Shown: positions 1-64,000 of the stretch, one piece after another | How the letters are laid out: every line of letters starts with the position of its first letter | Numbering within the stretch: the stretch's first letter is position 1 | Assembly (NCBI GenBank): GCA_951406725.2 | Contig: OX597819.1 | Coordinates: 63,302,001-63,366,000 of the forward strand | Origin: Octopus vulgaris | Lineage: Eukaryota | DNA length: 64,000 nucleotides | Direction: 5' to 3' | Notes under the pieces: model-generated | Databases searched by the model: none | Seen by the model: the letters and a program-made list of their open reading frames with translations, nothing else | What the model was told of the DNA's origin: nothing | Program-made: the position numbers and the translations under genes

Positions 1-265
1 CACAGCTGAACAAAAACATATGGTAAGGTCACGTGATTTGTTCAAACGGTTCAAATAAGAATTGTTTCATTCAAAATAGACTATAAAACAGTTAAATGAG
101 ATCACTCGGCGTGTGGGAGCCGAGTGGCCGTCATTCCATCTTTCATTAATTTTTTCATTTCCATACGTTTGTCTTTTTTCCCCACCACCTTTCTGTTTTG
201 TTCGTCCTTGTGCTGTCCCCTCTGTGTAAGACCCTTGTAAGTTAAAAATTTGAATCCTGAATAAC

Positions 266-360
266 ATACTCCCTGATGAAAGAGTCAGTATCCAATTTTT
301 GCAGGGAAAATAACCTTAAAACCTATGGATTACTGTGTCCCTGAAACGGCCGTAAAAGGA
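266..360 (+). ncRNA. Degenerate minimal type I hammerhead motif in a Penelope-like terminal-repeat remnant
   Basis: CTGATGA 273-279; imperfect helix II (CAGTA-TCCA / TGGATTACTG); GAAA-CGGCCG-TA 343-354 with palindromic helix III; helix I poorly preserved. Confidence 0.55.
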
Positions 361-832
361 TTACCACCAATAGTTTATCTAAACAGGGTTACTTATTCTC
401 TTGGATTATTTACATATGCTTTTTGAAAAATCCAATCTCAACGCTACGATGTTTTTTTTTTTTATTTACTCTTCGGAAGACTATTTTATACACCTGTTTG
501 TGAGCGTGTATTTTATATTTAAATAATTTTTACAATGCCATTCTACAGCGCCTCTTAACATGAATGCTACTCTAAATATATTTTTATATATCTATACTTT
601 TATCATCTAATTTCACTCATCTATTTATATATGTATATTGAATTTTTATATATTTATGTATTCATGGATTTTAAATACGTTTTAATATTTTAATGACTGA
701 TAAATTTGTATATTTAAAAACTGATATGCATCGATCCATGGCACAATTTGTTTATTTACATAGTTGCATTGTTGTGAACGTATCTGAAATTCTCCTGATA
801 CACTCACAAACACAAAACACACACACACACAT

Positions 833-890
<58 letters not shown>

Positions 891-902
891 CATATACATA
901 CA

Positions 903-1056
903 AACGACAGGTTCCTTTCTGTTTCCGTCTACTAAATCTATTCACAAGAATTCTGGTCGGGTCATTGCTATAGTAGAAGACATTTGGCCAAGCTGCTACT
1001 CAGAACCAAGAACTAAGTGGTTGGAAAGCAAACCTCTTGCCACACAGCCACTCCTG
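903..1056 (-). mobile_element. tRNA-derived CORE-like SINE (family A), 5' half
   Basis: Diverged reverse-complement match to the head of the full copy at 42754-43168. Confidence 0.75.
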
Positions 1057-2998
1057 GGTCTACCAATCAATCAATCAATCTATGTATGTATATATGTATT
1101 TATGTATGTATCTATCTACGTATCTATCTATCCACACACACATGCTTACATACATACATAAATATATGTATTTCCGTATGTGTGTGTGTGTGTGTACGAA
1201 TATCAATAGTGAAACGATTCAATCCTGTGTAAATAAGAATGCTAATCAAAGAGAAGAAATGTACACGACACCATTCACAGACAACTGATTGCTTTGTATT
1301 GTATTACATACACCAGGCTATATAACTGAAAATATCCTACATACACTATTATTATAGAGAAATATTTCGAAGCTCAGGAGACGGTTAATAGGATATTTAT
1401 ATAAGACACACTTCCCATACACACTCATGTGCACAGACACGGGCATAAGAAGATACAAGTAAGTGACAGTGTGCAAATCTTGCAGAAGGCGCTGATACGA
1501 AATGTCTTACTTTATGAGCAGTACATAAATTACACATTCTTCGTTTTCAACTTAGATTCTATATACCTAAATGCATGCATACTCCTTTACATAAAACTAA
1601 AATGGATCTCCGTCTATTTGGATGATGATTATTTTATTTTATTATTTCTAATTTCATCAGTTAAACGGTTTGATAAATGAACAATTTTTTTTTTATTGCT
1701 GAGTATCACAATAACATACGTATGCTTGATTTTGCCTGCAATTATAGGCCAAGATAGTGGTTAGAAAGTTGAAGGTAAAGGTAGCTCAGTCTATTGCAAT
1801 TACTGTCAATCTGGCGGGTTTCACAGTTTCCATCTACGCAGTTTCACTAGAGAATCTTTGGTGGTCTCCAAGATCAGCTGAATGTAATATACCATACCAA
1901 ATAGATCAGGCACTGACATCGAACACGAGTCCTGACGGTACATAACTAATCGGCTCTGCAATGATGGAAGCCATACGAAATATACAAACACGCAGTCACC
2001 CACTCACATACAGAAACAGAAATACGAACACACACATATGCCCATATTCACGCTTACATAGTTACTTTGGCTATACATACATACGCTCACATAAACACTC
2101 ATACATATATATAAAATTAATGTATATCTATATATGTATGTGTGTATGTATGTACGTATCTATATATACACCCCTCACACTCATATGAATATTCATTGAC
2201 ATACATACATACATACATACATACATACATACACACTTATGCATATATCCCAACACAAACGCCTGTATGCTGACGTCTATATTGAATTACAAACAGTTAT
2301 TGAATTACAATGCAGATTTTAAGCGCTTAAGATTTTCGATAAAGTTTCCTTCGATATTGAGACGGATAATAAAGATTTTATCTCATAACTTAGAAGTATC
2401 TAGAAACAACAGAGAATTGTCCATCATCTATTTCCATTTGACGATGTTGTAAATGTTTGCGATCGACAATAACGGCTTTAATGTCCTTCATTAACTTGGT
2501 CCGAAATTTTCTCAGTTCATCGCTAACAAACAGATATATATCTGTGTACTGCTACGTGTCCTTCTGCGAGTGTGCTCTAATGTGAGTAGGTGTGTGGGCG
2601 TGTGTGAATCTGCAGCTGCGTCAGTGTTGTGTTTTTATACATGTGTGTATATATGTATGTGTGTGTGTGTTTCTAGATATATATGTAAGTAACGTGTGTA
2701 TGCATGTATCAGTATGCGTCCATTTCATTAAATACGGCGTTAGAATATATGTATGGCCATGTTGTATGACTAAGTACGTAAACTTATATATAATGTATAC
2801 AAGTACGTGTATTTATGTGTATATATATATGCGTGTGTGTGTGTGCAAATGTGTGCGAGTGTATGCATATTTAGATATTTTGCGTGTCCTTTATAAGTAT
2901 ACATTCATGGATGATATATATACATATATATATATTTATACATATTACATACATATATATATACACACATACGCACAAACATATATACATATATATAC

Positions 2999-3075
<77 letters not shown>

Positions 3076-3576
3076 AATATATGTATATATGTATGTGTGT
3101 GTATGTAAATGTATAGTATGAACTTTAATAAATGTTTATATTTGTATATGCATAAGCAGATGTGTGTATGAACATATATATGCGTATATGCATATGCGTA
3201 TGTCTTCTGTTACACACATGCTATGTACCATGCAGACATACTCACTTACAATTCACGTGATTTACTTGTTCTTCGATTCATCATGCTACATCTTAGCCTC
3301 ACTAGAATTGTCCATCATATGATTCTATAATAAATGTTATGTTTCCATTAGATATTATGTTACACACACACACCTACATACAGATACCAATGCACACACG
3401 CTACAAACACATGCATACGTATAGGTATACATACATACATACATACATACATACATACATCCATCCATACATCCATACATCCATACATCCATACATACAT
3501 ACATACATACATACATACACACATACATATATATAAAGGCGGCTACGCCTATGTGGAGATTTATACTGATATAAAC

Positions 3577-3733
3577 ATAGCCATGGTTGTGTCGTAAGTA
3601 ACTTGCTCCCTAACCAAGTGGCCTTGGTTTCAATCCCACTCTGCAGCACCTTGGACGTATTCACCTGTAGCTCCGGGCCGACCAAATCTTTTTGAATTGT
3701 TTTTGTAGACGGAAACTAAAAGAAAGCTTTCGT
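3577..3733 (+). mobile_element. SINE family A, 5' half
   Basis: GGTTTCAATCCCACT..GCACCTTGG..GGGCCGACCAAA..GTAGACGGAAACT matches other copies. Confidence 0.75.
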
Positions 3734-4129
3734 CTTTCTCTCTCTCTCTCTTTCTCTCTCGCGCGCGTGCACTCTATATATATATACACGTATATTTATA
3801 TTTATATATAATTAAATAAGGTATTACCATTCTTCTTATTATTAATAGTAATAATAATGATAATAATTGTAAAGTGGATAGCAAATTTATACCTGTATAA
3901 GTAAAATATACAAACAAAATTTACAGTTCTATATTTGAGAGATGAGGAATTACGTACATAATCTACATTAGACGGATAGTTATCCTCGTCGGGTTTATTG
4001 CTAACACAACGTTTCGGCTGTTGTAACCTGGGGTACACCTTAAGAATGAGAACCTGGGTCGTCATTCTTAGGGTATTTTTCCAATGTTGTTGTTGTTGTT
4101 ATTATTATCATTATCATTATCATTATTAA

Positions 4130-4207
<78 letters not shown>

Positions 4208-4304
4208 TGTCACTGCCTGGATTCAAACTCGGAATCTTGGAGTTAGTAGCCCACGGTCTTAACCACCACACCATATGGAGCAATTATGGAGTGAATTTTA
4301 GGGC

Positions 4305-4588
4305 TTATAAATCTAATATTTTCCTATCCTTCCTTAATACCAGTTCCCATATGTTCCTCATATCTGCACTAGGTCTCCTTATGAGATTACTATGTCCTAG
4401 CATATGTGCTGCTTCTTTTAGTTTTCGTATTTTCCAGTGGTGTTCTTTATCTATTATTTTAACTTCATCCCACTGGGGAAGGTGGTCTCCGTTTTTCCAT
4501 ACATAAACAGCTATACCCGCTTCATCAATATCTTCTCATCTCACAGCTTTGCGATGTTCTCCTACCCTCATTTTGAGGGGGCGGCAGT
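4305..4588 (-). pseudogene. Penelope-like element GIY-YIG endonuclease C-terminal remnant
   Basis: Minus-strand translation CRPLKMRVGEHRKAVR*EDIDEAGIAVYVWKNGDHLPQWDEVKIIDKEHHWKIRKLKEAAHM, the typical PLE EN C-terminus (R..EH, H...WD.VKII.KE, RK.KEA). Confidence 0.8.
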
Positions 4589-4890
4589 GAATTGATTAAT
4601 ATTAATAATTAATTATATAATCTCAAGTTTTAAAACGCGCTCATAATTTTCTTGTTTTCTTAAACATTTTCTAGAACAATACTATGTACAAAAACATATA
4701 TATAGCACCCTAGGCATAACACCAACCACAAATTCTAACTTGTTGTCTCTTGAGGTCTCTCGGTGAGACTTGGAGCCAAGGAAAAGTCAAACATAAAATG
4801 ATAACAACAACAACAACAACAACAACAACAATAATAATAATATGGAAAAAATACCTTAGGAATAAGAATCCAGTTTCGAAATTCTCCCAG

Positions 4891-4936
4891 AACACATGAT
4901 GAAGGCTGGACAGTGCATCAGTCGAAAAGTTGTGTT
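4891..4936 (+). ncRNA. Degenerate minimal type I hammerhead
   Basis: AACAC (a)TGATGA A GGCTG..CAGTC GAAA (a)G TT GTGTT; helix I AACAC/GTGTT; the inverted copy at 4003-4020 keeps CAGCCGAAACGTTGTGTT. Confidence 0.65.
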
Positions 4937-5197
4937 AACAACAAACAAGATGGGGACAAATATCCGTCAAATGTAAATAATGTAAACAAAATTTCGTAGA
5001 GTGTTACAAGACCACTTGCTATAAACAGAGCTATCGCTCTAAAGTCATAGATTTCTCACTATTGAAATACATACGGCGAATGCAACGACTATAACAGAAA
5101 TACAGCACTTACACAGCGTACCTATTCGTTTAGATCACCAGGGAACTAAACCGCCATATTCTGTATACATACATACATGCACACATACATACATACA

Positions 5198-5200
<3 letters not shown>

Positions 5201-5229
<29 letters not shown>

Positions 5230-5298
5230 CTTCTTCTTCTTCTTCTTCTTCTTCTTCTTCTTCTTCTTCTTCTTCTTCTTCTTCTTCTTCTTCTTCTT
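5201..5298. repeat. (TTC)n microsatellite
   Basis: Pure TTC run. Confidence 0.95.
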
Positions 5299-5548
5299 CC
5301 TCTCTGCCAAGAATTCACGACGTCCTTGGACCCATAGTAAGCAAGTGAGGCAGAGACAGGCAGAAACAAGGAAAATGCCCCTTGTACTTGAATACTATGC
5401 AAATATTCTTTTAAAAAACTTTTCTTTTAATTCTTCCAAAATTTGTTTTCCATTCTTACAGTTGAAAAAGTCTCAATAACTGAAACCGGTACTGAAATGT
5501 TTTTTATAGAATTATTTTAGCATTTTCTACCTTGACTTTTACTTTTTT

Positions 5549-5585
<37 letters not shown>

Positions 5586-5589
<4 letters not shown>

Positions 5590-6854
5590 GTCATCCCATT
5601 AGTTCTGTCCGATTTTACCATTTTAAAAACTGAATGAAGTGTAATAGTATTTTAGAATGTCTACTGGAATTAAAATTTATTTTTATGCATTTGTGTAAAC
5701 TTAAACTATTGAAATATTATTTTCTAGAGTAATACAATTAAAATTTCTTTTTTCAATTAAAACCCTTTCTAACATGGAAGTATCCAAAGAGAATTTCGGG
5801 CACATAATGCTTTATGAGTACAAAAAAAGAAACACTGGAACCAAAGCGATTCGAAACATACTCAGTTTATGGGAAAGAATGGTTGAATGAGAGATCTTGC
5901 AGAAGATAGTTTGCAAAATTCAGAAGTGGAGATTTCAGCCTTGGACGTCCAGTTGAGTTTGATGATAAGCCCCCTAAGGCATTACTTGGAGAAAATCCTG
6001 CATTATCAGTTGAAGAATTGGCAATAAAGCTAAGTTCAAACCATACAACTGTTCATCGTCATCTACAATAACTTGGAAAGGTTTCTAAACATGGAAAATG
6101 GGTGCCTCATGAATTGTCCGAAAGCAACCGCAAATCCCTAATTGACATCTGCTCTTCTCTCCATTCTCACGAACTCATTTCACCCTTTTGGATAGACTTG
6201 TAACTGCTGACGAAAAATGGATCTCCTATCGAAATGTTAAACGTCGTAAACACTGGCTTGGTAAAAGGGAAAAAGCTCAACCACAACCGAGAAGGGAACT
6301 TCATGGAAAAAAGATTCTTTTCTCTATCTGGTGGGATTGCAAAGGAGAAATTCACTTTGAATTGTTACCACCTAATGCAATAATCAATGCTCTTATCTAG
6401 TGTCAGCAATAAGAGCGTTTGAACCAAGCTTTGAAGAAAAAAGCCCCACTTTAGTGAATCGAAATGGAATGATGTTTCATCAGGACAACGCACGACCCCA
6501 CACTGCAAAGGTCATATCACAGAAGATTGAAGAGCTTAGTTGGGAAAAATCCCTCATCCACGTTCTTCTCCCGACCTTGCTCTTTCAGATTACCATGTGT
6601 TTCGTAGTTTACAGAATCATTTGGGAGACATAACTTTCGCAAGCCAGGAGGAGGTCGAAACTGAGATTTCAGAGTTCTTCGATTTGAAAGCAAAATAGTT
6701 TTACACTGATGGGATTAAACCGCTTGTAAATAGATGGAAGGATGTCATAGATAATCAGGGAAAGTACATTGATGATTAAATCTCAATTAAATATAACATT
6801 GGATCACTTGTTTTCTTTATTCAAAATTCGGACAGAATTTATAGAATGACCTGA
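5586..6854 (+). mobile_element. Full-length but inactivated mariner (DD34D) transposon
   Basis: ~30-bp TIRs (TCCGGTCATCCCATTAGTTCTGTCCGATTTT / AAAATTCGGACAGAATTTATAGAATGACCTGA) inside (TA)n; ~1.27 kb. Confidence 0.92.
5774..6779 (+). pseudogene. Mariner transposase pseudogene
   Basis: WVPHEL, TADEKWI, HQDNARPH and SPDLA.SDYH motifs; several stops and frameshifts. Confidence 0.9.
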
Positions 6855-7104
6855 TATATATATATATATATATATAATAGAAATATTAAAATTACTAAGT
6901 CTCTCTAAAGGAGATTACGGCAGCGCTACTGGAAATTAATAGTTATCGCCATACTAATACGGCAGTCTTATAAATATAAGACTAAAGCTGTCGCTGATTA
7001 GCTCCAAGAGGCCACCGCCTCAAGCTAGCTATTTGACACACAACCTGCGTCCATTATAAACCTTCGAACAAAGGAGGTCAGCCGCTTCATCCTGCCAGTC
7101 ACAC

Positions 7105-7143
7105 AGCTACAGACATGTTTCAGGGTTGTTGCCCCTTATCAAT
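7105..7143 (-). ncRNA. 5'-truncated minimal hammerhead at the edge of a Penelope-like repeat (~6875-7143)
   Basis: (t)TGATAA GGG gcaacaa CCCT GAAA CATG TC TGTAG; palindromic ACATGT helix III. Confidence 0.5.
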
Positions 7144-7679
7144 ATATATATATTTGTACTCCCTCATCGAAGGCGGCGTTTGAGTGTTCAGTTATTGAAC
7201 CAGCAGCCGAACGACCTGCAAAAATGATTTGTTTATAGCGATCAGATGTTCGTGCCGGACACCAGCTCATACTCTCAATCAAATCGACGTTCTCAGTTAT
7301 CTGAAATGTAGTCTCTTTTAAATTGAGCTTCATATTTAAGGAAGAAGTTAACAACTGTACTGTGCACCACGCGTTAGATGTCGAAGTGAACGCAGAGCAA
7401 AGTGAGATGACATTTTTGCTCAAGTAACGAACGCATCACCCTATCTAGGAACCAAAACTGCAACCTCCCAAACACTATGACATGCGTCCTCACACACACA
7501 CATATCAAATGTGTCGACGTCATTGAGGCTCATGGTAATCAAAGATCCAGTTTTCAATCCTCAAAAGAATCTCTCTTGTATCCTGCAAATTTAACCTGAG
7601 AAACAATACAAGCTTAAATGCAAATTTAGGTCGGATATCAGTATAGAATGTATTGATTCCAAATTTTGAATGAGTGATA

Positions 7680-7845
7680 TAATCAATTAAATCAACTCCA
7701 GTGCTCAACCAGTAATTATTTTATCGACTCTGGAATAATGAAAGGCGTAGTCAACCACGGCGGAATTCAAGCTCAGTATGTAATAACGAAATACTAGTAA
7801 ACATTCCCCCCAGCTTGGTAAAGATTCTATCAGCTTGCCGCCCCA
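7680..7845 (-). mobile_element. Degraded SINE family B (Meta-domain-like)
   Basis: Similar to 41912-42150 and 10270-10425 (GCCTTTCATYHTTYC..GTCGATAAA motif on minus). Confidence 0.6.
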
Positions 7846-7902
7846 TGATAGAAGAATATATCTTCTTTGTTATAGATAATTAAATTATCAGTAAAATAAT
7901 AA

Positions 7903-7974
<72 letters not shown>

Positions 7975-8788
7975 ATGTATATGTATATATATCGATCTGC
8001 TAACAGATATGTACATACGCACACACAAGTAATAACGACGAACATGTGAATATCTATGCAGAATTACTGAATAACATCCAGAGAAAATAAATATTATATG
8101 AACGCAGTCGTTAACATGTATCTGTATCATACGGAAAGTTTAAAAAGGATAATTGATAATAATGCTGATAATAAAATTGATAATAACGTACTATCGACAT
8201 TCACACCATTTGATAATGGATTCTGACTTTACGCTATTTTGGATATTATTCTGCTGGCGTCGTATTAAATGATAGCATGGCACTGGATTCATTCTTCATC
8301 GATCGCTAAGAAGAATGGCATAATAGGCGTCAGAAGGAAATGTCACATGTTATTGAGCCTACATGACTTGTGTCAATTGTTTTGCGTCATGCGGTGCTAC
8401 TGCTTCGTATAGCTAATGTGAGAATAATAATTAAAACATTAAAAAGAGAAATAAAACGAACCAAAAACGGAAAATACAACATCGCCGACAAAACGAATTC
8501 ACAAATTCTTTTTTCTTTTATTATTATTCTCCATGAGGCATTTAGCGAAATACTAGAAACGTAGGAAACTAAATATGTATAAGTCTAATTCAATAGATCA
8601 TCAAAATAAAAAAAAGGAAATAAAGTTGTGTAAATTGTCGTCTATGAGGAACATTCTCCGCAGAAAAAGATTTTAAAAATGTGTAATTGAATTAATGGAA
8701 AAAAAAGCATTGCACCTATATAAATATATATATAAGAAATTAATAAAGGAAAACACCCACACTTACATAGTTTTAATATAATCTTTAA

Positions 8789-8824
8789 TATATCGACCGG
8801 TTTCGCTATCGCTATTCATGATAT
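8789..8824 (-). ncRNA. Degenerate minimal hammerhead
   Basis: ATATC atgaata GC gata GC GAAA CCGG TC GATAT; helix I ATATC/GATAT; core box has two changes. Confidence 0.45.
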
Positions 8825-9541
8825 TATGTTTTACTTATTTGTCTATATATATATTTTTTAAGAAGATATTTTGTCCATGTGTGTGATGAAATTCACGAGT
8901 GAATGACTTCACAAGTAGATAAAGGGAGGTAATTTGTTGTCGTTATTATTGTTATGGTTGTGTTTAAGGGAGGGGAATATATATGTGTACAGACAGAGAC
9001 AAGTTTCAAAAGGAAAGACATCTGTGAGACGGAAGAAATAAATTCTTTGCAACGATGGGAAAACAGTGTTAACTTCTTCCTTAAATATGAAGCTCAATTT
9101 AAAAGAGACTACATTTCAGATAACCCCTTCCTAAAAAACCCCAGAAAAATGCATCTACTCAAATAAATACACATCCACCTAGATCAAACAATCAAAATCC
9201 AAAAGAACACAAACACAGAAAGCAACCCAAAGCCCTAGAAGTAAACTATTCTCTATCTAATAACATGAACTACTTATCAAATAGAAACATTAGAAGAAAC
9301 CAGCCTAAAGTAAGGAGTAATAATTTTTTCTACCCAGCATCTAGAAATATCCAAGAGACCTCCTTTACTCCCCTAACGAAGAGACAACATATATATATAA
9401 ACGCAAATTTGATAAACTAGCGGAAGCGTTTTTAGCTGATATTATCTGTGGACGGGTTAATTTCTAAGAAAGTAAACCCATTAGATTTCAACTGGACTAT
9501 ATATTATTGCTGCCGGGAGCTGGCGTGCCAATCGTCGCCAT

Positions 9542-9610
9542 GTCGATCGTTCGTAAAGTCGATCGGTCGTAAAGTCGAACGGTCGTAAGTCGGATAGGTC
9601 ATAAGTCGAC
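9542..9610. repeat. CpG-rich ~16-bp tandem repeat (GTCGATCGGTCGTAAA, about 4.4 units)
   Basis: Units start at 9542, 9558, 9574, 9589, 9605. Confidence 0.85.
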
Positions 9611-9741
9611 GACGATTTATATTTAAAGAGAGATTATTTAGTTCGATGATGGGAACCATAAGTTTTCTAATGAGTTAATATAACATTTTAACTTTCATAG
9701 CGATTTTTCGTAGCCATTTATAATTCGGTCAATCCGTTTAC

Positions 9742-9815
<74 letters not shown>

Positions 9816-9844
9816 GTCTGTCTTTCTCTCTATCTACCTACATT

Positions 9845-9933
<89 letters not shown>
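9742..9933. repeat. (CTAT)n tetranucleotide arrays
   Basis: Direct observation. Confidence 0.95.
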
Positions 9934-9934
<1 letters not shown>

Positions 9935-10182
9935 AATCTACATACGTGTGTGTGGGTGTGCATGTTTGTCTGTGCGTGCGCACGTATATACAATATGGCT
10001 CGACGGTGAATTATGCCATATTGGTATGACGAGGTACCTATTTCTGTTCCACGTAACAGCATTTCTGACAAAATGTCTTTTTCAATATAACCGGGTCAAC
10101 TCAAGCCATAAGTGGGAAATTCGTTATACAGATTGAACCTCTATTTCGAAGGTTTCATCCTAGCTTTGTTACTATACCAAAA

Positions 10183-10222
<40 letters not shown>

Positions 10223-10269
10223 ATTTCAAATTTTGTCACAAGGTCAGTAATGTCTGCTGGGTGGCTAAT

Positions 10270-10425
10270 TCGCTTAAATCAACCCCAGTGCTCAGCTGGT
10301 AATTATTTTATCGACACTGAAAGGATGAAAGTCTACCTCGGCGGAATTTGAACTCATGGCGTAAAGAAAGACGAAGTAATGGTAAGAATTTTGCTCGTGC
10401 TAACGATTCAGCTAATTTGCCGCCT
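10270..10425 (-). mobile_element. SINE family B (Meta-domain-like), degraded
   Basis: Matches the 41975-42145 copy. Confidence 0.65.
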
Positions 10426-11730
10426 TATGTTATAAAATATATAAAATAATTCAATAATGCATTAATTTGAAGAATTAAACTACCATAAAATGTACGAGAA
10501 ACTGATCAGATAGTTACTTTCTAACAGCATTACAGAAATCTATCTGCATACTGCCACGACATATATAATGATATAACGAAGAAAAACGCAGGAAACGTGT
10601 AAAAACAACCCCTAAAATCTAGTGATGTTTCAGTAAACGTCAGTTGTTTGAATCCTATAGATATTCCACGAATCTCCATGAAGGTCAATCAATACAGAAA
10701 AATCGGAGGTACGATTCGTTTGTGGGAAGACCCGAATCTGTATAACCTATGAAAGCAAGAAAACCGCAAAACGACGTCTATGATATTATGATAATGCTAT
10801 TTATTATTTAGGATTATTTAGCATATCCATGTAGTTACTGAACTTAGCATTGCTGGTTTATCCCTCTATATCTAAGTCTCTTCTCTCATTTATTGTAGAT
10901 TTTAATTAGAACTCCAGTACGAAAATGCTGAATTATAATTCATGATGGGATGGTCTAAATTTTTTCTAGAACAGAAGTCTGAACAAAGATCTGACTCATG
11001 AGGTTACATCAGGCGTCATTTGGCAGTACAGAATCAATTCAACATTAGGTTCATACGTCCTAGATGTACTTCATAAAAAATTTACTTACACAGTCTTCTT
11101 TACCTTAATATTAACAGTAATAATAACCACATTCAAGTGAATTATTGAAGGGCGCTATCCACACATTAAGAGCACTCGTCTTCAAAATAAGTATAACAGC
11201 TAATGACTCACATTTCACTGCATTTTAACAGCTAGTTATAAAAACCTTTCAGAAAATCCATTAAAGATTTTTCTTGTATTAACGTAGTGCCATGCCTCCT
11301 CCGTAAATCTGAAGAAACCTTTGAACAACGTTAATAAATGGATATTCTTTCAGTTATCTCATAGGAACATGTTCGATAAAGTTGCCCGTACAACATTAAG
11401 ACATTAGAAGCTAGCAGATTCAAAGAAAAAAATTCGAAACTTAGCTCACAGAAGATGAAGAATAGCTGGTGCTGTAATATCAGATGTCAAACAGAACTGG
11501 TTTTATTCAAAGTAAAATTCAATACATGATATTTCATCATTCTATTATGCTACCACTTCTAGTCTGGCAGTAGATATAGAAGACCTTTTAAGAGATACAA
11601 ATTGAAGAAATGTTACTGTTTTACCATCAACTTCAGAAATGTACCAGAAATTCGTCAACAAAATGAAATTAAAAAAATTCCGTCTACAGATTTCCCCAGT
11701 TGCCACAAATTTATTCCATGTCCGCGTCTC

Positions 11731-11908
<178 letters not shown>

Positions 11909-12898
11909 TCTACCTTCCTACATACCTACAACCCTACCTTTCCACCTACTTGCCTGTCTCTCTCTCTCTCTATCAGTTATCTGCCTCTGTCTCTCGGGAT
12001 GCCTATCTGTCCGTCCGTCCGTCCGTCCGTCTGTCTGTCTGTCTGTTTCTCTCTCTCTCTCTCTCTCTCTTTCTTTCTATCTGTGCCTATCTGTCTGTCC
12101 TTCTGTCTGCTTGCCTCTCGGTCTGTCTTTTTGTCTATCTATCTATCTATCTACCTTTATTGCTTTCTTTCTATCTTTATTCCTCTCAACATTCCTTTTC
12201 CCATCTGTTTTACATTCCCGTTTTTTTAACATTCTCACTCTCTCCCCCATTCAAATATTATCATCTTTCTCTTTCTTAGACATTTCCCCCTTTCTTTTTG
12301 TAATTCTGCCACAGATTTCTGCTATTTCTCTTCCTTACTTGCACATTTTTTGCTCTCTCCCTCTCTGCCTCTCTCCCTGTATCTGTCTCTCACTCCCTTT
12401 CACTCCCCCATTCTCTCTTCTTTCCCTTCCCATTCTTCTACTTTCGGATTCTAGAAATAGATCTTTATCACTAGCGTTTTTCAAAGCAATCTTGCAAAAT
12501 CTCCATCTGTGTGGTTCAACGATTAGCGATACCGACATTAGATTACAGCTTCGTCGGTCCACAGGGACTCGCGTTACATTTATTAATCACGTCATCACCA
12601 ATGGTTAATATTAATAAGCTATTTTGTCACGAAAACAAAAACAAGTTAATTGATGTTTAGACTGAAGCAGTTTTTATTTTCTATCTGGATATCTATATAA
12701 CCTGCAGACAAACACACTTATTTAATGCATGGATAATATATTTGCATATAATATATTACATAAATGCACAACAATACGTACATAAGCATTTCCAAATTGA
12801 CGAAGGCTACCGAAACGCATATTATAGGGACTTTAAGCATGGGAACTATAACTGTACCAGTATAATTTCGTTTAGTGCAAAGCTACTTAACTCATATT

Positions 12899-13116
12899 AC
12901 TCTTTTCTCTTTTAATCTTTTACTTGTTTCAGTCATTTGACTGTGGCCATACTAGAGCACCTACTTTAGTTGAGCAAATGGACCACAGGACTTATTCTTT
13001 GTAAGCTTAGTACTTATTCTATCGGTCTCTTTTGCCGAACCGCTAATTTACGGGGGCGTAAGCACACCAGCATCGGTTGTCAAGCGATGTTGGAGGGGGG
13101 ACAAACACAGACACAC

Positions 13117-13159
<43 letters not shown>

Positions 13160-13354
13160 CACACACACAATATATATATATACATATATACGACGGGCTT
13201 CTTTCAGTTCCCGTCAACCAAATCCACTCACAAGGCTTTGGTCGGCCCGAGGCTATAGTTGAAGACATATGCCCAAAGCGCCACGCAGTGGGACTGAACC
13301 TGGAAACTTGTAGTTCTTAAGCAAGCTACTTACCACACATCCACTCCTGTGCCT
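12899..13354 (-). mobile_element. SINE family A, full length, with internal (CA)n/(TA)n tract
   Basis: tRNA-like head, CORE-like segment, central microsatellite, 3' CAGTCAAATGACTG hairpin and AAAAGA-type tail. Confidence 0.9.
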
Positions 13355-13933
13355 GGGTAAATAATACACAGAACGAGGGAGGTCGCATTGAAACAGTACA
13401 TCACCCGGACGTCTCGGTCATGTATGTTCAACAGAAGTAATCATTGTTAGAATACATAAGTCACTAACGTGTATAAAAATGATTCCGTTTGATTTCTACA
13501 TCAAATAGAATATCCTAGCGCATAGCAGGTTCTATACAAATATCCTGAAAATCATACGACTAAAAACGCCGGATATTATGCATCTTACATTGACAGAGTA
13601 CATGAAATTCAGAAGCCGTTTCCATCAATATACATTCATACTGAACTGAACAGATCTACCGCAAGCAATCCGCACATCATTTACTTGACACATTAACTGT
13701 TTATTTTTAATTGCATTTAGCATTCATATAGCCCTATCACATCTTCAGCATAGCTAGTTTCTTTTGATTCCATAATCCTTGCCTGTTTTTTTTTTATTTC
13801 TCAGGTAAGAATCACCTTACGTGTCAGTACCTTATTATTATTAGCCATAATCACAACTTCGTCTTATAGCGTGAAATCTAAATTAATAGTTCCAAACGCG
13901 AGGTTGGGGTTCGTGAACTAGATTCCAAATATC

Positions 13934-13971
<38 letters not shown>

Positions 13972-14036
13972 ATTTTTTGCGTAATGAGATAAAAAAACCA
14001 AGTCTGTGTAGATATTATAACATTTATAGATAGAAG

Positions 14037-14088
14037 GTCTTACAGTTGTTTCCAGGATATTTATTAATTATATCCCTTCATCGGAGAC
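14037..14088 (-). ncRNA. Minimal type I hammerhead, near intact
   Basis: GTCT CCGATGA A GGGATAT..ATATCCT(G) GAAA CAACTG TA AGAC; helix I GTCT/AGAC. Confidence 0.7.
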
Positions 14089-14550
14089 ACTGTGAGAGGA
14101 TGGTTAAGTAATAATTAATTTAGATAGGATACAAAACAGAGAGTGAGGTGGAGGAAAGAAAATAGATGTGAGATATGTAGAGATATTGAATTTATTGATC
14201 CAATCTTTTAGGCAGAACGGTATATATGTAAAATTCCAATACCTTATGAGAAAAATCCAACAGAATTTAAAATTATTCATTCCAAGTATACAGTTTATTC
14301 ATGATGTAAGATTCCAATACCTTATGAGTAAGATCCAACGGTATATATATATACATACATAAAGATAAGCATATAAAAAGTGGGCCATGGGAAAAGTCAT
14401 TTAAATTAAAGGGTCGGGAGCCAATGCAAGGAACCACTGTAAAAACGTTGGAAATCACTGATCTAAATAAGTTAGTGAAAGTATTGCGTATATTTTTTTC
14501 TTTCTACATTCCCCTAACATAATGCCCACCACCTCACAAAAATTCCATCA

Positions 14551-14842
14551 TTCACTTGCACTTCCAGCAATTTAACCTACCGCATTCTCTGCTTCCTCTG
14601 TCATTCTTTGTATATTGGTTAAACAGGCCCACACTTGGTCGAACGGTTTGCCGGACATCTCCGGGACATCAAACTCCGAAATGATATCCCGGTCACGCAC
14701 CAATACCGCTCGACCGGTCCTTCGTTTCAACGTGCGTCTGTGTTCGGACTGGCGTTGCACAGAGTCCACCCAAATTCCCGCCCTTGTCGAGAGGAGGAAT
14801 TTATTTTTTGTTTCCATTTCTCAATCCCGCAAGGTTTCAATT
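14551..14842 (+). pseudogene. Penelope-like (Neptune-type) GIY-YIG endonuclease remnant, followed by a CA-rich tail to ~15230
   Basis: FTCTSSNLTYRILCFLCHSLYIG*TGPHLVERFAGHLRDI...PV..REEEFIF..PQGFN. Confidence 0.8.
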
Positions 14843-15239
14843 TTTACCCCTCTTCATCTAGTCCACATCCACACACATTTACATACACAAGAAAACGCCC
14901 ATGTTTCACTGCCCCTTCACCACTAGCTTCACACATTCTCTTCTTTGTTATACTCATTACCCACACCGTACACACACTCATTTCCCTATAGCATATACAT
15001 ACACCTACACACACACACACTCCTTCCTACTTCACATACACCAGCACTCACATTCCACTTCTTTTCCCAGACGTAGAGTAGCTGTTTACAGTCACGCACA
15101 CACATCCCAACGACCGCTTCCTTAGATAATTCTTGCGCCACCTCACACCTCTAGGTCGACCAACATACATCCCACTATAACACACATATATCAGAGAGCC
15201 TTTCATATACATGCACACTTACGCACACATATATGCACT

Positions 15240-15790
15240 TGCTCAGTGTGTGCCACGTTGTCTGACACTTGATGAAAAGCGCATCAGGCTGACAATATCA
15301 AAGGAAAATCTGACACTATTTGACGTAGATCCAGTTGGTTTCAGTGAATGTTTCCTAACCCTGGATGAGAGTTGGGTTTATTACTTTGAACCAGAGACAA
15401 TCCATGTACTGGAAAAAGCCACCTCACCTTCTCCAAAGTAGGCACAGGTTGTTTCATCTGCTAGGATGGTAATGGCCTAAAGTTTGGGTGATGCAAAAGC
15501 ATTATGTTTATTGACTATCTTGAAAAGGGCCATGCCATTAACAGAGAATACTATGCCAAATTGCTGAGGTAGTTACGAAATACTATCACGATCAAACGCT
15601 GGAGAAAAATGGCAAAAGGTGTCATCTTTCATCAGGACAATGCTCCAACACAGAAGTCTTTGGTTTCAATGCTTACTGTGCGTGACTGGCTTTGAACAAG
15701 TTGCTCAACTTCCATATTCTCTTCATTTGGCCCCATATGATAATCACCTGTTCTTGGACATAAGAAAGAAAACGCTTACCTGGAATCCAG
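15240..15790 (+). pseudogene. Mariner transposase fragment (second family)
   Basis: (W)VPRCLT, TLDESWVYYFEPET, HQDNAP and PYSLHLAPYD motifs. Confidence 0.8.
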
Positions 15791-15825
15791 AATCGCAGCG
15801 ATGGAGACTATAACTGCAGCTGTAC

Positions 15826-15876
<51 letters not shown>

Positions 15877-15947
15877 CATATACCAGAATAAGCACATAAA
15901 TGTGAAACGAGGTGGAAAAATAGCACTCGAATATTAGAGGTAGAGAA

Positions 15948-16112
15948 ATATGCTTTATTAATAAAGCTGCAAAGACATCACAAACACTGTTACTCAGAGT
16001 TTCACGTTCCCGTTCGACAGACAGTTTTTCCCAACCAAAACTGTCCTATAAACGGGAACGTGAAACTCTGAGTAACATTTTTTGTGATGTCTTTGCAGCC
16101 TTATTAATAAAG

Positions 16113-16117
<5 letters not shown>
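15948..16117. repeat. Imperfect inverted repeat of a Penelope-type terminal repeat, with a hammerhead in each arm
   Basis: Arms ~80 bp; minus-strand ACTGT CTGTCGA ACG GGAA CGT GAAA CTC T GAG TA ACAGT at 15986-16025. Confidence 0.8.
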
Positions 16118-16176
<59 letters not shown>

Positions 16177-19100
16177 TGTGTGTGTTTCTGCTCTTGTGTA
16201 TGGACATATATAGATACATGTAGGGTGAAACAGATTCCATATAGCCTAATGATGGTCTGGGGAGGCAAAAATTTGGTTTTTGGATTCATCTTTTTCAAGT
16301 GTTTGAAGGGCATATGACTTTCGTAGAGGTTGAAGTGTTTTTGTTTATCTGTATTTCATAAAAGACTGACAATGACAGAGAATCAATAATTTCACATGCG
16401 TGGGAAGAAACATTTTGGAGCGACAAAATAGTGGAAGAGCGGTCGGAATGAATTTGGTCGGAGAGTAAGAAAGAGAAATTTGGAAACGTGTTGAATAAGA
16501 ATAAATAGGGAAGAATATCGATATGCTTAATGGTGGATCGATTTAATTTCTGTTGTGAAGATCAGCGCCTGCAACAGGTTCCATGTCAATACACATACAC
16601 ACACGCACGCACTCAGAGAAACATGACCACACTTACGCACATACATGCGAACATTCGGATGGAACTAGCATTCACACAAATACGCCGTTGTGCGTACATA
16701 GAAGACGTACACACAATTGGAGAATGGAAGCAATCGCATACACATTTGCACTTTTTCCTTCCCCCTCAGAAATTAATAATATACCGAAGACATAATGACG
16801 TTTATGTTATTCGTTTGTATGAGTAACGATTAAAAGAGAGAGTTTGTCATGTGATGTAAATGTCTGAATTAAAAGATGGTGAAAATGTTAGGCGCAGAGC
16901 TAATAAATGGATGTGTTGGCAATTTTAAAATAATTTGTGGTAGGATTAATACAAGAAAAAGTGAAAAAATTACAAAAGTAGTTAATAATAAAGTAAGATG
17001 AATAATACAGTGAGTTGTGAATTAATATGCTGCATGATTAAATAAATATATAAGTGGATATTTATAATGTACAAAAGAAAAGATGGAATATATTAATATA
17101 AAATTAAATGTAGAATATATAGTGAACGAAAGTGAGATGATGTGAAGTACCACGAAAAAAGAAAAGTGCTTGATTAAATTAAAAGGAATAGAAAGGAGAT
17201 AAACTGCGAGATAAAATGAAATAAAACAGAACGTGTCAAGGAAGACAGAATAAAATAGAACAAGGAAAGGAATGATGACTCTATAGATTTTCAAAGGTAG
17301 AAAATTTATCTCGTGTGTTGATCTCTTTTTCAATTCTTTCAATTTAATCATGCACTTTTCTCTTTACATCTTACGTCATTTCGTCGTACTTCAGTTAATT
17401 GACTTTAATATATATATATATATATAATATTTATGTGTATTTTTGGTATATTTTCTTTTAAATATATTACATACCCACTTTATTTAATCACCCGTACTAA
17501 TACTTCACATGTTGATGTATTCATTTTAATTAGTCGTTAGCTATCGTTTTTTAGTGGTTCTTCAATTATTAATCCAACAGTAAATTATCTTGAGTTTACT
17601 TTCTAATACTCTTAGTATTTTGCTAAAATTCCATTAATTATTTTCCTTACCAATTTTTTTTATAATCTTCACTCAATGACTCTAAGTAAAGAATATTATA
17701 AACAATCATGTACTACTCAGATGTTGTTGATTCCAGAGGTACGATTTCGTATATTAGCTGTTAATTAGCACATATCATTTAATCATTATTTGATTCGGCA
17801 ATAATCTCCCATACATTTAATTCCATAATGTCTTTAATTTCATTACAAACATTAAAAATTTATTATTTTTACATTTAGACACCTACAAACTTGGTTCCTT
17901 TAAGCACATATATTACTGCCTGAGATATGACTGTGAATGCGCAAAATCGTGAGAGCATTGAAGAAGTTCCTTTCGGCCTTCTTGTGGTCGATAAAATGAA
18001 ATACCAATCATGTAATGCAGAACACTAGCAGGTAACGCCTAACTCTTCCTACCTTATCATATTTTCAAAAAGAAAATCCTCAGTTTCAATACTTAAAACA
18101 TGATATTGTTATAAAAACATTGGTTCTGAGCGCACGGATTCAGTTATAATATAGGTGACAATTGAGTAAAGGCATTAAACTTTCTCTATTGTTAATAATT
18201 CAACCTTATATTTGTCTTCCCAAAATTGATCACACATTAAGATTATCAAGCCACATATTACCCTGCCCCATATGTATGTTATATACGAGGTGTATCAGTG
18301 TCTACTTTTAGAGGATGATACTGTAACAATTAGCATTACGACACCAGAATAATGCAGGGATTGTACAAAATATCACTCTTTATTGATTAACCACTTAACA
18401 CAGCTAAGATCCAGAGAAATGACACAGGTGAAGTATTGTGTCAAAGCATACAGTTGCTAAAGTCATACACTTAATAATTACTGTTATCAAGGATGAGAGG
18501 AATGTATGGTGACACCAATTTTCTGAGAAATTAAGGAAAAATTTGCTGAGAAATTGAAGGAAACTAATTGCAGCTGATGTCATATTTTTTTCAATAAGGT
18601 TTCTCGTAGATTATCAGTGTTCGGTTTTGATCTGTACTCAAAATTATACCCGTTCACAAGTAATATTTTCTTTATAATTTCTTTTTATCTATATACATTT
18701 ACAATTTCCTCTATTATTTTAAGGAAAGACTTGATGTTATATATTTATATTGAGATTTATTTTTTATTCATACGCAATGCTACAAAAATATTGGAAAGAA
18801 ATATTGAGAGCAGATGTAAAAGAATCAAATATATCGCCTATCAAAAAATTTCAAACGAAAACCTTTGAAAATACAGGACATGTTGCCTGAGTAGTGAGAA
18901 GTGCATCTGTGACTTTTGAGTAAAGCTAGAACATCGGGTGTCTCTTTCAGTCACTCACTCTATTATGTGTCTCACTCATTGGAGAGCAGCCATGCTGCAG
19001 TGTTGGAAATTAGGATTAGCGGAACAAATCAGAAGGGTGTGTATTTCATGCCTGCTACTGATTTTAAGTATCTATTTTGCGTGATCCGCTAAGATATGGA

Positions 19101-19327
19101 AAAGAAAACAATCAATTACCGAACTGGTAGTCGGTGATATAGCAAAAAGAGAGATAAGGGCAGAAATATAAACTCACACAAACACACACATGTACACAAA
19201 CACACACACAAACACAAACACACAAACACACACAAAAAGTTAACTGTACGTATTAAATATATAATACAATATAGTGTAATATATATATATGTGTATATAT
19301 ATACAATATTTATAAATATATATATAC

Positions 19328-19543
19328 ACTCTTTTACTTGTTTCATTCATTTGACTGCGGCCATGCTGGAGCACCGCCTTTAGTTGACCAAATCGACTCG
19401 AGGACTTATTATTTGTAAGCCTAGTACTTATTCTATCAGTCTATTTTGCGGAACCACTATGTTACGGGGATGTAAACACACCAGCATCGGTTGTAAAGCG
19501 ATGTTGGGAGGACAAGCACAGACACAAAAACGTATAGACACAT

Positions 19544-19639
<96 letters not shown>

Positions 19640-19811
19640 ATATATACGACGGTATTCTTTCAGTTTCCGTCTACTAAATTCAATCCATTCACAAGGCTTT
19701 GGTTGGACCGAAGCTATAGTAGAAGACAGTTGCTCAAGGTGCCACGGTGAGGGACTGAACCCAGAACCATGTGATTGGTAAGGAAGCTACTTACCACAGA
19801 GCCACTCCTGT
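19328..19811 (-). mobile_element. SINE family A, full length
   Basis: Colinear with 12899-13354 and 42754-43168. Confidence 0.9.
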
Positions 19812-19849
19812 ACACACAGTATATGTATACACAAGCACATGTTACTCCC

Positions 19850-19980
19850 TGGTGGGTTTACTAGCCAACGACATAATTCCATCACTACATAGCACCATTG
19901 GCGAATGTCTCCTTTTATAGCCTTCGGCCAACCAGCCGCTTGTAGTCGGATTTGATTGAAAGAAACTGAAATAAACCCAT

Positions 19981-20022
<42 letters not shown>

Positions 20023-20222
20023 TGTATATTTGTATCTGCAGTTGCGCCAACCAGTGTTAGTGTAATTTCGTCCCCTGAACTTCGTGGTTCGGCACAAGAA
20101 AACAATAAAGTATATACGAGGCTTAAAAATTGAGTACTCGGGTCAATTCATTCGAGAAAAACTGTTTAAGGCGTTGCTCCAACATGACTGCAGTCTAATG
20201 ACACAAACAAATAAACGAAGAA
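19850..20222 (+). mobile_element. SINE family A, diverged copy
   Basis: Colinear motifs with internal (TG)n. Confidence 0.7.
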
Positions 20223-20567
20223 GATAATATATATACATATATGAATACACATATGGATTTCATACACAAATACAGTCTCCTGATTTCTAAATTCACTCGC
20301 AACATTTTTATAGTAGAAGACACATGATCATTGTATTCTTTTATTCTCTTATTTCTTTACTAGTTTCAGTCGTTTGAGTGTGGCCATGTAGGAGTCATTT
20401 AGTCCTTTCGTCGAACTAATCGATCCCCAGGACTTATTGTTTGTATTATATCGGACTCTTTAACTGAACCGCTGAGATAAGGGGGCGCAAACACACCAAC
20501 ATCGGTCGTCAATTATGGGGGTGGGGACACGCATACGCACAAATATATATGTATATATTTATATATA

Positions 20568-20702
20568 GGCGTAGGTATGTAGCTTGCTAACGAATCGCAT
20601 GGTTCTGGGTTTAGTCCCACTGCGTGGCACCTTAGGCGAATGTCTTCTACTATAGCCTCGGGCCGAGTGGATTTGGTAGACGGAAACTGAAAGAAGCCCG
20701 TC

Positions 20703-20770
<68 letters not shown>

Positions 20771-21126
20771 GTGTGTGTATATGTTTGTGTGTCTGTGTTT
20801 GCTCCCCAACACCGCTTAACAGTCGGTGCTGGTGTGTTTACGTCCCGGTAACTTAGCGGTTCGGGAAAAGAGTCCGATAAATTAAGTACTAGGCTTACAA
20901 AGAATAAGTCCTGTGCTCGATTTGGTCAACTGCATGGTCGCAGTCAAATAAATAAAACAAGTAAAAGAGTACTTAGCGGTTCGGCAAAAAGAGACCGATA
21001 GAATAAGTACTGGGCTTACAAAGAATAAGTCCCGGGGTCGATTTGCTCGACTAAAAGGCGGTGCTCCAGCATGGCCGCAGTCAAATGACTGAAACAAGTA
21101 AAAGAGTAAAAGAGAGTAGAAGAGTA
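20568..21126 (+). mobile_element. SINE family A with tandemly duplicated 3' module
   Basis: ACTTAGCGGTTCGG...AAACAAGTAAAAGAGT occurs at ~20851 and ~20971. Confidence 0.85.
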
Positions 21127-21226
21127 TATAGTTGGAATTTACAAAAAAAAAAAAAAAAAAAGACGAAGGCAGGTGTGTAACTAACAAACAGGTGTATTAA
21201 TTTAACGCACCGAAAGGTGAGAAAGT

Positions 21227-21262
21227 CTTTTTCATTTCGAGCCTACGCTCTCCAAGAGAAAG
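21227..21262 (-). ncRNA. Degenerate minimal hammerhead in a PLE-like fragment
   Basis: CTTT ctcttgg A GAGC gtag GCTC GAAA tg aa AAAG; helices I and II recognisable, core mutated. Confidence 0.4.
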
Positions 21263-21719
21263 GAACACGGTAAACGAAACATACTACGGGCTTCCATCTA
21301 CCAAATCCACTCAAAATGCTTTGGTCGGCCCCTGGATACTGTAGAAGATACTTGCCCAAGACGCCATACAGTGGAACTGAACCCGGATCCATGTGATTAA
21401 GAAGCAAGCTTCTTACCACACAGCCACTCAAATTCAGTTATTATATATATATTTAAGCACAGTTTGGTAGAATATGAAAAATAATGGGAGGACAATACTC
21501 AGCGGTATTTCATTTTGAGTTCAAATCCACATTGAATCCACATTGTTATTCACTATTCCATGATGGACGGAATATGCACCAGGTAAACATTAGGGCTCGT
21601 CTTCATCAAGTAAACACCTATTCAAAAAAGTCATGGCTGTTTGTACATCGAGAAACTATTATGCGAGCTATTGCTGCCTTTATTACCATTTAAATAATAA
21701 AGACGACAATTATGACGAC

Positions 21720-21731
21720 GATAATGATGAA

Positions 21732-21779
<48 letters not shown>

Positions 21780-21810
21780 AATAATAATAATAATAGCAAT
21801 AGTAATAATG

Positions 21811-21862
<52 letters not shown>
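21720..21862. repeat. (GAT)n/(AAT)n compound microsatellite
   Basis: Direct observation. Confidence 0.95.
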
Positions 21863-21863
<1 letters not shown>

Positions 21864-22279
21864 TCTCATTAAAATATAATAATATTAATCAGATAGTACC
21901 AAAACGATGTTGAACAGGATTTTGTTTTCCAACCAGTAAAATCTTTGAATGACGTAAAAATGGAAGGAAACGAAGAATTAAGCATAAAAAAACATGCATA
22001 AATAAAAAGAAGAAAGAAAAAAAAAGGAAGATAAAAAAAGGAAAGGAAGAGTCGTAAATGATGAACTGATAGAAGACAAAAACAACAAAATATAAAATCA
22101 CAAAACACACTGCTAGTCATCAAAATAGGACAAAACAATTGAGAAGGAGCGAAAGTGACAAAACAATTAGCAATAAGAAATGATGGAAAACAAAAACACT
22201 GTAAAACCCCCCAAAAAATAATAAAATAACCAACAGAAAATAATAAAAGCACATATGCATAATGGAATATATGTGTAAG

Positions 22280-22312
22280 ACTATATGTATATATACGTAC
22301 ATAAATACATAC

Positions 22313-22353
<41 letters not shown>

Positions 22354-22717
22354 TATACATAAATATATGTATATGCATATATATGTATATATATACATAT
22401 ATGTATATATACATATATGTATATATATATACATATATATGCATATATATATATATATGTATATATATATATGTATATATATGCATATATATGTATATAT
22501 ATATATACATATATGAATATATATATATATATATATGCATATATATACATAAATATATGTATATGCATATATATGTATATATATACATATATGTATATAT
22601 ACATATATGTATATATATATACATATATATGCATATATATATATGTATATATATATATGTATATATATATGTATATGTATATATATATGTATATATATGT
22701 ATATATATATATGTATG

Positions 22718-22753
<36 letters not shown>

Positions 22754-23012
22754 GTATATATATATATGCATATATATGTATATATATACATATATGTATA
22801 TATACATATATATATGTATATATATGTATATATATATGTGTATATATATATATATGTATATATATATGTATATATATATATATGCATATATATGTATATA
22901 TATACATATATGTATATATACATATATATATGCATATATAAGTATATATGCATATGTATATATGTATGTATATATATAAATGTATATACATGTATACATA
23001 TACATGTGTGTT

Positions 23013-23102
<90 letters not shown>

Positions 23103-23172
23103 TAGATATATACATATCTACACTTATATACACTCAAATACACTACCGAAACAAACACAACATACATACATT

Positions 23173-23216
<44 letters not shown>

Positions 23217-23355
23217 AGTATAAATATATATATATGTATATATATAAATATAACTACATATGTATATACATAGATACATTTGTATATATATATATATGTG
23301 TGTGTATATATATATATATATATGTATGTATATATGTATACACACACACACATAC

Positions 23356-23388
<33 letters not shown>

Positions 23389-23440
23389 CGATCCTAGATA
23401 CATACATTCACACACACACGCACACACACACACACACACA
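22280..23440. repeat. ~1.1-kb compound (TA)n/(TATG)/(GATA)n microsatellite
   Basis: Direct observation; produces the 512-aa and 337-aa IY-rich pseudo-ORFs. Confidence 0.95.
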
Positions 23441-24360
23441 TATGTAATCTCCCTTTGATAAAATATAACAGAAAAAGTATGTAACAAAAACAGTCATTGA
23501 AAAAATGCACACAATGAATAAAAACTTGAGAAAAAGACAATAAATTCAGAAAAAAAGAGATGAAAATGAATGACTGGTTGGATTGATGAATAAATAATTG
23601 AATGGTCGAATGAATACACCATTAGAAGAGAGAGAGAGAGCTAAAACGAATGAAAAAATTAATGAATAGATGAATGAACTTATGAATGAATCAATGAATG
23701 AAAGTAAAGAATAACGGGGGAACAAAGAATTGCAAAAGCAAAACAAAAAAATACAAAGTAATGATAAAAATAAGCAAAGGAAAAAACTAAATGATGAACT
23801 AAGACAATACATACCACAACGTCATCAAAACAGTGGAAAACAAATAAAAAAAGACAGGAGAAAACCCTAACAAAAAGCATAAAAACACAAAGCATATTAT
23901 TACGGTATAAGCAAATAATAATCATTCATACTGCTATCAATATATTTTGTCAGAGCGATTGATTTCTGACTTAGAATTAGACAAGTCATATTTTCCGAAT
24001 ATGTCAGCTAGTGCGTACCCAATGATGCATGTTAAGTACAGTTGAATGAATAGGGAGACAATTATATACAGCGAGCAACTTAGACACACATAACCACACT
24101 GAACATACACATCGATTAACCATCTATTTGCACAGGCTTCCTTATTGTATCTTCCTCTATGCATTTCTGCTTTGTTTTCCACATGTGTCCTTGTGTATAT
24201 GTAATAATTCTGTTTGTGTGTTTCAGAGGCATAGAAATACACTAAATATATACATACACATGAACTTGGGCACATGCAAACATATACCATCCGTATAGAC
24301 ACGCATGCACATACATATATCATGTCTATTCGCATGTATATAATACATATACATATATAC

Positions 24361-24444
<84 letters not shown>

Positions 24445-24523
24445 CTGTCTATCTACAGATAGATATAAATATATATAAATATACATACACACAGATATAT
24501 GTGTATATATATAGGTATACATA

Positions 24524-24594
<71 letters not shown>

Positions 24595-24789
24595 ATATAT
24601 ATATGAGTGTGTGTATATATATATATATAATTTATATGTATACACACACATAAATATATATACATATGAAGGTATGCACACGCACACGCAAACATACGCA
24701 CGCGCGCACACACACACATATACAGAGACATATGTATATATAAGAAAATGAAGTCACAAAATATAAACCATTATCTTATGTACTCCATG

Positions 24790-24871
24790 AGCTTACTGCT
24801 GTTTCTACTATCAGATGCAGTGAACTCATAAGCTGTGTGCCTGAATAACACGAAATAGCTTCATAAGAGCC
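24790..24871 (-). ncRNA. Degenerate hammerhead in a PLE-like repeat (24742-24873; second partial copy ~26182-26292)
   Basis: GCT CTTATGA A GCTAT...ATAGTA GAAA CAGCAG TA AGC. Confidence 0.45.
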
Positions 24872-24887
24872 TCAAACATGGAGTGTG

Positions 24888-24982
<95 letters not shown>

Positions 24983-24994
24983 ATATATATATAT

Positions 24995-25945
24995 CAACAC
25001 AACCAAAGCACTCTATAGGGGATTAGTGGAGGAGAAGTACGACGACGAGCGCGGGGCGAACCTGGACGTCGACGAGGAGTACCTGACCCGCCTGTTCAGG
25101 ACGACTTTCGGGCTAGGGCCCATGGACAGCTTTCAGAGATCCCTGGCCTGGCAGTGCTACCGAGAAGCGCTACTCGTTCAGGATAAGCTCTACAGACACG
25201 GCTCGAGAAACACGGGACCGACCCGCCCGAGATGCGGTCAGAGCGAAAAAACCGCTCTGCACGCACTCGTGCAGTGTCCAACAATTTCCGACCTGTGGGC
25301 TTATGTCGAACGACTGCTGTCAAGTGTGGGACGAGTCGGTTTATCAGCCGAGTCTATCGTCAATATTGTCACGCCTCCTTCCTTCAAACTGGAAGGAAGA
25401 GCTATTTTCATCATTCTTGTGGCTATGGCGAAAGAATGTATCCGTTGGACGTATCTGAAAGGGTTGGAGACAAACACTTTCATCAACTTCTTCAAGTATC
25501 ACTTGAAAAGGAAAGTGAGAGTAGAGAGGCAAGTTTTGTCTAGCGAATGTTTCAAAAAAAGATGGGTGAATGTAGCAAGGATGGCACGTATGAATGACAA
25601 AGCCACCTTGAGCATAATCCTATGAACCCGGAAAAATTTAAAACAGCGGGTTACCTACTTGCAAACGAATGAGTTAACATGTAATATTATTGACCGAGAT
25701 TACCGTGGTCTTTTCCGTAGGCTTTTCTTTCCACGGAAAAACCCTATCTGCTTCCTCCTTTATACTTTACATCATGACATTACTGTAATACACGATCCCT
25801 ATTGATGTTTTTTTTCTTTTTCTTTTACGATCGCTTTTCATCGAAAGCCTACCCCACTTTTTTTTCTTTTCTTTTCTCCCCATAAAGAAAAGCTCTACTT
25901 TGTAATCTGCCCCGTCTGTCTGCAGCTCTTTGTGGCTAATAAAGA

Positions 25946-25948
<3 letters not shown>
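24995..25948 (+). mobile_element. 3' fragment of an L1/Tx1-like LINE (ORF2 C-terminus and 3'UTR)
   Basis: Open frame to 25625 with a zf-RVT-like R(C)PRCGQSEKTALHALVQC motif and LW/W residues; 3'UTR ends AATAAAGAAAC then (AT)n. Confidence 0.8.
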
Positions 25949-26000
<52 letters not shown>

Positions 26001-27069
26001 TAAATTCTGGTGCCTTTAACCTAAGTAACATATATATTTATATAATTCAATACGGAGCTAATAATTCATGAGACAAATTCACGAAAAAATAAGTTGCGAA
26101 GGTATTATTGACACTGTTATCATCTAGTGGAATAATTTTAAAATGATAATAACACACACAGACACACATATACATGTATCTAAGAAAATTAAATGACAAA
26201 ATATAAACGATTGTCTTCTGTACATCATTAGCTTACAGCAGTTTTTGCTACCAGACGCAGTGAGCTTATAAGCTGTATTTCTGAATAACACCTTATAAGC
26301 TGTTATGCCTGTCTAGAAACCGCTCCACCTGAGTCCAAATACTTGAATTATGCTGGGATGTTGTCTTGGGTCTTTTGCCTTCGGACTTTTGAGTTCAGTA
26401 GTTATTATCATTGTACTTTGGCGATTCAAATAAGAGTTTTGACTGTTATTTCCAGCAGGTAGACATACTCATTATTACTTTTGATTAAATGTAATTTTAA
26501 CGGTTTATTTTGGGTTGTTAAAGAAGATGACACTAGAATTTTTAATTAAATATCGGAGGCTGTATATAATATAAATTTTATTAATTTCTGCTAAAGAATT
26601 TAGAAGGTTAATAAAATACTTTTCAAGATTTCGTAAGAATTGTCCTCTGCTCTTCTTATTCAGCTTATACTTTTAGACAGCGCCAGAGTGACCAGTCCTA
26701 TAGTGTAATATTTTTGCTATCCTTTACAATTAAATACAGCGTATTAATGACATTGTCACTTGCACAGTGGTTAGCTCATATCATTTGTATCAGGAACATA
26801 GCTGCTAATTGTATGTTTTGTGGTAACAGTAGATGTGTAGCCGACAGTGCCTAATATAGTAACTGGAATTGTGTGATTTATATGTATCAAGGAATATATA
26901 CGTTGGTGTTTGTATGAAAATATGCTTTAATAAAAATCTATGAGCGTTTCTGTGACGTATGAGCTGATATATGTCTAGGGATAAATGCATACATATACTT
27001 ATCTACGCACATGTATACGCCCTATCGATAGGCCATAGACATACATATACTTACACATACATACATAAT

Positions 27070-27120
<51 letters not shown>

Positions 27121-27175
27121 TGTACGAATGTATGTATGCATGTGTATTATAAGAAAACACATACATATACATACA

Positions 27176-27243
<68 letters not shown>

Positions 27244-27309
27244 GGTCCCGGGTTGAGTCGGGGTTAACCACAGTAAATAAGGTACTCAATACATAGCAAA
27301 GTAAATTAA

Positions 27310-27436
27310 TTTATTTTATAGAAGGAGCTTCTACAGGACTAGAACTGTTTCATTCAAAAGAAATCATCAGGAAGCTTCCTGATGATTTCTTTTGAATGAA
27401 ACAGTTCTAGTCCTGTAGAAGCTCCTTCTATAAAAT

Positions 27437-27439
<3 letters not shown>
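27310..27439. repeat. Perfect 130-bp palindrome centred on AAG|CTT
   Basis: Left 65 nt is the exact reverse complement of the right 65 nt, with no spacer. Confidence 0.95.
27373..27423 (+). ncRNA. Type I hammerhead with intact core (identical copy on minus at 27326-27376)
   Basis: AGCTTC CTGATGA T TTC TTTT GAA T GAAA CAG ttctagtc CTG TA GAAGCT; helix I 6 bp, helix III 4 bp, GUA site; helix II short with U.U closing pair. Confidence 0.75.
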
Positions 27440-27468
<29 letters not shown>

Positions 27469-27502
27469 TGTATACATATTCTTCGATTCTTTGATTTGTT
27501 AT

Positions 27503-27716
27503 CCTTTTACTTGTTTCAGTTATTTGTCTGCGGCGATGCTGGAGCACCGCCTTTAGTCGGACAAATTGACCCCATGGCTTATTCTCTGTGAGGCTTGTAC
27601 ATATTTTATCGGTGTCCTTTGCTGAACCGCTATGATAAGTGAACGTAAAGACAGCAACATCGGCTGTCAAGCAATGGTGGTGATGGGACAAACACAGACG
27701 CACACATACACGCACA
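27503..27716 (-). mobile_element. SINE family A, 3' half (further fragment at 28336-28377)
   Basis: Colinear with family A 3' region. Confidence 0.8.
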
Positions 27717-27793
<77 letters not shown>

Positions 27794-27864
27794 GCCTGCC
27801 TGTCTGTCTGTCTATCTATTTATATGTATGTGTTCCTGTGTGTGTATGTGTGTGTGTGTGTGTG

Positions 27865-28300
27865 TATTGTGGCCTGGCATATTCATACCTTTGACGAATC
27901 ATGGCTTGTTTCCCTATCTCCCAATACCTCCCAAGTCTTTCTTGTTCTGCACATTCATTCTCTTCTACATCCAGTCGAACATCTTCATTCTCTGCCTTCC
28001 TCTCTCTCTCTTTCCCACCAGTTAAGTCTCCACCATTTAATGCTCCCTTTTGTCATCCTCTCTGAGAAAATCACCAACAAATCTCCACTGTCTCTCTCTC
28101 TCTCTCTTCCATCTTACTCAACACTTTCACATTCATCACCCTCTGTACCCACGATATTCTAAGCATTTTTTTGTATAAAGCCACATTTCTGCAACTTTGA
28201 GTATCTGCTCCATAACTTTGCATATAGTCTAAACTCACCCCCCATACGTTAGAACCGACCAGATGTAGCACTTCAATAGTCTTTTCTTGACTTCCATTCC
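27865..28300 (-). pseudogene. RTE-clade LINE 3' fragment
   Basis: RLLKCYIWSVLTYGGE and KMLRISWVQRVMN.KVL motifs. Confidence 0.75.
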
Positions 28301-28939
28301 AATTCACAAAAATCATATATATATATATATGCATACAACGGGCTTCTTTCAATTTCCGTCTACCAAATCCACTCACCTTCCTTCCAAGCATGGCTGTAAA
28401 CAGCGAAGGTGAGCTAGAACGTTAAACTTAGTTCGCATGCAGAGCAGAATTCGAGGTCAATTTTTGCCAAGCGGCTTGAATATGTGTGTTTAGGCTTCGT
28501 TACTTTGGCAAAAGTCCGGATATTTATTGATCAGACCTAAGATTGCTCTGTTCTCTGATTGACGCCCACACTCTGAAATTTTGTTATTGGAGCTTCCGGC
28601 GCGAATGCCAAGCAATACAGGATGTCCTTTCCTAATTTCTGGCCGAGTGAATTGCATCATGGTGCAGTTTTTCTCACAGACTGCCCAACTCACCCTACTA
28701 TACTGTGTAGTCGACAAAATCAGAAACCAACAATGCGCATGCGCGAAATTAAAAGTATAAATGGCAACAGGTTACCCATCGCACACTTTATATATATGTA
28801 TATATGTGTATATGTATGTATGTATGTAGGTATATATATATATAAATATATATATATTACTCAATATATATACGTACATGCAAACATACATAGACAGGGA
28901 CCATGAGGGAGTATGATAATAAAATAATAAGCAGAGAGT

Positions 28940-29016
<77 letters not shown>

Positions 29017-29496
29017 ACAGATACATAGATAGACAGATAGAAAGATAGAGAGAGAGAAGGAGAGTGAGAAAGACAGAGAAGGAGAGAGAGAAAGAGAGAG
29101 ATAGAGAGCGGGGGAATGAGAGGGATAAAAATACACTTAACAGGAAGTATTTGAGAAAACAATATAAATATCTTATGGAAGTTAACGAAGTAACAGCTGA
29201 GCTTTATTTCATAAACATTATATTGATTTAGAACTTCACATAAAAATACTTACACACACACACTCACACATTCGCACACACACACACACACATTCGCACA
29301 CACACATACGCACACACACACATTCGCACACACACATACATTCACGCACACCAGCACACATACACACACAAAACAAGACGTCGTTGGTATACGTAAAAAT
29401 ACGAACAGAAGCACACACGCATACATGTGCATATACATATACATACACACATAAATGAATATACTTACATACATATACATACATACTTAAATACAT

Positions 29497-29564
<68 letters not shown>

Positions 29565-30531
29565 GCTTACAAACATATCTTTATATATGTATATATATAT
29601 ATATTTATATATGTACATTTATTTATATATTTATTTGTATGTGTGTATATGTGTGAGTGTATCTATGTATATATACATATCTTTATATATGTATGTATGA
29701 CAGTTATCTTTATCTTAACGTATACATAAACCAACATATTCGCATATATAATTCGCTTGAAAATGATAAAAACATGCGCGTAGTACAGTGGCATGAAAGA
29801 CAAGCATTCTTGCGGACAAGAACATAGAAGGAAATATAATACAGTGATGTAACCTTAAATGGAGATTTACACTTATTCTTTTGTATGTATGCATATATAT
29901 GCATACATACAAAAGAATAATTTCTAACAAAGATATACACTTAGAACCACACACAGACATACGTACACACATGCACACATGCACATACGCACAAGAGACA
30001 AGTGTCTCATATTGATATTAATACTTATGGGATTTTAGCTAGTTTTTCATGTAGCCATACACACGTACACACGAAGCTGTTTACAACAAACACAACATCC
30101 AAATATTGATGCACATTCTTATTTTCCTTTGTCGTTTTACATAAAACTATGTTCTCAGACCGATACATGCTCATAAACACAAACACATAAACACGAATAC
30201 TCACTCACACACACACACAAATTCACATGCACATACAAACTGTAACAACCACATTTGTAAACATGTAAACAAACTATCCACGTTACAATTATTAGTTGAG
30301 CCTTTACAACATATATACAGCGGCGCAATAAATGCATCATTTCAGACATGGTATTATACAAAGGCACATATATTTACATTAACTCAACCGAGGAGATTTT
30401 AAATATAAACAGGAATAAGCAATTTATAGCACAAAATACGCACACTGTTTCAATAGTGCATATATATAATAAATCAAACGTATACACACATACACTCACA
30501 TAGAGCGAGCATGACAAACATACTTGTAACA

Positions 30532-30586
<55 letters not shown>

Positions 30587-30752
30587 TGTGTACGCATTCA
30601 TATATTCCACGGAATAGCTCATAGAAGAAAAAAGTGTATAGACGGGAAAATTTTTCAAGTGTAAACTGAAGAATGAAACCAATTGTTGTTGTTGCTATTG
30701 CTGTTGTTGTTGCTAAACTTGTTATCTTTGCTGCGTCTAAGGAAATTTCAGA

Positions 30753-30798
<46 letters not shown>

Positions 30799-30846
30799 GT
30801 ATGTATACATATATATATACGTACCTTAGGTACAAGTATTCTACCT

Positions 30847-30882
<36 letters not shown>

Positions 30883-31170
30883 CATGTATGTGTGTAAGTA
30901 AGTATATATGTATGAATGTAGGTATGTAAGTATGCATGTTTGTATGCGTGTGTGTGTATGTACTCATTCTCTTTTGATATTTAACTTTGGATATTTGCAA
31001 TTCTAAATAGAATTCATTCTGGAAACTGGTGTCTATGGATAATACCCCACCCCTTCAAAGAAGCAGAACAAAAACTATAAGTCAAGAAATAAAACAGGTA
31101 TGTGTGTATGCACACAAAGGCATACACACATACACAAGTCTACAAGCATATACATGTATTTAAATGCATA

Positions 31171-31238
<68 letters not shown>

Positions 31239-31460
31239 CATAAATACATGAACACAGAAACATGTCTGTGTGTGTACATATATATATATATATAAGTATG
31301 CTTGTGCATGTGTATGTTTGGATGATTGTGTGTATGTATCAATACGTTGTCTTTTTCTCTAGCGAGAAACATAGGCACTAAAGTCAAACCATGTTAAAAG
31401 ACCTACGCAAAGCAATTGAAACCAATTGAATGGCAATTTCGACGTTTGTGCGTGCATATC

Positions 31461-31491
<31 letters not shown>

Positions 31492-33034
31492 GCGGGCGCG
31501 CTGGCGTGTGTGGTAGCGTGTGGTTGTGTGCGTGTGTTGTCTGTGAGTGTCTGGGTGTGCGTGTGTGTATTTATTTAGATTTCTATTCTCTTGGTTTACT
31601 CCTGTGTTGCTAATATACATAGTCGCTTGCACCCAAATACAATACTGCACAAGACACACACACACACGCACATGCATACACCCACACATATGCAGACATA
31701 CATACATACATGCATACGTACACATACGTAAACACACACACATATATATATATGTATATACTTATATATATATATATATACATACATATATATATGTATG
31801 TGTATATATATGTATATAAATGTATGTACATATATACATGCACACACACGCACATACCCACACAGATATATGCATACACTTTAATCTATGTGTTGGTGTG
31901 TGTGTGTGTGTGCGTGCGTGCATGCTATTTTTTTTTAATGTCTAACCATTATCTACGTATATGTATGGACGTGTACACGTGGAAATTTCCTTTCTTTGTC
32001 TCACTCTCTTTTATGTTCGTTTTCTTCTCTTGGTTCTGGAATACCGGAAACTGTTTTATTTTCTCTTATTCGCATAAATCACGAGAAACTTGAAGATAAT
32101 TCAACGCTGAATCTATCATTTATAATGGCTGTTTGATTTCTTTTCATTTTATTTCTCTTGTGTTGATCAACATGTTGTTGCTACACAGAATTAGTTTCGT
32201 CAAAACTGTATATATATATGTATATATATAAATGTTAGGCTAGCGCTATAGCAAGAATTTTCGAAATATCTAAGAAAATTGTCGAGTGGAAGTTTAATAG
32301 AATTATGTCTAAGTTTGTGAGAAAAGGGTTGGCTTTTAAATTTTGATGTAGGTGCATAGCATTCATTCAGGTTTTCTATTTTCCTACTACTTAAGCGAAA
32401 AAAGCAGAAATATGTGCAGTTTCTGATACACTTCATAATATAGCTGTACGTAACAGCTGCTTCATTATTATTACCGTTACTTATCAAACAAACGACAGAT
32501 CCTTAATAGAAATAGTTCCTTTATTTCAAAATATTGGATAACTTAGCACTGTAGCCTGATATACAAGCTAACAGAACAGTTACGATTTAAACTAATTAGT
32601 TCATTTCCCTTTTCATCAAAATGGACTTGGCCGAATTCAGAAAAGTAAAAATTGCATTTATTCTTTTCCTTTAATAAAATGAGAAATGCAAATAAAAGAT
32701 AGTGTGAACTTGTACTCAGGACATAAAAGTTTCTAACTCAACATTGTAGAAAAAATTCCCATGATTAAGTTGTTAGTGCATTAGATCAACCAGTATTTCA
32801 TAGGTAAATTTTAATTTTATGAGTAGGATTAACATCGAAAATTAACTCGGTAAGATTTGAAGTGAAAGTATTACATACAGGAAGAAGCACCATTTTCATG
32901 GGGTCCGTGAATTGATGCAGCAGGTTTTAAACAAACTCAACAAATAAAAAAGAAACAAAATCAAAATTGCAAAGGAATTCAAGATTGGGGAAAATATAAA
33001 CTTGAAAAGAGAAACTGTCATTTTCGGCTTTATA

Positions 33035-33404
33035 CAGGGTGATTCAAAAGTCGCCATATATAGGAACAAGTTATCTTTTTATGAGAAACAATTTATAAGA
33101 AAAGGTTTATTTTTTTTATTTAACAGTCTCTATATGGTTACCATTGTTTTGAATACACAATGCAATGCGTTTACCCCCACTCATTGTGAACTCGTAATAG
33201 CACACCTGGTGATACGTGTGGAAATGATCTGGTGATGCGTTCCTTCAAATGATTTGTGTATTTTATCTTTCTGCGATACACCGTGCCTTTCAAATGCTCC
33301 CTAAGATAGAAATCAAGAAGGGTCAGATCAGGGGACTAGAGAATCTTAAAAACTGTTTCTTTTAAAAAAAAATTCTTATGTATGGAGATTTTTAAATCAT
33401 CCTG
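33035..33404 (-). mobile_element. Internally deleted Tc1/mariner-superfamily element (MITE-like)
   Basis: TIRs CAGGGTGATTCAAAAGTCGCCATA / TATGGAGATTTTTAAATCATCCTG flanked by TA; internal SPDLTLLDFYL..HLK..VY remnant. Confidence 0.8.
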
Positions 33405-34323
33405 TATATATACTATGAATGTAGAATTATATCGGCTAAAGAAATAAAAATCCAAGCAAAAAAATTAATCGGGTCAAGCTGCCTAAATGAAAAAAAAAAG
33501 AGAAAGTCTAACTATCAAGTTACGCAAATGTTGACAATTGTGTGAATTAGAAATTATCGATATTCCGTTTTTTTGTTTTTTTTGTTTTTTGTAAGTTGAA
33601 GGAAGAAACTGATCAATGATGCGAGAACTGTAAATCAGAATTTTATATCTCAACGGATCACATTATAACACATGTTTTAAAAACAGCAAACATCGAAAAG
33701 CGCTTACATGGGTGGGGGGTGGGGGGAATCCTCTGTCTACAAGGTCTGCGTTAATCTGTAGTTTTTAAAGAAAATTACAAATAATTTTTAATGAAGAAAG
33801 ATCGGTTCAATCTTGTTTGAAATACATACAAATCTTTTCACACATGTTATCCAAAAATTTGTAATCCCTTTTTAATATCAGCAATTTCACTTAGGCTGTT
33901 TTCTGTTGTACTTAAACCGCTTCACGCTGATTTAGCTGCTGCTGCTGTGATTGTTAATAGAAATCAATTATTTTTATAATAATCCAGCGATGCTTGTCAA
34001 TGATATGTATGTTGAAATCCCGAGGTGCACAAGAAATGACATGGCTTAAGGGACAATACATTTAATGCGTTATCTATTTAAAACACATTACCTTAATTAA
34101 AGAAGAGACGTAATTGAAATATAATATGACATTACTATATACATTAAAAGTAAATAATATATTGATGCGGGTATTTCAGTTGAGGCGCTATAATCACTGC
34201 GATATTTAATAATTGATGGATAATTAAAATATAAGAGTATAAAATTATTGGAAAACACATCGAAGGTAATTGAAGTGCAATAATAATGCTAATAATAAAA
34301 ACAACAACAAAAACAACAACAAC

Positions 34324-34375
<52 letters not shown>

Positions 34376-34615
34376 ATATATATATAATATACAGAAAATT
34401 GCACTACTAGTCACACTAGGTAGTTTCTAAATGACATAAAGAAATTTTTTAATTTGTGGTTACATGTTAGAAAAATTTCAGTGTGCTTGATTTCATTGCA
34501 TAATACTGTGTCTATAGATTCTTCCAAACAAAGGTTAAACTCTTTTGAAAAGACTTTATTTGGGTATGCATTTTTTGTTACTGACCAAGTCATGCTATAT
34601 TGTATTATTTTTCAG

Positions 34616-34633
34616 TTTGAGGTCCCATATCAG
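34616..34633 (+). other. Candidate 18-nt microexon (FEVPYQ in phase 0)
   Basis: TACTGAC branch point 34579-34585, TATTATTTTTCAG acceptor, CAG|GTGAGC donor. Confidence 0.4.
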
Positions 34634-35023
34634 GTGAGCGAGTAATATTCACTGTTTTTCCAGATGTTCCTAAATGATGCATTACAGTTCCTTGAGCGAT
34701 TCACCTATACATGCATATACATATTCTAGTAGTACAATTGTATACAATGTTTCTACGTAAAATCTCATTTTCCAGTGGGCATATTGTCTTAATTCTTCAA
34801 TTACATTTATAATATTATTATTGGTTAACCAGGTATCCCTTTTCATGCCTTTTTCTTAGTGCCATTATTGTTGTTATTGCTAGTATTTTTATATTCATTG
34901 TTCTCATTGCCGTGATTCTGTTATTGTTATCATTAGCGCTTACAACATTCTGAATTTTTATTCAGCCTGTCTACAACACTCTAACCAGTCAAACAAACCT
35001 TCAAATATAGAAGTGAAAAACAT

Positions 35024-35800
35024 CATATCTTGTCTGCTCTTGCAGAATCTCCCCATGACAGTTTCTCAGTAGCCTTTCCAGAGGTTAAGCTAATGGCTGC
35101 TACCGTTGGCGACACGACCAGGTCCTGGGGCCGGTTGCGGATGTGATATCAACAAATATTCAGCGCAAGAAAGAATGTATCATTTTTTGAGAGCCAGAGA
35201 AATGTTCACTTCATGGGAAATCCAACGACTAACTTGAATGCTTTCATCCGCTTTAGACTAGCGGATGAGAGTGGATCTCGCGGAACAGTTAAAGTTCCAA
35301 GACTGTATCATACCAACAACAATCCGCTCGGTAATAGTGAACTCAAATTTAAAAAAAAACGGGTGATCATATGGAAACTGACTGTGCCTTGGTAGGAACA
35401 ATTAACGTCATCTTATGACAGGAAGCTAGCCAAATTCCGAGAGCTGGTGGAGCGGTGTATGACTCGTGGGTGACAGGCATGTTGCGAGCCAATAGAAGTG
35501 GGTTGTCGAGATTTTGGGGTGGGGTGTTTATTCTGCAAAAGTCTGACTGATCTTGGAGTTACTAGTGCAACAATAAGAGGGCTATAAATTTCATTACCGA
35601 AGTGAAAGAGAAGGCCACTTGAAGGCTTGGAATAAAGAGGGCAGACCAGTTGCCTGCAGCTATTTTGATGCAAACCGGGCTTGATCATCACGGACTGGTT
35701 TACCTGGGCGATGGGATCTATTGTTGAAAGCCCCGAAAACCTATTAAACCTATTGAGACTATAGAAACCTTACTGACGACGCATTCCAGAACATTCCTAA
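35024..35800 (+). mobile_element. HERO-like RLE non-LTR retrotransposon 3' fragment
   Basis: RWRHDQVL, VIIW(K)LTVPW and KLAKFRELVERC..G*.ACCEPIEVGCR motifs, followed by a 3'UTR. Confidence 0.75.
35713..35787 (+). ncRNA. Degenerate non-circularly permuted hammerhead-like motif in the HERO-like 3'UTR
   Basis: GGGA TC TATTGT tgaaa GCCCC GAAA ACC..linker..ACCTTA CTGACGA C GC; strand order is cleavage strand, GAAA strand, CUGANGA strand. Confidence 0.45.
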
Positions 35801-36180
35801 CGTGCATCTGTAAACCTAACCATAGTGATTGCTATTTGATACTTTTAGTAATTCTCAGCGTCCAATATATTGGACTCATTTTACTTTTTTTACTCTTTTA
35901 CTTGTTTCAGACATTTGACTAAGGCTATGCTGGAGCACCGATTTTAGTCTAGCTAATCGACCCCAGGACTTATATTTTGTAATCCTGGTACTTATTCTAT
36001 CGGTCTCTTTTTGGGGGACAAACACAGACACACACACGTATATATATATATATATATATATATTTATTTGTATTGCTTTTACGTCCTGTTCTTGTCTAAT
36101 TTTTTTTCTTTCCTTGTTTTTACCCCTCTGCAAAGGAATTGTATTTAATTCTTTTGCAGGAAGGATTGTTTCGGTGGGTC

Positions 36181-36241
36181 GTGTTCTGTCCTTACCTTCG
36201 AAACACATATGGAGTCGAACCAGGGACAGATGATGAAGGGG
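36181..36241 (+). ncRNA. Permuted (pseudoknotted) hammerhead candidate, copy 1
   Basis: GTGT T CTGTCCTT A CCTTC GAAA CAC [15 nt] AGGGACAG (a)TGATGA A GGGG; helix I 8 bp, helix III 4 bp; C3 mutated. Confidence 0.6.
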
Positions 36242-36365
36242 AATATTCCTTGTATTGTTTGTCTTGTACTCTGTTTTTTTTGTTGTTAAATAAAAGTCCG
36301 TTTCCATGTTTGTTTTCATGCTTTCGTTTCTCGTTGAGTTCTACGTCTATTTGTGGTGTCCTGTA

Positions 36366-36402
<37 letters not shown>

Positions 36403-37011
36403 GTATATATACACGTAGATGTAGGTACGTACATATATGTATGTATGTATGCATATATTTTATTTATTAAATTATTGTATGACTGAGCGCCCTCACGTCG
36501 TTTCGTTTCGTTCCTTTCCTTTTCTCCAAGTAAGTTTTTATTTATAATTATGACGCGAAACTCTGTAACCCTTTGCTTGACCTTTCCTTCCTTCCTGTCT
36601 GTCTTCCTCTTTGCCTGTCTCTCTCCTTCTTAGTTTTCACCCTTTCTGGTTTCCTTTCCTCTCTATCTCTCTCTCTCACTCCTCCGCATCTCTCTCACTG
36701 CTGAGTCCACCAACCTCCTTCCACTCGCTGCCTTCTACAAGCCAAAATGGCTTTTTCCTTGCGCTCTGAATTTTTCCATCGTCTAGGCTTAAAAAAAGGC
36801 CCTCAATGTTGGTTTCCTTGTCCTGTTTTTATTCTTTATGTGTACTGTATTTTTAATATTGTATTTTATTTTGTATTTGGATTTTATTTGTTTTTTTATT
36901 TGTATTGCTTTTACGTCCTGTTCTTGTCTCATTTCTTTTCTTTCCTTGTTTTTACCCCTCTGCAAAGGAATTTTATTTAATTCTTTCGCAGGAAGACTGG
37001 TTCGGCGGGTC

Positions 37012-37072
37012 GTGTTCTGTACTTACCTTCGAAACACATATGGAGTCGAACCAGGGACAGCTGACGAAGGGG
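37012..37072 (+). ncRNA. Permuted (pseudoknotted) hammerhead candidate, copy 2
   Basis: Same layout with intact CTGACGA and one mismatch in helix I. Confidence 0.6.
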
Positions 37073-37957
37073 AATATTCCTTGTATTGTTTGTCTTTTAC
37101 TCTGTTTTTTCGTTGTTAAAAAAAATTCCGTTTCCATGTTTGTTTTTATGTTTTCGTTTTTCGTTGAGTTCTACGTCTATTTGTGGTGTCCTGTACTCAT
37201 ATATATATATATATATATATGCATGTATATATACACGTAGATGTAGGTACGTACATATATGTATGTATGTATGCATATATTTTATTTATTCAATTATATA
37301 TATGTATACAACGGGCTTCTTTCAGTTTCCGTTTATCAAAACCACTCACAAGGCTTTGGGTAGCCCGAGGCTATAGTAGAAGACACTTGCCCAAGGTGTC
37401 ACACAGAGGGACTAAACCCGGAACCATGTGGTTGGTAAGCAAGCTACTTACCACACATGAAGATTTTTTTCTTAATATATAGTAATCTCATTATACTGAA
37501 CTGAAACATGAGTTTCATGCATCAGCAACGATATTTGACCTGATTTGGCCTAAATGCTTACTTCAGTAATCAAACTGGCATGGATCTTATCCAATCTCAG
37601 AAATATAGATCTTAACTACTAACCTTCTAGGGTCGCCTAGAACTCGACCCGTTCTCCTCAATAAAGGTTATACATTGATTCTCATTCGGGACTAATAGGA
37701 TGAATATTATGACAGTATTAGCAGCCGCGTAACGCACAAGATATTCATTTAATATTATTTTGAGTGATGACAAAAATCAAATCCGGTTTTTAAATCACCA
37801 AATCCCAGGAGTATATTATCTTACACTTATCCATTAGTTGAAAGCATCACCGAGCAAGAACGCACTTTCTTTTTGTTACATGCTGCGTCCACTGCATTTA
37901 ATTGGGCTGGCTGATGTCTTAGATTTTTATTTCCAGCCTTTGTAAATGTTCAAATGT

Positions 37958-38050
37958 TTCTTCTTCTTCTTCTTCTTCTTCTTCTTCTTCTTCTTCTTCT
38001 TCTTCTTCTTCTTCTTCTTCTTCTTCTTCTTCTTCTTCTTCTTCTTCTTC
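37958..38050. repeat. (TTC)n microsatellite
   Basis: Direct observation. Confidence 0.95.
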
Positions 38051-38314
38051 CAATCAGGACTCACGCCATTAGCCCCAAAGAATAGTTTCTAATTCGAGCC
38101 TACTCTAAGCTACTAAGAATGCGTGTGGCAACTTGAAGATCCACGCACCACAGGCGATAGACTGGCTGTTGCCAAGGGCGCGAAAGCTACGTTATTATCC
38201 TCATTTCGTAAACGGTGGCTTTTAACGGCTGGCGAGCTGAACCATCCTGGGGTACAGAGGATTCTCAATCTAGACTAGGGTCTGAAAGTTTATCACACCA
38301 TAGTTGGCTACACC

Positions 38315-38542
38315 ATGTTTCCTCTGCTTTGTGCAGAAGTAGGAAGAAAGAGTGAGAGAAAGTTGTGGTGAAAGAGTACAGCGGGGTTCACCACCACCAC
38401 CACCACTATCACCCCGCCGGAGCCTCCTGGGTCGTAAGGGTTTTTGCTTAATAAAAACTCACATTGCCCGGTCTGGGAATCGAAACCGCGTTCTTACGAC
38501 CGCGAGTCCGCTGCACTAACTACTGGGCCATTACTCCTCCAC
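38315..38542 (-). mobile_element. tRNA-derived SINE (family C)
   Basis: A box TGGCCCAGTAG and B box GGTTTCGATTCC on minus, followed by a non-tRNA body. Confidence 0.65.
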
Positions 38543-39259
38543 TAGTGTTGTTGCTGCTCTTGCTATTGTGGCCGTTTTATTCTTGCTGCTGCTGTTAATG
38601 ATATATTTTCATTTCACTTCGAAACAATTCAAAAATCAATTTTATAAGGTTTTCAGTGTGCAATTTCTCTGTGCCTTTAATTATCGCTTTCGTTTCTTTT
38701 TTCTAAATTTTATTTTGATAATTTAGAACGTAATTTCGGAGAGAAAGTCTTTATGTTACAGTTACAATTATGAAAAATAGCATTTCACTAAAATTTTGGG
38801 CAACTGTCTTTCAAAAGCAAGGAAATATTTGAAATAACTGTTCATCATAAAATGGCAGCAGTTTCTTCTACCCCAGGTAATGGTGTACACGTCGAATGCA
38901 CGTCTAAAGCACGTGGAATGTTCTTAATTATCAAAATAAATTTAAGTGAATTTCCTAATTTAACCCAGGAAATAAATATCTTCTTATTTGGGTTGTGCAA
39001 CGTGATATTTGTCATCATCATCGTCATCATCATTATTAGCAGTATCAGCAGCAGCAGCAGCAGCAGCAGCTACAATGACATCAGCATCAGCAACATCACC
39101 AGCATCTGCAGTAACAACAATATCAACAACTTTACAATTGTTAACAATTGTAATGATGAAAATAATGCCGATGTTGATTGTAAAAATAATAATTATTAAT
39201 AATAATATAACAATAATGATAAAAATAACCATAATAATAGAAAAATAAAATAATAAAGA

Positions 39260-39352
<93 letters not shown>

Positions 39353-39868
39353 GGATAATAATAATAATAATAAGGATAATAATAATAGTAATATATTAAT
39401 TAGGTCATGTTGAAACGTGCGCTAATCGCAGATACAATTGCATTATGAAAATAAAAACATGCTAATGTGACAAAAATATTAAAATATAAAACGTTAGGCC
39501 CATATTTCTCGTACACCCTTAAACACACACGAACGCAGAAACTTACATGTACTTACACATACTTGTACGTGTCTGTGTGTAGATATACACGCATATATCG
39601 AGGCATTCACTTACACGCATACGCAAGCGTACGCACTTCGCCGAAATCCACATTTAATTTTAAAATAAATATAACGCCTGTAAGTTTAAAAATCAATTAA
39701 AAATAATGTTTATTAATTTTTAATCATACATTCCTCTACAGGCACATATAAACACACTAAAGCTAACGCAAATTCAAATTTACACAGAAACACACATTCA
39801 TACATATGTGTGCGTATATGTGTGTGTATATGTCTGACCATACTTGTATATGCATAAATACATGCAAA

Positions 39869-39913
<45 letters not shown>

Positions 39914-39958
39914 TAAAGACGTACCTGTCTATTATCGTATGCATATATGCCTGCAAAG

Positions 39959-40003
<45 letters not shown>

Positions 40004-40643
40004 TTCGTGGCACTTTTATTATAGTAATATTTGTTCTCATTTGAATGTTATGGGAATAAAATTTCCCTTTGATTTATTTTGTTTATATCAAAATTATATT
40101 TTTCTTTTCCCCGTCATATCATTAATTATATTATAACTAATCATGTTGTATAAATAATTCCCTTATGCATATATGTTATGATCAAAGGTAAACTAAATGC
40201 GTGTGCATGTATACATTAACGTCGCTTCTTTTCATACTATATAGATACATATACAGACGCTTAAATCTATTTACAATCGTAGAGTGGGCAAAGAATCACA
40301 CCAAATACAGAGACAGGCACACACAAGTACGTAAATAATTTTAAAAATACAAACATAACGGAGATGAATAACATACACACAACACATACTATAATATGTT
40401 GGAACCAATATTTTATTACATGTAGCTTAAAGCTAATATTATTCCAAGAAATATTGAAAGGTTTCTCACGAGTTATGTTCACAGACAGCGGTAAGGTTAA
40501 GAAAGGTAAAGCTAAAATCTGTTGCGTGGTAAGTAAATCATGCCAAGTTCAAGCTTAGCTCCTGGTGTGGAGAAATATACTAGACAGAATGTAGTGATCT
40601 CCTTTTCTGAAAATAGGTTAAAATTTTAACTATTTGTTATATA

Positions 40644-41209
40644 TTAGGTTGTCTGGAAAGTTCGTGTCGATTTTTAAAGGAAAGAAAAAGGTCAATAAAT
40701 ACTTGCAATTACATTTTTAATCAACCAAATATGAACCATTTTGTTGCACAATGCGACTCCATCTTTCCTTTAACTTGAAAATACCCTTTTCCCAGAATCG
40801 AGGGGGTTTCATTGCAAAGAATTCCTCAGGGTATCTTTTTACGTCATCCAAGGAATTGAAATTTTTACCATTAAGACTATTCTGGAGAGGCCTGAATAAG
40901 TGGAAATCCGAAGGAGCAGCATCTGGTGAATATGGAGGGTAGGGTAACACATTTCAGCCGAGCTGCAGCAATTTTTGTCTGGTTCCCAAAGCATCAAGTG
41001 CCGAAAATGAACTTCATTATCTTCCATTTTAAAGGGTTACAGAATTTACACATATTATAGGAACATAAACCTTCTTCCACAAAAAGTTAGCTTAAACCGT
41101 GCTCTAAATGACAGTGTAGTAAAATCCTATATTATGAACTCAACCAAGTTCTAAAATAAGACGAAACGTAAGCTAATATAAATCGGCACAAACTTTCCGG
41201 ACAACCCAA
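40644..41209 (-). mobile_element. Internally deleted mariner (~566 bp)
   Basis: TIRs TTAGGTTGTCTGGAAAGTTCGTGTCGATTT / AAATCGGCACAAACTTTCCGGACAACCCAA with TA TSD; N-terminal MEDNEVHFRHLML joined to C-terminal PPYSPDAAPSDFHLF. Confidence 0.9.
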
Positions 41210-41427
41210 TATGATGAAAAGTAAGTACAACTATATCAAGAGCTGAGGATAGGAAGGTGAATGATATATTTTGGGTACCACGGTACATAACGTTTCTGGG
41301 CGTCAGTCCTGATGTTGCTTATACAACGGTTATCTCTGTACCAGTTTTGATAGAACTTATATGCACTAATCGTGGAGATTAGGTCTCTACAAGTTTGACT
41401 TATAGTCATAGTATTTACTTCTGTTCA

Positions 41428-41647
41428 TTTACTTGTTTCAGCCATTTGACTACGGTAATGATGGAGTACCATCTATTTTAGTTGAACAAATCGACACCAG
41501 GACTTATTCATTGTAAGCCTAATACTTATTTTATTGGTCCATTTTGCCGAACAGCTAAGTTACTGGAACATAAATACACCAACATCGGTTGAGACGTGAT
41601 GGTGGGGAAACAAACACAGGCACAAATACATACATACTTGCATACAT

Positions 41648-41700
<53 letters not shown>

Positions 41701-42185
41701 TTTGCTTTTATCTAGTTTCAGCTCACGAGCTGTGGCCATGCTGGGGCACCGCCATTAAATATGTATACACGACGGGCTTCTTTCAGTTTTCCTCTACCAA
41801 ATACACTCGAAAGGCTTTAGTCGGCCTGAGACTATAGCAGAGGACAATTGCCCAAGGTGCCTCCCTGTGAGACTGAACCTGGAACTATGTAACCGGGAGG
41901 TAAGCTTCTTATTTCTTTATTGCCCAGATGGGGCTAAATATAGAGGGGAAAAACAAGAACTGACAAAGAGGGATTAAATCGATTAGATCGACTCCAGTGC
42001 GTAACTGGCACTTAATTCAGCGACCCCGAAAGGATGAAAGGCAAAGTCGACCACGGCGGAATTTGAACTCAGAGCGTAGCGGCAGATGAAATACTGCTAA
42101 GCATTTCGCCCGGCGTGCTAACCTGTCTGCCAGCTCACCACTACTAAGGCGGTAAGCTTCTTACCACACACCCACTCCTGCGCCT
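41428..42185 (-). mobile_element. SINE family A with two nested insertions
   Basis: Colinear halves; tail fragment at 41701-41756 and family B SINE at 41912-42150. Confidence 0.8.
41912..42150 (-). mobile_element. SINE family B (tRNA head plus Meta-like domain), full length with 13-bp TSD
   Basis: TSD GGTAAGCTTCTTA at 41899-41911 and 42151-42163; GCCTTTCATCCTTTCGGGGTCG core; 3' end AATAAAGAAA. Confidence 0.85.
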
Positions 42186-42753
42186 ATATTTATGAATTTT
42201 TTCAACTCAATGCATAATAGGTATAAGCTATTTATGAAAACAAACACCCATCCGAAGAACAATTACGAAAAAAGGTTATTGCACTAGTTTTATCTGCATT
42301 TTGAGAGGAATGAGAATATTGTATAAAGGCTACTTTATACAAATAGCTTTAACTGAAATCTATAGATTTATTCTGTAGTACATTATAGTTTCATAGAATG
42401 ACACTTCAAAAGCATCTGTAATGAAAATGAACAAATTGACATAAATGCATTATTTATGCAATTCGGAGTATACGATCTAATAATTGTTAAATATTAATCG
42501 CTGTGTACTGTGTAGTAAAGTCGGCAGTTAAGAAAAGCGTATGTTGTTGGTATTTAAGCTTTCATTAAGATTGGAGCTGGTACAAATTATCTTTTTGTCG
42601 AAGGAAAGTGAGATTTTGTAAAGCTTCATGCATTTGTTAAACAATTATTGAATATTAGATTGCAGATAATTCACTGTTGTAGAGTGTATATCTGTGTATA
42701 TTATAGACATCGCGTGCTCTTTTGTGTTGTACACACGTTTGCTGGGTAAATGG

Positions 42754-43168
42754 GGTGTAGGAGTGGCTGTGTGATAAGTAGCTTGCTTACCAACCACATG
42801 GTTCCAGGTTCAGTCCCACTGCGTGACACCTTGGGCAAGTGTCTTCTACTATAGCCTCAGCCCGACCAAAGCCTTGTGAGTGGATTTGTTAGACGGAAAC
42901 TGAAAGAAGCCCGTCGTATATATGTATATAGAGATATGTATGTGTGTGTATATATTTGTGTCTGCATTTATCTCCCCCAACATCGCTTGACAATTGATGC
43001 TGGTGTGTTTACATCCTCGTAGCTTAGCGGTTCGGCAAAAGTGACCTATAGATTAACTACTAGGCTTAGAAAGAATAAATCCCTGGGGCGATTTGCTCGA
43101 CTAAAGGTGGTGCTCCTGCATAGCCACAGTCATATGACTGAAACAAGTAAAAGACTAGAGTAAAGAGT
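42754..43168 (+). mobile_element. SINE family A reference copy (tRNA-derived, CORE-like)
   Basis: TGGCTGTGTGA A box, GGTTCAGTCCC B box, GTGACACCTTGGGCAAGTG CORE-like motif, central TA/TG tract, 3' hairpin. Confidence 0.9.
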
Positions 43169-43972
43169 ATGTACACATATGTATACATACGCGCGCGCAA
43201 GACGCACACACACGCATACACACACAATGCATTATTCATAAGAATATTGCCGTGTCTTCGAAGTTTCGGCCATCTATGCCATCACTGGAGTGCGATGCAT
43301 TAAAGTTAAACTTGGCTTTATATAGTTTCTAACTTAGATTAGAAAAACGAACTCCCAGATAGAAAAATAGAAACCAACAATATTTACACCTACCCACATC
43401 CTCTTGTGAACATCAAAGCCGGCGATAAACGGATAGCAGTACTAACAAACACCATGACATGACAGACAAATAACCCTCATCTTCCAAATACAAGATCAAG
43501 GATCCCAAATAACAAGATCAACTAAAGTAACTGAGCTGCAAAACATTCCACCAACTCATATTTCTTTGTGAATCCTTAAAACATTCCATTATGAAAAATA
43601 TGGCACACCAAATTACTAGGTTTTAAATACTGGACTATATTATGAACCTTTGACCTTTACATTGTCAAAGCAATGGATTATATTCAATAAAAAATATATA
43701 ACACAACCTATTGGCTAATATTAGACCTACCTATATCCTTTTCGAAAACCACCAAATAAGCAATCTCAAAACCCCATTAGAACACACCTAAACATACCTG
43801 ATTTTACCTGCTTACAATCCCAAATTTAATGAATAAAACTTCTCCAAAACATCTCACTACCACTACCCACCTATAACCCAATTATTACCTCGCCATTGAA
43901 ACCTTCATACCCCAGGAAGATTCTTAACTCAAGAGAGTCTATATAAAGACAAGATTAACCTCATAGCATCGC

Positions 43973-44013
43973 AGTCCGGTGATGGCTAACCTGAGTGAAA
44001 CATCGAAGTCACT
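43973..44013 (+). ncRNA. Degenerate minimal hammerhead at the end of a CA-rich PLE-like tract
   Basis: AGT CCGGTGA ..GCT aacctg AGT GAAA CATCGAAG TC ACT. Confidence 0.45.
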
Positions 44014-44249
44014 AGCAATATTTAGGAATGATAAAAGTGTATTCTTCAGAAGTACAGAGTAACTGAACATAAAATCGATCATCAATATATATGCATGTAT
44101 TTATATGTATATATATATTTATAATTCTGTAAATAATAATAATAACATTTTATAAGCTTAAAGCTTATAAGAGATCACTGCACAATGACTAAAGAAAATA
44201 GTCTAGATATGGGGTATATAAGCCCCCGTGAGAAAAAGTAGTTTTTTTT

Positions 44250-44322
44250 CTGTTCACGTGGGATTCGAACGCGCACCTCTTTGTTTACGCGACTAAGTGT
44301 GCTACCGTTACACGATCGCAGT
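44250..44322 (-). pseudogene. tRNA-like sequence (SINE head or tRNA pseudogene)
   Basis: A-box-like CGTGTAACGG and B box GTTCGAATCC; no proper acceptor stem. Confidence 0.45.
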
Positions 44323-44443
44323 GAAAAGTATATATTTATGTATATCTATATCCATACCTACCTACCCTCCAATCTATCTATCTGTTTACTATCATCCACA
44401 CACAATCACATACACATATATAAGCATATACATATATATATAT

Positions 44444-44475
<32 letters not shown>

Positions 44476-44536
44476 TGTATAAGCACACACATATATATAT
44501 GTATCTATATATATAGATACATATATATATATAAAT

Positions 44537-44595
<59 letters not shown>

Positions 44596-45091
44596 AAGTA
44601 GGGGCGGGCATGTAGCATCGTGATATATAGGTAAAAATTTATGCAGAGAGCTTTAAATTGAAAAGTAACTCAACAACCTTTATATATCTCATCTTAGATG
44701 CGAATGAGATCCATGTCTTCTAATCCTGAAGCGGATGGGGACCCGGGGGTGTGCGTATGAGTGGTGCTGGAAGAAGTGCGTTTTTTAAAGTCACCGGAAG
44801 TAGAAGGAAAGGAGAAAGTGCTTTCTGGGTCAGGATATTGTGAAGACGGTCGGTATGTGTGTGGTGGTGGTGTGCCTGTGTGCTAACGTGTGCATGCATT
44901 GTAGCGTATGTGTGAGGCAGCAATTGCGTATTTCTGATGTATGTGGTTGCGTGTGTGTGTGTGGTGGTAACTGTGTGTGGCTGCGTTTTGTTTGTGTGGT
45001 CAAGTGTATGTGTGGTATAAACTCTGTGTGTATGAATGGGTGGTTGTGGCTTTGTATGTGTGTGTGCACATGTGTATAGGTGGGTGGGTGT

Positions 45092-45122
<31 letters not shown>

Positions 45123-45178
45123 TTTCTCTGCCTCTGTGTACACATGTGTCTGTGCACGTGTAAGGGTGCGTGTGCGTG

Positions 45179-45220
<42 letters not shown>

Positions 45221-45998
45221 CGAGAATGTGTGTGTCTGCGTGTATATGTGTGTGCACGCATGCGTGTCTGTGTGTGTATGAGTGTGTGTACGGGCACTGT
45301 TCACTACAAGTTCTACTAGGATTGTTTGTTAGCAGACGGTCTCAGTTACCAGCTTCTTCGGCTGGTGTACCACGATAATAATTACATAGTTTTCAAAGTT
45401 CGGCTTATGAGGATACCTGAGACATTGTCTTACACATGCTCATCACATGATCGAACAATGTTTTCCGAAACATAGTTAATTACATTTATATCTGACCTGT
45501 GTAATTTATTTTCCTGATCTCTGAACCGTTCTTTGTCTTACCGCGAAGAATTTTTACAAAAGTATGTGGTAATTCGACAACTGATTAGACTCGCTGAAAC
45601 GTGCAACACGGGACGCTTGGAAGATTAATTTTAGATAGATAAACACATCCTCGCACACATCCTCGCATACATCTACACACAAGCAACCACTCACACACGC
45701 ACGCCCACACACATGTATAAATAAATTGGTAGTTACAGACTAGCAATTTCAAATGCATATATATACATACACATATACAAAAATACATAGATACACACAC
45801 ACATATATATATCTGTGGGTGTATGTACGTGTGTGTATAAATATATACTCTCGTGTATGGATGTATGTGCGTGTTTAGTTTTATACGCATACACATATTG
45901 TATATGTATGCGTATATATCGATTTAGCTACATCTATGTATATCGGTATATATGTATGTATGTGTTTCTCTCTCATTCTCTGTCTGTCTGTATATATT

Positions 45999-46046
<48 letters not shown>

Positions 46047-46885
46047 GAGAGAAAGTGAGAGAAAGATAAAGAGAGAAGGGGCAGAGAGAGAGAGAGGGGG
46101 GAGAGCGTAGGAGTCAGATTATGACCATATCTGTCTATACGAGTGAGAATTAATGTAGTAGAGAGAAAAGGTGGTTAAATTGACAGAAATGGACAGAGAC
46201 GTGGATATAGCGACAGAGGAGGTGTAAGGAGGGAATAAATGATGAGAATTTTTCCAGACTATGTAAGTTATAGAAAGCACTAATTTTGACAATTATGTAA
46301 TACTGTAAACGATGTTATTTTAAACGCACTTATTAATTAAAATCAGAAATTCATTAGTTCCAGAAATGTCTGTGTGTATATGAGTCTACGTGTGTGAGCG
46401 TGTGTATGTTTGTGTTAGTCAGTCTGTCTATTGGTGTGTATGTATACGTGTCAAATTCTGTATATGTATTTATGTGTATGTTTGTGCTATGATGGGAGCA
46501 CATGTTTCTCAGAGATTTTCTATGTATTCGTTTGAGTTTAAGTGCGTGTGTCGACCAAAATAAAACTACATCTGGTTAAAGCAATTTCTTATTTTAGCAA
46601 GATAATTATACATTTACACGTGTTTCACTAGTATACCATGTACCAAACATTGCATGGACGATCGAATAATGCCCTTGTAACGCAAGATCTTAGTTGTTAA
46701 CGTCGGCAGTTGGTAGACTGAGCGAAGATGTGACCTTGGTAAACATAAATGAATTAAATTATATTCTGAGCTTCTGAGCTATAAGTGGATTACGCAATCC
46801 ACTATATTACGATCTTTGTATGATACTCACGTAGTAAATTAGTGAATTTGTACGTTATAATAATAATAATGATGATGATGATGAT

Positions 46886-46939
<54 letters not shown>

Positions 46940-47043
46940 TATTTAATATCTGATTGAAAGATGGGTACAAACGTATTTTCATGGTGTCCTAAACAAAGTT
47001 TAACGGGTATGGTGTATAATTCCAAATGAGCACTTAAACACAG

Positions 47044-47111
<68 letters not shown>

Positions 47112-47278
47112 ACAAAATTAAATAACAGCGCTCACACACTAGGGAAAAATCTTCCCAAAACAGTTAGTAACATCTTAAAATATTTTAGACATTTTAAAAG
47201 TCATAGAATAATAATAAAATTATATAATTAAGTTACAACATAATTAAAAAATCTCCTTTTGTCAAAAACCGTAGACTC

Positions 47279-47310
<32 letters not shown>

Positions 47311-47910
47311 TGTTGTGTCTGGGGAGAGTAATTTTCTTTTTGTGGCTTATAATATAAAACACTCACCGGTGAAAATTCAACTTTTTTTCTTACTTTTATT
47401 TTCCTAAAATTTTCTTTGCGTCTTGCAACCTTTCCAATAGTTTTGACTCTGTCCGTTATTTACACTGCGTTCCTTCTTTTGTTTGCTTGTGCGCATGTGT
47501 GTGGGTCAGTGTATGTGTGTGTGTGTACCTATACATGCATGCATGTACGTATGTATGTATGTATGTATGTGTGTGGATCTGTATGTACGTATCCTGCATA
47601 TTTATGTGCTTGCATGTCCGTGTTTGTGTATTTTCTATGTATGTGTGTGTGAGCATGTGCTTGTATATGTATGCACCTCTGTCTCCTTGTGTGTGCATAT
47701 CTGTGTGTGTCTGTGTTATGCAACTATGTACCATGTTTGTATGTACGGATATGCATCTTTATATGTGTGGATCCGTGTCTCCATATGTGTATGTTCTTAT
47801 AGTCTATGTATCTATCAGTCTGTATAGGCTGTACTTTGAAACATATTTGGTACTGCGAATATTTCATTTATGAAGACGTACTCCTGTATTTGTCTGAGTG
47901 TTGTGTCCGT

Positions 47911-48000
47911 CGGTGTTTGGATAAAATGCGGATGTCAAGTCGACCCAACATAAAAAGCACACTGGGTCGACTTGACACTCGCATTTTATCCAAGCATCCG
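47911..48000. repeat. ~90-nt hairpin-forming inverted repeat
   Basis: TTGGATAAAATGCG..TGTCAAGTCGACCCA / TGGGTCGACTTGACA..CGCATTTTATCCAA. Confidence 0.85.
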
Positions 48001-48014
48001 CTGGACCAAACATT

Positions 48015-48160
48015 CAGAGTTAAGAGAAATGTAGATGATAATCCTAGCGGAACAAGTTGATGTCAGTCTCAGAACAACTGTTAGGTATCTCCGCAAACTT
48101 TGGTTACTACGGCAGAGCAGCAAGAAGGGAGCCACTTCTTTGACCAGCCAACATCAGTCT
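48015..48160 (+). mobile_element. Tc1-like transposase fragment, paralogous to ~49720-49840
   Basis: Shared GAGAAATGTAGA.GATAATCCTAGC.GAACAAGTTGATG...GGTTACTACGGCAGAGCAGCAAG (GYYGRAAR). Confidence 0.65.
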
Positions 48161-48445
48161 CTAGCTCCTTACAGACTTTTTAGACGAAAGATCTGGCAAC
48201 ATTTAAAAGTTAAGATGTTACTAAATGGCTATACTCAGCTTTTATAACCACAGTAATAGCATCCTTCTTCATTTCTTGAGCAAGCTTGGGTCAGCCATTA
48301 TTATTTTCTGAAACAAAGATTATACAGAGTTAGCAAAAAATGCAGCAGTGACCCCAACACGGTATGTCCTCACATAACTTACACACCATGCATACACACA
48401 CACACATACTCACACGCAAACATATATATATATATATATATATAT

Positions 48446-48780
48446 AAAGGTAAAGACCCCCTTCGGTCATGAATGACCATGGGATTGCACCTAGGAAGTT
48501 ACCCTCCTAGACACAAGTCCGGGCAAGGTTGTTTATGGAAGGCCAGCAGTCGCCCATGCATACCAGCCTCCCCTCTCCACGCCACCAGTGTTATCCAAGG
48601 GAAAGACAAAGGTCGATACAGCTTGGCACCAGTGATGTCGCAACTCATTTCTACAGCTGAGTGAACTGGAGCAACGTGAAATAAAGTGCCTTGCTCAAGA
48701 ACACAACACGCAGCCCGGTCCGGGATTCGAGCTCACAACCTCACGATCGTAAGCTCGACGCTCTAACCACTGAGCCATAT
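48446..48780 (-). mobile_element. tRNA-derived SINE (family D) with CORE-like block and TTTACC tail
   Basis: TGGCTCAGTGG A box, GAGCTCGAATCC B box, GTGTTCTTGAGCAAGGCACTT; inside (TA)n. Confidence 0.85.
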
Positions 48781-49189
48781 ATAATAAGAGTAAATAATAG
48801 CTTTAATGGTTTTTAAAATAAAACAACAATTATTTACGGGTATATTTCAGGATGTAAATATAACCTTTAACGGTAGGAACTTCTATAAAAGTTCAATATA
48901 TAGTTTTATATATAAATAAAAGAGGCAAGCAACAGGTTGCTTAGCCACATACCAAAAAATTAGAAATTTCAGTCAAAGACTGTTTATTTCTATTTTCTAC
49001 AAATGTGACTCCACATACGACATATCCCTGTAATTCACATATGCAAAACAGAAGGAAGAAAGAAGGAAGGTTTTATTTATATACAAATATATATATATAT
49101 ATATATAGTCAATAAACATAAATCAGAAAAAAAGTACACACTAAAGAAAAGAGCAATGATTATTAGACAAAAATTAAAATTATGGACAT

Positions 49190-49250
49190 AGAGTTACCAA
49201 AGGTTTCGTATCCAGAAACTCAAAGCTTTGTGGAGAGCTCGTCAGGCTCT
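49190..49250 (-). ncRNA. Type I hammerhead with intact core
   Basis: AGAGC CTGACGA G..TCCA...TGGA TAC GAAA CC TTT GG TA ACTCT; single C.A mismatch at the base of helix I. Confidence 0.65.
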
Positions 49251-49589
49251 AAACAAAGACAAAAAGATTAAACCTTCTACGTCGCGGGCGTGAGGAAATG
49301 CTCAGAAATCGAAATTTACGTCTTGACATAAGAACGTTAATGAAGTCGTTTGTTGCTTAGGCTTTTTGAACTCTTTAAGGGTTGTTTTATGCCCTGGTTC
49401 AGAGGAGACAAACCAGTCCTCATCAACTTTTTTATATGTTAAGACTTAAATCTCGATATCTGAGCGTTTCCTTACGTCCGCGACATGGAAAGTTAACATT
49501 GTTCTTTGTCGTTAACATTGCCACAAGGCTTTGGGTTTGTAGGTACGAAAACTTTGGTTTTGTTAAAATTTTTGTTGTAATATATATAA

Positions 49590-50545
49590 TCATGTTTAAT
49601 TATACCATATGCAAAACAAGCCTCGGAACTGTTTGAATTTCAAGGAGGCCGCATTGTGGGTCCTTCTGAAGGCAGACATAGTCAGCGTAAAATCGCAGAA
49701 AATCTTGGGGTCCCGATTGTGTTAAGAGAAATGTAGAGGATAATCCTAGCAGAACAAGTTGATGCCAGGTAACTCTGCAAACTTGGTTACTACGGCAGAG
49801 CAGCAAGGAGGAAGCCACTTGTTCGACCAGCCAACATCAAGCGGAAAAAGATTGGACCAGTGAGATAGTGGAGAAACCACTAGCATTTTGGGATACTATC
49901 ATATCCTCTGATGAGTCCCAGGATTGCTGCATTTCCTGACAGTGGTAGAGTGTGGGCCTGGAGACTCTGTGATCAAGTATTTGATGTGAAAAGATTGCAG
50001 CCAACAATGAAACACGGCAGCTATTCTGGGGGGCAATTTGGAACAATGGTTGATCAGAGCTGGTGGAGTATAAGAGAAACATAAACCCAGATATATATGT
50101 ATCGCTGAAAGGTCTCCTTCCACGTTTACCAATAATTGAAATGTTTAAAGAAGACTTGTCATACGGCTAAAATAACTCAAGATTTGATGGAAGCGAATGG
50201 CATTAAAAAGTTTCCATGGTCAAGCCAGGCCCCAGGTATGGACCCTAATGAAGACATCTGGTACATAATGGACAAGATACTTCATAAAATGGACAATAAA
50301 ACATCTTGAAGCCTTGGAGATTACTGCACGAAACTTGGCAAGTAATTCCGCACAAGAATATTCGTCACCTGATCAGTAACATGCATAATAGGATCCTTGC
50401 AATGGAAAATGCAAAGGGAATGTCTACTAAATATTAAATTTTCACATTATAACAATTAATAAATAATTTGAATATATCGTTTCAGATTTAAATAAATGGT
50501 AATGATCATAAGGGGTCTATTTACTTGTGTCATGTGTTTGTGTAT
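49590..50545 (+). mobile_element. Degraded Tc1-like transposon
   Basis: RAARRKPL, FWDTIISSDES, QPTMKHG, WSSQAPGMDPNEDIW (from WPSQSPDLNPIE) and terminal G.STKY*. Confidence 0.75.
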
Positions 50546-50654
50546 ATATCTATCTATCTATCTATCTATCCATATATCTATCTCTTCATCTCTGTCCATC
50601 TATCCATCTATCTGTCTGTCTCTCTGCCTGTATCTCTGTCACTATTTATTTATA

Positions 50655-50704
<50 letters not shown>

Positions 50705-51186
50705 TATATACGTGTGTGTGTGTATTATATAATAGAAGACTAGAGATTGTTATAATATATATATTTATATAGACATACATATATATGCATATATATATAT
50801 ATATGTGTATGTGTGTGTGTGTGGTCTTATATATGTGATGTGAATGTAAATGTGCGCTGCATTGTCGAGTAGAAATAGGAACATAATATAAGACTGATCA
50901 GCATGGTGTTCCTATATTTACTTCATTGTTTTCTCGTAAACTTTTTTTTTCTCCCTGAACTACGTGGGTGGTTGGCGGAAATTAATACGATGTTTGTTCC
51001 TCTAGAATTTGTGCTTTCTCTAAATAGTGATACATATAGAATCTTATAATGAAATGGAGCTACTCTGCAGCTAAACTTAGTGGCAAACATAGAATGAAAG
51101 GCGGGTGGAGACTTATATGAAGCCTATATGATACATGTGCGCGCAGTCCATGTGCTTGTCTCTCTCTTGCTTCTATCACTTTCTTT

Positions 51187-51229
<43 letters not shown>

Positions 51230-51297
51230 GATTTTGATTTTTGATTTTGATTTTTCCAGTTTCAGCTTATGAGCTGTGGCCATGCTGGGGCACCGCC

Positions 51298-51349
<52 letters not shown>

Positions 51350-51391
51350 ACATATATATACATACATGGATATATATATATCTGTATATCA

Positions 51392-51429
<38 letters not shown>

Positions 51430-51736
51430 GTATATATACATACATATATATGTATATATACATATATTGAATATGTGTACATCTACGCGCATGTGTACCC
51501 ACGCACACCGGTGTATATGTGTGCGTAGTTTTATGTGTGCTTACTTATATGCGCATGAATATATATTCATTTCATATATATATATATGTATATACATGCA
51601 CATGTATATTTACTTCCATATACGTTTATATGCATACACCCCCATCGCCCCCACACGCACACACATAAACATACTTACACGCGCACACAAACGCATATAT
51701 TCATACATGCATATATATATATTTATATATTTGTAA

Positions 51737-51780
<44 letters not shown>

Positions 51781-52359
51781 CAGCGTGTGCATGTTCATCT
51801 GCGTGTATGTGTAGATACATACTTTGACCTATTACGTGCGCTTGTGAGTGTGCGTGTGTGTGTATAAACATATATATATATATTTATATATTTATTTATT
51901 TACATACACAAACATACTCACACACACACATGTGTGTGTTATTTTACCGTTTGATAAGTCGTCAGATTAAGCGGTATTGCATTCTGGCAGGACATCAAAG
52001 GTATCTATGTGTTCAACTTTCGACATGACTAACACAATCCTATTCTATCAATCACCTTTTGAACCACTCGCCTTCCAACCAACCCACCGCTACCTCCAAA
52101 CGGACTCCCTATCTTCGCCTTGTCTATCCAACTAATATTTAGCATATTCACCATCACAAATTTGTTTGGGGTATTAGCAACAATAGTAGTTTTCGTTGCA
52201 GCAGGAATAATAATAATATTAGCAACAACAACAACAATGATAATAATAATAAAGCCCATATTAAAACGTCCAGTATGGTGTTATTTGATATCTCTGAGTG
52301 AGACATGGGAAAGCTCATATAAAAAAAGCAACCAAAATGTAAAAAATAATAATAATAAA

Positions 52360-53105
52360 TGCTCTGATGCAGTACCAGGCAGAGGCTCTCATCGCTTCTG
52401 ATCTTAATTGATTGGAAGTGTTATCATGTACATTGTTTTGTCTTGGTATAAAAGATGGGCTACAGCAAATAATCTGCTCAGTACCACACATTTGCCTGTC
52501 AGTTGTTTGACCTTAACCAGTTGACCATATCCTTCAGCGGCTGACAATGATATATGCATCTCTGATCAAGAGCAGAAATAGTGGGGGAGCATCATAGCCA
52601 TGTGTTGAGATGAATTCTTTGGGATTTGAATAATTCCCCTCTGGACACATGGGTATTTTGTTCATCAACCTTAAACAACACTTATTCAGGGACCTTTTGA
52701 GCGCTGTTCATCTTGATATGAGATCGCCATGCCGCGCACATATGGTTGTGACAACACGGGACAAATATTATGTGGGTTTACATGAAAGTCGTGTTATTTG
52801 TTTGTCAGTTGCTTATCCTTAACCAGTTGAGCATGTCCCATGGTGGCTGACGATATGTGCATATCCGATCAGATCACGAGCAGAAGTAGTTGGAGAGCAG
52901 CATAGCCATGTGTTGGGAGGAATACTTTGGGGTTTGATGAATTCACCTCTGGAAACATGGAGGTTTTGTTCAACATCCCTGAACAACCCTTATTTAGGGA
53001 ACTTTTCATCCGGATGGACTATTCGACCAGAACAAAATTCTAACTGGGTTTCACCTGCAACGTCATGCGATCACCATGAACCGCACCCATAATTGTGATG
53101 CACGC
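52360..53105 (+). mobile_element. Non-coding interspersed repeat beside (AAT)n, with partial tandem duplication
   Basis: ~52496-52749 repeats at ~52802-53101; distal part matches the reverse complement of 58990-59060. Confidence 0.65.
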
Positions 53106-53143
53106 GTGAGCTGTTCAATACCAGTGAACTAAGATAACACCCC

Positions 53144-53646
53144 TTATTTTTCGAGCACTATCTGCAGGATTCGAGCGGATCCAAGCGGTGCTGTTTTCTC
53201 CAAGTGCTCCACCCTTATTGCAGCCCCTATTTGTTTCATGTACATCTCGAGATTTTTACTCACTGTTACCATGGCACCCACAATGATTGGTACTACTACC
53301 ACTTTTTTCATTGACCACAAGTGCTTACCCTCCCACTCTAACCTGTCATATATATCCAATTTTTTTCTTCCTTATCGCATACGTTATTGTCAGCTGGACA
53401 TGATATATCTATGATTCAGCATCGTTTGCTTTCTTTCTCAATTAGCAATATGTCTGGTTATCTATTCTCTATCTCATGGTCGCAATGAATCATAAAATCC
53501 CATAGGATCTTTGCATTATCATTTTCGATACCTTCGGGTTTATGTCCGTACCAATGTTTGCTCTTTCAAGTCCATACTTGTTGCAAAGTGTCCAATGGTC
53601 AATACTTGTTATGTTGTCATGACGCCTAGTATATTCTTTCTGGTCT

Positions 53647-53647
<1 letters not shown>
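53144..53647 (-). pseudogene. Older R4/Dong-like RLE domain fragment
   Basis: KEYTRRHDNI, KILWDF, PDILL, IIDISCP, VVPIIVGA and LGSARIL motifs. Confidence 0.8.
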
Positions 53648-53724
<77 letters not shown>

Positions 53725-53750
53725 TTCATCATTATTATTATTATTATTAT

Positions 53751-56700
53751 TTTTTTTTTTTCTTCTTTCAAATTTGCTTCCATTTCTTGCCGAGTGTCAT
53801 CCCGACTCCTAGGGCAAAGAAACTCATAGTATACATTGGTAGGCCATTACACCAAACTCAATAGTTCGTTCATTTTTATTTATTTTTTTTTTTTTTAAAG
53901 TTAAATTAAAATACATGAGCAGCAACAATTCTCACATCGACAATGCTCTTCTCAATACATGTGATGTACCAGTTAAGACAATCTTTTGCACTTCTTGCAG
54001 GGATGGTAAGCCAGGGATCATTCTCATATAATTTTCGGTTCCCTTCTTGATCATTCCTAGTGCTCCTACGATCACTGGTATTGTAACCGCCTTGAGATGC
54101 CACATTTTCTCAATTTCAATGAGTAGGTCTTTATATTTTCTGAGCTTGTCAAACTCTTTCGCTGAGATATTATGATCACAGGGGATGCTCATGTCGATCA
54201 ATAAGCAAACTTTATTGTTTTGGTCTTTCACAACAATATCTGGTTTATTGGCCTTGATGGTTCGGTCTGTATGTACTGGAAAGTCCCACAGAATGGTTAC
54301 ATTTCTCCTTCAGTTACAGCCTCAGGGTGGTGATTATACCACTTGTCGGCAGTTTTGATATTGTAATGCCGACTTATTAGCCAGTGTAGATATTGGCCAA
54401 CTCTGTCATGTCTTAATTTATACTCCACTGGTGCTAAGACTTTACATCCAGAGATTAGATGGTCCACTGTTTGAATCATGTCGTTGCAGAATCGGCATTT
54501 TGGGTCTGCTCCATTTTTCACTGGTAGTTCCGGGTTAATAGGCTTTGATCTTGAGCAGCCAGGATGAAACCTTCGCTCTCTGCTTTTAGCCCTGAGCTCC
54601 GTAGCCACTGATGGGTTTACTTCTGGTCAACATCAGCTTGTTTGCTGCGGGTCACATATTTGCCGTGCAGAGGTTTCTCCTCCCACCTATCAGCCAATTG
54701 CTCGTGCGCTTTTTTCGTTGCCATCATTTTCACCTTCTTTGCAACAATAGTTGCCGTACTTCCCTCGGGTTGTTCAGTTTTGGTATCCTGCACGAGATCA
54801 ATAGCAAATTTTTTGCTTTCCTTTATGATAGAATGAAGCTTCTTTCGCCTCTCGTGATTTTCCGCGAGCTTTAGCATCCAGTCATTCGATATTTCGAGAT
54901 ATTTGGCCAGTCCAATTGTGGTTGTTTTGTAAGCTAGTTCAAATTGGATCAGGCCTCGACCTCCTTGGGCTCTGGGAAGGTAAAGGCGATCTACGTCTGC
55001 CTTTGGGTGGTGCATCCTATTACAACTCAGCAGCTTGCGTATTTTCCTATCTATATTCTTTACTTCACTTATATTCCAGTTCAACACATTGTAGCTATAA
55101 GTAACAACTGGAACTGCTAAGGAATTTATAGCTAACACCTTGTTACGTGCATTTAGTTCAGATTTCAGGACTGCACGAACTCTCCTATAACATTCCTTCC
55201 TGATCTTCTCTTTCATGCTTGCATGCTGAATACCAGAGCCTTCATTTATCTCTAAATATTTGTATGTTTGTTCTTGCTCAAGCTCTCTTATGACTGTGTC
55301 AACATCTAACACGACTGAATTTGTGGTCTTCACTTTCCCTTTCTGGAAAGTGACCTTGGCAAACTTCTCAAGTCCAAACTCCATCCCGATATCATCGCTG
55401 AATGCTTTCACGGTGCGCAATAGGCCTTCAAGTTCATTATTGTCTTTACCATAAAGTTTTAAGTCATCCATATAAAATAGATGGCTTATTTTTTTATTGG
55501 CAATTTTATACCCATACCCTGTTCTGTTTAATTCACTTGTAAGGGGTATTAGGGCTATGCAGAATATTAAAGGTGAAAGTGAGTCACCTTGAAAAATTCC
55601 ACAGTTGATGTTTATATTTTCTGAGGTAAGTACTCCATTAGAGTGGTATAATTGGAGATTCGTATTCCACAACGACATATTGTGCTTCAGGAAGTTTGAA
55701 ATCACAGGGGAAATTTTGAAGATGTCCAGCGATCTCAAGGTCCATGGATGCGGTATACTGTCGAAGGCCTTTTTATAATCAATCCATGCGGTGCTGAGAT
55801 TTCTGCGCTTGTTGTGACAGTTCTCAAGGATCATACGATTGATTAGCAGTTGATCTTTGCATCCGTAAGAGCCTCGGCGGCACCCTTTTTGTTCAATGGG
55901 GAAAATATCGTTCTTCTCCATGAATGCATATGTTTTCTCCGCCAGGATAGATGTTAGGATTTTATACGTGGTGGATAGACAGGTTATAGGCCGATAGTTT
56001 TTTGGAAGGTTGGTTTCGTTATTCTTTGGGAGTAGGTAAGTAATGCCACTTGCTAACCATTCTGGTGTTTTCTTTGGGTCTCTCATAATTCCATTGAGCA
56101 GCTGAACTAGCTTACCGTGTGCGCATGGGAGTGATGCGAGCCAGAAATTCGGCACCCTATCTTTACCGGGGGATTTCCAATTATGGGCCTTCGTGAGTGC
56201 CTTTCTTAGGTCTGCTATTGTGATGTCTTCCCATGCTTGTTGTTGTAAATTTTGGTAGGATCCTTCAGTTTGTATAATCCAGTCTGCATTTATGTCGTAC
56301 GTCTTCTTGTCACTCCAAATCCTTTTCCAAAAGTTTTGAACTTCTTCCATGGGAGGGGGTCTTTAACGGTTACTTTCTCCTTCCCTATTTCTCTGTAGAA
56401 TTTTTTGGCATTGGATGTGAACCGCTTATTTTGCTTGTAAAACTTGTTTCTCTTCTCAAATCTTCGTATTCTTTGGGCTTTTGCTTGGACTTTTTGTTTC
56501 AGCGTTTCTTTTATTGATATCAGTTCTTCTCTTGGTGAGGATCCAAATTTTCTCTTCATCTTTCTTCCTGTTCTGGATCTTACATCATTTCCACATATTA
56601 GTTCATTTAATATTGATATTTCCCCTCTCATAAATTCGATCTCTTTTTCAATTTTACTTCTCCAGGTTTGATTTCTTCCCAGGTTTTGTTTTCTTTGTTT

Positions 56701-57680
56701 TTTCGGGGGCATAGAGCTGGTTTCAATTGCCCTAGCAGAAGCGTAAATAATTTCATTTAACTCAGTAAAATCAGGTTTTAATTCTCGTATTATTTCATTT
56801 GTTACATAGTTGCCAATTTGGATTTGTTTTTTTATTTTGGTTTGTATTTGAGAGTTTATGAAGTGGTTCTCTATCATTCATACTTGTATGTCTTACAACT
56901 TCAAGCGTATTCAGGATTTTCTGCCTCATTTCTGCCATAGACTCTCTGTGTTCTTCAGCAAATGCGAGATCTTCAGTTACTGTTGTTTTTTCGGTTTCCT
57001 GGCTATCTTTAACAGGTACAATAGAATTTCTTGTATCTTCAGGCCTTTGCGTACTTTGGTCAGATGGCAGTCTTTCAATTAAGCCTCGTGGCGGGCTATA
57101 CTGTTCATCTGATTCTTCATTTCCTTTGTGTCTTATATTTATGTCAGTTTCCGTTGCGTGCTTGATCGCGCTTATTTCACTGTCTGTGAGTCTGTTATTT
57201 CTAAGGATATCCCTCCTCACATTTGCTAATTTGTTCTCGTCCAAATAGGGCCTACTGTCTTGATTCCGTGTTCTCCATATACTGTAAGAGTTTGCGGTGT
57301 GTCTCTCTTGAGATGGCCTACCTAATGCATAGTAATAAGCGTATATTACTTCTTTATACTCTTCTCGGGTCCATTTGTTCCGCTTACATTTTTCTTTCTG
57401 TGGTGGTTGTGGTGGTGAACTTGGAGGGCTCGAGTTGGGGGATTTCCCGTTCAAGTGACCATCCATGTCCGTATTCGGAGAAGAGTTTGTGCCAGTTGAT
57501 GACTTTTCGATCCCAGGCTGACTCTTCCCTGGGGGACGCGCTTCCAGATTAACCTTAGGACAAGCGATTTGGTATACTGATTTAGTTTTCCTTTTAGTTT
57601 CCAAAAAACATTTTGGTGCTACGATAATGTTATCATTTTTTAGCTTTGATTGGCTCGTGGGGAGACGGCCATCATTGCCG
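53751..57680 (-). mobile_element. Near full-length R4/Dong-like non-LTR retrotransposon with restriction-like endonuclease
   Basis: Colinear ORF pieces 57604-53932; 3'UTR ends in an A tract then (TAA)n; 5' boundary approximate. Confidence 0.9.
53932..57604 (-). pseudogene. Single-ORF RT-RLE polyprotein, broken by a few frameshifts and at least one stop
   Basis: KWTREE N-terminal motif, KSPGKD, NYRPITCL, DYKKAFDS, GIFQGDSLSP, YMDDLK, LYLPRAQGGRGL, CRFC..HLISGC, RHD, KPDIVV, LIDMSIP and K..KY. Confidence 0.9.
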
Positions 57681-58818
57681 TTACAATTATAATCGTACCA
57701 TTATAGCAGCCGTAGTCGGCTTATTGTTATCATCACCATTACTATCACTATCATCATTATCACCACCATTACCATCATCGTTATCATCATCACCATCACC
57801 ATCACCACCATCATCATCAATGATATTGTTTTATGTGTAGTCACAGCAGTATCTTATTATTGTTATTTTTGTTTTTTATCATTATCACCATCACAGTAGC
57901 GTCTGTCTGTCTCGTTGGCTGGCTTGGTGGTTGGCTGGCTGACTGTCTTCAACGCCAGAGTTCTTGCCTGTCAAATAATACTTTCATATTTGGTTAACAA
58001 TAGAACGGAGGTGAGGTTTGTGTTGGTTGAACTCTTTGAGTGTGTGTGTGTGTGTAGATAGATAGATAGATTATCAGCACTATTACTATCATTATTATCA
58101 TCATCACCATCAGTGATATATTTTTTTTTTTTTTTAGGTGGGGTCCTGTCGGTCAAAAAAAGTTCAGATGTTTACTACTATTAGGCTTATGAAAAATTAA
58201 GGAAGGGATGTTCTGTATTGTTTGTGAATAGAGAAGTTGTGTTCAACCAGAGAGAATCTTAGCATCATCATTTTTTTTTCCATGTGCGTTTGTGTTATTG
58301 CAATAAAAAGTGTTTGTATATTTCGTGTAAGGTAATATTGTGGAGGTTGAAGTTGACTTTTCTAGAGATGTTTGTATGTCCAGTTAGAAGAACAGTTGTG
58401 TTTTTACAATAAAAAGTATATGTTTACATTTATATTTGAATATTCAGGGAGGAAGCAAAGAAAAGTCAGATTTTCATAGAAAGTTTTAGGGTTTTGCAAG
58501 TCCACAAAAAGAAAAGCGTGATGTTTTTAGAGAGAAGAAGAAAAAAAAAGGGTGCTTACAGAGGCAGTTGTGGGTGTTAAAGTTTTTAAAGCCGATCGGA
58601 TGTACGTTTGAAAGATGCAGATATGTAAATTTGTAAATTTCTTAACCAACTTTGAAGAGAATTTCAAATACTCACGAGGTATTGTAGATGTTCCAGTCTT
58701 TGAGAGTTATTTTCCCCGTTGCTAAACTGGCCCATATTAGTGTTTCTATGGCTTTCGGCCACCGAACTGTCAGAGCAGTGAGGAACACGTCCAGCCGCTG
58801 TCAAGGCTGGCGCTCAAC

Positions 58819-58873
<55 letters not shown>

Positions 58874-58884
58874 GTTATTATTAT

Positions 58885-59065
58885 TGAGTGAGAGAGCAGT
58901 GCATGCCATAAAAGTGACACGGATAAAATATACGAAGCCCAGTATACCCATCATGACTACCCGTCTGATTAGGGTACACTAGGCACATGCATCACAACCA
59001 TATGTGCGCGATATGGTGATCTCATATCAAGATAAACAGTGCATGACCTTGCAGGTGGGGCCACG
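58885..59065 (-). mobile_element. 3' end of the 52360-type repeat, ending in (AAT)n
   Basis: Reverse complement of CATATGGTTGTGATGCA region; terminates CTCACTC AATAATAA. Confidence 0.65.
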
Positions 59066-59106
59066 TTTACATCCTTTCTGTTTATTATCATCATCATCTT
59101 CTTCTT

Positions 59107-59202
<96 letters not shown>

Positions 59203-59212
59203 GTTATTATTG

Positions 59213-59264
<52 letters not shown>

Positions 59265-59332
59265 AAAACTCATAGCATATTTTGTTGGGTATGATGGAAA
59301 GTGTCAGCCGTCCACAGCCAGAAGACAGGTGA

Positions 59333-59391
<59 letters not shown>

Positions 59392-59392
<1 letters not shown>

Positions 59393-59945
59393 GAAAGACT
59401 CTCGGATAGTTCTTAATTACCGATTCTTTACTTGAAAGCAGGCAACAACAAATCACCAAAGGTTTTAAGTAGTGCCTTCTCTTGCGGCTCAAAGAGTCAG
59501 TACTCTCCTTAGAATGCGAGCTGTATCTAACAATGCTGTCTTCTGGATCACCTCGAACGTGACAGTAGCTCCAATGTTCTTAACATGCTTTTGAAAGGCC
59601 TTGGAATCTGCTCCTAATGTTCCAATTACCACCGGCATCACCATCAATTTCCTCATACCTCATAACTTTCCCATCTCCTCCTGCAGTGGCTGGTATTTCT
59701 CTTTTCTGTTTCCTTACATTTCACCTTCAAATCGCCTAGTTTTGCAACATATATTACCTTTAATTGTTTTTCATTTATTAGCTTTACTTCCTTATGGATG
59801 AGCGCAATATCTGATCGTCTAGTCTCTATGATTTGGTGGCACTGCATGTAATGTTTGTTTCCATTGTAATGTTTGTTTCCATTACTCCCTCCGGCTTGTG
59901 TTCATACCATTGTTTGGCTGCCTTTAGATTTGCGTTACCGCACAA
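59392..59945 (-). pseudogene. R4/Dong-like RLE fragment with 3'UTR and (TAA)n tail
   Basis: WYEHKPEGV, RRSDI, PVVIGTLGA and LLDTARILRRVL motifs. Confidence 0.75.
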
Positions 59946-59959
59946 CAGTCAGTGGACAT

Positions 59960-60760
59960 ATCGGGCCACATTTCTCTTTATCACATGATTTGTTGGATCT
60001 CCTAGTTTCTTGCGTGCGTAGCGGGCTTGCAACCTGCAGCTTACGGTACATTGCTATCCGTTCTTTTCAGCTATCTATTACTTTCATGATTATTTTGGCC
60101 GTGCCAAGGAGGCAAATCTTTTGTAACTTCTCTACTAGGCACTCTGTTCCAATTTCCTATATATTTACCTTGATGCCTTCTGATACTGTTTCCGATGACC
60201 CAACAATAATTGGCACTGTCTTCACATTCTTCATTTTCCATTTCCGGGCTGCTTCGTACTTAATGTGAGTTGTATTTATCTATCTTTACGCCTTCTTTCT
60301 TAAATATTCATCGGTCAAAGGGACATGCAACATCAATTATATAGCATGTGTGATGCACCTTGTCGACCACCACTAGGCCCGGTCTGTTATGCTTTAGCAC
60401 CGAATCTTTTTGGATTGGGAAATCCCAGAGGATTTTGCTATTTTCCCACACCACCACTCTGTGCGGTTTGTGCTCATACCACGACTTGCCACTCTCTAGA
60501 ATCCACAGTTTCCAGTGTAGCACTTTTTCTCCTTGATCATTTCGCCCCAACTTGCAGTGGTTTTAAGCAAGTCTAGGGCATTTGTTTGTGATATATGCAA
60601 TGGTTTCATCCACTCTATTGCATATGCGGTACAGCGGAGACATTTGCTCATTCTTAAGGTTGACCCTCCAGTTGTGTTGGTATTGCGCTGACAGTATAGT
60701 GCACTCGGACTCATTTTTAGTGTTCCTTTCATCAGCCAATCCCACCCATTTTTCCATTAA
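59960..60760 (-). pseudogene. R4/Dong-like zinc knuckle plus RLE fragment
   Basis: ICNRVDETIAYI..C, WYEHKP, KILWDFPIQ, HNRPG, IIDVACPFD, VPIIVGS and LGTAKII motifs. Confidence 0.8.
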
Positions 60761-60888
60761 CTTCTGTTGTGACTATATTGAACTGATCATCATCATCATC
60801 ATCATCTTCATTATCCTCCTCCTTCTCCTCCCCTTCTTCTCCACCTCCTCCTCCTCCTTCTCCTTCCCCTCCTTCTTCTTCTTCTTAC

Positions 60889-60963
<75 letters not shown>

Positions 60964-61512
60964 GGTCCTGTGAGGAACATTTGAATTTTGAGGCTCCTGG
61001 GCTCCAGTGAACAAATAGGGTCGATATAATTCACTTTACATTTCGCTAACCACGTAGCACACTTAACGGCAGAGATTTCATTTAACAAAGTCCTCTCATT
61101 ACTCATCTTAATCGAAAGAGATTTAAAAATTCTGTCATTCAATGACTGAAATTTCTGTTTGAAGTTTTTCAGTCGTTGCCAATAAGCTCTAAACACACCA
61201 GTCTATATTAATTGGATTTGTAATTGTGTTTATTATAACGATTCATCAACTCAACTTTATTTTTTATATTTCCTTTCTCTGTTATTCTTCGCATTGTTGT
61301 GCTTTCCCTTTTCTTTTTATCGATTTTCTCATGTTTATCCTATTCTGTTTCCGCCATATTCACTTACGCATACACTATCATGCATTCTCAAACTCAATCA
61401 CAAACTATAGGCATGCACTAATGTATCTCTGCATATACATATATTCATATAGGCATTTATATATCTATGTATATATGTATATATATGTATATATATATAT
61501 ATACATATATAA

Positions 61513-61566
<54 letters not shown>

Positions 61567-61583
61567 GTATATATATTTATATA

Positions 61584-62920
61584 CAGTGGCGGTCAAAATG
61601 TTCAGAACGGCATTGCTTTCGTTAGAAAAGTAGATATAATTTTTTATCAAAGTGGTTTTATATTCTATAATTTTCACAGACAATAAATACGATATTATTT
61701 GTTATTTTGGTGTTATTTGAGAGGATAATACAAAAGTTATGGATGATTTAGTGATTTACTCTAAAACCCATGGCGGCCAAAATAATCAGAACGGTTGCTT
61801 GTAATCCGTGTTTTATTATATTTAACCGGCGAACTCTAATGTTTTGAATTTGTTTACGTGACGGTTCGTTTACTAAACATTAGTGAGAATATTTGCAGTG
61901 TACTTTGTTAATATAATGCCACTTACTCTGTTACCAATTCGTCAGCAGATTATTAAGCTTCGAAGGAAGGATAATTTAAGTATTGGATCTATTGCAAAGA
62001 TTGTTAACAAGTCAAAAAGTGTTGTACACGGTATTCTTAAGGTGTACGATGATTGTGGTTCGTGTGAAGCAAGAAAGTCTACAGGTAGGCCAAGAAAAAC
62101 GACCAAGAGAGAAGATCGTGCTATGGTAAAGTTGGTTAAAAAGGACAGCTTTAAAACTACTGCTGTTGTTTCTCGGGAAATGAGCATTGTACTGAAGAAA
62201 AGTTTATCTCGATAAACTCTGTCTTGTTTAGTTGAACATGACCTACAAGCAAGAGCACCTGCAGTGAAGCCACTGATCAGCTCCAAGAAGAAAAAGTGTT
62301 GTCTTACCTTTGCAACCGAACATGTGTTGTGAATCAAGAAAAATGGCAAACGTTGCATTTCAGTGATGAATCTTAGTTTATGTTATTTGGCTCAGATGGG
62401 AAAAGGTACGTTCGTCGAAAAGTAGGTGAAAAATTGTCGCCTAAATGCCTTAAGACTTGTGTTAAATTCGGTGGAAGAAGCGTCATGGTTTGGCGGATGA
62501 TATCTGGAGATGGTGTGGGCCCTTTGGTGCAATTACATGGAAAGGTAAATGCAGGAGTTTATAAACAACTTGTAAAAGATCATGTCTTGCCTGTGCTGAG
62601 AAATTCAACCAAGCGACCACCCGTATTCATGCAGGACAATGCCCCATGTCATAAGGCTAAGGTGGTCATGAACTTCCTCAAGGCTGAAAAGGTTATTGTT
62701 ATGGATTGGCCAGCTCAAAGCCCAGACCTCAATCCTATTGAAAATGTGTGGAATATTCTAGGAGAACGTTCGAAAGCCAGAAATCCTAAAACAACCGAGC
62801 AATTATGGGATGCCCTTCAGGAAGAATGGAATGATCACCCAGCAGGAAATTGAAAATTTAATTTCCTCATGCAGTCGAAGATGTCAGAATGTGATTGAAG
62901 CTAAAGGGCTTCACACTAAA
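61584..62920 (+). mobile_element. Tc1-like (DD34E) transposon with IR/DR left end; own right TIR missing
   Basis: TA|CAGTGGCGGTCAAAATGTTCAGAACG with inner repeat TGGCGGCCAAAATAATCAGAACG at 61771. Confidence 0.88.
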
Positions 62921-62922
62921 TA
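61916..62922 (+). pseudogene. Tc1 transposase pseudogene
   Basis: GRPRK, FSDES, VKFGG.SVMVW, QDNAPCH, WPAQSPDLNPIEN and G..TKY motifs; stops and frameshifts present. Confidence 0.9.
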
Positions 62923-62949
62923 TCGGCACAAATTTTCTGGACAACCTAG
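62919..62949. mobile_element. Solo mariner TIR of the 40644-41209 family
   Basis: ATCGGCACAAATTTTCTGGACAACCTAG|TA versus ATCGGCACAAACTTTCCGGACAACCCAA|TA. Confidence 0.75.
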
Positions 62950-63139
62950 TATGTATATATGCATTTCTCTCTCTTTTTCTCTCTCTTTATATATACATAT
63001 CGTCACTATTGCATAGAGCAGAAATATATATATATATATTTAGGAAGCTAAATATTATACCCGGTCATGAAGCAACCATTAGTTTCGCACCTATAAGCCA
63101 AATAATAATATAGGTGACTCGTCAAACTGAAATCGGCCG

Positions 63140-63632
63140 AAGTGCATAACCTCTCTACAGCTGGAGGAAAAGATACGTGACGGTCAGTTAGTTTTCTATA
63201 TAGAAAATATTTCTCCATGCCGGCTGCTGCAGTTGGGGTGGGTTATCATCCTTACATCGGCTCCCGTCTTGGGGATATTCGAAGGGGGCTGCTAATTCCA
63301 AGGTTTTAGAAGGAAATATTTTGATCAGAGAATTAATCTTTCCTGGAGTTTAAAAAAGAACCAGGTCAAGCGAGTTTTTCTTTTTAATCTTGTTGTCTGA
63401 AGCAGCAGAGGAAACAGTACCGACAGTTACAACGGCAGCAACAGCACTAATATTACGAAGGAAAATGGCCGCTTCGGAATTGCTGGCATCAGGTCAAGCA
63501 CCGGCTGCGACTCCAGCAACAACAACAAAAACGACATCAGAGCTGATATTAACGAAACAAACCATCAGCTGTGGTAGCACAGGCAGGAAAACAAGTCGGT
63601 GCATCGGTGTAACATTGTTCCCGTTTATGTAA
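63140..63632 (+). other. Non-repetitive, GC-richer island with possible host exon(s)
   Basis: CTCTCTACAG|LEEKIRD|GTCAGT at 63161-63182; AAAATGG start at 63465 opening MAASELLASGQAPAATPATTT. Confidence 0.25.
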
Positions 63633-63726
63633 CATTTGAATAATCACAAGCTGTCTTTTTAGAGCAAAAATCCTCTTCTACTTTAAGCAGTATTACTAAT
63701 TATGAGCTACAATGCAAATACATACC

Positions 63727-63814
<88 letters not shown>

Positions 63815-63957
63815 ATATATATATCTGTTTATGGTAAAGTTTCGAATATTTAAATTCAGCTCCTATTCCCTTATGCCGACAACCAAATATGATGCTGACT
63901 AGAGAGCCGGATTGTCAGGCTTGTATCAAGTTATACCAATATAACGTAGGATAAATA

Positions 63958-64000
<43 letters not shown>

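Follow-up and report, generated by a model that had tools for sequence, protein, structure and literature searches.

A non-coding, Penelope-associated element family of Octopus vulgaris with a predicted split-core hammerhead ribozyme

The 64,000-nt stretch of Octopus vulgaris DNA analyzed here (the window; contig OX597819.1, positions 63,302,001 to 63,366,000) contains one copy of a non-coding family that was, in our judgment, probably copied into (TA)n tracts by Penelope-like enzymes, and each unit of which carries a predicted hammerhead ribozyme that is non-circularly permuted and has a split core. The window element works like a retrozyme or a non-autonomous Penelope-like element, with a ribozyme layout that is undescribed in the literature searched (subscription papers and most supplement alignments lay outside that search).

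RESULTS

The locus and its host SINE

The element lies in the (TA)n tract of a SINE (Table 1), as the first-pass annotation of this DNA had proposed: its left and right flanks match a SINE that is split in two here and that has its (CA)n(TA)n tract uninterrupted in other copies within the window (e.g., 12890-13340 and 19328-19798). The annotated architecture was likewise borne out, in that two direct repeats, which align at 93.0% identity, surround a non-coding core of ~420 nt that is 72% pyrimidine. The longest ATG-initiated frame of the element is 93 aa, and we found no credible ORF in it. A target-site duplication was unreadable within the (TA)n at this element, and a tRNA search found none.

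Both predicted ribozymes at this locus are damaged. The one in repeat 1 has A at C3 (36230) and has lost part of its clamp helix; in the one in repeat 2, stem I is mismatched at 37021 and a G beside stem II is missing. The locus is an old, damaged fossil copy of 1.5 units. Cleavage after 36185 and 37016 had been proposed to release an 831-nt monomer; both positions fit hammerhead numbering, they are 831 nt apart, and the 5' ends of copies stop there, but release of the monomer from this particular locus is not expected, because repeat 1 has lost C3. The GGAATATTCC palindrome noted downstream of the motif is present at the locus but not conserved, its middle letters differing among subfamilies; a role for it was not upheld.

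Several other features were seen in the window. A stretch resembling a Pol III B box (37042-37052, minus strand) is probably a by-product of the clamp strand. The dead fragment at ~35040-35500 is separate from the ribozyme element and resembles the restriction-like endonuclease (RLE) end of a non-LTR element. A decayed GIY-YIG fragment of a Penelope-like element lies at 14503-14820, and at 27370-27430 a short palindrome stands beside a type I hammerhead-like core, a similar motif being present in locus L127.

Table 1. Features of the element and of its surroundings in the window
Feature	Positions	Strand	Remarks
Left half of host SINE	35861..36062		ends in (TA)n target tract 36039-36062
Repeat 1	36063..36475	+	5'-truncated tail of preceding unit, pLTR-like
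Ribozyme 1, helix X 5' strand	36123..36127	+	pairs with 36237-36241
Ribozyme 1, hairpin Y	36128..36159	+	predicted between A9 and G10.1; compensatory changes
Ribozyme 1, stem II upstream strand	36160..36164	+	G10.1 = 36160; pairs with 36195-36199
Ribozyme 1, clamp helix ('I' stem of Eckert et al.) 5' strand	36166..36175	+	pairs with 36214-36223; decayed here
Ribozyme 1, block S	36180..36191	+	stem III strand, U16.1, H17 = 36185, predicted cut, stem I strand
Unit between predicted cut sites	36186..37016	+	831 nt
Ribozyme 1, block G	36195..36206	+	stem II strand, GAAA (G12 = 36200), stem III strand
Ribozyme 1, block C	36224..36241	+	stem I strand, CUGANGA (C3 -> A, 36230), helix X 3' strand
CT-rich non-coding core	36476..36894	+	alternative family 3' end B at ~36546
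Repeat 2	36895..37297	+	terminates at 3' end A (commonest in window family), adjoining (TA)n
Predicted ribozyme 2	36955..37072	+	all core bases present
Ribozyme 2, helices X, Y and II	X 36955-59 / 37068-72; Y 36960-91; stem II strand 36992-95	+	
Ribozyme 2, clamp	36997-37006 / 37045-54	+	
Ribozyme 2, key positions	H17 37016; G12 37031; C3 37061	+	
Right half of host SINE	37298..37470		flank match

Copy number and anatomy of the family

The block C pattern has at least 3,520 exact matches in the 2.8-Gb genome and a 33-mer from the repeat has 480, the control being 0 in each case. The genome-wide search for partial tandems that the first-pass annotation had suggested thus returned thousands of copies, some of them reaching a second unit. 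The family is also present in assembled contigs under four organism labels, plus four runs only guessed to be RNA; such contigs attest to its presence alone, not to RNA ends, strand or joins. A comparison of the family with viral contigs gave no match, and a motif taken from the loose end of one contig had no match in the genome.

Family copies have fixed 3' ends and variable 5' truncation. Among 74 3'-end anchors in 70 loci, which were chosen irrespective of the 5' part, 40 end at site A (the equivalent of 37297) and 26 at site B, ~70 nt further on; 4 continue into a second unit and 4 end otherwise. Most of the 3' ends displayed adjoin (TA)n. Six tandem copies have periods of 594-831 nt, and head-to-head pairs of two truncated copies occur at 19 of the 179 family loci. 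Fixed 3' ends, 5' truncation, partial tandems, an inverted partner and a microsatellite target together reproduce the anatomy of Penelope-like elements (PMC8557442), and the family has the non-coding head-to-tail units, with one ribozyme each, of a metazoan non-LTR retrozyme. The non-coding unit and the family anatomy support the initial reading of the element as a non-autonomous, ribozyme-bearing, partial-tandem retroelement.

It is extremely improbable that we are dealing with a local duplication or with the terminal repeat of a coding element, as might be thought from there being only two repeats at this locus and from three family copies that abut ORF fragments. A local duplication, which had been named as a possible refutation, is excluded by the thousands of dispersed copies; against a terminal repeat, copies that extend upstream run on into the same non-coding core, and all three joins to ORFs place the partner head-to-head on the opposite strand, each with a different element.

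Core, block order and covariation

Along the RNA, the blocks of the predicted ribozyme follow each other in the order cut site, GAAA, CUGANGA (S-G-C), and a 3-nt linker joins stem I to block G in ribozyme 1. What had been called an HHR-like motif is a predicted hammerhead with all core bases; it is not the standard hammerhead of retrozymes, and the hairpin noted upstream of it, which we found in both repeats (hairpin Y, Table 1), is predicted to belong inside the ribozyme. The core (CUGANGA, GAAA and U16.1-H17) is intact in 104 of 139 copies, in which all four bases occur at N7 (77 T, 54 A, 7 G and 1 C), whereas G never occurs at H17 (80 T, 56 C, 2 A and one gap). A13 is missing or altered in 20 of the 139, mostly in the oldest subfamily.

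The three stems (I-III) are in register with the core; I and III covary within the family, and II between families only. The covariation of stem I (C-G 95 / U-A 33; second pair, U-A 102 / C-G 30) and of the 5-pair stem III (U-A 105 / C-G 31) is counted over copies and reflects a few subfamily events. The 10-bp clamp helix has two-sided changes at several pairs, and hairpin Y covaries too. On a tree whose pair list still used the plain-SGC wiring of stem II (see below), stem changes that keep pairing made up 30 of 42 on branches with at least 3 leaves, the figure for tips being 135 of 294 (p=0.003). Double changes on one and the same branch numbered 4 versus 0.34 expected, one of the 4 breaking its pair. 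Core changes were not significantly rarer on shared than on tip branches (1/77 versus 21/421, p=0.23). Mutual information was confounded by subfamily structure, many of the top pairs being subfamily markers rather than base pairs.

Rfam gave no ribozyme among the 150 window matches listed, the top ones being (TA)n artefacts, and no hammerhead family among 26 matches of the element up to E=10. Type I, II and III hammerheads were ruled out by the block order, S-G-C instead of cyclic S-C-G, and by the lack of an Rfam match; inspection by eye likewise failed to fit the motif to an HDV-like, twister or pistol layout. Types I-III share the cyclic order opposite to S-G-C and differ from each other by rotation; type SGC (HRIMA-1), in the available text of Eckert et al. 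2023 (PMC10085705), is shown to cleave and is placed in metatranscriptomes only, in no known organism's genome. The S, G, C order, the 3-nt linker between stems I and II and the covarying clamp helix of the window family are type-SGC features. In the fold that we favor, however, block C is not unbroken, as it is in that type, where the stem II strand follows CUGANGA within 1-2 nt.

Naiads and two further families

Naiads are Penelope-like elements with which the window family shares (TA)n targets, partial tandems, inverted 5'-truncated partners and an optional 3' tail, as far as the available text of Craig et al. 2021 describes them (PMC8557442); unlike the Naiads of that text, the window family has no ORF, and its tail is ~70 nt as against 30-40. 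A motif from the published Naiad_Ovul end has 218 exact copies in the genome. The Naiad 3' UTR in the genome carries the same layout, and at locus L345 the motif follows a Naiad-type RT end. The window element and the local Naiad 3' end have no DNA similarity beyond (TA)n; what they share is the predicted fold.

The available text of Craig et al. has Naiads without canonical hammerheads and flags eight 'HHR_half_core' cases (PMC8557442). By eye, we read the split-core layout in at least 4 of 45 Naiad consensus ends of the supplement (last ~350 nt), namely, Naiad_Obim, Naiad_Ovul, Naiad_Anas and the entry preceding Naiad_Anas (PMC8557442). In the same supplement, the 3' end of the nematode entry Naiad-3_Nbra looks by eye like a plain type-CSG hammerhead with a clamp, and Naiad-2_Nbra, Naiad_Hcon and Naiad_Hpol resemble it; type CSG is described from two metagenomic sequences only in the available text of Eckert et al. 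(PMC10085705).

In a sister family (L353-L376), helix X, the clamp and stems I-III are spelled with other letters. Another, young family (L386:1407-2615, L377-L396, L427-L496) is sequence-unrelated to the window family; it has 1,383 exact matches, ~99% identity and an 840-880-nt period with up to 4 units, and it has the S-G-C order and a stem II formed with the upstream strand, as in the window family.

Stem II and the proposed split core

CCUUC pairs fully with GAAGG directly 3' of hairpin Y, and AGGGG after CUGANGA pairs with CCCCU immediately 5' of hairpin Y. We collected 158 copies; the upstream part was present in 99, and a recognizable cut block in 81. In these 81 copies, stem II makes 4.85 Watson-Crick pairs when formed with the upstream strand and 1.86 when formed downstream, and 61 of the 81 contain the complete set of four upstream helices, as against 0 of 1,620 shuffles. 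Only 2 of 9 Naiad copies passed the full four-helix test. With a descriptor scan we obtained 59 matches in the 1.33 Mb of fetched DNA versus 0 in reversed DNA; 47 were of the window family, 5 were Naiads and 7 were others (4 diverged window-family copies, 2 of the sister family and 1 of an unrelated family).

Within the window family, no double change was seen in helix X or stem II, and strict measures were not significant (40/500 and 380/500 shuffles; 58 rows thinned from 115). Between families, the core-anchored counts (87 window, 8 sister, 6 Naiad and 5 young-family distinct copies) used search patterns that fix some stem letters and hence compare families rather than measure conservation; they give upstream stem II as GC-AU-AU-GC-GC in the window family, GC-AU-GC-CG-AU-AU in the sister family, GC-AU-CG-AU-CG in Naiads and GC-GC-CG-UA-GC-GU in the young family. 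These counts replaced a MAFFT alignment of the window and sister families in which the stem II strand was shifted. Helix X reads AU-GC-GC-GC-GC in the window family, AU-GC-GC-GC-UA-CG in the sister family and UA-GC-GC in Naiads; for the young family, neither helix X nor hairpin Y could be made out.

We initially adopted the reading as a plain type-SGC hammerhead and dropped it after the Naiad comparison. Stem II would then pair CCUUC with the G-run that follows CUGANGA and one extra A, the upstream strand would pair with the UCCUU tail, and the hairpin would lie outside the ribozyme. Of the cells, 95-97% allow the required pairs, and four pairs of this kind are kept in the sister family; SGC-2 in the available text of Eckert et al., too, combines a 3-nt linker with an additional base behind CUGAUGA (PMC10085705). 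We nevertheless consider this wiring improbable: the downstream pairing (4 pairs, 2 of them G-U), which stays possible in the window and sister families, fails in the Naiad and young families; only 2 of its 4 pairs are Watson-Crick, its duplex is at 0.0 versus -4.6 kcal/mol, and no double change was seen in it, whereas helix X covaries between the window and sister families and plain folding selects helices X and Y.

With stem II formed by the upstream strand, the A9-G10.1 link is opened by helices X and Y, and we infer that the modeled RNA is a circular permutation of the C-S-G class, opened between A9 and G10.1. From 5' to 3', the fold would run through a helix X strand, hairpin Y, a stem II strand, a clamp strand and the cut site with stems III and I, and then through the 3-nt linker, the stem II strand with GAAA and stem III, the other clamp strand, stem I with CUGANGA and the closing helix X strand.

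A probable footprint of cleavage in copy ends

Copies were anchored 38 nt downstream of the predicted cut, with no upstream sequence demanded. In the window family, 44 of 135 anchors have their 5' end at -1..+28 versus 2 at -31..-2 (p=3e-11), and 81 (60%) read through the predicted cut with an intact junction. In the young family, 20 of 81 anchors end at -1..+9 versus 3 at -36..-2, and in two of these 3 it is (TA)n that directly meets the site; read-through in this family may be overcounted because of overlapping loci. Two Naiad copies 602 nt apart also begin at the predicted cut site.

In the two sequence-unrelated families, the cliff of 5' ends falls at H17/1.1, in a loop and not at a helix edge. 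The simplest reading of the copy ends would be an RT running off RNA cut at H17, since an RT stalling at structure should do so at the edges of helices, and there is no reason to expect that unrelated families would have a promoter at the same structural bond. The motif could alternatively be a non-catalytic signal for binding of the RT or another protein, with the cliff marking a transcription start or an RT stall, as some subfamily members spread despite a damaged GAAA and as Naiads multiply without canonical hammerheads according to the available text of Craig et al. (PMC8557442). This we regard as quite unlikely, given that the conservation pattern (a free N7, an H17 that is never G) is that of a hammerhead, that the cliff lies inside the loop in both families, and that the Naiad pair starts there as well. 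Judging from the copy ends, the predicted ribozyme of the window family likely did cut.

Mobilization and partner enzyme

Three head-to-head joins connect window-family copies with truncated coding elements: with a truncated Naiad at L403 (1 of 30 Naiad RT loci), with a C-terminal GIY-YIG element at L117 (1 of 30 GIY-YIG loci), and with a different C-terminal GIY-YIG element at L246 (1 of the 179 family loci). The close Naiad RT matches are all decayed (longest frame, 292 aa); intact 781-aa Penelope-like elements with a C-terminal endonuclease are common in the genome. A hammerhead scan of the pLTRs of the intact 781-aa element gave nothing convincing.

The first-pass annotation had offered Penelope or RLE machinery for mobilization. 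The Penelope-type alternative is well supported by the 3' ends, the (TA)n targets and the head-to-head joins in these genomic copies, and the work of Li, Clavereau and Pollet 2026, in its available text, is in line with it (10.64898/2026.07.22.740005); the RLE alternative is not supported, the 35040-35500 fragment being a separate dead element.

In the mechanism that we propose, a tandem transcript would cut itself after U16.1-H17, and a Penelope-type RT/GIY-YIG protein would prime inside the unit at one of two AT-rich sites, ~280 or ~350 nt past the cut. On cut linear RNA, the RT would run off at the cut and leave short copies; a template that is uncut, or that has been re-ligated and is then likely circular, would be read through and leave partial tandems like the window copy. 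Priming on both strands of the target DNA would give head-to-head joins, and the fold would likely have been inherited from Naiad 3' ends.

Some further loci have features of their own. An intact young Penelope-like element with a 781-aa RT + GIY-YIG frame has 456-bp pLTRs at L131:430-885 and 5217-5672, and the 3' end of this pLTR shows, by eye only, a minimal hammerhead-like motif with U3-A8 nearby. At L117:2580-2770 (minus strand) lies another CT-rich repeat with a type I hammerhead-like motif, and a similar sequence adjoins the 5' end of a copy in L046.

Is there an RNA circle?

The 3' ends inside the unit, together with the 60% of copies that cross the cut, imply that re-ligated or uncut templates were used. 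The window family itself gives no positive sign of a circle: there are at most two same-strand ribozymes per locus, no 3-unit array was found among the first 100 match positions, and the paired repeats of the six tandem copies rank only 2nd to 19th among 172 as each other's relatives, a result that is uninformative on the template.

Young-family arrays comprise 2-4 units, which differ within an array by 0-2 substitutions (8 pairs) versus a mean of 11.9 (minimum, 0) between arrays, and in 2 of 5 arrays a private substitution is common to the units. These sequences fit one template copied round and would thus support a circle, though a homogeneous tandem source or local duplication could also yield near-identical units.

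A tentative alternative, with something under a one-in-three claim on our belief, keeps the same ribozyme and mobilization and dispenses with the circle: cleavage would do no more than trim a linear, pLTR-type transcript at its 5' end, with uncut read-through RNA or template jumps as the source of partial tandems. The limit of two same-strand ribozymes, paired repeats that are not mutually closest copies, and 3' ends lying inside the unit and not at the cut speak for it. Against it, the junction at the cut is intact in the 81 copies that cross it, even though cutting evidently affected many templates, and near-identical units form arrays of 3-4 in the young family, whose stem II is wired in the same way.

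DISCUSSION

With the SGC and CSG types, as given in the available text of Eckert et al. (PMC10085705), the window ribozyme has in common the cyclic C-S-G order, the short stem I-II linker and the core bases; as in SGC-2 of that text, its clamp connects stems I and II on their block-C sides and lies one base past the stem II strand. In the predicted window ribozyme, unlike those types, block C is broken between A9 and G10.1 by helices X and Y, with the RNA ends entering there, and the clamp strand is attached to block S. At most 1-2 nt are allowed between A9 and G10.1 in the same text (PMC10085705). The available texts of PMC13725137, PMC7936874, PMC10162972 and PMC3088659 contain extra helices, pseudoknots or 1-2-nt insertions, not the split-core layout.

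Metazoan non-LTR retrozymes, in the available texts of Cervera and de la Pena 2020 (PMC7229834) and Li et al. 2026 (10.64898/2026.07.22.740005), resemble the window family in being non-coding, low in GC and head-to-tail with one hammerhead per unit, and a proposed dependence on Penelope-like elements is common to both. In these texts, however, they have type I hammerheads and 150-450-bp units in arrays from dimers to large multimers, and their circles have been demonstrated; the window family has neither a type I hammerhead nor a 150-450-bp monomer, but a permuted predicted ribozyme and a unit of ~830 nt in arrays of 1-1.6 units. Known elements with weak-helix-III hammerheads, like the window element, carry a ribozyme in both flanking repeats, and cleavage plus ligation has been proposed to generate their longer-than-unit copies; their hammerheads act as dimers and have one unpaired base before stem II, whereas stem III here has 5 pairs and two helices occupy that place.

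If the model is right, a split core in thousands of animal genomic copies would widen the fold that a hammerhead tolerates, and standard hammerhead searches would overlook a large class. The classification of non-circularly permuted hammerheads presumes, in the available text, that the CUGANGA block is unbreakable (PMC10085705). The cliff of 5' ends would be a genomic record of cleavage in vivo, and the young family offers ready constructs for assays and for studying how animal retrozymes are copied. The broader proposition, to which we would give even odds, is that the split-core hammerhead is the missing ribozyme of Naiads and cuts in vivo, and that several protein-free families carrying it, one of them very young, spread as ~0.85-kb circles via more than one Penelope-like clade; the split core would offer a testable answer to the apparent lack of ribozymes in Naiads.
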